DNA from: Callorhinchus milii
Lineage: Eukaryota
Assembly: GCF_018977255.1 (NCBI RefSeq)
Contig: NW_024704742.1
Span: forward strand, 32,180,001 to 32,244,000
Reading direction: 5' to 3'
Length of the DNA: 64,000 nucleotides
The first letter of the stretch is position 1, and each line of letters starts with the position of its first letter. The position numbers and the translations under genes were made by a program. Shown piece after piece: positions 1-64,000 of the stretch. The notes under the pieces were generated by a model. That model worked only from the letters and a program-made list of their open reading frames with translations, ran no database searches and was not told where the DNA came from.

Positions 1-393
1 AAGCGTTTCTGATTTTGTATTAAGGATACACTATGATGACTGGTTTCATATATTTTTTTAAAAAAAACAGTATTTGTTGGTGATTAATTCACTGAGAAAA
101 GGAGGAAAATAACTGACACCCATTGGAGAGGATACAATTATTCCATTCTCAAGCAGCATAAGCATTGCCAAAGAACAGACAGGCTCACAGCATGTTTGCT
201 GTCGTCTTGTATCCTGTGTGATTTTAATGTCACAAGATGGCACCAATGGAAAGTGCACAGGAACATCTTAATTGAATTCACATGACATCTGTTCCTTGAA
301 TCACATGGTTTATTTTAATTGGAAAATAATCCAAATTGCAATCACTTGTCCCACGTACCCAATCTGTGCTGATAAGATCCGTCCAGTACATAC

Positions 394-588
394 CTGAGTA
401 CATCTTCTTCAGTGAGCGACTGATCCAGATATTATCTGTAGACTTTGAGCCCTGAGGGTTCTTAGTGCTAATGTTTGTGAAGGTATTTGCTGGAACACAG
501 TGAACAAACTTCTCTTTCCGCAGGAGATCAATGTCGCAGGAGTCTGGTGACAGACTGAAGTCTCCCAAAATAATGATATCCTTCCCAC
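394..588 (-). CDS. EEPD1: EEPD1 coding exon, 195 nt: (G)GKDIIILGDFSLSPDSCDIDLLRKEKFVHCVPANTFTNISTKNPQGSKSTDNIWISRSLKKMYS; the terminal exon lies outside the window
   Basis: ctttcatttcag acceptor, G|gtatgt donor. Carries the EEP-family ILGDF motif, and TFTNISTKNPQGSKS is identical to the recalled human sequence. Confidence 0.96.
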
Positions 589-1262
589 CTGAAATGAAAG
601 TATGAGCAAAGTGATCATTTTATACAGTCCAGAGAACAGCATCATTTACCGAGGCGATGTTATCAGAATGAAACCCAACTCTGTCATGGTTCTGCCACCA
701 ATATGGAGAAGTGTGAGCAGAAAGCCCATGCATTCATACTTGGGGCAATTTGGCAGCACCGAGCCACCAGTGAACTAGAAACTCTGATTCCATTGGGAAG
801 TTGAGGAAATGCAGAGCTTTCCTTCTGTGATAAAACTGGTACTTGAGTAGCTCTGGTTTGATGCAAAGCCATTTTCTCATTCGTAACAGCAATGTGATCT
901 GCCTGTCAGCATTTCTGATTTTGCATTAAGGATCCACCGTGAGGACTGGTGGGGACATTACCTTCAATAAAAAGTGGGTTTTCGGCTTGAATGTGATACA
1001 GTGTGATACTGAATCATAAAGAACAGAGCGGTCTTAGTTTGGACCTTGATCTGTACTAAGTTTCTGATCTCACATTTAGTGGGAACACCACATTTAGCCT
1101 CAGCATTCCAAAGTCTAGCGAAAGGGCTGAGAGTGGGGAGGGGCGGGATACGTAGACCTGCGTTTGTGGAAATTTGGGGTTTGGGTTGCATGCAGTGTGT
1201 AGTGGATGGGGGTGGGTAGGGAGGGTATTCTGTTCTCCAAAGATCGAAAGTGTGTTCTTTAC

Positions 1263-1398
1263 CTTTCAGGGTATCTTGCAGCACATCTGTAAACAGGGAG
1301 GTTTTCTGGCCCTCGGGATGAGGTTTCACTGTGTTCTCTCCCAGGGCAACAGCAGCTTTCATGTGAATATTGACCAGCATTACTTCAATTGTTCCAAT
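1263..1398 (-). CDS. EEPD1: EEPD1 coding exon, 136 nt: IGTIEVMLVNIHMKAAVALGENTVKPHPEGQKTSLFTDVLQDTLK(G)
   Basis: ttctgtactcag acceptor, G|gtaaag donor (phase 1). LVNIH and LQDTLKG match human LVNLH and LQETLKG. Confidence 0.93.
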
Positions 1399-2363
1399 CT
1401 GAGTACAGAAACAAGTCAGAGTGAAATCACCTGCGGTGGAATGCTGCAGCTTGTTGAAATAAGTATATGCTTCTCTATCAGGAGGTTAATAATAAGATAA
1501 TCGTCCTCGCATTTGACATAGCGCTTCCACATCAGAAGGATTGCCCCAACACGTCCTTCATAGGACACACTGCAAAGTGCAGCAAATGTGTAATTGTAAA
1601 CAAATGCGGCAACCACTTTGGGCCCAGCAATGACCCACAAATAGCCCTGAAGTGAACGTCCATTTTTATTTGGGGGCTTGTTGGCCTTCTTTTTTTGAAT
1701 AGTGCTTCTGGCAGGCTGACGCAAGGATAGTGATTAAAAAAAATCTTACAGACACAGGTGCAATAATAATAATAATCCTTGCATTTGATATAACGCCTTA
1801 TCACGCCTTCGAGACGTCTCATAGCGCTTCACAGAATATATTGTAAAGTGAATTGTCTGTATATTTTGTGGGCGAATGAAGGAGACTCACTCAGTCATAC
1901 TCACTCCTAAGTGCCCGTTCTTCGTGCCTCTTCTAACTTGGTTCTGTGGTTGTACTGTAAGTGTTGCCCTATGTTTTCTGATTAAAACTCACAGCCATTT
2001 CCATCCGGACTGTTGTTAAGCACAAGCACAAAACCTTTTGTTTTGCTTTTCCCAGACTGAAGTAACCCAATTAACAGTAGCAGGAGGTGAAAACATCAGT
2101 GACCTTACTCCTGACCTTCCTGGTTCTACTGTAGTTATTTAGCTAATGGCAACTGTGATGGTGAGGTGAGGTGGGGGGTGAAAGACAGAGAAACTGTATG
2201 ACAGTATGATGGTGAAACAAAAAAATCCCAGCACTATTCAATGGAAGGTCTCTCAGGGCCTGATCCATTTGCTCTCCCCTTCACATTTATTCCTTAATAA
2301 ATGAACATAAACTCCTCCAGGAGGATTAATGTTGAACTGGCAGAAACAAAAGCGAGTGCTTAC

Positions 2364-2498
2364 TTTGAAACGGGCAAGGTAAGGCTTGGAGAGGTGGAGT
2401 TTCCCATTCCCATTGGTTTGTGCGTTATCCAGGAGGATGGTGGTTTTCATCTCGAGCCCTGAGCTGCTGTCCCAAAGGTAACCAGCGTACTCCACACC
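2364..2498 (-). CDS. EEPD1: EEPD1 coding exon, 135 nt: GVEYAGYLWDSSSGLEMKTTILLDNAQTNGNGKLHLSKPYLARFK
   Basis: tctcag acceptor, AAA|gtaagc donor. Matches human GAGYAGFLWD...NGHGK...PYLGRFK. Confidence 0.95.
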
Positions 2499-2704
2499 CT
2501 GAGAGCGATAAAGACGATAAACTGTCACAGATGTTGAAATGGCGATCAATGCATTTTCTCTCAGGACAAAGGAAAAACAAGCCGTTTGTTCAGCAAACCC
2601 TCAATAATCCAGAGATTGGTAAAATAAACAGGCATTAAAGCAAGTCAGGTAACAAACACTGAATGCAACCCATTTTATAATGACATCAGAATAATGAAAA
2701 ATAA

Positions 2705-2981
2705 TAAAGCGCTTCACAGAACATACTGTAAAGTGAATTGACTGTATTTTTTCTGGGCGAAATGCGGCAGCCAGTTGCACACAGCAGTGTCCCACAAACA
2801 GTTGTGGATTGAATGACCAAATTATTATTTTTTTAAGGAATTATTACCCCCGGAAAAGCGATCTGTCAATTGACTACCAAATGGTTCCTACTTACTGCTA
2901 GGTAAAGAGGCGTGTGGAGTAAGGAAACTTGCCCAACATATCTCCCTGCCGGGAATCGAACCCAAGGAGTTACAGGACTCC
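2705..2981 (-). mobile_element. SINE, long subfamily, partial
   Basis: Reverse-complement match to the SINE body and part of the head. Confidence 0.8.
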
Positions 2982-3479
2982 ACAGGAAAAAGGGGTAACT
3001 TGTCAAACTTCTAATGAAGGGATGAAAAGTATTAACTCATGAAAATAATTTTAGGAAATTCCCCATGGAGTAATCAATTGCAAGAGTGATTCAAGCAACT
3101 CAACATCAAAGATGTTTCATTAACTAAAGTACCTTCTTTATGCCATTTTTGCACAAACTGCTGGCACCAAAACTGGATATAGGCAGTAGTTCATTCTTTG
3201 TTGGTCATAATAATAATAATACTCCTTGCATTTGGTATAGTGCCTTTCACATCGAGAAGGTATCTCAAAAAGCTTCACAGGATAAACTGTGAAGTGTAGT
3301 GACTGTGTTTTTAGGGTGAACTCTGAAGCCAATTTACTCACAGCAAACACTGCACTATAGAAGAAGAGGTAGTTTCTTCTGGAGGTGTTGAACACCATTC
3401 TTTGGCAGGGGGACGGGGGTGGGGCAGGATAGGGGCGATTTATCCCGCATCAGAGATGCACAAAGGGATTGAAAGGGTG

Positions 3480-3745
3480 GAGCTCTCAAAGAGTATGGTG
3501 CTGGCCGGGCAGGGGAACGTGGAGCAGGCTGGAGCCTGCTAAGCGGAGGGGACAGACAGCTCAATATGGCGTTAGCAAGTCACAGAGGTAGGAAGGAGCA
3601 AGGGAGTGACTATCCTCTGGGGAGTCAGTGGAGCCGGGCGAGGGTGGGGGTGATAGGCTCACGAAGCCTGGTGCAGGAGAGGACACGAGCTGCAGAGTTC
3701 TGAATGATCTGAAGGGAAGTGTTGGGAAGGCCGATAAGCAGCTTC
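3480..3745 (-). mobile_element. Diverged L2 ORF2 fragment
   Basis: GAGCTGCAGAGTTCTGAATGATCTG reads QIIQNSAAR on the minus strand; ARLH motif nearby. Confidence 0.75.
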
Positions 3746-4043
3746 ACCCGCTTTACGGTGACAAAATGGCAACGTGAATGAGTTGGAGACTTCTTAAGGC
3801 AGTACGGACAATGCCAAGCGGAGGAGCTTTAATGTGCGTTTCATGGGACGGCTGGTACAAAACACATAGAGACAGACGAGTGTCGTGTTCAGTCAGGATT
3901 TACTGCCCAGCATGACGGCCACAGCAGTGATAAATGACTCCATTGTATGTGAAAACAATACCTTGTAACACTGTAAACATTTTTTTTCTCCAAAAACATT
4001 TCAGAGTTTTGCATTTCAGGTGAAATTTTAATTGGTTTCCAAC

Positions 4044-4154
4044 CTTATGAAACTGTCCAGATGGTTTCTCAGACACAGCACATTTCCACCAACCCCTCGG
4101 ACCTTTCCACCTACGAACATTAGGGAGAGTCGGCTGATTCATTTCCACACAGAA
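4044..4154 (-). CDS. EEPD1: EEPD1 coding exon, 111 nt: FCVEMNQPTLPNVRRWKGPRGWWKCAVSEKPSGQFHK
   Basis: ttgcag acceptor, AAG|gttgga donor, phase 0/0. Matches human FCTELNQPTLPNIRKWKGPRGCWK. Confidence 0.96.
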
Positions 4155-7100
4155 CTGCAAAGTAGAAATTCAGACTCAGTCAAAGGGCCTCTGGATTAAT
4201 TATTGTGAAAAGGTTAAAACGTGACCCTTACAGAAAGGATCGTTTCACATTAAATAGACTTCAAAATACATCCACAAAATATACAGTCAATTCATTTTAC
4301 AGTGTATTCTGTTAAGCGCTTTGAGACGCCTCGAAGACTTGATAAGGTACTATATCAAATACAAGGATTGTTATTATTATAAAATATTATAATAATAAAA
4401 TTGATTATAATATATTATAATAATAAAACCTCACATATGTGGTATCAGTTGGGACCATACATTTTGTATGACTTATGAGTCATATGAAATATGCAACGTA
4501 CGAGTTATGCGAAACTTAGAAATAATAGAAAATTCAACAGGATTTAGGCAGATGTACGAATTAGGCGATTATACGATTTATACAGTTCAGAATTTTGCGA
4601 GTTTTACTATACTCCCTTCAAACCAATTTTGAGTTTAAAAAAATCCAAAAGCCTGGAAATTAAATGAAGGGAACATGATGGTCCTACATTAGATAAGATG
4701 TGTTACTAAATATGTCACAGATGCCGACAGAGAGCTGCAATTACTTTGCTGTAAAAGGTTACAGCCTCCAGCTATAGGATTCTTATTGATCAAAAGCCAG
4801 CGTGCTGCAAGAAGTTCATAAGATTTAAGTGGAAACATTTTTTTTTGTCTGTGTTCAGACTTTTCGTTAAATATAAATTCAACCTAGAGCCGCGGTGAAG
4901 TACACATTGGGAGCAGAGGTTGGCTCAAGACACAAAACAGCACTGGTTTTATTTCCAATCTGACCTGACTGCAGTTCCAAGTCATGGTCACACCAAGTGA
5001 GTTTTCAGGTCTCTTCTGCAACAAGCGGTTACAATACAGTGGCTTCAACAAACACTCTTATCCAGTCAGTTCAATGTTTCTGAGAACGACAGCACTGGGA
5101 CTTTGGATAGTTGAAGGATGAAACAACTTTCTTTGTCCTCTGGTTTCTGATGATCTGAACGACGTGGATTTCAACAAATGACGTGTTGAAACCCGCATCT
5201 CCCTGGCGTGCCTACAATCAGTGTTTTTGTGGGTGGGGGGAGGGTGGTGGGGGGAGGGCAGCGATGAAATTTGAAAAACTGTCTATTAAAATATATTCTA
5301 AGCACAGTTTTGAGGAATATCAGGGTGGGTGGGGGAGGCACAGTAGGCTTGCGCACTGGTGCTTTCAGATCTGGAAGTCAAGACCAGAGTAGGGCGGACT
5401 GAATTCCCTCCTCTCTGATAGGCGACAGTGAAATATGTCCAAAGCAGCTTGACGTCAGCGTTTAGCGTATGATAGTGATGCACCTTCCTTTTTGATTATG
5501 CTTACGGTCACCTCCCCGCTCCCTCTCCCCCTGGCTCGGGGGTCAGACTCCGCCACTGTCAAGCACTCTGGAACACTGTCCCGTGTGAAGGACATTGTTG
5601 CTGTTGTTGTAAGGGGTAAACATCCAACGTGAACAAAAGAAGCGCAGTAACGTCAAAGACAGGTGATGGCCTGCCTCTGTTCCCAATCCCATCAGCTCTA
5701 CTCATCCATTTCCCCTGACCCCACTTTCCCAAAAGGTGGCAATATGGCCTGGCAGCATTTGATGTAGACACTTGTTGCTAAAAATGAAATTGTGGAACCA
5801 TTCCCCAGAATTAACAACCCACATCGTCACAACCAGGAAAAAATTAAAAGAGTGTGTGTGTGTTTTTTTTTNACAGAAAAACACCATATTGACAAATTAA
5901 CTTGTAATCCCTTGTTATCCTGAAGCATAAAAATCCTCAAGTGAACAAATGCGTTGTGGGTACCTGGCAAAGGGGCCTGGAGACAGTGATCCTTGACTGT
6001 AAGTCAAAATTACTTCTGTCGATTATAAGGATTTGTCAAACCTGGGCCTCCTAAATGCTAAATTGTATATACAGTACCTCAGTGTGCTGAAGGCAGCACC
6101 TGTAATGAATCTAAATGGGTGTAAGCACTGCACATATAGTTCATGCCTGGTTTACTCTTTAACCACATCAGTACATTTACGTGCACATGAACATATTTAC
6201 CATCCTCAGTACGATTACTTCTATGCTGGCAATACATAACCATCTGCAGTTTTTTTTTAGAATGATTAGGTCGAGTCAGCACATCGATGAAAATCCTCTA
6301 CACTGCACTGGACAACATCACACTCGCCTGCATCGTTCAACAAAAGCCACCCCATCATGAACTTCTCTCTCACTCTGACCCCTGTTAAGAGACTTCACCA
6401 AATCAAAGTTAAACAAGCAAAAAACTCTGCAATATTCTTCCATCTCCACATTAGAAAACCTCCTGGCCTGCGCTTCTCCCCCTTCCCCCAGTCCTAACAT
6501 CACAGAAACAATTGCGTAGAGACCCAAACACAGGTCCAACCGAGTTTGCGTCTAAGATATGGCAACATAAGGTTCAGTAGCTATGCACCACGTGCAGTGA
6601 ATGTCTCAAACGTGCTGCACATACTAAGTCTGTCATGTGCACATAAATCCTTTCTCTCTGGCTGTCAGGTGAAGGGCGAGTTACAAACCCTGTAAACATT
6701 TTATTGCTGCAGCAGCAGCAGCTAATGAAGATCAGTAAACCCTGAAAGTTAACTTATCCCCTGGCTTGTAAACACGTTGATTAGACACATTAGAACCTCC
6801 GTGGGAAAAGCCTGCAGTGTATTTACACGTTTTAGAGCTGATCTGAGACACGGCAGCACGCTCCAAACAGGAGCGCACCCAAAACACAGTCGTGTGCAAT
6901 AACGCCTGCATGCTCAGCACTCGCGCGCGTGAAGATATCTCCTTTTTAGGTGCGCTACCTCCTCGCAAATTAAAATCTGGCAACTAGAGAAAGAAGGTCA
7001 AACCAAAACGTTTTCAGATTGTGGTCACCATTTAGCCTGTGGCTAAGACTTGTGAACTCGGTCCTGAAACAGCAAGCAAAAGGTTAACTGGCTGCCCCCA

Positions 7101-7319
7101 GCTACGGAGGTCTTGCTGAAAATAGCATATGGTTACTGATACACACGTTATACACTCGGGTCAACTGCTCGAACGTTCCTCACTCACTTCATCCCACCAC
7201 CTGTGACTGACTCTTCAGACTCTGAGCCCCTGCTCTCTCCTGAAATCCCATTAACTTCTTTCTCTCACCGTCTTCAAAACTTTCTTTCACTATGCCTTTA
7301 GTTAACATTCAACTAGTTA

Positions 7320-7563
7320 ACTGTAGCTCAGTGGTTAGAGCACTTGCCTCGCAAGCGAGAGACCTGGGTTTGAGTCCCGGCAAGGCGAAATGTTGGGCAG
7401 GTTTCCATACGCCACACGCCTCTGTTTACGCAATTGGCTGCCGCATTTCGCCCACAAAGTATACAGTCAATTCACTTTACAGTATATTCTGTAAAGCGCT
7501 TTTTAGAGATGTCTCGATGACCTGATAAGGCGCTATATCAAATGCAAGGATTACTATTATTAA
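7320..7563 (+). mobile_element. tRNA-derived SINE, internally deleted
   Basis: Head CTGTAGCTCAGTGGTTAGAGCAC joined at GCCTCTGTTTA|CGCAATTGGCTG to the 3' half. Confidence 0.85.
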
Positions 7564-8014
7564 TATTCTTCATTTCTGCACCTCCCTGTTGAGTCCCTCT
7601 TCCCTCTATTGTTTCAATGAAGTACTTTTGAGACGTTTTAGCCTGCATAGAAAGCACTATATAAACCCATGTTGGCACTTTAATACTAGAATGGTGAATC
7701 TTCATGTAAGCACGGACGCCAAAGCTCATGCAGTATTAATCAATTTTTACTTTGAAGATCAAAAAGACACAGTGTTATCTGCTATGAACAGCTGATAGTT
7801 TTCACTAAACAGCATGAACTGGGAACTGGATGTCAGAGTTTTCAGAATCATGATAAGGATGATAAAATTCCACTGAAACAATTTACTCCTTTGTTTCGAA
7901 CTTTTCCAACTCTGACAAACATAACAAGTGGATACAGAAAAGGCCATTCACAATCTCACATCACTCCCTCCACAGTCCACAAAAAAATTATCCGGCCTCT
8001 TCTACAATAGAGCC

Positions 8015-8300
8015 ACTTCGTTGAGACGTCTCAAAGCGCTTCACAGAATATACTGTAAAATGGATTGACTGTATTTTTGGGGCGAAACTCGGCAGCCAAT
8101 TGCACACAGCACTGTCCCGCAAACAGTCGTGGATTCAATGACCGGATTTGCTTTTGAGGGATTATTACAAAATACAAAATTATATTTGTATAGTGCCTTT
8201 CACGTCGGGAGGACGTCCCAGAAAGTGAACTGCCAATCAATTATCAAATGGGTTCCTACTTACTGCTTGGTAAACAAAGGCGCGTGCAGTGAGGAAACTT
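8015..8300 (-). mobile_element. Partial SINE interrupted by an L2 3'-tail fragment at about 8168-8222
   Basis: SINE body match on both sides of the L2 tail. Confidence 0.75.
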
Positions 8301-11300
8301 GTGTATGTGTGTGTGAGTGGCGGGGGGGGCAAAATGGCTGACAGTCCTCCCACCAATAATGGAGCGGGTAGGGAGGCGACAACAAAGAAGCCGACTGAGC
8401 GTAGCAGAAGTGTAGGATTGGGGCATTGCAGTAGTGAAGGGGAAGAACAAGAAGGGGAAGATTCATGATAGTCATGAGCATTTCTGCTCATAGCTTAAAT
8501 GGATGCAATTCAATTCCCCAGTGCCTCGGTGCAATGATAGATTTCTCTTCCTCATGAAAATAATTGAGAAAAAAACACGAACGATATCTTAGATGGACAG
8601 AGCACGATTGCCAGCATCAACATTTCATAACAATAATTCCAACCAGATGGATGGATTAAGACTAAACCACTGCTATCAACAAGTTCAGCGAATCATTGCT
8701 TCACTGCTTCTGCTGCTTTTCACTTAAGGACATTCCATCGGGATCAGCCTACGGCACAGATGGAAAACATCGGTAATAAGATACCGTAGCATCATTTTAG
8801 TTCTATTGCAACTAACATCATGAAAGGAGCCACTAATACTTAGCAACATTTAGTTACAGCATCAGGCCATTACGCCCAGAGAGTCTGTCCTTCTGGGAGT
8901 CAACAGATCATTCAAATCCTTCTCTTTGAGACTTCTCAACAATGTGACAACGCACTATGTCAAATGTAATGATTATCATTTTAACATTAGTCAACGAAAA
9001 CTAACATTCCAAAGCACTGTACTCCAAACTGCTGTGATTTAAAATTTATGAAGCGGAATTATAAAATCCATTTTTTTTTAAAAAAAAGGTAAAATTGTTT
9101 TACTCCTGCACAAATTACAAACTTTCTGGGTGTTCAGCTAACGAGACGCCCCTGGCAACCATCCTATCCTTTTTCGGCAGGATAGAGTCATTCGATTCCA
9201 CCCTCGACACTTCACCTTTTGGGCTGACCGCTTAATCTTCCCATTCCTGCCAGGCTCAGCAGTGCTGACTGAACCGCAGCATGATCTTTGGTCGTGAGAA
9301 CCTAACTGCTGAGAGAGCATTTGGATGTAACGTAAAGGTCAACAAATTAAGCAGTGCCAGCCAGCATTTTGGCCTACGTTCAGTTGTTACACAGGGAAAG
9401 CAGCCTGCTTCATGTCCCCCTCTTACCCACACCCCACCATCGCAAGGCAGACTTTCAGCCATTCTCTATCCCGCAGTCCCTCAGATTCGATCGCTCCTTC
9501 CCCTCTTTGCGGGTCTGTCTCAAAACCTCTTTGACCGTGTTTTTTCTTAACTTTCTGTTCCCCACTGCCTCGCCTCCCACCCCCAGCTCGGGTATCCATC
9601 CACTTAAGCACTTTGAGACGACCTCCCAAAGTGAATAGCGCGAAACAAAGCTAAACTGTATTTCACCCAGAAAATATACAGTTAATTCACTTTACAGTAT
9701 ATTTTGTGAAGTGCTTTGAGACATCTAGAAGACATGATAAAGTGCTATATTAAATGCAAGGATTATTACTATTGCATTATCTACTCAACAGTAAAGGTGA
9801 TGCACAATGATCCGCAGCTATAACATACATCTTTTTCCTCAAAAGACCACTCATATAGCAGTAAACCTGGTTACATGCTCCCTCTTCTGTTACTACAACA
9901 AGAGTTTGTATTTATTGAACAGCTGTTCCTGTTGCTGCCCACAGGAACAAACCACTCCAACTTATTTTGGGAGAGTGCAGTAAGGCCTTGATTTAAATCT
10001 AGTGTATTTAAGTTGCACCATTCAAACATTTCAAGATCTAAAGAAAAAATAAATACTGCAAGTGTAATACATTTTACTGGGGGTGGTGGGAGTGGGGAGT
10101 GGGAGAAGAGAGAAAGATCGAGGATGAATATTCATCTCAGTGGTAACACATGGGCCAGATTCACTGAACCAAGCAAAACATGGTTAATGGACCAATTGTT
10201 TTAATTATACGACACACCCGCAGCTTCGGACCAGCTGGGGTCTTAAATGTCTTCATTAAAAAAGTTTACAGCTTTTGGTGTGCAATTACGTTATGATTTG
10301 AAATCAGGTTGGAACCACAGCCCTGCTGTTTCACCACAACCTTGACACCTGGGTCTCATCGCTTCCCAGACAAAAACAGAGTGGAGGAGAAGGCGGCCAT
10401 TACAGCTTCTCTTCCCGAACCTCCACGGGAATGGGGTTTGTGATATGCTGTGAATCAAAATGGATAAAAATAATACTTTTTTTTAAAGAAAAGGATAAAA
10501 ATAAAAAAAAGCCTGTTTTGCTGTTTCTTGTAACTAACATTGTGCAAAGTGTTGCCTGGTGACTTTCAATATTATTTGGTTCCAACAGAAATGGAATACA
10601 GCAAGAGCTTGTCAGTGTAAATATCCAAAAATAAAGCAATAATCAAAACTATAATCGAAACTAACGACCCAAAACATCCCTCCATAGTTTTTGCCATTTC
10701 GTTCATTTCAAAACAGCAGTAAAAGTGTATATGAACCATGTAAATGTTACAATCATTGCTTTTAAAAGAGCATTTTTTTTACAAAACAGCTAATGTTAGC
10801 AGTAGAATTGATAATCGTGTTTTATGCTGCATGTTGTTTTTCTCAATCAGTTCCAGTCGGCTTTCAGTGGAGATGTCAGAGCTATAGGAAATTATGAGAG
10901 ATTAATGTGCCACTGAAAGAGTATGTGTTGCAACTTCAGAGACATGGGTACCAGGTTTCAAATGAAAATCTGCAGTGGATTAGATGATGTGACACCGTGA
11001 ATGGATTTTTCAATGCTTCAACCCTTTTCACATAATCTGAACAGGATAAATATAGAAAAGCTATAACCACTTCCTCCAGCGGGCCACTAAATCCTCAACA
11101 CTTAAATCTCAATTCAATATGTCCGATGTGAAAGCTCACCTCTTGTTCAGCATCGTAACTGAGCTGACAAAGAGCACTGGTCAAAGTAATGAGTCTATAG
11201 GCACAGAAGAAAAAAATGAATGAAAAATTAAACGTATAAATGTATTTAGATGATATGAATATAAGAAAGAGACTGATGCAAAAAGAGATATCTAAAGAGA

Positions 11301-11354
11301 AACAACAACGAATTACATTTGTATAGCGCCTTTCACGTCAGGATGACGTCCCAA

Positions 11355-11957
11355 TCATAGAATTATACAGCACAGAAGGAGGCCATTCAGCTCACCGTGT
11401 CTGTCCCAGCTCTTTGAAAAGAGCTATCCAAATCAATCCTACTCCCTCGCGCTCTCCCATAGTCCTGCAAACTTGTCCTCCCCAAATAATTATCTACTTC
11501 TCTCTTAAAAGTTGTTATCGAATCCGCTTCCACCGCCCTTTCAGGCAATGCATTCCAGATCCGAACAGTAACGTCCCACAAGCAGCCGTGAATCGCTACG
11601 TGAAAAAAAATTCTCCTCACCTCCCCTCTGTTTCTTTTAACAACTATTTTAAATCAGTGCCCTCAGGTTACTGACCCACCCGCCAGTGGAAATAGTTTCT
11701 CCTTGTTCACCCTATCGAATCCCCTCATAATTTTGAAAACTTCTATTAAGTCTCCTCTTAACCTTCTCTGCTCCAAGGAGAATAATCCTAGCTTCTCTAA
11801 CCTCCCTTCATAACTGAAGTCCCTCATTCCTGGTACCATCCTGGTAAATCTCCTTTGCACTCTCCCCAATGCCTTGACATCCTTCCTAAAGTGTGGTGCC
11901 CAGAACTGAACACAGTACTCCAGCTGAGGCTGAACCATTGTTTTATAAAGGTTCATC
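11355..11957 (-). mobile_element. CR1 LINE 3' fragment nested in an L2 3' end (L2 pieces at about 11301-11354 and 11958-12125)
   Basis: LYKTMVQPQLEYCVQFWAPHFRKDV..LEQRRLRGDLIEVFKI and WNALPERAVEA, with a TTCTATGAT tail. Confidence 0.92.
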
Positions 11958-12747
11958 AAGGCTCTGGACAGTCAGGGATCCGTACCAGAGTTGATGGGGA
12001 GGGATAAGAAGGTGACCAAAGGCACGGTCAAAAAGGAAGGTCTTGAAGGAGGCAAGGGAGGGAGCGAGGCGGAGGGACTGTGGAATGGAGTTCCAGAGGG
12101 TGGGAGCAGAGAGGCTGAAGGGAATGACACTCACACACAACTGGGGTAACGTCTCAACATCCTTCACAGAGATGGTGGCGAGCTTTGAATGGGGGACAGA
12201 CTTTTGAAGGCAAGCAATATTCTTCTGATTTTCTAGGCTATACCTTAAAAAGGCTATACCTTGTTGTCTAGTATCAGAATATCATGATTTGATCGGCACT
12301 CATTGCTGCTTGTATACTGTAAACAAAGGTGCGCCCATATGCGTCCAGTGTGGTCATATTGCCATTACCCCCAGATGATTGAGCCTGGAAGATCTAAGCT
12401 TGAGGAGAAACATTGTAATAACCGCATATTTGCATAACTGACCATGGATCTAGTTTACAGTTATCTTTTGAGACTTGGGCACTCAACACCTGGCAACAGC
12501 GACAGACTCTTTGCTCCAGGAATTTTTTTTCCAGACCCTTTTTAGAAGATATTTTAAATTCCACTTATGGACGGTGGCTTGAAGGGGTATGAAGTTAGAG
12601 AAGAGCAATGCGATTTAAAGCACAGCTTGCTCTGAGATGCAGAAGCAATGGCTTCCTTCTGCACTGTAAATTTCTAGAATAGGGACGCAAAGACATAAGA
12701 GATTTAGGAGAAGTAGTTCATAAAAGAATGAGTAAACTATAAAAATA

Positions 12748-12965
12748 ATACTTGTATTTGATACACCCTTATCGTGTCTTCAAGATGTCTCAAAGCGCTT
12801 CACAAAATACACTGTAAAGTGAATTGACCATATTTTGTGGGCAAAACGCGGCTGCCAATTGTGCACAGCAGTGTCCCACAAATAGTCGTGGATTGAGTGA
12901 CTAAGTTATTATAGATTTTTTTTAAGGGATTATTACCCACGGAAAGCGATCTACCAATTGACTAA
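12748..12965 (-). mobile_element. SINE 3' half, followed by an L2 tail at about 12965-13030
   Basis: Consensus match. Confidence 0.75.
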
Positions 12966-15900
12966 CAACAACATTACATTTGTATAACGCTTTTCACGCA
13001 GGGAGGACGTTCCAAGGCACTGACTGGACAGTATGCAGCATTTCAGACAACCGGGATAGTGGGAAGAAGAGATTCAATTGAGGAATTTAAGATTATAATG
13101 GGTGGGGAAAATTTGGATTCAGATCAGATGAATCATCAGACCTCCTCAAAATAAAAGATACAAAAGTGAATAAGAAATGCAAAAGATTGTTTTCTATAAA
13201 GTAACAGGACACAAGATATGTGGAATAATGTACCAGTATAGGGGTAGCTGACTAAGGAACAACAAAGGGTTTAAAAAAGGAAGTAGACAGGTTCCTGAGA
13301 ACTGAAAGGTTTGAGGGATATTAGAATTAGGTATGTGAAACAAATTATCTCCACCAGGGCTGGAAAGAGTCTGAAAAAGGAACTAGACATGTTCCCGTCA
13401 TTGAGAAGGATACAGAGCTTTGAATTTAGAGATAAATACATCAAAGGGAATAACAAGCTGGGTGTATGGTTAGCTTCTACCTGAAACTGTTACTAAATGT
13501 AAATATGAAGAACCAACCTTCTAAGTGCACTGGGGATGTAAGCTTGTTGCTCCACTTCTGCCTGACATTGCATAATGAGACATCTTCCAATTTACTGCAA
13601 CTATTCACCCACAAAATATTTACTTCAATTTACTTTACAGTATATTCTGTGTTTTGAGAAGTGTCAATGACATAAAGTGCTCTATCAAATGCAAGGATTA
13701 TTATTATTCAGTTTGGTATGGACATGTTTTAGATTGGTGATGGGTCTCCATGGGCCAGACACCCAGCTGAATAAAAAAATCCACATATTGGTTAAACAAT
13801 AAGTCAATTACTTTGCAAGACTGGGATGAGAGCAGTATTAAAATGCTAACCAAGTCTCGCTTAGATGAAGAATATAAGTTCAAATAAATATTTAACATGT
13901 GCAAATGATTTGCAAACTTTGGATTCCATTTGGAAAAGCCATCAATCAACAGCAATTTAAAAATGCATATGACAGTTCATTTCTTTGAGCTCTTAAGTAC
14001 ATCAATAGTCAATGGCATAGAAATGTAACTTTGCATTTCACTGGAACATTAGTTAATTAACAACTGTCCCCGAAGGATTGGGTAATTTTGAAATCCTGAA
14101 TGTGTAATAACTAAAGCAAGTTCAATAAATGGCAATTTAGTGTAGTTATACAAACTTACTTCCTCCCCTCCCCCACATGTGTATTTTTATCCTGTTTGCT
14201 TCTTTTCTATCTCTGTCTCTCTCCCTAAGTTGGTGTCTCAGGAGATTTTACTCACAGAGCTCTAACTTGGGTCACAGAAAATGCAGTCTTGCAATACATT
14301 ACTATGCATATCTGTCTGTGTGTGTATGCGTTGCTCCATCCTCACAAAGAAACACTGGCACCATCAACAGAACCTGAAACTGTGTGCTTTCTGATGAGGC
14401 TTCTTAGTGAGTGTCCCAGCTTACAGTATAATGTACAACATCAATGAGGCGTCAATCCATGACTGTTTATGGGGCGCTGCTGTGCGCAATGGTCTGCTGC
14501 GTTTCATCCACAAATTAGTCAATTCATTTTACAGTATATTCTGTGAAACACTTTGAGACGGCTCAATGAAGTGATAATGCACGGATTATTATTATTACTA
14601 TTAAGGCAGGTTTTGAAGGCATGGAGGGAGGGGTGAAGATGGGAACCTACAAGACAGAAGTTATAATAAAAAAATTAAAATCCTTGCATTTGGTATAGCG
14701 GCATCAGGATGCCCCAAAGCACTTCTTGGGATATACTGTAAAGTACAACAACTTGTGGGTGAATATAGGAAGTGAAATTTTTAGCAGCCTTAAAATGCAT
14801 CAAACTTCCACTTTCAGGTGGGAAAACAGAACGCTATGGGTTCTTGGAGACTGCATGCTTTTAATCAGTCTCTTCACGTATTTCGTAGTTAAGAAACAGG
14901 AATTAGAATATTTACACACTAACTCGAATGATGTGCTGAGACCTTCTTCCAGATATTTGCTATTTGAGCTCAGAGTTTTGCAGCAAATCCAGTATGTACA
15001 AAACAACAACTTTATATATGCATTTACACGGCAGCCTTCAAGTATATATTCTTGCAGTGCGTTACAATGACAGGGTTGGACGGTGAGCGAGGGAAGGGGA
15101 AAGGGAGAGGTGACCACAAGCACGGTCGAGGAAACATATTTTACAGTGGAACTTTAAGAGAGATAAAGACGGAGGACATGAGGCAGGGGAGAGGGGTATA
15201 TCTAGCAAGGGAGTCCTGGAGGTTAGGGGGCATAGAATCTAAAACCATGGCCATTCAGCAAGTCTGAGGTAGCCTAACGGAGGGGGAGGGTAGTGGAGTG
15301 GGGAATGAGGAGATCAGAGAAACAGGGAAATAAAACTTTAGACAGCATTTCCTAGTAATCAATAAACCAACTGAGCTCTCATAACTACTGAAAGTTATCA
15401 CAATCAGTTCCAGGCAGTTCCAGGCACTGGCAAGCTACGACTGGCACGAACACGGAAGGAACCGTAGCATGAAAACTGCTGTACAACTATAGATGTTACA
15501 TTTCGGCAACAGGACACTTGTCTGGTTGAAAGAACTGGAGTGTCCCCGTCGCCTACTATGGCAAAAGGTAACTGAGACAGCAGGTTCCAGGCACAGTTTC
15601 TACTTTGCTTGTGGTTCAGGGTTGACCTTGGAACCAACTCTATTTCTGCTGGACCACGGCTCCGTGGAGTTATGTGTCCTCACAACAATGACAACCATCA
15701 CGTCGTCACCAAACCCAGCTGCCAACCTGGAGGTCCTGCACATTGGTTAGTCCTCTCCCCAAAACCACTGGCGAAGCTCAAAAAACAACTGGAGAGGTCC
15801 CGGGCAATCAGGAAATCTCACGTGTCTTAAGATAAACTTAGGGAGAAGGAAGAAAGGCCCACCACATTCTACACGTTACAACCTTCCCAACCCTTCCTAG

Positions 15901-15983
15901 CACTTGAAATAATTAGCAGCTTGCGGTCAGTAAGTCTCAGACAGGTACAGCTGAAAACAAGAGTGAAACCTCAATGGTTTTTA

Positions 15984-16214
15984 CAGGATTGTCCAACTGG
16001 CAGCCCGCAGGCTGATTTCATTTGCCCCCACCCCACTCCCTTCATTTCATCTGACCCCCCATTCCCTCCAGTTCATCTGGCCCCCCCATTCCCTACATAA
16101 ACCGTACACGTTATGTTAATAGAAGGGAGACACAAAAATATTACTTATGTGGCCCGAAGATGTTTCTCAAACAGAGCATCCGGCCTTCAGCAAATAGAAG
16201 GTTGGACCAAACTT
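15984..16214. mobile_element. Possible hAT-type MITE relic
   Basis: Imperfect TIRs CAGGATTGTCCAAC / GTTGGACCAAACTT with subterminal GGCCC-like motifs. No clear 8-bp TSD. Confidence 0.4.
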
Positions 16215-16353
16215 TTAAGACACCAAATAAACCACACCATGGATGTTTGTGTTGTCATTCACTGGCAATCAATAAATGTACCTGTACTTTGCACAGATTT
16301 GATAATACATTCTTTATACATTTATCAGTAATAGATTTTTTCAAAAGCTCTAC

Positions 16354-16405
16354 CTTTTCCAAAGCTTCTCGGTCAGTAATATCTTGCACTGCCAATAGTT
16401 TGATG
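16354..16405 (-). CDS. EEPD1: EEPD1 coding exon, 52 nt: (G)IKLLAVQDITDREALEK
   Basis: Acceptor ctgtttcttttccag and donor AAG|gtagag. Its first base completes the phase-2 codon left by the previous exon. Matches human SIKLLAVQELLDREALEK. Too short for the ORF track. Confidence 0.95.
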
Positions 16406-17364
16406 CTGGAAAAGAAACAGAAGGTACATCAGTGAACGCCCACCATTTCTGCAACCACATACACACATACACACGTGCACACACTTTGCAGCAAGCTGAA
16501 CAAAGAGCAGTCAGACACTACAAATTAAACCTGGAAAGGAGGACCATTGGGAAAATTTAAAATGATTTTTTTTAAACAAACAGATACTGGAATGATACTC
16601 ACAGTGGTACAAATGTCAAGGCTATATTGGGTAACGTAGGGTAACAAAGTGCTGGTGGCTCAAACAATTGTTTATCTATTACATTTCTGACCAAATTCTT
16701 TCTTTCTGTTTTCACTTGACTCCAACAAAGGCTTATAAGGACTATTTCACGCTTCATGACTTCATGGTAAATTTAGATGCCACGTGTGTCATGAAGAATA
16801 CAGGATATATTCCACTTTCTTACGCTGCTCTATAAGTACAGGTGACTTGGCTAATTGCTCCCCATCCCTCAGCGGATTGAGTTCAAGATATGTGTTCTCA
16901 CCTTAAATCCTTCCACGGTCGCTCCGTGCCTACCTCTATAACCTCCTCAAACCAGCTTGCTTGATGTCCCCACTCTACCCGCCCCACCAAGAAGTCCTTT
17001 TAGCTCATTTGATAACTTCCCAGAATACACGCCCTACTGTTTCCCAATTGCAGGATTAAGCAGCTCTTTAAAATGGGTCCAGTTTCCTGGCATTCCTGCT
17101 AATCTTCTTTCAATTCAATCATCTCTGTATAAAGAAATATTGGACACTTTGGCAACAACAACAACAACAAAATTACATTTATATAGCGCCTTTCACGTCG
17201 GGAGGACGTCCCAAGGCGTTGGCCTACAGTGATGCTCATTGATTGGCATACTGTGTAAAGAGTGAAAACACTGCAAAAGCACCATCAAATCATCTGCCTA
17301 ACTTACACGTTTATTCATGGGTTTATAGGGAAGTGATTTCTACAACTAGTGCAAACCGTGGAAT

Positions 17365-17540
17365 AAAACAGAAATGGCCTGGCATTGACTTCAAGCTTTT
17401 CTGTCAGTATCTGAAAGAGGTTATTTCACTCCGAATTCTTCATCAGAACTTAATGTTTCTGATGAAAGGAACGGCATGAAACATTAACCTGTTTTCACTC
17501 TTCAGTGCTGGCTGACCTGCTGTGGATTTTGAGTATTCTA
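17365..17540. mobile_element. Probable Penelope-like inverted terminal relic with decayed hammerhead cores
   Basis: Central inversion TTCATCAGAA (17439-17448) / TTCTGATGAA (17457-17466). CTGATGA..GAAACATTAACCTGTT..GCTGACCTGCTG resembles recalled shark PLE ends. Confidence 0.55.
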
Positions 17541-19186
17541 AGCTTTGGTGCAAAGTACGGATCAATCAAATAAAAAAAACTGAAACCACAATCATAACAG
17601 GAAATGATTTCATAACTTGAAAATTAAAGATATTAAGAGAGGCTCTAATTTTCTCCTTCTGCGACAAAACAATCCACCGATGCGGGCCACCAACCTCATT
17701 AGCTACAGTTACTATGAGCCCAGAGAGTTAACAAGACCAATGAACCATGGGGAGCCTCAACACCGTGCATATCCCAGCAAAAGATTGTGATCTGGAGCAG
17801 AAAAGCAAGCTGCTCCTTATTTTCCCCGTCCTCAGCCCAGAGGCAGGAGAAATTTAACCTGCATCACCCCAACTTAGCAACGACCGGGCACACACCAAAG
17901 ATCAGCACTTTCAGATGGTTTAATTTTACTCCGTGTTCCTCTTTGCTCAAGTGCTGGAGCACTAATAATGGATCCCAGAAGATAATCACATTTATTTAGC
18001 TTTGCAGAGCCAGCTGGCAGGGCTGACATTCATTACTGGCTCCTTTTGCACACAGTTGACTCAAGCAATTTTGAGCCAGTCTTAAATATTTATTTAATTC
18101 AATTTGGTGAATGCATAAACTAATGCAAACTCCGCTCTGGCAATTGAACCTGTGCTGTTTGTTTTTGCAGAAGATACGTCAGTGTATCAAGTGGAGGTAC
18201 GATTTATTTCAATTTAACATCTTGGAACTAGATGTTGGTTCTGGCGACCACAGCAAAACAAATAGGGGAAAATGTTTACAGTTACTGCATTTTCCACAAA
18301 CTGCTGCTAAGTAATTTTCTTTAATATTAATAATCCTTGCATTAAAGCAATGTTTTAATAGCTAAAGGACATATGTAGTACATCAGATTATGTCCGGTGC
18401 CTTCATCGAAAGGAGCTTTGTATCTGAAGCCTCTTTTTTGAAGTCCCTTATGGCTTTGACAAAGGAGCACCATTGTAACCTTAAGTGTCTACTACCTTGA
18501 GAATTCCTCCTGAAGTGAAAGGCACTACGTAAATGCAATTTGTTGTTGTTTCACTCTGGTTTCTGTAGCCTGTAACATTATGTTTTCCCCACTACCTTGA
18601 CACAAAGCTGCTTCTCCTTCATACAACTCATTCTCAAAATGCTTTATGGTCACCTTAGGCTCTGTAATTGCACCTCATTTTCCAGAGACTTCTATCCCAT
18701 TAATAATGAAATAACGTTGTTACTTTGCTCCTGAAGTAGCTAAACCTTTTGCAGAAAGTCTCACTGCACAGTTATATTTCACAAGGTTGTCACAGAGATG
18801 TCATCCTTCCTAGAGCGCACTGGCATTAAGCAGACATACACTTTGTTACAGCTTTCAGCGGTCTCTCAGTGCAATCAGCATAGTTAACTTGGCAGAGGAT
18901 TATGTTTATAAAGTATGGAAAAAAATATGCTCAATTGACTTGTTGGGATTTTCTTGTTCTAACAAACCATGTACAATCGGCGGCAACAAGGACATATTCC
19001 AATTCATTCTTCAAGACGTTTAGGCAAACAGTGATCACATATCCTAACATTGCAAGTCTAAAATGTATTACAGTGGGCAGGAATGAGGTTAGAAATCCCA
19101 CTGACAAGCACAAATTGTGCTCCGCAAGTAGATTGAATCTGAATGAAGTGCACCATACTTCCATTTACTGGAAGGAGGCCCTGTTT

Positions 19187-19557
19187 ATAATAATAATAAT
19201 CCTTGTATTTGATATAGTGCCTTATCCCGTCTTCTAGACATCTCAAAGCGTTTCACAGAATATACTGTGAAGTGAATTGACTATGTTTTGTGGGTAAAAT
19301 GCGGCAGCCAATTGCGAACAGCAGTGTCCCACAAGCAGTTGTGGATTTAGTGACCAAATTATTATTATTATTATTTTTGAAGGGATTATAATCCCTGGAA
19401 AAGCAATCCGCCAAACACTTAACAAACCAGTTCCTACTTACTGCTAGGTAAACAGAGCCGTGTGAAGCAAGGAAACTTACCCAACGTTTCACTCACCCCA
19501 GGAATCAAACCCAGGTCCTCTTGCTTGCAAGGTGACTGCTCTAACCACTAAGCTACA
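19187..19557 (-). mobile_element. tRNA-derived SINE, long subfamily with an extra internal segment
   Basis: Head and tail as above, plus an internal CTCTGTTTACCTAGCAGTAAGTAGGAAC segment absent from the short subfamily. Confidence 0.88.
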
Positions 19558-20529
19558 GTACTGTTTGAATGTAATTTGTTATTGTTGTTGCACTCCGTAA
19601 CATTATATTTTTTCCATCGCCTTGAGACAAAGCTGTTTCTCCTTCATAAAACCCATTCTGAAAATGCATTTATGGTCGTTCAAAATCACACATTTTAAAC
19701 CCCATATTCCCAGAAAAACAGAACTGTGCCAATTTTGTACTTGTTTCATTGAGGATTGAAGAGTGCATCTCATCTCATCAGGGACCTTGTGGGCGCAGAA
19801 TGCTTTGAACATGATAATGTTTCGAATGGGTTTAAGTTCCCCTCTAACATAGAATACAGGATAACATACACGACCAAGGCAAGTGAGTTTGTACAAAAAT
19901 ATAACTGCACAGCAGGAATAAAATTAACAGAAAAAAACTTAAGTTAACTGAAGAGAATATTATCTGTGGTGCAGATTATAGAAGAACTGAAACAATCTCA
20001 ATTCATCAGTAACTTTTAACTCAGTTGCAATTTTCCAAGAAAGGCAAGTTGTATTCTTAGGATTATTTTCCTCACCTGGTATCCAAAGGAACAAGAAAAA
20101 TAAAACTTAGGATCATACAAGTAAGAGTCACTTCCCTCCACTCCCGCTGTTTTGTCAAAATCTAACGTAGCACTCTGGTCAGATTTCAAGTAGACACAGT
20201 TTAGTTAGCTCTGAGAAGATTTCAAGTTCAGCAACATACAGAGAAAATTATCGAGCCATCAGTTTCACCATACAAGGAAGAAGAATTTTGCTTTGAGTCT
20301 ATCAAAAAATACCAGAAAATTTAATTAGTTTCTCTACACATCAGTTCCAAAATGGTAAAGGATAGTGGTGGAGCTGAGCATAGATTCTCTTAGATCCTCT
20401 GCTTAGGTTCTCAATTAATTGGGGGTGGGGGTGGGGAGGGTGAAAGAAAAAGGACCTAAAGTCAGTGAATCACCTCCCCGTCAAAGGGTAAATTCAAGCA
20501 TATTGCAGAACCTTAGAAGTAAGATTACC

Positions 20530-21558
20530 GAATAAAAAAAGACATGAGGATAAAGTGGACATGGCATGCATATATTATGCAAATAAAACACAGTCTACAT
20601 CTATGGGTATGGAAAACAAAGTTTTAAAGTTTGCAGGTGACACAAAACTTGGAAACGTAGTAAACAGTGAAGAGAATACTGCAGGAGGACATATACAGTA
20701 ATAAAATGGGCAGAAACATGGCAGATGGAATTTAATTAAGAGAAGTGTGAAGTGATGCATTTTTGGAGGAGGAATGAAGAGAGGCAATATAAATAATCAT
20801 AATATAATAATATTGGATTAATGGAACAATTTTAAAGTGGGTGCAGGAGCAGGGAGACCTGGGGGTCCACATACACAAATGTTTGAAGATGGCAGGACAA
20901 GGCGACAAAGTTGTTAGAAAAACATATGGTATCATTGGCTTTGTAATGAGAGGCATACAGTGTAAAAGCAAGTTATATAAAAGGAAGTTATGTTAAACCT
21001 TTACAAATCGCTGGTTAGGTCTCAGCTGGAGTATTGTGTCAAATTCTGGGCACCACACTATAGGAAGTATGTTAGGAGCCTGGAGAGAGTGCAGAGAAGA
21101 TTTACCAGAATTATGTCAGGGATGACGTACTATAATTATGTGGAGAGACTAGAGAGGCTCGGATTATTCTCCTCACAGCAGAGAATGTTGAGGGGACATT
21201 TAATAGAGGTGTTGAAAATTATGTGGGGTTTTGATAGAGTAGATAGGGAGAAACTGTTTCCTTTGACGGGTGGGTTGGTAACCAGAGGACACAGATTTAA
21301 GATAATTGGTAAAAGAACCAGAGGGGAGACATGGAGATTTATTTTTACCCAGAGAGTTGTTACGGTTTGGAATGCACTGCCTGAAACGGTGGTGGAAGCA
21401 GATTCATATTAGCTTTCAAAAAGGAATTGGATAGGTACTAAAAAAGGAAAAATTTGCAGAGCAGCGGAGTGGGACTAATTGGTAGTTCTTTCAAAGAGCT
21501 GGCACAGGCACAATTGACTGAATGGCCTCCTTTTGTGCTGTAAAGTTCTATGATTCTA
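20530..21558 (+). mobile_element. 5'-truncated CR1 LINE: RT C-terminus and 3' UTR
   Basis: KFAGDTKLG (degenerate FADD), LYKSLVRSQLEYCVKFWAPHY..LERVQRRFTR..TRGHRFKI..WNALPE, and a TTCTATGATTCTA tail. Confidence 0.93.
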
Positions 21559-24004
21559 AGTGAAAGGCACTATATCAAATGCAAGGATTATTTATTATTA
21601 TTCTATGACCGACTACAAGGCCAGAATTACAAGACATGGGTTTAAAATGAACAGGCTTCAAGTGGTATCTAGACTTCAGAAGAAATGTTTCTTCCTCCAC
21701 CTCCTCACCACCACAGAAAAATGGTTATATGGTGGGAATACGTAGTCAAAGTTTTAAGAGGAATAGCTGATGTTTATTGGTTGAACTGGATAAGTATCTG
21801 CTTTGCAACAGCACTGGAAGACACGGGTACAGATAAACTTGAGAAAATGCACTGCAGGACACAATATTTTCATGTCTCTGGTGTTTGGAAGGGGGGAGGC
21901 GAAGGGATGGAAAAAGAGCAGTCTTTGAAGGGAAGCGAGACAGGAATTAAATCATAGAGATTGTTGGATGGAGGCATATTCTGGAGGTTTGCCTTCATGA
22001 TCTCTGGAGAGGAACAATTCATAATTTGAGATTTCATTTTACTTTTCTGAAACTATAATATATAGTGTGAACTCGAGGTTTATAAGACAACAACAATCTC
22101 CCTGGAGCAGAGAAGTTTCTATTCATTACCAAATAAACGGTTCCTCATTCTTTCTCCCTGGACGTTGGCACAATCCAACAACTGACTCAGTCCGAGAAGA
22201 AAAGTATTTTTAAAACAATTACTACTTGCAAGTTCTGTTTCTGGGCAACTGTTTTACAGGGATTACATTACATTCAATTCACACTCTGACACCAATACAC
22301 CAAGCAATCAATTCACGCCTAAGCACCTCACTACCTCTCCGACCTGCTTACACCCCACTCCACTAATCCCTTTCCGCATACTCCCTCTGGCCTTCTTCAT
22401 GCCTCTTGTCCCTTCCAGTCCACCACCTGCGGCTATGCTTTCAGTCACTATGGAACTATCTGCCTCAATCGCTCCACCTTACTCCGTCCTTGCCCAACTT
22501 CAGATTATATCTGAAGACCTTCCTCTGAATGCCTACAGTCACTTCCCCTCTCTCCCCAGCTGGGTGTCAAAGCCCACCATTGTTAAATATTCTGAGATTC
22601 CACCTGCCTGAAGAGTGCTATATAAATGCAAATTATTGTTGTGTTGTTACATAGTCACCAGAATTCTATTTAAATGGAAAGCCATGTGTAGTGGATCAGA
22701 TGTTGAAAGCAGTCTCATTGGAAACGTATCAATTCTAAGACAAACAGAAAGGTCTTGTATATGAACAGATAGTACAGTATGCTCAAGAAAGTGGTGTCAG
22801 CATTGGTGAGATCAGATGGACAGACAACCCTGGCATCTGAATTTATGATCATTTGGTTCGAGTATAAACACCTTTGTGATACAATGCTCAAGAGAGATGT
22901 TGGAAGTCTGAACATGATGATTGATGGAATGTTATTCTGACATTAGCTGGTCTGCACCAAGTACACCTTGTGTAAAGCAGTTACTGCACAACCCATTAGG
23001 TTTCCTTTGCAATAAGCATTCTCTCAGTCTTCTCACTTAGATTTGCAATGTCTGCATTCAAAATTCTCCAACACCGAACACATCTCAATAATGGAAACTT
23101 GGTCATGGTGGTGGTGGTGGGGGTAGAAAGAGAGAAAGAGAAGGGTGAAATTAAAAACAATACAGCACAAGGTTATAAATCTGTTCTGTACACCCCAAGT
23201 GTAACAACTGTTCTGATTAAACTTGAACTCTGATGTGTGATGGTAGTATCTGAACAGGAAAAACATTCTCCTGGCATGACTTCAAACTGCAGTCTTTAAG
23301 ATTTTAATGGGAGGTTTAAAAGCTAAGCCCTCAGCATTACTGCATCAGACAAGTCTGAAAACACCTTTAACAATTGACCAACTGCTGCAGCTGACCGTAC
23401 ACAAAATTAGAGGATAAAGCATTGAAAATGGGGGTGATAGCATGCTCACAATGGTGAAATCTGACCACACCTCATGCCATCAACTTTGCTGTGGCTGCAA
23501 AATAATTAAGTAGTGGAATGAGTATTATTAAAGGGAATTTATGGCTTTGTGTCAGGATATTAGTATAGGGATGGCATGGCTTAAAGTGGGCCCACAGATG
23601 ACCTGTTTTACCCTGAGCCACAGTAGAAAGGAAGTCTAGCAAACATGGTCAATTTAATTGGGGTTGTGGGGAGAGAAGCCAAGTACAAAACCATCGGGTA
23701 CAAAAGGAAATGTGCCAGCCAGTCTTGTAAGATACAGGGGCATGAGGAAAGAACGGGTAGAAAGGATTGCTCTTAAAAGAGCCATACAGACAGAATGAGC
23801 CGAATGACCTCTATCTGTGCGATAAATTTCCACGTAAAGTGCAACTACATTAAAGCGCCAGCTGGCCGGACCACGCATTAAAAAGTGTTTACCTTCAATG
23901 TCTGAGAGCACACTCATTTTACAGATAATTGGGTAAATAGTTCAAAAGAAGCTACCAAAAGTAAAACATTAATGTAAACTACATAAATAGAATAGAAAAT
24001 TATA

Positions 24005-24281
24005 ATAAATAATAATAATCCTTGCATTTGATATAGTGCCTTCCCACGTCGTTGAGACGTCTGAAAGCGCTTCACGGAATATACTGTAAAGTGAATTGAC
24101 TGTATATTTTGTCAGCGAAAGGCGGCAGCCAATTGCGCACAGCAGTGTCCCACAAATAGTCATGGATTGAGTAACCAAATTTTGTTTTTCTTTTATAATT
24201 TTTGAAGGGAACATTACCCCCGGAAAAGTGATCCACCAATCGACTAACAACCGGGTTGCTACTTACTGCTGGGTAAACAGA
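24005..24281 (-). mobile_element. SINE, long subfamily, 5'-truncated
   Basis: Consensus match with an (AAT)n tail. Confidence 0.8.
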
Positions 24282-25632
24282 GATTAGAGAAAATAGAATA
24301 GAATAGCTGTTGTTTTGGTGTTTCAATGTTTTTCCGGTTAACCTTATTCTTCTCTTGACAGCCCCTCCTCCCAACAAAGCTGATTTCAGTTTGCAGCACA
24401 GGCTCTCCCATCTTCAGTGTTGATACAAATAAAACAGTTCACTTGTTATTCAGCAGAATAGGAACAGCATTTTGACCTTTAACAATGTTCACTTATAATG
24501 GCAACTCATGTCCATAGCACCTTCTGCATTAATAAATAGCTGTACCCGTTGCAGCTACCCTTGTAACCGAAGGATCCGATAGGGAATGTAGATTAACACA
24601 CAGTCATATCATCTTTATCTATAAATATCTGGGAGGACTCCTGTGGGAGGGCTCGTTTTGCGAGGGCTCAGTGGGAGGACTCGGTGCTTTTAAAATGTAA
24701 TTTTGTTGTTGTTGCCACAGCTTAGCTTGGTGTGTGTTCTTTATTTTGTTCCTGCCACTTGGCTACGCGTGCTCTGTGGCACAGGATGCAACTGCGCCAC
24801 ATTGATTCGTCAGCCGGCGCGGCTACCAGGTATAGCTGCAGTGCGTGCGTACATACGTAGGTGCTCTGTGACGCATGATGCCACAGCACCGCATTGACTT
24901 GGCGACCACCAGGTGTAACTGCAGTGAACAACGCAAAACTGAAAATAACTCATAAACGATAGGAGATACCCAAAAACAAATATGCCCATGTCACTCCTAG
25001 TTACAAGACCTTTCCCATGAGGTATAAATCATGTCTCTACATCAATCGGTTATTGGGATCCTTCTTGAAGTGCAGACAGACATTGTCGTTTTATTAGTGT
25101 ATATATGATATATATATACACACATACACACACGAAGATAGATGCAGACTCATCCCCAGCGAATTCATTTGGAATAACTAACATGTTTGTAGAACAGCAA
25201 CCCACAAATTGTATAGCGAAATTAATTTCCACGGTTTCTCACTTCAGTAAACACTAACATACCATTCTGTGGAAAACAAGTGTCATTTTTCTATAATTGG
25301 CTCTATTTCCATATGACCTCCCTAAACAGCAACAATACTGAAGTCAACATCAAACCAGTTATAAACTCTTTGCATTTTCACTCCCATATTTCTAAATATA
25401 TACCAACGGCCTTTCAATCAGCTATGCAACACAAAACTGTGCAACCACAGGATGGCCGATGCTTATTCTTCCGTCACTTCACTTCTTTTATTTCATATTA
25501 ATGTCATCTTTTTCCGTCATTAGCCACCTTTGAAAATATTCTGCATTTGATTCTTATACACGTTGTACAGACCAATTCACTGAAGCCTTGAATTCAGTTT
25601 GCCCACAAAACACACACTCACTCATTTCGAAT

Positions 25633-26048
25633 CCTGTAGTGTATTGGTTAGAGCACTCGCCTGGCAATGAGGACCTGCATTCGATTCCCGGGCAAGGCAA
25701 AACCTTAGGCAAGTTTCCTTACTCCACACGCCTCTGTTTAGCTAGCCTTAAGTAGGAACCAGTAACTTGTCAGTTGACTGGCAGATCGCTTTCCAGGGGG
25801 AATAATCCCTTAATAAAAAAACATTTTGGTCATTTTGTGCGATACTGCTGTGCCCAATTAGTTGATACGTTTCGCCCAAAGAATACACAGTCAATTCACT
25901 TTACAGTATATTCTGTGAAATGCTTTGAGACATCTCAACAACTTGATAACAACAAATTACAATTGCAGAGCGCCTTTCATGTCAGGAGGATGTCCCAAGG
26001 TGCTGGACAGTGCTAAGGCGCTATAGTAAATGCTAGGATTATTATTAT
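25633..26048 (+). mobile_element. tRNA-derived SINE, long subfamily, with an antisense L2-tail insertion at about 25948-26012
   Basis: Head CCTGTAGT..GGTTAGAGCACTCGC, internal segment present, tail split by AACAAATTAC...GTCCCAAGG. Confidence 0.85.
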
Positions 26049-26707
26049 ATTGAAGAGATTTGCGATGTCCTCCTGTTGTGAAAGGTGCTATACCTAAGCA
26101 AATCAAATTCCAAGGTTGCATCTTGAGAGCATTTGCCTGCAGGTTTAATAGAGAGAGAGGAATAATTCACATAGGACCTAAACTGGCTAAATAGGGCCCC
26201 CTTCACAGGTAACAACAGGGGCCCCTTCCAGGAATAACTAGCTAGTCAGATAGCTGATGAGGATGGATTTCTATATGTGTTAGACACCCAACTGAGCAAA
26301 ACCAAGGAAAACTGCAAGAGTAAAGGTGGGGGAACTTCAAGAGTTTCAGGGATGCAGTCATCAGCCGACGCAGATTGTTTTTTACTCTCTCCCTTTCAAT
26401 CGCTATTTATTTTGTGACTTCTGTACTTTTTAAGGGTTTGAAGATAGTTATGGGAACTATCCACTAGAACTCAAGGCTGGATGGGTTAGACCCACACCCA
26501 CTAGATCCTTGTCATTCCTGGACTAGCTGTATCCCTTTTACCCCATTCTTCACATAACTATGCCTGTGGCTGTCTGTTTGTAATTTCATGGCAGGTGTTG
26601 ATTTGCTTTGCAGATTATGGTTTACAAAAATTGTAAACATTGGATTGTTACTGTTTTTAATTAAAAATCAGCACAACGCAATCCGTAATCTTTTTTTCCA
26701 GCTTAGT

Positions 26708-27449
26708 CCAGCCGACTATGGGAACTCTCTCCTCGCCGGCCTTCCCGGCACCTCCCTCCACAAGCTGCAGGTCATTCAGAACTCTGCAGCTCGTGTACTG
26801 TCCCGCACCAGGCTTCGCGACCACATCACTCCCACCCTCGCTCGCCTCCACTGGCTCCCCATCCCCCAGAGGATTGAATTCAAGATCCTCATCCTCACCT
26901 ACAAGGCCATTCACGGCCTTGCTCCCTCCTACCTCTCCAACCTACTATCCCCCTACCTACCTGCCCGTACCCTCCGTTCCTCTGGCTCCGGTCTGCTCCA
27001 CGTCCCCCGCCCCAACCGCCCTACTATCGGTGGCCGGGCCTTCAGCCTCTCAGCCCCCAGGCTCTGGAACTCTATCCCCCAGTGCCTTCGCCGCTTCCTC
27101 CCTTTCCTCCTTCAAGGCCGGTCTCAAAACCTTTCTCTTTGACCGAGCCTTCAGCTCCCCTCTCGACTCTCTTCCTCCTCCCTCCCTCCCTTCCCTCCCC
27201 TCACCCTGACCATTTCCCCCCTCCTCTCTCCCTCCCTTCCCTCCCCTCACCCTGACCATTTCCCCCCTCCTCTCTCCCTCCCTTCCCTCCCCTCACCCTG
27301 ACCATTTCCCCCTCCTCGCTCCCTCCCTTCCCTCCCCTCACCCTGACCATTTCCCCCCTGCTCGGGTCATGACCCAACTGTGCAGCGCCTTGGGACGTCC
27401 TCCTGACGTGAAAGGCGCTCTATAAATGGAATCTTGTTGTTGTTGTTGT
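26708..27449 (+). mobile_element. 5'-truncated L2-clade LINE: ORF2 C-terminus, 3' UTR and (TTG)n tail
   Basis: DYGNSLLAGLP..LQVIQNSAARVL..HITPTLARLHWLPIPQRIEFKIL..YKAIHGLAPSYL is typical of L2 ORF2. Stem-loop tail at 27384-27419. Confidence 0.93.
27175..27358 (+). repeat. Pyrimidine-rich tandem repeat (about 44 bp, about 4 copies) inside an L2 3' UTR
   Basis: CTCCCTCCCTTCCCTCCCCTCACCCTGACCATTTCCCCC is repeated here; the related L2 at about 47930-47970 has a single copy. Confidence 0.9.
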
Positions 27450-27803
27450 AGTCTTACTGTAACTAAAATATTGCTTAAAAGTTAAGAGAAAACTATCTTC
27501 CAAAGTTCAACAAAAACAATTACATTGATATGACACCTTTCACGTCAGGAGGTTGAATCGAAGCATTTCAGAGCTGACTGGGAGACTGAGCTGGGGACGG
27601 AGGAGGGGGAAAAGAAAGATGATCAAAAACATTGTTGAAAAGCAATCATTTTAACTTTCAAACTGATTGCTTGATGCAACAGACAAGAAGAATTTCTGAC
27701 TGTATGTGTGCCCTCTGTACTAGTGCAGCAGAGCGACAAAGCTGCTAATGTAATTTCTTTCTGCTAAATTTCAATCAGCAGCTACCCTTTCCTGTAAAAC
27801 TGA

Positions 27804-29001
27804 AACAACAAGTTGCATTTATATAGTGCCCTTCACGTGGGGTAGCGTCCTGGTGCGCTTGACAGTGGCGGAGTCTGACTCCGAGCCGCGGGGAGAGGGC
27901 GGGTAGGAGGTGACCGTAAGCACGATCAAAAAGGAAGGTCTTTAGGCAGGATTTGAAGGTGATGACGGAGGAGGCAAGGCGGAGGGATCGAGGGAGAGAG
28001 TTTCAGAACGTAGTGGCTGAAGGCACGACCACCGATGGTGGAGTGGAGAGCACGAGGGACAAATGGGAGACTGGAGCCGGCCGAGTGGAAGCAGCGGGTG
28101 GTGGAGTGGGGGGGGGGGGGAAGCAGGTCGGACTGGTAAGGGAGGTTTGAGGTCATGAAGGGATTTGAAAATGAGTGAGAGGATCTTGACGGCGATCCAT
28201 TTGGTGATTGGGAGCCAGTGGAGCCTGGCAAAGACTGGTTTGATGGGGGTACAAAGTTTTGTGCGGGTGGATATCCAGCAGCAGAGTTTTGTGTATGGTG
28301 CAACTGGGGAGATCAGTGAGGATGGCATTGGAATAGTCCGGCCGGGAAGTGACCAAGGTGCGGACGGGGGTTTCAGCTGTGTACGGACGGAGACGGGCAA
28401 TGGTGACGGAAGTGAAAAAAAGCGCTCCTAGTCAGGGAATGGATGTGGGGTAGAAAGGAAAGCTGGGGATCGAACCTAATGCCTAAGCTGCACACACGTT
28501 TGGATAGTCTGAGGGAAAGCCCAGGGAAGTTGAAGAGTTCAGAGCCACAGAAGAGAAGATGTTGATGGGAGCCAAAGAGTATAGCTTCCGTTTTGCCAAC
28601 GTTCAGCTGCGGGTAATTTGCGCTAATCCATGCTTTGATGTCCACCAAACAAGCAGCTGGAAGAGGAGAAGTAGATTTGTGTGTCATCTGCATACATGTG
28701 GAACATGACCCCATGTCTGTGGATGACATCGCCAAGAGGGAGCATATAGATGAGGAAAAGAAGGGGGCCAAGTATGGTGCCTTGGTGTACCCCACAGGTG
28801 ACCGGGCTGGGGGCGAGAGGAAAAAACATTTACCGAGATGAAGCGCCGGCGGTTGGTTAAGTAGGACTCGAACCATATGAGTGCGGTCCCAGGGGAGGCG
28901 GTGGAGGAGGATGGCGTGATCGACTGTGTCGAACGCAGTGGAGAGGTCCAGGAGAACGAGGAGGCAGAGGAAGCCTGGTCACAGAGAGAGAGAGGAGGCA
29001 T
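27804..29001 (-). mobile_element. Older L2-clade LINE fragment including the RT core, frameshifted
   Basis: [33 protein letters not shown] (YADD at 28683-28694), followed by LNVGKTEAI and ARLHWLPI. Confidence 0.92.
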
Positions 29002-29043
29002 TTGTTACTTTGACGTAACGGGACAAACAGGAGGATGGATTAT

Positions 29044-29106
29044 TTACAAATAATTAGGATCATAATTACAAATAATTAGGATCATAATTACAAATAATTA
29101 GGATCA
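29044..29106. repeat. 22-bp tandem repeat, about 3 copies (TTACAAATAATTAGGATCATAA)
   Basis: Directly visible. Confidence 0.9.
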
Positions 29107-32100
29107 ACCCCACTCAATCTGCTAACAGATGATTTTTAATATTTAAACATTAAATGCTGATAGTGATCAGGAAAGTGGCTGAGAGAAGTTGCTGAACCAA
29201 ACATCAGAACGGAATTAACATGAGGAGCGATACAGCCATTCATCCAAGATGACTCAGATTCAACTGTGCATAAAAATTCAGTTTCAAGGCTCAATAAACA
29301 CTCAAAAAAAACAGCCTGCCGCACAGTCACACTGCTCGCTGTCTGCAAAAAGTTTTTAAAATCAAACTTTAACATTTTCTTAATTTTGAGTTTTTTTAAA
29401 AAAAAATCTACCCAAGTTTTGAAATCATTACAGCTGAAGAAACTCCTTTTTCAAACTACAGAATTAAGCCAAGCATATTATCTATATATATATATATATA
29501 TGCATGTATATATATGCGTGTGTGTGTTTTATGCTGGGACGCTATCCAGCGTGAAGGGCGCTATATAAATGCAAGTTGTTGGTTTATAAAATCTCTCTTG
29601 GTCGTATTATTGTAGCTATGGTTATGGAAACCTGCAGTGGTGGGGAAGCACAGGATTTGACAGAAGCCATTTTGGGGCTGAGCAGAACAGTCACGATCAG
29701 GACCCAAAAAACTACGCAGCAAAGTTGTGAAAGAAAGATGGGATGTGCTGGGAGCTGACATGCGCATTTTATCATTTAGAAACAGACTCCTGCAATGCCA
29801 GTTTTTAATTGAGATTCTAAAGAGATTCTGAGATCCGAAAATAATCTTTGTTGTGCTTTCTGGATCACGTCGGGAATCGAGTTAATAATGTGAGCAGTGC
29901 AGTAATGTGGCTGCTGCCGGCTGCAATGTCAGACCAGCCAGTGGATGTCATGTTAAATCAAGGTCCCATCTGCCTGTGTCAGGTGGATATGAGCCGTCTC
30001 AAAGCGCTTCACAGAATATACTGTAAAGTGAGCTGTCTGTATATTTTGTGGACAAAACACCAATTGCGCACAGCAGTGTCCCACAAACAGTCGTGGATTG
30101 AGTGACACAATGATGCAAATGTGCGCTGTTTTTATCCACAAAAAAAGTCACGACATTTGACAACAATTAATGCACTTATAAAGCACGTTGAGATGTTCAA
30201 CATAAACATACATTTTTTTCTTCTTTTTTTCCCCCATCAGCTTCTTAAGATTGGGACCCTATCGTGAATCAAACTGTGTGGAAAAGGAGATCAATTGATA
30301 GCCATTGACAGTCTCTTCTGTTAACGTGTTTTTAAAGCCAGTGTGTGGGGCAGGTTACAGCAAGTGGGGTTCGGAGACTGTGCATGGTGCAGACCAGGGA
30401 AAACATTCCTCCTCCTCCCCCCCCCCCACACACACACACACACAGGCTCTCGTTCCCCCACATATGACCCATTCAGTAGGGGGATAAACTGTCTTCCATT
30501 TATACCACTTGTTGATCATGAGAAAGTCCAATCACAAATTATTTTAAAATATTTTTACAATCTTGCAAATAAAATGTCTTGCTTTTCCAAACAGAAGAGT
30601 GCCACCATCCCATCGAAGAGAAACAGTAACTGACTGTTGAGCCAGTACACAGGTGTTCCAGCTCAAGAGAAAGACTCACAAACACGTAGTCCGCCAGTGA
30701 CAGACTGTACAACACCAAAACCTCCCCGAAGATTACCACTGGACGTTTAAAGACACAAATGCATTCTGCATTGGAACCGGCTGTAATGTTTCAGCAATTA
30801 CAATCTATTGGAATAACCGCACAAACAGGAAATCAAAGGGCTCAGTCATATCCATGCATTTAACAAGCAGGAACAAAAACAAATGGTCAGATGCTGAGTA
30901 CAGCACAGGAACAGAGCGACGATTGAAGCTCTCCAACCATTAGATCATGATAAAGAGTGTCATTGGCTGCAGCTATCAACACCGGGGCTGTCAGAATAAC
31001 ACAAACTGTAACATGGTGTTGCTGTATCTTACAGAGCCATGGCTAGAACCTGTGTAAAAAAAAAAGCCCTTAATGCGACTTGCTCCTTGTTAAGCCTACT
31101 GCTCCCCCGTTAGGAGAAACAAATGGTTAGGAAGGGGAAAGCGAAGGGAATGAAGTCTGTGATACTGCACAAGCGTAAACACTGGTGTTCCATCCCTGTT
31201 CAGAAGCAATTTTTTTTAATAAAAAGTAAAAAAATGTAATTGAAACTAAACTTGTTGCTATGTGGCAAGTAAGTGCAAAATCGTTCTGTGGATGGGTTAA
31301 AGATTTTCCTGATGATAACTCACATGCCTCATTTCCCTCCTCCCAGTTAAATTCAGAATCCTGCTGGTCTGACAGTCCAGGTTGACACTGCAGGCAGCGC
31401 TGGGGACATCAATGCATGGTCGAAGGTGCCGTACTTCGGATGAGATGGGTCCTGGCCACCAGTCATTCAAAATGCAAATAAAATGGTCATTCATTTCATG
31501 TTTGTTTAGAGGACATTGCTGCGCTCAAATTGGCTGCTCCATTCACCTAAAAAGTACAGTCACTAGACTTTACAATAAATCCTGTGAAGCGCTTTGAGAC
31601 ATCTCAAACATGCTAAGGTTTTATACCAAATACAAGGATTATTAGCAGTAGTACATTGAGGTGGCTTTGCCCTGTGCTGTCCATGGGAGCAGCTCTAAGG
31701 AATAGATTTCTGTGTGAGCTCCTTCTAAACAGTCAGGCAACCTCCTAAACTTGAGGGAAAAATAAGTAAGAATCTGCAATTACAATCAGTCACTCTGGTT
31801 CAGAGCCACTGTGATGTAGCCAAAGGCGACATAAAATAGAAAGCTGAAGAGAATCTCTCCTGAATAAACTTCTAAGGAAAGTAAGGACACATTTTCCATG
31901 TCTGACAGTTTCAATGGCAATACTCAAACCATCACTGTAGTGTGTAAGCGCAAAAGTACCGTTAAGAGCTTCGATAAATCTCTTTCAGAAGCCATTACTT
32001 CAAGGATTAAAAACATGAACCTTAAGAAGTATAAAACAACATTTATATGGTTCTTGGCACTAAAGAAAACCACCGACACTGAATGTGAAATGGCACCCAA

Positions 32101-33029
32101 ATATTTGGCTGCAGCCCAGTGACTCTTGCACTAGTAAACATTACTTTTATGTAATTGTTGAAGTAAATGGTGCTGGCAGGAAAATTCTCATTTAGGGAAC
32201 TACTTCTGCAACACAGTTGTACCAATCTATGCAACTATAGCTACGTAAGCCAACAGATATGCCACAGTGAAGAATGCACTGGTCTTAAGTCCGCAGAATA
32301 CAATAATGCAGAGACATGTTTTCAGTTGATTTTCTATAGTCTGAGGAGGAAGGATCCCACTACAATTGTGCTATGTTCATTCAGATAAAGAAAAAAATAA
32401 TCCTTGGATTTGATGTAGGACCTTTCACGTCAGGAAGAAATCTCAAAGCGCTACACAGGATGTACTGTAAACAACAACAACAAGATTTCATTTATAGAGC
32501 GCCTTTCACGTCGGGAGGACGTCCCAAGGCGCCCCCAAGTGCAGTGACTTGCTTTTTGTAGGCGGATAAGTGCACTTCTGGACAGTGATGTAGCAAAAGC
32601 CGTCGGTGTATTATCAAAAATTTAAATACAGTGAATAGAGAGAGGTTTCAACACTCCAAACAACCAACACAAGAATTCTGTCTCTCAATTACATTTGCGG
32701 ACAGTACCGTTAGAACCATCTGCTGTGTCCTCTGAGTCAACTGGTGAATAAAATCAATAGCACAAGATCTGTAGAATGCACTTCATATCCTGTGAATAAG
32801 CTCGATTCCCTTTGTATCAGAGGCAACTTAAAATAAATCAAGAAAAATAACACTGTGCTGTGCTTCTAATGCATGCAAAAGGATTATATAAATTCCAACA
32901 CAATACTTCAAAACATTTCATGGAACACTGAAGCATTCTTCTCCTGTGTATATGAAAACAAATTTAGTTGGGGGTAAAATATGAATATCCAATAAAGTAC
33001 CTGTTATGCGTTTCTCAGAAGAATGCTTG

Positions 33030-33265
33030 TGCCCTCTGGAACTCCATCCCGCAGTCCCTCCGACTCGCCCCCTCCCTCGCCACCTTCAAGACCCATCTCA
33101 AGATCCTCCTCTTCGACCGTGCTTTCGATCTCCCGGCCTCCCCCCTGCTGCCCTCCACCCTCCCCCACCACCAGCTCGGGTACATAACTCTGTCTGTCCA
33201 GCGCCTTGGGACGTCCTCCCGATGTGAAAGACGCTTTACAAATGTAATTTTGTTGTTGTTGTTGT
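33030..33265 (+). mobile_element. L2 3' end
   Basis: LWNSIPQSLRLAPSLATFKTHLK, followed by the tail hairpin and (TTG)n. Confidence 0.88.
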
Positions 33266-33471
33266 GTCCTACTGAGGATGGTGCCATTCAGTTTACATAA
33301 TTAAAGCCTATTTGAGACATTTTCTAATGTTCAGCAATAGGTTTCTGTAAATTTCTCTTGTGTTTTTCTGGAGTCAGCTTAACTCACGGAAGGAAGGCTC
33401 AAAGATTTGCAAGAGGAAAAATGTTTTGAATAAAAGGCTTAAATGGCAGTGGACAAAAAGGCTCTGTGCTA

Positions 33472-34773
33472 TAATTACACTTTTTTCGAAAAAAAAGAAA
33501 AACGTGGATAAAAGATTGAGTTTTAATCTTGGTGGTATTAAATCTTGTCCATCTACAGAAATGGGTCAACAGCAATATGTGCTTTAATATCACATAGAAT
33601 GGAACGAGATTCATCAGCTACACTTCATAAAACTAACCAAATCCAGACTTCTCCACTTGGCTCCATACAACACATTGCTGCATTTACCAAACACAAGTCT
33701 GACATTTAGTACACAGCACACTGTATGTGGACATATATGTGTGTGTGTGTGTGGGTAGGTATGTGTATATATGTGTGCGTGCATGCGTGCAGTTGTGTAG
33801 TATAACAGCTTTGCACACACAAAAACTGTTGTGGAAACACAGTTGTTGTTAAAGCCTCTCAGTAAATACTTAAGTTTAAAACAATAATAATGATCCTTAA
33901 TAATAATAATAATCCTTGCATTTGAAATAGCGCTTTTCACGTCTTCTAGATGTCCCAAAGCAGAAGACACAGAACACACTGTAAAGTGAATTGACTGTAT
34001 ATTTGTGGGTGAACGCGGCAGCCAATTGCGCACAGCAATGTCCCACAAACAGTCGTAGATTGAAAATGACCAATTTATTATTGCTTTTGGAGGGATTATT
34101 ATCCCTAATCACGTCTTCGAGACTTCTCGAAGCGCTTCACAGAATATTCTGTAAAATGAATTGAATGTATATTTTGTGGGACACTGCTGTGTGCAGACAA
34201 TTGCACACAGCAGTGTCCCACAAACAGTCGTGGATTGAGTGACCAAATTATTATTATTATTATTTTTTTCTTGAGGGATTATTATCAGACATGTGAAGTA
34301 AGGAAACTTGCCGAAGGTTTTGCCCTGTTGGGAATCGAACCCAGGTCTCTCGCAGGACTCCTGTAGTAAATCCACGACTGTTTGTGGGACACTGCTGTGC
34401 GCAATTGGCTGTCGTGTTTCCCCCACAAAATACAGTCAATTTACTTTACAGTATATTCTGTGAAGATGTCTTCTAGACATCTAGAAGACGTGATAAGGCG
34501 CTGTATCAAATGCAAGGATTATTATTATTGTTAATCTTTTAAACTTAAGGTTTGGTAAATGCAGCAATATGTTGCATGGAACAAAGTGGAGAAGTCTGGA
34601 TTTGGTTAGTTTTATGAAGTGTAGCTGATGAATCTCGTTCCATTCGATGTGGTGTTAAAACACCTATTGCTATTGACCCATTTCTGTAGATGTGGACAAG
34701 ATTTAATACCACCAAGATTAAAACTCAATCTTTTATCCACGTTTTTCTTTTCTTTAGAAAAAAAGTGTAATTA
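33472..34773. repeat. Inverted duplication; non-SINE arms at 33472-33692 and 34550-34773
   Basis: Arms are reverse complements, for example AAACGTGGATAAAAGATTGAGTTTTAATCTTGGTGGTATTAAATCTTGTCCA versus TGGACAAGATTTAATACCACCAAGATTAAAACTCAATCTTTTATCCACGTTT. Confidence 0.95.
33898..34530. mobile_element. Cluster of three SINE pieces: 33898-34108 (-), 34109-34365 (-) and 34367-34530 (+)
   Basis: Consensus matches. The cluster forms the centre of an inverted duplication. Confidence 0.8.
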
Positions 34774-35099
34774 ATGCCAACATTGTCAAATGGCTTAGAA
34801 AAACAAGGATCAACCATGGGCACAGCCGAGTCCAGCCACTTCATTAAGTTAGATTAATGGCAAACTTTCCAGTAAGCAAAGTTTATACACAAGTTGTGCA
34901 CAGTTGGCACGTTTAATTGAGTCACAACACATTACTACTTGGGTACTTGGGGGTGGTGGGGGAGTTTTTTGAATTTTGCCTTCACTTTTCACAACGGAGA
35001 GTAACATTTAAATAAAGGATTATAAAAAAGTAATGGTTGAATGTACGGATGATTTGTCCCTGAGCTATGTATATATATATACACACACACATATGTATA

Positions 35100-35371
35100 T
35101 AATAATCCTTGCATTTGATATAGCACCTCATCTCAAAGCGCTTCACACAATAGACTGTAAAGTGAATTGACTGTACATTTGTGGGCGAAACATGGCAGCC
35201 AATTGCGCACAGCAGTGTCCCATAAACAGTCGTGGACTGAAGTGACCAATATATTATTGTTTTTTGGGGGGGATTATTATCAGGCGTGCGGAGTAAGGAA
35301 ACTTGCCCAAGATTTCGACCTGCTGGGAATCAAACCCAGGTGTCTCGCTTGTAAGGCAAGTGCTCTAACCA
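35100..35371 (-). mobile_element. tRNA-derived SINE
   Basis: Consensus match from the tail into the head. Confidence 0.8.
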
Positions 35372-37379
35372 CTATATATGTTGTTCAACAGATAGTACGC
35401 AGATAGTACACCAGTCAGAGTGTACCCTCACCAATGTTTCACATGGCTGATACTAAGACACCGAGGCCATCCCAGGTGAGATAGAAACAAACCAGTGGAT
35501 TGGATCTGTGCGACTCAGTTTCAAGCCAGGTTAAACCTTCACCATTTTGGGTGTGTGGTGGGGGGGGGGGGGGCAGATACTACAAGCTGTGAACCTGGAG
35601 CTGTAAATGATACCCTTGTATACGTAACCTATTAGCATTCACTCCAAAATTTCCGTCATAAATTTTTTTCCAATGAAAATAAAATTTCCCTCCCCATTCT
35701 CTCTCCTCACCCCCGCCCATCCACCCACTACATCGTCCATGTATATTTTACACAAATGCTGAACCTATGTGTACACATTAGGCGACAAAAAGCAAGTATT
35801 CTCAATCGATAAAATATTCATTTCTCTGTGGCTCCCATCGTGAATCCTGAAGGCCACTATGTTGCTCTTGCATCTCGTAATAATAACAATAACAAATAAC
35901 AAAATAACAAATAATAATAACAAATAATCCTTGAATATAGCGTTTTTCAACAACAAGAGCCAACAAGTTGCATTTATGGATCGACTCTCACGTCGGGAGG
36001 ACATCGCAAGGGGCAGGACAGTGAAGGGATTGCACACGAGCTGGGGATTGGAATCAAGACGGGTGAAGGGCAAGGGGAGTTGGGGTGGGAGGATGCCACG
36101 GTCAAAGCGGAAGGTTTTGAAACGACGAGAGGACATTAAAGCACTTCACAGAATTCACTGTAAAGTGTAGTGAGTGTACTTTGAGGTCAACACAGCAGCC
36201 AGTTATGCACACAGCAATGTCATGGCTGTCATCCTAACTGCTTCTCAGACAATATTCAAAACCAAATCAAGTGGTACATTAATTGGACAAGAGTTAACTA
36301 TCACGGTTCCAAACTCTTGTCTACGTATTAGTTCTTCAGGGGAACTGTGCCATGTTTTCACAGCTCCGATTGTTTCCGGTTTTCTCGTACAAGGGCTGAC
36401 TGGGCTCACACGGCATCCTTTGAGCTGAAAGCACAAACTGTGCAAACTCTGCACTTGCTGCAGCAAAGAACGTGCACTACACGGAGAGAGGTATCCAGAC
36501 TACAGAAGGCAACACGGCACAGTACTGCAGATGAGAACCGCAAGGGAAAGCGTATGTCAGGGCTTTCTTTGCTGCTCCTTTACTGAACAAGATCCCTGTG
36601 TATAGATGTCTAAGGTGAGGTTGTGCAAAAGGGGATCAATGAACAGGGTTCTTAATTATGAAAGTCCACGCAATTCAAACCAACACAAAGCACTTGCGTC
36701 TTGACCACTAAACTACCAATACTCTTATACTGTACTGAGAACATTCTCCTCCCTCGGCCACACAGTTTTATCTTTTACATTTTTAAATCTGGAAATGATT
36801 ACGTCAGGAAAATGAGATAGTGGCAGCAGAGTCTACGCAGCACCTTGTAAAGCTTCAATTACAAGACTGAAACCAGGAACCAAAGTGACGTCCAGAGTGT
36901 GTGGTTGGGGGGGGTGGGGGGGGGTGGGATGGATGACATTAAACAGCCGTTCCCACAAAATGTCACAGCATTCGGTCAAGAGTAAAAACATTAAAAATGC
37001 TGAATTAACCTTTCTCCTAGAACTTAGGGCATGTCATTTGGCAGAGAGACACACACACAGCGGAGGACTTTACAGAGGAGTTGTTTGTTTTGCAAAAATG
37101 CCTTTCTTAAATTAAACCTCGACACCGAAAACTGCGGACGGCGATCCTTGTGCGCTTCGGAATGTTTTAAGCTATAATTAATCAGGGATCCCATTCAATT
37201 AAGTAAATGGGTGGTGTGTGTGTGTGTGTGTGGGGGGGAGAGGAGGGATTACATCTGTTTCTGAGAGAAGTTTACAGCTTGTTTGAGCATTTGCTTATAA
37301 AGCAAAGACAGGGGACCTGAACCCTGACAACGTTTCACACACATCAATTTCAGTTGGTGTAACTAGTGATACACCAGAG

Positions 37380-38170
37380 AGACACAGCCACACCGACACA
37401 CACACACACAGACACATAGCCACACACACACACACACAGACACACAGCCACACACAGCCACAGACACACACACAGCCACAGACACACACACAGCCACACA
37501 CACACACACACAGCCACACACACACACACAGCCACACACACACACACACAGAGCCACACACACACACAGAGCCACACACACACACAGATACAGAGCCACA
37601 CACACACACAGATACAGAGCCACACACACACACAGATACAGAGCCACACACACACACAGATACAGAGCCACACACACACACAGACACAGAGCCACACACA
37701 CACACAGATACAGAGCCACACACACAGATACAGAGCCACACACACAGATACAGAGCCACACACACAGATACAGAGCCACACACACAGATACAGAGCCACA
37801 CACACAGATACAGAGCCACACACACAGATACAGAGCCACACACACAGATACAGAGCCACACACACAGATACAGAGCCACACACACAGATACAGAGCCACA
37901 CACACAGATACAGAGCCACACACACAGACACAGAGCCACACACACACACACAGACAGAGCCACACACACACACAGATACAGAGCCACACACACACACAGA
38001 TACAGAGCCACACACACACACAGATACAGAGCCACACACACACACAGATACAGAGCCACACACACACAGATACAGAGCCACACACACACACAGATACAGA
38101 GCCACACATACAGATACAGAGCCACACACACAGATACAGAGCCACACACACACACACACACACACACACA
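37380..38170. repeat. CA-based minisatellite, unit about CAGAGC(CA)nGATA, with an exact 20-bp period at about 37711-37920
   Basis: Directly visible tandem array. It produces the spurious Cys/Val ORFs in the track. Confidence 0.97.
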
Positions 38171-38300
38171 GGGGCTGTGGAGAAAATAAGTGCATTGACC
38201 GACAGTTCCCGGCAGAGCGCCAGTGGACAGTGAACCGCACACACATGACCTGTCAGCCATCGGACACGGCTTCTCCGTCTGTGACACCGTGAGAAGGAAT

Positions 38301-38870
38301 TGGGGAGTGGGTGAGGGGAGTGGGTGAGGGGGAGTGAGTGGGGGGGAGTGGAGGAGGGGAGGAGTGGGTGAGGGGAGAGTGAGGAGGGAGGGGGAGGAGT
38401 GGGGGGAGTGAGTGAGTGGGGGGAGTGAGTAAGTGGGGGGGAGTGAGTGGGGGTGAATGAGTGGGGGGAGTGAGTGGGGGTGAGTGAGTGGGGGTGAGTG
38501 AGTGAGTGGGGAGTGAGTGAGTGGGTGAGGGGGGAGTGGGTGATGGGGAGTGGGTGAGGGGGGAGTGGGTGGGTGAGGGGGGGGAGTGAGTGAGGGGGGG
38601 AGTGGGTGAGGGGGGGGGAGTGAGTGAGTGGGGGGGTGGGAGTGGGTGAGGGGGAGTGAGTGAGAGGGGGGGGGGAGTGGGTGAGGGGGGGAGTGAGTGA
38701 GGGGGGAGTGAGTGGGGGGGGAGTGAGTGAGGGGGGGAGTGGGTGGGGGGGAGTGAGTGAGTGGGGGGAGTGAGTGGAGGAGGGGGGGAGTGGGTGAGGG
38801 GAGTGAATGGGTGAGTGGGTGAGTGGGGGAGTGGGTGAGTGGGGAGTGGTGGTGGTGGGGAGTGGAGGGG
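38301..38870. repeat. G-rich low-complexity array built from G-run and GAGT units
   Basis: About 570 bp of almost only G, A and T on the + strand, with many runs of 3 or more G. Confidence 0.95.
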
Positions 38871-38879
38871 AATCAGAGC

Positions 38880-40900
38880 CCCAGTGAACCCCGTGGCGGA
38901 GCCGTTTACCCGCTCTCCAGGAGGCTCATGCACACGACCTCTCGGACTCCGGGGTTGTTGGCCTTCTCGGCGGAGCAGCGCTGCAGGTTCCAGCTGCCGA
39001 GCCTCAGCACCCGCCCCCCGGCCCTCAGGCCGCCGAACGCCTCCACGCTGGGCCGCGCCGCCACGACCTGCGCGGGGCCGCCGGGGGGCAGATCCAGGTC
39101 CAGGTCCAGGTCCTCGCTGTGCAGACTGAGGGAGGTGGGGCTCGGGTGGGGCCCGGGCCCGGGCCCGGGGCTGAAGTGGAGGCCCCCGTTGGTGTGCGCG
39201 GCGGACGGGGGTCGGGACCGCTCGGCGGCGGAGGCGGAGGCGGCGGAGGCGGCGGAGGCCCCGAGCAGCTCGTCCGGGCTCCGGCCCGGGCCGCGCCGCT
39301 GGCGGGAGCCGACGACCACGACGACGGCGTCGGCCGCCGTCCGGCTCGGGCCCCGTCGGCCGTTTGCCGTCTCCGTGGCCGTGGCGACGTCGAGCGGGGC
39401 CGCCTCGGCGTGGTCGCCCCGCGGCGGAGAGCCGGGAGAGTGCTGGGCCGAGCCGCCGCCGCCCCCTCCGCCCCCTCCTCCTCCTCCTCCTCCGCCCCGA
39501 CCGCTGACGCAGATCTCCGGCTTGATGTGCTCCAGCCTGGCGGCCCCCACCCCGCTCACCAGCGCCAGGTCCTCCACCTTCTTGAAGCCGCCGATGCGCT
39601 GCCGGTAGTCCACGATGTTGCGGGACACGGCCCGGCCCACCCCGGGCAGGGTCATCAGCTCCTCCTCCGTGGCCGCGTTGATGTTCAGCCGCTCCGGGGG
39701 CGGACCGAGACGTTGCTGAAGTTACAGGCCGCGCTGAACTTGCGGCGCCGACCGCTCTCCAGGGGGTCCCGCGGGATGGAGCGGTGGCAGCCCAGGGTGC
39801 CCCCCATCGCCGGTCCCCCCTCTCTCCCGAGCCGCCGCCGAGCCGCCGCCGCCGGGGAGCTGCCAAGGGGTCATCCGCTCCCACTCCCCCCTCTCCACCT
39901 CCACCGACGCCGAGAGTCCGACTGACCGCTCAACCGCAACCGGTGCGCTCTCGGGTCTCAGGTCCCACCCGCGCGCGTGTGTGCGTATGTGTCCTCTCTC
40001 TCGCACACACTGCTCTGAACCCCCCGGGGGGGGGGGAGGACCGGATGGTTTAAACACACCAGAGAGGGGGGAGGGGGGGGGGGACGGGACTGGGTGTCCT
40101 GTAGTGACCCCCTCAACCGCTGTGGCGGTCACAAGCGTCAGTTAACCGCAGCCCCCGGGGTTTCCGCGGACAGACCCGACCCGACAGCTTCACTCTGGAT
40201 TTTACATCCCCTTTTTTTTTCCCCCCTCTCTCACTCTCTCTCTCTCTCTACGGCAAAGTGTTAGGTCTTTGCAACGAGAGCCCTTCTCTCTCTCTCTCTC
40301 TCTGTGTGGAGGGGGTGGAGGGGGGGGGGGTGAGGGGGTGGAGGGGGGGGAGGGGGGGGGGTCCTGGTCGGGCTCTGCTGCTGAATTCAAGAGCGGTAGA
40401 TGCAGACGCGGTGCCAAACTCGTTCAGTCAAAGCACTGGGAAGCGTTCAGCAGCCGAAACGCACCACTGCACTGGCACTTCATCTGCTGAGAGGGAGGGA
40501 GGGAGGGAGGGAGAGGGAGGGGGTGGGGGGAGTGCCACCAGGACCTCCAGCTGACTGACCACCAATAACTCAGGGGCAAGTCATGTGCTGCGATCTCTCA
40601 TGACAGACAGTGATGGAGGAGGGGGGGAGTGGTGGGGGGGGTGTGTAGTCTGCGGTGTAAAGGTACAGCTCTGCACAGGGTTGGGAATCCCTCGTTCCTT
40701 TGGATTCTTCAAGTCGTTGGAAGTGAAAAGCAGCGAAACATAATACGCGTCTCCGCCGCCTCCTCCTCCTCCTCCTCTCCACCCCCTCAGCTCCTTTCTT
40801 CAGGACCTAAGCTTGCCGTGTTTTGTTTGTGCGAGCAGGCGGCTGGCGTGCACTTGCCAGGAGTTTCGCTGCTTCCCTGTAAAAACAGTCATGAGTCGGT
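38880..40900. promoter_or_regulatory. CpG island over the EEPD1 first coding exon and probable 5' UTR/promoter
   Basis: Very high GC and CpG density at about 38880-40200 against AT-rich flanks. G-tracts and (CT)n at 40225-40360; CCAAT at 40562-40566. The TSS and any non-coding first exon cannot be placed. Confidence 0.7.
38910..39807 (-). CDS. EEPD1: EEPD1 first coding exon: N-terminal lipidation motif, HhH region and start of the EEP domain; apparent frameshift near 39691-39712
   Basis: ATG at 39807 gives MGGTLGCHRSIPRDPLESGRRRKFSAACNFSN, matching the recalled human start MGSTLGCHRSIPRDP..RKFSAACNFSN. A shifted frame continues ERLNINAATEEELMTLPGVGRAVSRNIVDYRQRIGGFKKVEDLALVSGVG...WNLQRCSAEKANNPGVREVVCMSLLES. 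Donor GG|GTAAAC at 38910/38909 (phase 2). Confidence 0.95.
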
Positions 40901-40969
40901 TAATGTTCAGCAGCTACTTAACGTGGTTTAATCACAGCTAAGCACAGGGATCACGGTCACGTTTACGCA

Positions 40970-41390
40970 CAGCAACTTGTATTTATACAGTGCCCTTCGC
41001 CCAGGGCACCGTCTCGGAGCGCTTAACAGTGGTGGAGCCTGACACCGAAACGGAGGAGGTGAACAGAAGCATGGTCGAGGAGGAAGGTCTTCAGTCGTGA
41101 TCGAAAAGAGGGGAAGGAGGGGGCAAAGTGGATGGATTCAGAGACAGAGAGAGAGAGTTCCAAATCCTTCGGGTGTAGTGGCTGAAAGCGTAGCTGCCAA
41201 TGGTGGAGGGGAGGGGACGAGGGACAAGCAGGAGGCCAGAGCCAGCCAAGCGGAGGCTGGTAGTGGAGTGGGGAGAGAGCAGGTCAGAAAGGGAGGGAGG
41301 TACCAGGGCATGAAGGGGTTCGCAGATGAGTGAGAGGATCTTGAAATCGATCCAATCTGTGGCAGCGAGCCAGTGAAGCCTGGTGAGAAC
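40970..41390 (-). mobile_element. Diverged L2 3' fragment
   Basis: Similar to 27804-28240. Confidence 0.75.
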
Positions 41391-41759
41391 TGTTTTGCTG
41401 GGAGCATGGAGTTTATTGTGAGTGAATATATATATAAATTATATATATATATATAAAATAGCATAAATAAGTCAGGGTTCTGGAGCAAATCTGAGTTTTT
41501 CATCACTCTAATTGTTTTTTTTTGCAAATTGCAAATTCAACTGTTGCACATACAATAACACAAAATACAGCAGCTCACAACAGTCTGCTCCTCCCTCAAT
41601 ATACCAGAAGAAGTTCACTGTTTCATTTTGCATCTCCCACATGTCAAGCATCTTGTCAGCCTGGCTTACAGCAACAACAACAACAACAAGATTCCATTTA
41701 TAGAGCGCTTTTCACGTCGGGAGGACGTCCCTATGTGAAAGGCTTAGTTGCACTCTCTC

Positions 41760-42133
41760 CTCTAAGTCAGAAAACTCTCCATTGGGCTCACAGGTTAACA
41801 CTCCAGTATAGTGTTGGACGTGCTACATTGTTGGAGGTGGTGAAATGACACACTTGCCGTACTTCAGATGCAATGTTAAACTAACGTCTGGCTGTGCAGG
41901 TGAATGTAAAAGATCCTCTGCATCTATTCAAAAAGAGAAGGGAGTTTCTCCTGGTGTCCTAGCCAAGAAGTCCACCAGATAAAATTGATCATTCATTTCA
42001 TAGATGTTTGTGGGACACCGGTGTGCACAAATTGACTGCTGCATTCACTTACAAAATACATTCAGTACAGTTTACAATTATTCCTTTGAGACATTCTCCT
42101 GATGTGAAAGGCGCTATACCAAATGCAAGGATT
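41760..42133 (+). mobile_element. Ancient Deu-domain SINE relic (AmnSINE1/SacSINE1-like)
   Basis: CAGGTGAATGTAAAAGATCC..GGGAGTTTCTCCTGGTGTCCTAGCCAA..TGTTTGTGGGAC resembles the recalled Deu domain. Similar relics lie near 31350-31640, 44810-45090, 52080-52400, 56270-56620 and 62150-62440. Confidence 0.7.
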
Positions 42134-42157
42134 TTCGCAGCATCTCCCTGAGATAAC

Positions 42158-42915
42158 TTTTTTTTTGGTCAGCTGGGTGTCTGGCACGTGTGCTAACAAA
42201 TCACCGCGCTTAAGAGGATCCAAACCAAGCTGAGATTTCCAGGCATCCCACCTACACATGGAGATTCCAGAGAGAGATTGTTGGAATGGAATGCGCACTC
42301 TCTTCCTGGAGGGACGCATCCTGCTTACCTAATTTCGGAAAGTATTAGACGCAGGTTGGACCTCAGAGTGTGCGGTGGGGTAACTGCTGGAGTCCAACCA
42401 GCTAAAACCACATAGCTTGCCATTGATATTTCTATCTAGCAAACTTTCCCACTGCTTGTCCAGCTAAGAGTCCTGTAGCTCAGTGGTTAGAGCACTCGCT
42501 TTGCAAGTGAGAGACCTGAGTTCAATTCCAGGCAGAGGGCGAAACCTTGGGCAAGTTTCCTTACTCCACACAGAGCCTAATAATAATCCCTCCAAAACCA
42601 AAAACAATAATAAATTGGTCACTTTCAATCTACGACTGTTTGTGGGACATTGCTGTGCGCAATTGGCTGCCGCGTTCGCCCACAAATATACAGTCAATTC
42701 ACTTTACAGTGTGTTCTGTGAAGCGCTTTGGGACGTCCTCCCGACATGAAAAGCGCTATATAAAATGCAAGGATTATTATTATTAAGATCACCGTATCCG
42801 TTAGGTCTTTGGCTTGCAGGGTTAACAGGAGCTGAGTGGGATGACTCCCTGCCCTCAGTTACTTTTCATATCCTGCCGATGAGCTAGGCTGCCTGTGCGA
42901 TCATCGGCAGAGCTA
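42158..42915 (+). repeat. Unclassified repeat, copy C, split by a young SINE
   Basis: Reverse complement of copy A; homology resumes after the SINE at 42786. Confidence 0.85.
42468..42785 (+). mobile_element. Full-length tRNA-derived SINE, short (young) subfamily
   Basis: A box TAGCTCAGTGG, B box GAGTTCAATTCC, anticodon arm with TGC, CORE-like CCTTGGGCAAGT, Deu-like segment, L2-type tail and (TTA)n. Near-identical to the copies at 53259, 54530 and 55378. Confidence 0.92.
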
Positions 42916-45900
42916 GTCGATTGGCGAATCGATTTTCTGGGGATAATAATCCATTCAAAATAAATAAAGGATCATTATTATTATGTTACCTTGGAGCCAG
43001 TTCAGCTCTAACAAGGGCCCTCCCCACCAAGAAGGATAGTCACGTTTTAATTATTAAAACAAAACTATAGAACTATGACATATCATTGACGCTCAATTTC
43101 ATAATGAAAGTAGAAGGAGAAAAAACACGTGAACCGTGGATATTGTATGTCAATTTCTCAGAACAATTAGGAAATCCTGGCACACGTGACTGACAATGCT
43201 AGAAATTAGGGCCAAATCTAACTTGTAAAAACACACAAAAACAGATAGCATTCCCCAGCGTGATGTCCTAGATTTTACAGAACTCACATAGTTTATTGTA
43301 CAACAGCATCGTTTCTTTAAGAATAATAAACTGGGAGTGGGCAGGCACTAAATATCTCCCTGCACAGTTATATAGTGCGCCTCACTATTCCATGGGTTTT
43401 ATACGTAACGTGGTTGTAGAGTGAGGTTCAATGATGTCAACTTTGGGAGTGACTGTGAGAGGACTATAACGGGCATATTTATAATTGCATGATCTCACTT
43501 TAAGGATGCCCCCCCCCCCCCCCACTGCCGTCCCAACAAGACTGTTCTAATAAGGCCGGGCTGAACTGGTGGTGACGCTTTACTGTTTAGAATGACACTT
43601 TTGGGTTACTCAGCATCAACCTCGCAGCCGTGGTTGGATGGACTGAACCGCAACAATCCAGGGTTAACGAAAAGCAGCAGCAGTCATCGGAGGAGTGACC
43701 AGTGCTGTACGGGGTGGGGGGGGGGGGGGGGAGAATTGTTAGATCTGCACCCGTCTTGTGGTGGCTGCTCAGTCATCTTGCTCAACATTTCTGCTCCAGG
43801 ATCACGATTACTCTTTGGTAATTCCATAATTGTAAGTCTGCTGAAGACACGCATTCCCCTAAAATCTCCAGTTCTCATCCGTAAACCTTAGCTCATCACT
43901 AACCAGCTCTGTCCAACATCACTCCACAAGATTCATTGTCAAGTAATGTTTCAGTGATCGCAAGGATACACATTGTTTCCTACATGATATACTTTCAGAC
44001 AGTTGGAATGTGTAGTTATCACAATTTGGCTCTTTTGCAACATCTGTTTCCATTGGGTTTTTACACAGAGATACAAGTGAACTTTTGTAACTTTTCTGAC
44101 AGTACTGCTTCTTCCTTTTCAAGACCACAGGACACCTCAGTAAGCATTCAGTCTCATTATTTGATCCCTGGTAGGACAACAGTACAACGTAAGAGCAGCC
44201 TTCATCCCAAATACAGAAGTTAATTTCGTGTTTAACGGCACCCTAACCGACATGACGCTGAAGTTTCACAACCCACACACTTCATCCTAAAGCCCTTCAT
44301 CCTCCATATAAATTTGTTTTATATCTTTGAATATGTTTTGTAGGGACTTTACGTCAGACAACATCTTGGTATAACAGTAATAAGGGGTTTCATAATCAGG
44401 AATTCAGAATCCAGTGGAGCCTTCTTGTAATATAGTTGTTGGGATAACAATAATAATAATAATATAATAATAATCCTTGCCTTTGATATAGCCTTATCAT
44501 AAAATCCGAGCACAGTGGTGGGTTAGACGCAAGCAGGAAAACGATTCAGACAGCAATCAATCTGATGACCTGGAAAGCTGTCTCCCTCCCCACCCTCCCG
44601 CATAGCTTTCCATTTGGTCCACAATTCAACATTTCTGGATAGCTTAGTCCCAGATTTGGTCTCCTTGACCCTTACACACGTTTTCCACCAGAATGCAAAG
44701 CTACCTTCAAAAAGATCCCATCAAAAATGCTAAGATGACAGTGGAATTTGTGAACCACAGAATGTGCAGGAATGAATGGTCAGGCCGTGCTGTATACTGA
44801 ACAGACAAAACTGGCTCAGTCACTTGCACTCCCACCTCTGGGTCAGGTCGTGAGTTCAATCCCCACTTGGGAACTTTTAGCCGACCGTGGCGGATGAACT
44901 TCAGGGCAGTGCACGGGAATCGGGGCAGGTGGGGGGGAGGGAGTGGGGAAGAAACTGGGGGGGAAACTGATTCATTGTCAGGGGCGTTGTACTTTAGATC
45001 AAACATTACTAATACCAAAGTCCCATTTGCTTGTTCATATGGATGTTAGAGTTCAGACTATCTGTAAAGAGAAGGGAGTTTCTTGCAATGTCAGAGTGGC
45101 AGTGCTTACCCTGATATTGCTCTACTATGACAAACAGAAAGTAATAAAGTTTACAATGTTAGTCAACGTCATAATACAGAACAATGGCCAGGCCAATCTT
45201 TTATTTCAGCAGTTGACAAACATTGCAAATATTCTTTTTCTCACCTTGATTCAATCCACTGGTGTTCACTGCATTGCCAAGAGTGCAAAGGAATTTCTTT
45301 TCTTTTTAAAAATGTTTCCCACATTCCATAGCCTTCGCTAGCAGGAAACCCTGGTCCCAGGGCTGCCAATGATGCTCTTGAATGATTCACAATTAGGAAG
45401 AAGTTATCATGCAGAGAAACACCAGGCATCTCACCAGTCCACAAACTGCACTAAAAAGCTCTCTTGATTCTACTCTGTAAATTGGGGGAAGGGGAGAGGA
45501 ATACCCTAGGAAACCTTAAACACAAGCATTCATTTAAGAACTGGTGTGGCCTTAAAAAATTACAATATTTTATCTAAACCTCAACACATCGTGATACAGT
45601 TAAAAGAACATTTTTTTCACCTATTGTGATAAACAGAGGGGCAATGAGTGCTTAAAAAAATGTGGTCACTCAATCCATGATTGTTTGTGGAACACTGCTG
45701 TGAACAATTGGCTGCTGCATTACGCCCACAAAATACACAGTCTCCAACTTACAATATATTCTGTGAAGCTCTTTGAGACGTCTCAACAACGTGATAAAGC
45801 GCTATATCCAATGCAACGATTATTATTGCAGAGAAATCTGTGGATTTCTTCCTGGATCAGTCTTTCTTGTTTCAATTTGTAAAACTCTCCTATCTTATAT

Positions 45901-47579
45901 ACTACTTAACATTGGAGCAGCATTTCTGGGGTTTGATGGGAAACTTGGATGAAGAACCAAGGCAATTTAGTGCAAGTCTTAAAAGAATAAGCAAGAGCAA
46001 GAGATGAAATGCACTGATGATTAGATTGGATTTTAAAATTTTATGTACAAAGACTGAAGTAAGCAATTGCCACATTATTGAGGAAAGAATGTTAGAGTTA
46101 GAGACAATACAAAATGATTTGATTGCAGTACAGTAATGATGCCGGGATGAGGAGGATTTTGTAGGATGGCCCACTGGAAGCATATTAGGAAAAGTTGGAA
46201 AAAGTTCTTCAGTCGTCACACACTTCAAATAAATTTAACAGAGGCCCCTCCATCTGTTCAGAAATAGCACGTTAACCTCCCCATTTTTTTTGAACATCTG
46301 ATCTTCTTAGTCCAACAAACATACTGCATTGTTTTCTGATGCATTCCCATTTCCCTCAAACATTTTCCTTTCATTTCCAACCATTCCCCTCACCAATGCT
46401 GTCTCCTGTCACTCCATCCAACAAACCATCAACATCAGAAGCTATCAACAACTCCTGTAGACTTGCTGACTTGGTGAATTCTACATGACAGTTAGCCAGG
46501 AAAATTCATTACACCAATGGGATCTTGTCCAAACAAATTCATTATGAAGCACCATACCCCTCCACATAACAGGCGAACAGCATCTGATCAGATTATTCTT
46601 TGAAACCCCATCATTTCTCCTCATTATTGGAACCTCCTCCCGACGTGAAAGGTGCTATATCATGCAATTTGTTGTTGTTATACAGTAATCAGCCATTATG
46701 GCAACTTTTGTATGCTAATGAGGACTTGCAGTCAAGATAAAAATAGGTTACTTATTTAAATTTGTGGATTATTGCTGTGCGCAAATTAGCTACCACGTTC
46801 GACTATAGATAACAGTCACTGAACTTAACAGTCACTAAATCCCGCGAAACACTTTGAGACCCTGACATGGTCAAGCACTATACTATATGCAGGGGTTATT
46901 ATTATTGCTACAAATTGATCATTCACCTCATGATTCGCCTGCTATTGGGACCTTGCTGGATCGAACGGCTGCTGCTTGACCACAGAAGCAAAACGCTGGC
47001 AAAGCACTTGGAGATATTATGAGTTGATTCAAGCTCTGTTTCTCTGGGAAGGAAGGTAACGTGGGACCTGGATAGTCGCTCATTCGAGAACTGGAGCTGT
47101 TTACTGCAGAACAATGGTTACCGCACGTGACCTCCGCATTCCAGAACAGGGTAATTGCTTTCTAACTCTTCGGACAAATGTGTTGCAGAAACTGCAAGGG
47201 GTGGGGGGGTGGGGGGTTGGTGGGGAAAGAAAGCATTTCAAGAGCCAGCTCACGTGAGCCACTTCATCGTTCATTGATGAAAGAAACTCAGTTCGAAATG
47301 CTCCTTGTTGTACCTCACCCGAGCTCGTATGAATCAACAGAGGTTACGTGCTATACGCGATGCGTGAAATGTTAAAAAGATGGCAGGGAGCATTTAAATG
47401 TGGTAGCAATCCAAAACGCACATCGAACCCAACAATTTTGATTCGTGCCCGTCACATGGGTAGCATCTCGTATCCCTTACCCCGATCAATAAGGCAAATG
47501 ATTTGCCATTAAAATCACAAGCAGCAGTTTGGCCAATGCCTTTGCTGTAAAATACTGTACCATTATTATAGCAAGATAG

Positions 47580-48610
47580 GACCAACTGGTGACTATCCTC
47601 CAGCTTGAGTCAAATCAGGGACTTCTTGGAGTTGAACTGCCTCCAAGGTAACACGTTTGGCAACAGAATATCGGAATCGAGCCAGCCCTTTATGGCGGTC
47701 TCGGTAGCCTGGTTCCTGAGCCAGGTGGTTCCGCAGTATTCGAGGGCACTGCTGATGACAGCACAACCAGCCTGGCTCATCGGCATGATTTAGAAGGGCA
47801 GGAACTTCTCCCGCTCAGATCCTGTTAACAACAAGATACAACAACAACAACAACAAGATTCCATTTATTGAGCGCCTTTCACGTCAGGAGGACGTCCCAA
47901 GGCGCTGTACAGTTGGGTCAGGACCCGAGCAGGGGGGAAATGGTCAGGGTGAGGGGAGGGAAGGGAGGGAGCGAGGAGGGGGTAGAGAGTCGAGAGGGGA
48001 GCTGAAGGCTCGGTCAAAGAGAAAGGTCTTGAGACCGGCCTTGAAGGAGGAAAGGGAGGAGGCAGCGAAGGCACTGGGGGATCGAGTTCCAGAGCCTAGG
48101 GTCTGAGAGGCTGAAGGCCCGGCCACCGATGGTAGGGCGGTTGGGGCGGGGGATGTGGAGCCAGAGGAACGGAGGGTACGGGCGGGTAGGTAGGGGGATA
48201 GTAGGTCGGAGAGGTAGGAGGGAGCAAGGTCGTGAATGCCCTTGTAGGTGAGGGTGAGGATCTTGAATTAACCCTGCAAGCCAAAGCCCAAATGGGTAGG
48301 GTGGTAGCTGGACAAGCAGTGAGAACGCTTGCCATCAATGGTAAGCTATGCAGTTTTAGCTTGTTAGCCTCCAGCAATATCCCAACACACACTCTGGGCT
48401 CCCCAAGCCTTGGCTCTCGCCAACCAGTGACGAATACTTTCTAGAATTAGATAAGCAAACTGCATCCCTCCAGGGAGAGATTGTGCACTCCATTCCAGTA
48501 AATATCTCTGGAATTTCCGTGTGTGGGTAGGACGCATGGAACTCTGTTTGGTTTGGATACTTTTAAGCACGGTGAATGGTTTCTGCATGTGTCAGACACC
48601 TGGCTTTTTA
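47580..48610 (-). repeat. Unclassified repeat, copy B, split by an L2 insertion
   Basis: Homology to copy A on both sides of the L2. Confidence 0.85.
47830..48269 (-). mobile_element. L2 3' end inserted into the unclassified repeat, with TTAAC duplicated at 47825-47829 and 48268-48272
   Basis: Close reverse-complement match to 26875-27449. Confidence 0.9.
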
Positions 48611-49892
48611 TTTACAGTACGTTTAATTGCAAATGTCTCACCACTAATCTATTGTAATTACTATTAATTTGATGTAATTAATACTTCAAATGTCTCATTG
48701 CCCAGAAATGTAACAACACATTAAAATCCACTTCCCATATAACTGTTCCTTCAGGTTAAAGATCCCATGACGCTATTCAACAGTTGGCTAATAATTCTCC
48801 AGGTTAATCAGGCTGTTTGTGGAACACTGCTGCACAACATTTACCAAACTTGCAAAAAAAAAGGCCCTACACTTTAGCACTTAGAGACATTTTGACATAT
48901 AAGGTTCGATAAAAATGTAAGTCCTGCCTTTGACTGCAAGTCCTCATTAGCATACAAAAGTTGCCATATTCGAAAAGAGAAGGAAGCTTCTCTTTCCTCC
49001 GGTATCCTGGCCAACAATCCCCCAAATAAAATTGTTCGCTCATTCCATGGCTGTTTGCGGGGGCACTGCTGTGCGCAAACTGGCTGCCGTGTTTCACCCA
49101 CAGTCACTCCACTTTAGAGCGTATCCTGTGAAGCGCTTTGAGACGTCTCAACGACATGATGAGGCACTGTGTTAAATGCAAAGCTTATCATCATTATTAC
49201 AAATAGTACATCACCCCTTAGTGGTGGTAAGGTAGCACTGCAGCACTTCAAATACAGGGCTGTGTTCGGCCTCCAAAGTTGCCGTGTATTCAGCTTTCTC
49301 TTGGGTGGTGTAAATTTTGAGTGAGTAGTCTGGAAATTTTTAAAATGTAATCCTTAGTCATCAAGTCTGTTTCAAAACATTTATTCCCAATTCAGCAGCT
49401 TATGTTGCAGAAACATCAGAAATTGAGGCGGGTGCAGCAATCAATTTTGAACACTGCAATGTCTCGCAAATAGCTATGAAGTGTTTTAATTATAAAACTA
49501 GGGGATGCAAGTGATCCATTTTAAAACAAAGTGAAAGTTTCAAGGCACAATGTTCAATTTGCCTGTGTGTAAATATATCCTTGTGAAGAACGATAAAACT
49601 TCAGAAAAGTCACTTCTAACCCTCTAAGTGCTCCGAGACGCTGTCTGGCATGAAGGGCGCTATATAAATGCAAGTTGATGTTGTTGTTATTATCCCCTTT
49701 TTAGGCATGTCCGAGCAGTTGGCCCAGGAGCAACACTGCCATTGGCCCCTCGATTCCTTCTATCAGGGAACAGCGCATAGCACAAAGTGAAGGGAAAATG
49801 AATTAATCCCTAATTGAATTGAAACCTTTAACCTACACCTACTCATAGAACCATTCCAACTCAGGTGGCTTTTCAGAGATGGACCCTGTGAC

Positions 49893-50128
49893 CATAAGAA
49901 CATCAGAATTGCTAGAAGAAAGAAGATCAGGGCCCATCCAGTTTGCCTTCCACCATCCTAGCAGTCACATGCACATGCTATGATCCAAACTATATATTGT
50001 ATGCTGAGATACTATTTCCAAAATAAATGTATCTAATTTTCTTTTGAAAGAATCAACACTTTCTGCTTCCATCGTCTCCCTCGGGAGCTTGTTCCATACA
50101 TTTACTACTCGCTCAATGAAGAACATTT
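49893..50128 (-). mobile_element. CR1 3' end, different subfamily
   Basis: FFIERVVNVWNKLPRETMEAESVDSFKRKLD, with a GTTCTTATG tail. Confidence 0.8.
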
Positions 50129-50484
50129 GACTTGTAAGTGAGAGACCTAGGTTCGATTGCCGGGCAGGGCAAAACGTGGGGCAAGTTTCCTTACTCCACA
50201 CGCTTCTGTTTACTTAGCAGTAAGTAGGAACCTTTTCCGGGGGTAATAATCCTTCGAAAAAAAAATGATAATAATATGGTCACTCAATCCACGACTGTGG
50301 GACACTGCTGTGCGCAATTGGCTGCCACGTTTCGCCCACAAATAGTCAATTCGCTTTAGAGTATATTCTGTGAAGAGCTTTAAGACTTATCGAGCACGTG
50401 ATCAGATGCTCTATATCTGCACTCTGCGTGGAGGGTGTTATTATAAGTGTAAGTTGTTGTCGTATATGCAAGGATTATTATTAT
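50129..50484 (+). mobile_element. 5'-truncated SINE abutting a CR1 3' end
   Basis: B box GGTTCGATTGCC, then SINE body and tail. Confidence 0.75.
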
Positions 50485-51591
50485 AAGTAGCATTTCAGAA
50501 GTGATCGATCTGTACTGGGCTCATCTCCCTTTTATATAATAAAATATATAATACTTTTATACAGGAGCGTCTAAACGTTTTGGGTGATGTGACTGTACTG
50601 GATATAATGTATCTGCCCTGTCCTGTGATCTTCCCCTGGACACTGCCAGCTCCCACTCACAACTTTCTGCTCCTTTCCCTAGAACTGAAGATTGATATTG
50701 AAAAGGCTTCTACCATATTGTGTCTTTTATTCTCCCACCCCGCTTTCAGATTTTAAGATTTCAATGCACTTGAAAACTAGCCTGTGAGACAAAAAAAAGG
50801 CATCATTCTCACCCTTCAAAGTGGACAGTGGAAGCTAGGCGAATGAAAAAAAAATAAGCACTTACATTTGTTCTCTTTTTAAAAACAAATGAGAGAAGTG
50901 GCCGGCGAATACCAGCGCAGTTTTAACATTTGGAAATTCTTCAAAATGTTTTTGTACAGATTTCCCCGGGCTCGGTTTGTGAGCTAGGGCAAATATCACA
51001 CCAATGAAGCTGTTCCTGATGCTAACTGAATCAGCTTTTTATTACTGAGTTGAAAAGAAGCAGAAACAGTCAATACCCAGAGTAGGGTTGGTGGGTATCG
51101 AACAGCACTCCAATGTTAAGTGTCCTTCTGCCTCTATATTTGTGACGCTCATTGTAGCTCACTATTTGGGCAGCTCTTTGTAGCAGAATTTTTTTGATCC
51201 TTACAGTTAGCTGTGTTCAATGACCCCTTTGTATGAAATGATTTAAATCCTAAACAGCTTTGCTAAGCAACTGCAGAAACGAATGAGTACATTATGCACA
51301 TTACCCTGCTGCAAGGTTCTACCCTGTGACCTATAGTATTGTGAGAGAATAGGAAATAGCCCCAATTAGGAAAGCAAAACACATTTTTGCAATAGACTGA
51401 CAGGGAGACTTCTGTAAAGCTATGCATTGAATTTTACTGGCAAAAGAGCACTTTAAACGTTTCTCACGGCAACACCAACTTTATATATTTGACATTGTGA
51501 AAGTTTTGCTTGCTCTCTGATTAGGATTGGAAAATGAGAGTCTCAGGGAACACTGCTAGGGTATAGTTGGTGGGATGTGCAGCTGGAGCAC

Positions 51592-51866
51592 AATAATAAT
51601 AATCCTTGCATTTGATACAGCGCCTTATCACGTCTTTGAGACGTCTCAAAGCGCTTCACACAATATACTGTAAAGTGAATTGACAATATTTTGTGGGCGA
51701 AACACGGCATTGAATTGCACATAGCAACGTCCCACAAACAGTCATGGATTGAGTGGCCATATTATTATTCATTTTTAAAAACATTTTTAAAGGAAACTTG
51801 CCTAACGTTTCACCCTGCCTGGGAATCGAACCCAGGTCCTCTCGCTAGAGAGGCGAGTGCTCTAAC
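51592..51866 (-). mobile_element. Diverged tRNA-derived SINE
   Basis: Consensus match. Confidence 0.78.
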
Positions 51867-53258
51867 GCTGCAGGCCTCCATGTTTAGGTAAAGAGGCTTT
51901 TCTCCTGAAGCTTCTCTAAAAGCTTACCTGGATGCAAACTTGCAATCTTACTCTGCAGAACCGTTTATAATAGCCTACCTGAATTTTTAACCTTGACCTA
52001 AATATGCTCTGAATGGTAAATGGTGGTGGGGGAGGGATAATCTTTGAATATGTTTTAAACCTATAAAAACATTAAATGTCTCAAAGCGTTTCACAGGGAA
52101 TTGCTATCAGCTCTAACCACTCTCTGTGTAGGTGAATGTTGTGCAACCAATTTCTACATAACCACAAAATAGGAATGACCACAATGGGAATATAGAGTTG
52201 ATGCCAAACACGCTGGGAGAAACTCTCACCTTCTTTTGAATAGTGTTGTGAGATATTCCAATCAACCAAACAGGCAGACGGGACCTCATCTTAATGTTTA
52301 ATCTGAAGGACGTCATGTGGACTGTGTGCTCAAAGTCCCACTGCGGGGCTCGAAATTACAGCTTGGCTCAGGGTGAAAATGCTACCAGCTGAGCCCAGAC
52401 AGAAATGAGAGGCTGGAAACATCTTTCTCACCAGTCTATTCAAATGGATATTGCACAGAAATTGGGTTGGAACAGTTATGTTGAAATCAAATGACAGTAG
52501 AGTGAGCTTGCAGAAGCTGATCGTGTTCATGCTGAGGTTTCTGGTCTCAGCCAGGAATGCGTGTGTTAATATATATATATATGTACATTATATATAATTA
52601 TAGAAAAATATTAAATTATTTTCTTCCCTCGGGTTAGGTTCCATTTGTGAAAAACAAAATTCTTGAGTCAATGGGGCATGCTGGGCAGCAGACTTTCTCT
52701 CAGACCTGATTGGCATCGTCTGGTCTGCCCAAGAATCTCCCAGAATAAAATCAGTCGTTCACTTCACAGCTCTTTGTGGGCATTGATGGGCACAAGTTGG
52801 CTGCCATGTTCAGCCAGTTCACTACACACTATATTTCACATTAAAATCCCGAGAAGCAATTTGAGACATCTCGACAATGAGCTAAAGCTATAAATCAAAA
52901 AAATGTAAGGAGTATCATCTTGAACCAACTGCAGAGAGCAACTCACATTCTCCTTTCACTTTACGGAGTTCTTCCTCCTTATACTCCGTGCTGAGAGAAA
53001 GAAAAACCAAAAGGTTCTTACTTAGACTAATTGTATATTACTAGGGTCCAATGTACAAATCAGCTCAGTGTAGTTAGAGCGGGCCCCTGCTGACTGATAA
53101 TCATCACACAATTTACGGTGCGCTCAGCCAATGTTTACTGCTGGTGGTGAGCAGGATGTAGCCAAATCTTACTGAAACCTTTGCTCAACATATCCGTGTG
53201 TTGCAGGTCACAGAATGCACAAATACTGAGACGGCCAAAATTAATTTCTATCTGCTCC

Positions 53259-53584
53259 AGTCCTGTAGCTCAGTGGTTAGAGCACTCGCTTTGCAAGCGA
53301 GAGACCCGAGTTCAATTCCAGGCAGAGGGCGAAACCTTGGGCAAGTTTCCTTACTCCACACAGAGCCTAATAATAATCCCTCCAAAAAACTAAAAAACAA
53401 TAATAAATTGGTCATTTTCAATCTACGACTGTTTGTGGGACATTGCTGTGCGCAATTGGCTGCCGCGTTCGCCCACAAATATACAGTCAATTCACTTTAC
53501 AGTGTGTTCTGTGAAGCGTTTGGGACGTCCTCCCGACGTGAAAAGCGCTATATCAAATGCAAGGATTATTATTATTATTATTAT
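53259..53584 (+). mobile_element. Full-length tRNA-derived SINE, short subfamily
   Basis: Same structure as 42468-42785, with an intact anticodon stem CTCGC-TTTGCAA-GCGAG. Confidence 0.92.
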
Positions 53585-54529
53585 AGTTGACAGCACCTTA
53601 ACAATATCATCAGTGTGCTCAAAACACCTCGCAAAAAGAGAGGCTTCAAAATCCACAGGTTTATATACACAGCTCATTAATCCCACAGATCAGAACTTGA
53701 AGGATGGGACAATGCCATACACCAGAAGTCTGCAAACAGTGAGTGAGTGAGAGTGAGTAAGAAGGCAAGTGAGTCTCGACACAGGATTGGGAAAAACAGC
53801 AAGGTTGATTTCAATACCGAACCCATGCCATAAATTACAGCAGATCAAGCCCTAAACCCAGATTTTTAATGTGTACAGGAGAAAAGTATCCCCCTCCCAA
53901 ATCCCACAATAAAATTTACTATTAAAACTTAACAAATTTTGGAAAATACATTCAGCATAAAACAGCATTACAGTTTTGACCAGTCAGGTGATTCACTAGT
54001 GATCGTGTGTTGTGATAACCCGTTTCCTCATAATGCAGTCATGTGCTGTTAGTCATCCTGCAAATATCTTATGTTCTATATGTTGTTAAACGGTTGCTGG
54101 AGATACTGAGGAAGTGGATACTGTATTCTTAACAGATGCAATTTTGCAACGAACTTCCGATTTACCACTAGACAAATGAATTCAGGGCAGACTAGAAAAA
54201 CATAACTAATACTGATAGCACTCAAAACAATTTATGGTGCAGTATACCTCAACAACTGTAGTCTTGAGAGATGCTGTGTAATTGAATCCCTACACTGAAC
54301 ATATACATCCTTATACCGCACAACACAATAAACTAATTAATTGGAGATAAAGATCAAGGACCTTGATAATTTAGTAAGATGTCTGATGTTGTTAAACCCA
54401 TGTTGATAATGTGGAGCTGTACAGTCCCATTGATTTATAATGCTAGTGATCCTTGCACTCATCGCATCTTTGAAACATCTCAAAGAGAATTTACTTTCAA
54501 ATCCAGTGACTCTATTTGTAGGCAAAATA

Positions 54530-54847
54530 GAGTCCTGTAGCTCAGTGGTTAGAGCACTCGCTTTGCAAGCGAGAGACCTGAGTTCAATTCCAGGCAGGGC
54601 GAAACATTGGGCAAGTTTCCTTACTCCACACGCCTAATAATAATCCCTCCAAAACCAAAAACAATAATAAATTGGTCATTTTCAATCTACGACTGTTTGT
54701 GGGACATTGCTGTGCGCAATTGGCTGCCGCGTTCGCCCACAAATATACAGTCAATTCACTTTACAGTGTGTTCTGTGAAGCGCTTTGGACGTCCTCCCGA
54801 CGTGAAAAGCGCTATATCAAATGCAAGGATTATTATTATTATTATTA
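54530..54847 (+). mobile_element. Full-length tRNA-derived SINE, short subfamily
   Basis: Same head, body and (TTA)n tail as the other short-subfamily copies. Confidence 0.92.
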
Positions 54848-55377
54848 AAAGTGCCTTGCTCTGCCCTACCTCTGACTACTGCAATCCCACAAACTGGCTG
54901 CTCCCTCCATTCAGCCTTAAGAAGTCTTAAGAGTTATCTTTTTGACCACACATTCGGTCACATTCCACTCACCCACATGAGGGACATGATAGACACTGTA
55001 AAATGGAAATTGTAGAATTTACTAATTAATACATTTATTAATTTTAATGAATTAAAACACAGAGCAGCGAGCAGACCAGAGAGCAAACCTAGGACCTTTC
55101 AGGTCTGCTATATATACCTGACAAACCTGCATGGAAGCTGGAGCTGGTTTAAGTAAACATCAGAAAGATGATCACATTTTTTTAAAAAGCCACAACATGA
55201 GCAGAGTCTTATAGCAAACTGCTAGTCTATTCATTTAGAATTTTTTTTGATAAGAGCAGGACATTGGACAACTCGATTGCATAAATATAAATTGTATTGA
55301 TGCACAGTCCAGCTGTTGACAAGGGTCAGAAGAACACAATATTTGGAAGAAACAAAGATTTAGACTATAGCTCCAAT

Positions 55378-55711
55378 ATAATAATAATAATAACAATAAT
55401 AATAATAATCCTTGCATTTGATATAGCGCTTTTCACGTCGGGAGGACATCCCAAAGCGCTTCACAGAATATACTGTAAAGTGAGTTGACTGTATATTTGT
55501 GGGCGAACGCGGCAGCCAATTGCGCACAGCAATGTCCCACAAACAGTCATAGATTGAAAATGACCAATTTAATTATTGTTTTTGTTTTTTGGAGGGATTA
55601 TTATTAGGCGTGTGAGTAAGGAAACTTGCGCAAGGTTTCGCCCTGCCTGGAATTGAACTCAGGTCTCTCACTTGCAAAGCGAGTGCTCTAACCACTGAGC
55701 TACAGGACTCC
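55378..55711 (-). mobile_element. Full-length tRNA-derived SINE, short subfamily, inverted relative to 54530-54847
   Basis: Reverse complement of the same consensus. Confidence 0.92.
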
Positions 55712-57155
55712 ACAATATAGAGAAATACATGAGAAAGAGTCCGATAGAATGTTTTTTGGACCTCTGATGGTGGATTGGCCTCATAAAGCTGATAAGTAAA
55801 CCTACTAGATAAACAGACGAAACATAATAACAATTGGATTTTCTAGCTTGCAAAAAAATTAGATTCCAGTACACGACAGATTAAGCTGCAAGACAAAGCA
55901 ATGTAAATGCTAAACATTTTCAGGATGAATTTGTTTAAAAAAACAGTGAATACCCTCGGACCATTTCCGTCACTGCAACAGAAACAGTCAATGCCCAGAG
56001 TAGGGTTGGTGGGTATCGACCAATTTCTGCGTAAAACTAAGAAATCAGTCTTATTTGTACAAATTTCCAATTCTCTCAATGTCTTCATTCTCTGAGCAGC
56101 TTTAAGGGTGTTATTTCCACACTTGCACACCAAAAAAAAATTCTGTGAAAGAATGTTTGTCACTTCCCCAGTGATCACTTTTTCGCATCTTTCCCTGAAA
56201 CAGAAATTTGTTAACGTTGCCTCAGTTTTATTTAGAATAATTCTCACACTTGTTACAACACCTAGTATGCTGGAGCACCTCACGGCACTTCAGAGGATAT
56301 TTGATGTCGAGTGTTGTGGCTGCATTTGTAAGCAAACGTGACAGCATAGGCCAAGGTCCAGTAAACAGCTGTGAAGTGAATGATCAATTATTTTGTAGGA
56401 CTGTTGGCCAGGACACTAGGAAAACTCACTTCTCTCTTCAAGCAGTGTCTTGGGACTTTTAATATTCACCTAAACAGGCAGACAAAACCTTAACCTTCAG
56501 TCTCAACTGAAGGACAGTACCAACAACAATCCAATGTTCCCCAGTGCATCGCAGCAGCTGCCGAGATTGCAAACTCAAAGTCTCTGAAGAGGTAGTGCAA
56601 GTTTCTGACCCAGAGTTGCTCTTTGAGCCACATTAATGCTTAACTATTACTTTACTTTATATCCAAGTAAAAGAATTGAAAGCTGCTCAGACTGATGCTA
56701 ATATTGAGAACTGGCAACACAGCGCAAAAAAAATAAGATGATACTGAATCAAACAAGCATTACAAGGCTGTGAATACAACATTTGATAATGGATTCTCAG
56801 AAAATCATCCCCAGGGAACTGCGCTAACTGCAAACCTGCTTACTTCTGGGGATGTATTAGGATCTTTGCCTGATCCATGATAGCAGAATCCCCGCCTGCT
56901 GAGTTCACCGCTGTGGTCTGCTTCCTCATTCTAGCAAGAAGCTATTAGAAAAGATTACTGCTCCGAACGTTAGCACCATTGCAATCAAGCTGCTCAGAAC
57001 GGACCAAAGCAGTTTTACTTTATCTTGCAAAGTACAAATATATAACTTGTATTTATATAACGTCTTTCACTCAAGATAATGCCTTGGAACACTGAAATAT
57101 AAAACGGGACGTTTAACTACTGGGTTTCAGAGTTCAAGATAATAGGGGAACTATG

Positions 57156-57987
57156 ACAACAACAACAAAATTACATTTGTAAAGCGCCTTTCACGTCGGG
57201 AGGATGTCCCAAGGCGCTGGACTGACAGAGCTACGGACCTGAGCTGGGGTGGGGAAGGGTGGAGGGCGGGGTTGGGGGAAAGCAGGGAGATTGAAAGAAC
57301 GGTCGAAGAGGAGAGTCTTGAGATGGGTCTTGAAGTTGCAAGGGAGGGGAAGAGGTGGAGGGACTGTGGGATGGAGTTCCAGATGGTGGGGGGAGTGGTG
57401 TAAGGCCCGCCCACCAACAGTGGAGCGAGCAAGGCTGGGAACGTGAAGCAGGCTGGAGCCTGCTGAGCGGAAGGAGCGAACAGGATGGGAGGGAGTTAGG
57501 AGGTCGCAGAGGTAGGGGGAGCAAGACTGTGGAGGGCTTTGAAGGTAAGGACCAGGATCTTGAGCTGTATCCCCTGTGTGATGGGAAGCCAGTGAGGGGG
57601 TCACGGAGCCTGGTGCGTGAGAGGACACAGACTGCAGAGTTCTGGATGATCTGCAGCCTGTGGAGGGAGGAGTTGGGGAGGCTGACAAGCAAGGTGTTTG
57701 CATAGTTGAGCCTCGATGTAATGAAGGCATGCATGAGGGTTTCGGTGGTCTGCGGTGTGAGACGGTGGCGGAGCCGGGCAATATTGCGGAGGTGGGGGAA
57801 GGCAGAGCAGGTCATGGCGGAGATGTGGGGTAGAAAGAATAGTTGAGGATCAAACAAGACTCCAAGGTTCTGGACTGGCTTAGTAAGGTGGAGTGTGCAA
57901 CTATGGATGGTGATACTGTCAGCGCCTGAGGTGAGGAGGCGCTGACGGGAGCCAATAAGAAAAGCCTCAGTCTTGTTGACGTTCAAC
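57156..57987 (-). mobile_element. 5'-truncated L2-clade LINE
   Basis: NVNKTEAFLIG..NLGVLFDPQL..HLRNIARLR..HAFITSRLNYAN..LQIIQNSA, with a (TTG)n tail. Confidence 0.93.
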
Positions 57988-59306
57988 CTATTCTACTCTG
58001 AGGGGAACCCAGTAACTCGCCAGCAAAAAGTAATCAAGTTCCTCCTTATGTACAAAAAAGTGCCTTTCTATTGTATTTTGAGCTTGTGGAAGAGAATTCC
58101 ATAATATCAGTTTAATGTAGGTGGTTGAGGGAAATGGTATTTCAGTTTCTGAAAGCTCTGGAGACCATGGAACAATAAAACTGGTCATTCACTTCATGAC
58201 CGTTTGAGAGATATCGCTGTGTGCAAATTGGCTGCCATATTTGCAGTCACACCACTTTACAGTATGTGCTGTGAAGTATTTGGGGATGTGTTGACATGAA
58301 AGGCACTGTAGCAAATGGAAAAGTTATTATTATTAATTATTATTACTGCAGATTGGCCCTGCCATAGCAACAATTCCCCATCAAACAACCAATATGGGAA
58401 GACAATGTTTAACTGAATGATTGGGCAAAACAAAACTGTTAGTTACCATGGCATCAGCACCAATATATTGCTAAACTGCCGGTTCACCCAACCACAAACC
58501 ACTTCCAGGGCTCTCTGGCTTGATGTGCAGGATTTTACAATAAGATAATTTTAAGAAGATGGTGAATGCTAACAGGAAGGGGAAAGTCTGTTCTCTTTTA
58601 CTAGATAAACTGACTCAGCTAGACCATATTCATCATGGGAGAAGGGGAAAAAAAATCAGATTAATTACAGGACATCCATAACATTTATAGGAATGCAAAC
58701 CAGCTCAGTGATGCAATGGATGGATTCTGCTTATAAAGTTTTCTGCCCGATTTAGTACTGAAAGTTTCCTTTGTTAAAAAAGCTACCATGAAGAGTGCGC
58801 AGAATCTATCTCAGCTAAGCCTGTGTCAACTTTTTGATGCAAACAGATATTAAAGGCCCCTGTTTCAAAAGAGTTTTTCCATAGTGTCCTGGCTGATTGT
58901 CCTTCAGATGAACCTATCTTTCATGTCATAGCTTGTTGAGTTTCTTCTTTAAGCCTGATGGCCAGTTTGTAAATGATTTGAGGTAACTATGAAAGGGCAG
59001 GTCCACAGATACATGCTTCCGAAACAATGAATTCAACAACTCAGAGTCAAGTTTAGGCAATGTAAAGGTTTGATCAAAACCTGAAGTTACTCAACATCTG
59101 ACTCCAAGTTAGAAATAAAAATATGTTCTCATATCTCAAGTAATCCCTCTGAAAACACATTCCATAATCAGAACTGTCGAGGACTTTGGGACATCTTCCT
59201 GATGCGAGAAGTGCTATGTAAGTGTAAATTGTGTTATATTTAAAAATGTTTAAGCTCAGTGCAAACTAAACAAATATTTTTTAGCATAATTTACATCATG
59301 TCGAAT

Positions 59307-59923
59307 GACCAGCTAGTAACTATCCTCCTTGGGGGTCGGGATGGTAAGCGGGGTCTCCTTGGAGCTGAAATGGCTCCAAGGTGACGTGAATGACAACAGA
59401 ATATGGGAATCAAGGCAACCCTCTGTGGCGGTTTCTGTCATCCGGTTGCTGAGCCAGTCGGGATCGCTGTACTCTAAAGCACTGGAAATGACAGTGCATC
59501 ATCAAGACTTGGAAGGACAGAGCAGTCACTGGGGCAGGGAATCATCCCATTCAGCTCTTGTAACCCTGCAAACCAAAGCCCTTCAGGGTAGAGTTGTCCT
59601 AACTGGACAAGCAGCAGGAAAGCATGCCAGACACCTATATCAATGGTAAGATCTGCAGGTTTTGATGGTTTAACTCCCAGCAGTACCCAATGCACACTCT
59701 GGAATCCCCAAGCCTTGGCTCTTGCCAACCTGCACCTAATACTTTCCAGAATTAGGTAAGCAGGATGTGACCTCCAGGAAGAGAGTTCGCATTCGATTCC
59801 AACAATCTCTCTCTGGGATTTCCATGTGTAGGTGGGTTGAATGGAATTCTCAATCTAGTTTGGATCCTCTTGAGCATGGGATGAGTGTCAGACATGTGTC
59901 AGACACCCGGCTGACCGCCAAAA
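59307..59923 (-). repeat. Unclassified repeat with a decayed reading frame, copy A
   Basis: Aligns by eye with 47580-47829 plus 48268-48610, and with 42158-42468 plus 42786-42915. Confidence 0.85.
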
Positions 59924-62900
59924 CTCTCGATCATTTAACCTTGAATTTAACCCTTTTCATAGGAGACATTCCTGTGGTCCCATAGACACAGAGATTATGG
60001 ATGAAAACCATTAAAAATGCTTTTTATCCACAAAACCATATATTCTTCTGTTAAAAAAAAGCACTAATTGTGGGAAAACATTTGACATATTTGGTGATAA
60101 AAAAATTTAAAATTTGGATTATTTTGGAAAGTCAAACAAAAAACAAACAAAAAAAAGCAAATGTTGTGCTCACATTGTATGTCAGAGAAGAGTACAAAGT
60201 TTTTCACAAGACAATTCCAATTAGCTCCTTGCATCCTTTGAGCATAGGCAAAATTGGGAGCGATTCTGGCGCCAAGCAACTCCATGTTTGGCAAAAAACT
60301 TGTCCTGACGTGCACTGCATACAAACAGTGCCACACGCAGGGTATCTATGCGCTATCGTAGGATTCAGAGATCATCCATGACATGATCTATTTTCAGAGC
60401 CGAGTTCTTGCAAATCATAATCTATTTAAAGCAAGAAATCCCAGCTTGTTTCCTTAAGCCTCAAGGAATCCCATTAGATTCCACAACTTAAACCCCATCT
60501 GGACTCCGCTGGACCATTCTTGCAGCCCATTAGACAAGATGAAAGAACCAAGTGCTCTCTTTTTCACATTATAACAGGGTCGCCTGCACGGTTCAGTTCG
60601 TCAAATCATGAATTCATATGTTCTGTAAACCCTGCTGGAGAAACTACAAAATAGTGGTTTCCATAAATGGCACTTAGCTGCTCATCCATAATAAAATGTA
60701 CTTGTTACCAGAAGAGCAACCATTTAATTCTCCTGATTGCTTCCCATACCCATAATGTAACAAAAGTGTTTTAGAACATAACAAAATGCAAAGAAAATGA
60801 AACAATTTCTTGAAACAAAAAAAAATCTGTTTTAATTGTTCTTTTCAGTTTCCAATCTCAACTTTATTCCCAAGTTTTAAAGCTTATTTATCTCCCATTG
60901 GAATTGTGCCCTGTGAGAACTCATTTCAGCTAGACATGATTAACAAATCTAGCCTGCAGTCAACCCAGGATTCAGGAGCTCAAGAGAAGTATTGAATCCA
61001 AGTGTTTTCCATCCTCCTGAAACTGTTTCACATGTACGGAGTTTACTACTAGTTTTCATTCAAGATTCATATTTTCAAATTGCTCTCAAATTCCTAATTG
61101 GTACATTCAGGACTCAAAACATCTTTATTAATTATGCCAAGTCACTGTGTAAATAAAGAATGCTTTCAATTTGGATTGATCAACAGCTCTGCAAACAGAA
61201 CGTTGAAAATGCCACTTCATAAGCAATCTTCCCCAAGTAGTTAATAACAGAAATAAATAACCACTATTCTGGGTGAACAGTTAATCCTTTGTAAAGTTTC
61301 ATATGAATCAGCTGACATTTGCAGGCAAAGTACTTACTTATAAATCTTGATCAATAGTTTACAAAACTAAACTTGTATAGCGACTTTCACATAAGAAGGA
61401 CGTCCCAAGACGCTGGATGTAGTGATTATAAGATGGTGGGATCTAGTTAACTGGCAAATCACATTTTCTAGGACACCAGCATGATTTGCCTTTAATCCTT
61501 TAGTGCTTACCTAATCAGTACAGAGTTTAAAGAACTGCCTTGATTGCAGAAATGTAATAAAAACACAAAATAACTCCTTTAGAAACTAGTGACAACGTGG
61601 GCAATTGAGAAGGACAGAACACACCACAGAAACCTATGGAAATACATGGGTAAATTTCCAAAGCACACTGCAAAACGTCAGATGCTTAGAGACCACACTG
61701 CTGTGTTAATAACAATAATCTTTGCACTTGATATAGCTCCTTTCATGTCAGGAGAATGTCTCAAAGTGTTTTGCAGGATTTACTGTCAAGTGTAAGACTT
61801 TGTATTTTGTACTTGAAAAAAAACTTTTTGTTAATATTTGTTAATATCTGTATTCCTCTTACCTTAGACCTGCATTGCCAAACACAAATGTATTGGCAGG
61901 ATCATCCCTCAATACTATAATTACACTTCAACGGATAGTTTTCTAAACAGGATTTGAAGGCAAAGCAGGAGCAGTTTTTATGTTTAATTGAATGCTTTAT
62001 CTGGATTTTACTGATCTCTAATGTTTGTATTTTGCCATGTAAATTCATTCAAACTGGAGCCAACTTTTCAAATCCAGCTTAACGGGATTCAGTAATTTTT
62101 GTTGTCAATTTAATCACAGAATATATAATCATTTCTAAGCAGTGACAGTATTAAAAATCCTTGCATTTAATATTGAACCTTATCACATTGAAATGGCTCA
62201 AAGTGAGAAGCACAGACTAAGGTTTCTGTAAATTTCTGCGACTATTTGTAGACAAATGTGTCAGCCAATTTGCACACAGCAAAATACCCCCAATCTGCCA
62301 CAAAGTCAATCTGGAGGATAAGATTGATAAAACACCAGGAGAAACTACTTTCTGTTTCGAATAGTGTCATGCAATTATCAACATCCACCTGAACAGGCAA
62401 GCAGGGCCTCTGTTTAATGTCTCACCCAAAAGATGACACTGGTTGTCAGGAATCGATCGCTCTGTCAAAGTGCACCAAGACCTCGAAACAGAGGTGTAGC
62501 TGTCAATTATATGACGCAGCCTGGACTTTGTCATTCCATATCTATTTCGAGGTGTGCTTGGAAGAATATTAATTTGATAAACCTGAACAATTGAAGATTT
62601 TTTTTCCCACTATATATCAGCAGTGGATCTATGACCTTTAGTCAATATCCTGACAATGCAGCCTGCATTGCCCTTGACATGAGGCCAGGGCTGAAACAGC
62701 TGATTGTCCTGTGCTAATTCCTTGCAGAATGTCAATACTGTATTTACTGTAGTTATTTTGAAGCATAAAATCATCATCAGGTCACAAGCACGCTGCTGTT
62801 AATAAGACAAATGGACAATGTGGCTCGATATATAATTACATTTCCATGTATTACTCTGAGCTGGTTTTGTAATACGCAAACCACTGTTAATGAGGTAGGG

Positions 62901-64000
62901 CTACAGTAAGGTTTCTTGCTCTTGCAACCTCATTTACCACCTCCTGATTTTTAAAGTAAAACAAGAAAAAATTAGAAATGATCTTGCTCATACGATATAT
63001 TCCATTCTATCTGGCATGTTTTCCACATTGCTAAAGTTATGTCTAAAAAGCATCTAAAACCACATTGAATTACATGGTAACTGTAAACTTGAAGCATTCA
63101 CTTTGTCCAATTTCTTGGAGGAGAAAAGACTTGTAGCCTTCTCTGCCACTGCATCCAGAATCAGGCCCCACCTCTCTCCCCATGAATCATTGAGGTACAA
63201 CAGCAAATGCCTCAGAGTTTGATGACCCTCACATTTAAAATGATTATTTCTAGTCAGTCTGTGCAGTGCAGCCAGTATCACAGGGTGAACTGGAAATACA
63301 AGTCACTGCTTATTTGGTTAGATTGTGAACTGTGCACTGTGATAACTAACTTATGGACAGATTGGTATCAGACCACTGCAATCACCGGGGCAATTTTTTT
63401 AAAAAATATTCTTTAACCTACTGAACTTCAGTTTTCTTTTGAAGTTCTTTAATCCTGAAACTGAAAGAAATATTTTGTTGGTTGTTGCTTTACCTATCCA
63501 GAATAAGTCAAAAAGTTCTAATCTGCATGAGGTGAGCAAATATGGTTTGGATGAACCAAATGCATTGTGTGACCAAGTTGAAAAGTGCTTTTCTCTTGCG
63601 AGCTGGAGCTTGAGTAGCATGGAAGCCCCTCCTCACAGAAAGCGAAAGGGATCAAACTCGCACACATTAATGCAAAGTCAAGTAATCATATCTTAAGACA
63701 AGAAGTAAAGCAAGGTCAGTATGATGCTCCTTTTTCCTTCGCCCCCTTTCGAGCCCCCAGAGAACTTCCTTTCTGTTATCTAAACTAACACAATATTAGA
63801 ATGAATGATCCCCTGATTTTCTTTTCACTCCCTGTGTTACATAAATAAATGCACCGAACATTACCTTCCAAAACTTTGGAGGTTAAACTCCTAAAGAATA
63901 ACTTTGAAGTACAAAGGTGAAATGTGGAAATCAGAATTCCTAGCAAGTCACTGCACTGGGGCGGGTGACACCAGTAGTTGTGCTTAGTCACAAAGAAACA

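Follow-up and report, generated by a model that had tools for sequence, protein, structure and literature searches.

The window, i.e., the whole stretch of 64,000 nucleotides of Callorhinchus milii DNA analyzed here, contains three long copies (A, B and C) and two short end pieces of a dispersed repeat, which a sequence-only reading had described as an unclassified family carrying a fossil open reading frame (ORF) of about 200 codons. The long copies are real repeats, with a mutual identity of 72-75% in blastn comparisons against the window and 81-85% identity to a 28-copy majority sequence of the roughly 620-bp repeat unit. Using blastn, copy A extends over 59308-59913, copy B over 47581-47801 and 48268-48605, and copy C over 42170-42469, 42784-42913 and 42983-43043, the latter two copies being split by nested repeats that are younger than their hosts. 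The short piece near 13.7 kb also holds up, as 13708-13769 matches the shared terminus of the majority sequence (blastn E-value 4e-7), whereas the one near 26.2 kb can be recognized by eye but has no blastn match at an E-value of 0.05. The features are listed below, with names that follow the interpretation of the repeat as the 3' end of a long interspersed element (LINE).

59298..59588, plus strand: copy A, LINE-sense 5' part (blastn against the unit; upstream start at the ORF2 frame)
59589..59913, plus strand: copy A, 3'UTR part up to the shared terminus (copy alignment, blastn)
59914..59930, plus strand: copy A, remnant of a decayed poly(A) tail, the T-run of the minus strand in the sequence-only reading (sequence, copy alignment)
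47581..47801, plus strand: copy B, LINE-sense 5' part on the ORF2-tail side (unit positions 397-619, 84%)
47830..48267, no strand assigned: younger repeats nested inside copy B (relatives at many other places in the window)
48268..48605, plus strand: copy B, 3'UTR part with the shared terminus, followed by an A-run on the plus strand (blastn)
42170..42469, minus strand: copy C, 3'UTR part with the shared terminus (blastn)
42470..42783, no strand assigned: SINE-like repeat nested inside copy C (94-97% against 53259-53577, 54529-54841 and 55397-55710)
42784..43043, minus strand: copy C, ORF2-tail side, in pieces 42784-42913 and 42983-43043 (blastn)
13708..13780, plus strand: strongly 5'-truncated copy, last ~64 nt of the element and an A-run (unit 1-64, 77%, E-value 4e-7)
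26262..26301, plus strand: very short 5'-truncated copy, last ~35 nt and a short A-run (weak, by eye only)

Copy A starts 19 nt upstream of TGACTATCC. Its 5' part opens with the final ~20 nt of the ORF2 frame, among them the TAG TGA at which the consensus stops. The 201-codon antisense frame, which corresponds to the ORF of the sequence-only reading, overlies the 3'UTR part of copy A with its first half and the 5' part with its second, the coordinate of the border between the two parts (59588/59589) being approximate. In copy C, a T-run precedes the repeat on the plus strand, which is poly(A) in the LINE sense. In copy A, ~10 nt of a terminal palindrome-like motif are tandemly duplicated at 59880-59913, just before the decayed poly(A); this duplication is absent from the other aligned copies and has so far been seen in copy A alone.

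Other repeats in the window are also worth recording. The SINE-like repeat of ~315 bp that interrupts copy C is present in four copies (42470-42783, 53259-53577, 54529-54841 and 55397-55710) with 94-97% identity, is far younger than the LINE tail, and has many more diverged copies across the window. The insertion in copy B contains a fragment of another LINE (47830-48267), and positions 432-863 of copy B match 26877-27452 at 92-97% as well as many other places in the window. A similar nested piece in one long genomic copy (L032:8300-8952) is open over 194 codons and includes a motif of the type ...HAFITSR.DY.NSLL....; this may resemble the C-terminal part of L2-type elements. Separately, a 4-kb block at 36001-40000 has a G+C content of 0.587 and an AT skew of 0.233, the G+C content of the rest of the window being 0.37-0.49.

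The repeat is very abundant. A search of the genome (991.5 Mb in 1762 contigs) gave 10016 first-look candidates with copy A as the DNA query and 36106 with the protein query. Among 40 scored matches to copy A, all show 75-80% identity except for a 99% twin on another contig, where copy A together with both of its flanks (59200-60050) recurs at 99% (L002; G000:C2:22006376-22010009). Further pairs of places gave identical results, viz., C1:32047984 and C2:22199721, C1:32430155 and C3:56757330 (L053 and L052), and C33:952159 and C3:38419482 (L060 and L061). These pairs around the window look like recent segmental duplications or redundant pieces of the assembly.

Alignment of 30 genomic copies with their flanks revealed that the unit starts straight after the T-run on the minus strand of copy A, in keeping with the earlier description of a shared terminus next to a T-run. 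Consequently, on the other strand the shared terminus is followed by poly(A). The end opposite to the poly(A) varies among copies, and 7 of 28 extend more than 100 nt further upstream. We examined the 30 copies for target duplications, for which 18 were anchorable; duplications of 9-11 bp abut both ends in three of them (L006, L007 and L025), a 6-bp duplication in L020 is doubtful, and the remaining anchored copies are ambiguous or extend upstream. First-look candidates also drop steeply from 3' to 5', from 10016 for the unit to 2370 for the part between the reverse transcriptase and the unit and to 147 further up. The copies would have been made by target-primed reverse transcription, a process that begins at the poly(A) and often halts early, leaving a common 3' terminus and differing other ends. 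No special 3' stem-loop is evident: when the last ~95 nt of four copies were folded as RNA, the z-scores lay between -1.2 and +0.7.

The sequence-only reading had raised two other origins, namely duplicated host pseudo-exons, in view of the acceptor-like T-run plus CAG, and a viral relic, with which an LTR element is considered here. Short C. milii gene models that include pieces of the repeat in the antisense frame might be cited for the former; however, these models are fragments of 43-76 amino acids or chimeras such as the database protein P0015, and the T-run with CAG is simply the complement of the element's end and its poly(A). Both origins are also at odds with the dispersal of thousands of 5'-truncated copies, bearing poly(A) and target duplications, over many contigs and with the continuity of the unit with a LINE ORF2. 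Likewise, the repeat has poly(A) on one side and a truncation on the other, and no Pol, integrase, Env or other Pfam match was found in pieces of both strands. We consider a pseudo-exon or viral or LTR-element ancestry highly improbable.

Longer copies, the search for which had been proposed earlier, do exist and continue upstream into a LINE ORF2 with a reverse transcriptase domain. A 22-copy majority sequence, built from two long copies and 30 loci retrieved with the upstream part, has one open frame in the sense direction, of 535 codons, which contains the reverse transcriptase domain followed by a C-x2-C...H-x4-C knuckle and ends with TAG TGA at the border of the ~620-bp unit. Natural pieces of one locus (L031) match the Pfam family RVT_1 with E-values of 4.1e-10 and 3.9e-9. 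All copies with the reverse transcriptase are decayed, their open frames being no longer than 250 amino acids. Upstream of this domain, an SDHWPV motif, which marks the end of an AP-type endonuclease, could be identified in two loci (L067:270-602 and L056:3693-4013), while the decayed pieces bearing the motif gave no Pfam match to an endonuclease domain. Walking toward the 5' end from a further locus (L075) did not find additional LINE sequence. The nearest database proteins (P0001-P0008) share 38-48% identity over the reverse transcriptase, and two full-length ones among them (P0002 and P0007) have the combination of Exo_endo_phos and RVT_1, P0002 with an additional weak match to zf-RVT. Against the PDB, the reverse transcriptase piece matches R2 proteins (E-value 9e-10) better than the human L1 ORF2p (E-value 1.5e-4).

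In their domain layout, the relatives with the L1/Tx1-like layout (P0002-P0008, auto-named 'LINE-1', 'Tx1' and 'jockey' ORF2) resemble the present element in having RVT_1, an SDHxPV motif and a knuckle near the end of ORF2; such LINEs also share with it the poly(A) tail, 5' truncation and target duplications. Unlike these relatives, the family described here is long dead, and its reverse transcriptase piece scores better against R2 proteins than against the human L1 ORF2p in the PDB. The poly(A), the variable 5' ends, the ORF2 with its reverse transcriptase, the target duplications and the general decay together are those of an old, dead, 5'-truncated LINE. We therefore propose, with a probability of about 0.85, that the repeat is the last ~620 bp of an old, inactive poly(A)-tailed LINE with a reverse transcriptase, a C-terminal knuckle and a putative AP-type endonuclease, and that the 201-codon frame lies antisense to this element and is not a gene. 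The sequence-only reading had itself remarked, in second place, that the other strand looks retroposon-like, with an A-run at the shared end and copies truncated to different extents, which would place the ORF antisense, and it is this remark that the copy alignment, the upstream ORF2 and the target duplications bear out.

The end of ORF2 may originally have been located further downstream than in the majority sequence. The database proteins P0006 and P0007 have a motif of the type [IL]LLGGE 32-35 residues past the knuckle, and P0002 has ILGGS there. In the present LINE, VTILLGGE is found at the same spacing from the knuckle, but in another sense frame and just past the consensus stop. A G-run located a few codons upstream of the motif varies in length among copies (7 copies vs 5-6 copies), and it depends on this variation whether ORF2 continues into the frame of the ILLGGE-type motif. 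Judging from these sequence features, ORF2 probably once reached ~100 codons into the unit, up to a TAG shared by 23 of 28 copies, leaving ~325 nt of 3'UTR; the unit would thus consist of the last ~100 codons of ORF2 and this 3'UTR. Correspondingly, the ~100-codon stretch of copy A past the consensus stop, within 59298..59588, is probably the former C-terminal tail of ORF2 in the sense frame with the ILLGGE-type motif.

The proposed homology of the sense tail to the C-termini of the relatives is drawn from the five-residue motif and its spacing. In phmmer comparisons with the C-termini of P0002, P0006 and P0007, neither the sense tail nor the antisense frame, which was used as a control, scored above 900 shuffled decoys. 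With the C-terminal 233 residues of P0002 as the query, a word-based search recovered no protein other than P0002. Among the loci examined, no natural copy is open from the knuckle through the ILLGGE-type motif, and the putative ORF2 tail has no codon-phase bias (15/16/15).

Some non-autonomous retroposons and SINEs share the 3' tail of a partner LINE, and the present unit could similarly exist also as a tail-only retroposon with its own 5' end, mobilized by the parent LINE. As in such elements, the unit is of high copy number, derives from the 3' end of a LINE and has 5' ends clustered near one point: 18 of the 28 copies L003-L030 start between -26 and +42 nt of TGACTATCC, the ORF2 stop, and three of these ends (L006, L007 and L025) are confirmed by adjacent target duplications. 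A 301-bp probe taken just downstream of the border also gave more first-look candidates than one just upstream (2221 vs 1338), though such counts are rough and probe-dependent. However, the 28 copies were picked as those most similar to copy A, whose own end lies at the border, so shorter copies were selected out and the clustering may be an artefact of this selection; the ends are, moreover, scattered over ~70 nt instead of falling on one base. Unlike SINEs that share a LINE tail, the unit is long (~620 bp) and has no Pol III-type head: Rfam finds no tRNA, 5S or 7SL-like head and no other match within the unit, either in copy A (E-value up to 1) or in 12 other copies (E-value up to 0.1). A tail-only derivative is therefore possible but on balance doubtful, and the clustering of 5' ends at the ORF2 stop could reflect either such a derivative or a preferred stop of reverse transcription. 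Just inside the border at TGACTATCC (near 59298-59320 of the window), we also note a G-run of variable length with a short inverted repeat.

We now turn to the antisense frame itself. A frame of 201 codons is indeed present in the 28-copy majority sequence, as the earlier claim of an ORF of about 200 codons would have it, but it is interrupted by two internal stops, a TAA and a TAG, each of which is found in 25 of 28 copies. The TAG that the sequence-only reading saw in both B and C is real, although it is merely the ancestral state of the family, being the TAG of those 25 copies. Of the best 150 matches in the genome to a natural 135-residue piece of the frame, 147 hold stops, mostly one TAG and at least one TAA; the piece is uninterrupted only at the locus of the query itself, in copy A and in one further copy. 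Since both stops are ancestral, the element behind nearly all copies did not have an intact antisense frame.

Nor is the openness of the frame exceptional. The six frames of the 630-nt unit have 3, 4, 5, 8, 9 and 14 stops; over the same stretch, the antisense frame, with two internal stops, has the fewest of all frames, the sense frame having three. Compared to dinucleotide shuffles, this scarcity is not significant, the probability of a minimum of three or fewer being 0.20 and that of a minimum of three or fewer with a second-lowest count of four or fewer being 0.057. An open stretch of at least 118 codons in any frame is likewise not significant (P = 0.22 in the shuffles).

The sequence-only reading had further proposed that differences between copies favor silent changes in the antisense frame. 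This synonymous-substitution signature is not confirmed on counting, as the codon positions are affected about equally and the pN/pS values fall within the range of those of other frames. Differences from the majority sequence at the three codon positions of the antisense frame are 24/24/33 in A, 31/20/30 in B (two parts summed) and 20/4/19 in C, and private differences of the 28 other copies from the majority sequence are distributed as 510/452/504. Non-CpG variants shared by at least three copies, a test that reflects change in the source elements, are distributed in the unit as 49/42/41 (p = 0.65), and there is no codon-phase signal in either the UTR part or the tail part when the unit is split into the two. 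The same count in ORF2, used as a positive control, is 63/35/66 (p = 0.005), so the method is able to see selection. Nei-Gojobori pN/pS, computed in all six frames as had been suggested, ranges from 0.55 to 0.75 in the antisense frame over six pairs, against 0.60-1.37 in the other five frames. The lowest value, 0.55, is that of copy A against the majority sequence, where the sense frame that shares the wobble positions is also low (0.62).

This last observation may have a simple source. The third codon positions of the sense frame with the ILLGGE-type motif and of the antisense frame lie at the same nucleotides, so wobble-biased change in one of them looks silent in the other. A 'shadow' of the former ORF2 tail could therefore explain part of the silent-looking changes and, in the second half of the antisense frame, its relative openness as well. 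The slight third-position excess of copy A comes from the tail part (14/12/22), the counts in the UTR part being 19/16/19. Two observations count against this explanation: the first 100 antisense codons lie in the assigned UTR, where no sense coding accounts for them, and the changes of Ser between TCC and AGC and of Arg among AGG, CGT and AGA are silent in the antisense frame alone.

Seven natural pieces from both strands match no Pfam family, with two hits (E-values 0.06 and 0.27) that are noise, and a word-based search with the 135-residue natural piece found no protein match. A profile made from 21 natural pieces of the N-terminal half of the antisense frame (set A2) was searched, over its first ~72 positions, against 1.84 billion representative proteins at an E-value of up to 0.001 and detected 11 proteins. 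Eight of these are UniRef entries of C. milii named 'Uncharacterized protein', of 43-172 amino acids, whose sequences look like translated copies of the repeat. The remaining hits, P0012, P0017 and P0018, are internally repetitive and are matched in 4-9 short stretches; outside these three, no taxon other than C. milii appeared. For the N-terminal half, the profile search yielded no homologue beyond the repeat's own copies. One of the C. milii entries, the 172-residue model P0015, has an unrelated N-terminus joined to a copy of the repeat in the antisense frame, and seven further models of 43-76 amino acids consist largely of the repeat; all eight are probably annotation artefacts or exonized pieces of the repeat.

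Could the frame nevertheless be the true fossil of an antisense gene once present in the LINE, or of a captured coding fragment, which received its two stops before the main burst of copies? It coincides closely with the extent of the unit, and its 201 codons in the majority sequence include no more than two internal stops. Copy A and its twin have neither of the two stops, the twin being open for 135 codons, and another copy, L006, has Gln codons at both stop positions, where the database protein P0010 also reads Gln at the matching places. The pN/pS of 0.55 for A against the majority sequence may be added to these, as may the long antisense ORFs recorded for some mammalian L1s (PMC5203782). 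However, the stops are ancestral to nearly all copies, the codon-phase bias is absent, the scarcity of stops is not significant, and neither a Pfam family nor a homologue beyond the repeat's own copies was found. Copy A is, furthermore, a single copy with a duplicated twin, so that most of its differences reflect decay of its own, in agreement with the even counts in its UTR part. A fossil of this kind is thus improbable, and slightly more so is its most explicit form, in which the LINE ancestor had a genuine antisense gene of ~200 codons over the ORF2 end and the 3'UTR that was lost by two stops just before the main expansion, with copy A descending from a stop-free lineage. The earlier suggestion that the source lineages diverged under protein-level selection is likewise not supported in view of the ancestral stops, the lack of codon-phase bias, the indistinct pN/pS and the lack of a homologue.

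Antisense ORFs of mammalian L1s offer a comparison for a dead antisense frame at the end of a LINE. These comprise ORF0 in the primate 5'UTR and ORFs of ~1 kb that overlap ORF1 in panda and eight other mammals, and the panda ORF is intact in 1157 of 1200 copies (PMC5203782). The present frame resembles them in being a long open frame with no recognized domain on the antisense strand of a LINE. Those ORFs overlap the 5'UTR or ORF1, and many active copies have them intact (PMC5203782), whereas the frame described here is located over the ORF2 end and the 3'UTR and was interrupted in the source element itself. If the improbable antisense gene were true, the antisense ORFs of some mammalian L1s would have a counterpart in a fish.

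Under the preferred reading of the repeat as the end of a LINE, the analysis removes a candidate 'unknown protein' and is in that respect an ordinary finding of little biological weight. It carries two cautions, viz., that an antisense frame can mimic a gene with silent substitutions if its wobble positions coincide with those of a frame that codes or once coded, and that pieces of this repeat already figure as protein in public gene models. For the genome of C. milii, the outcome is that one of its very abundant repeats can be assigned, at the probability given above, to the 3' end of a dead LINE.
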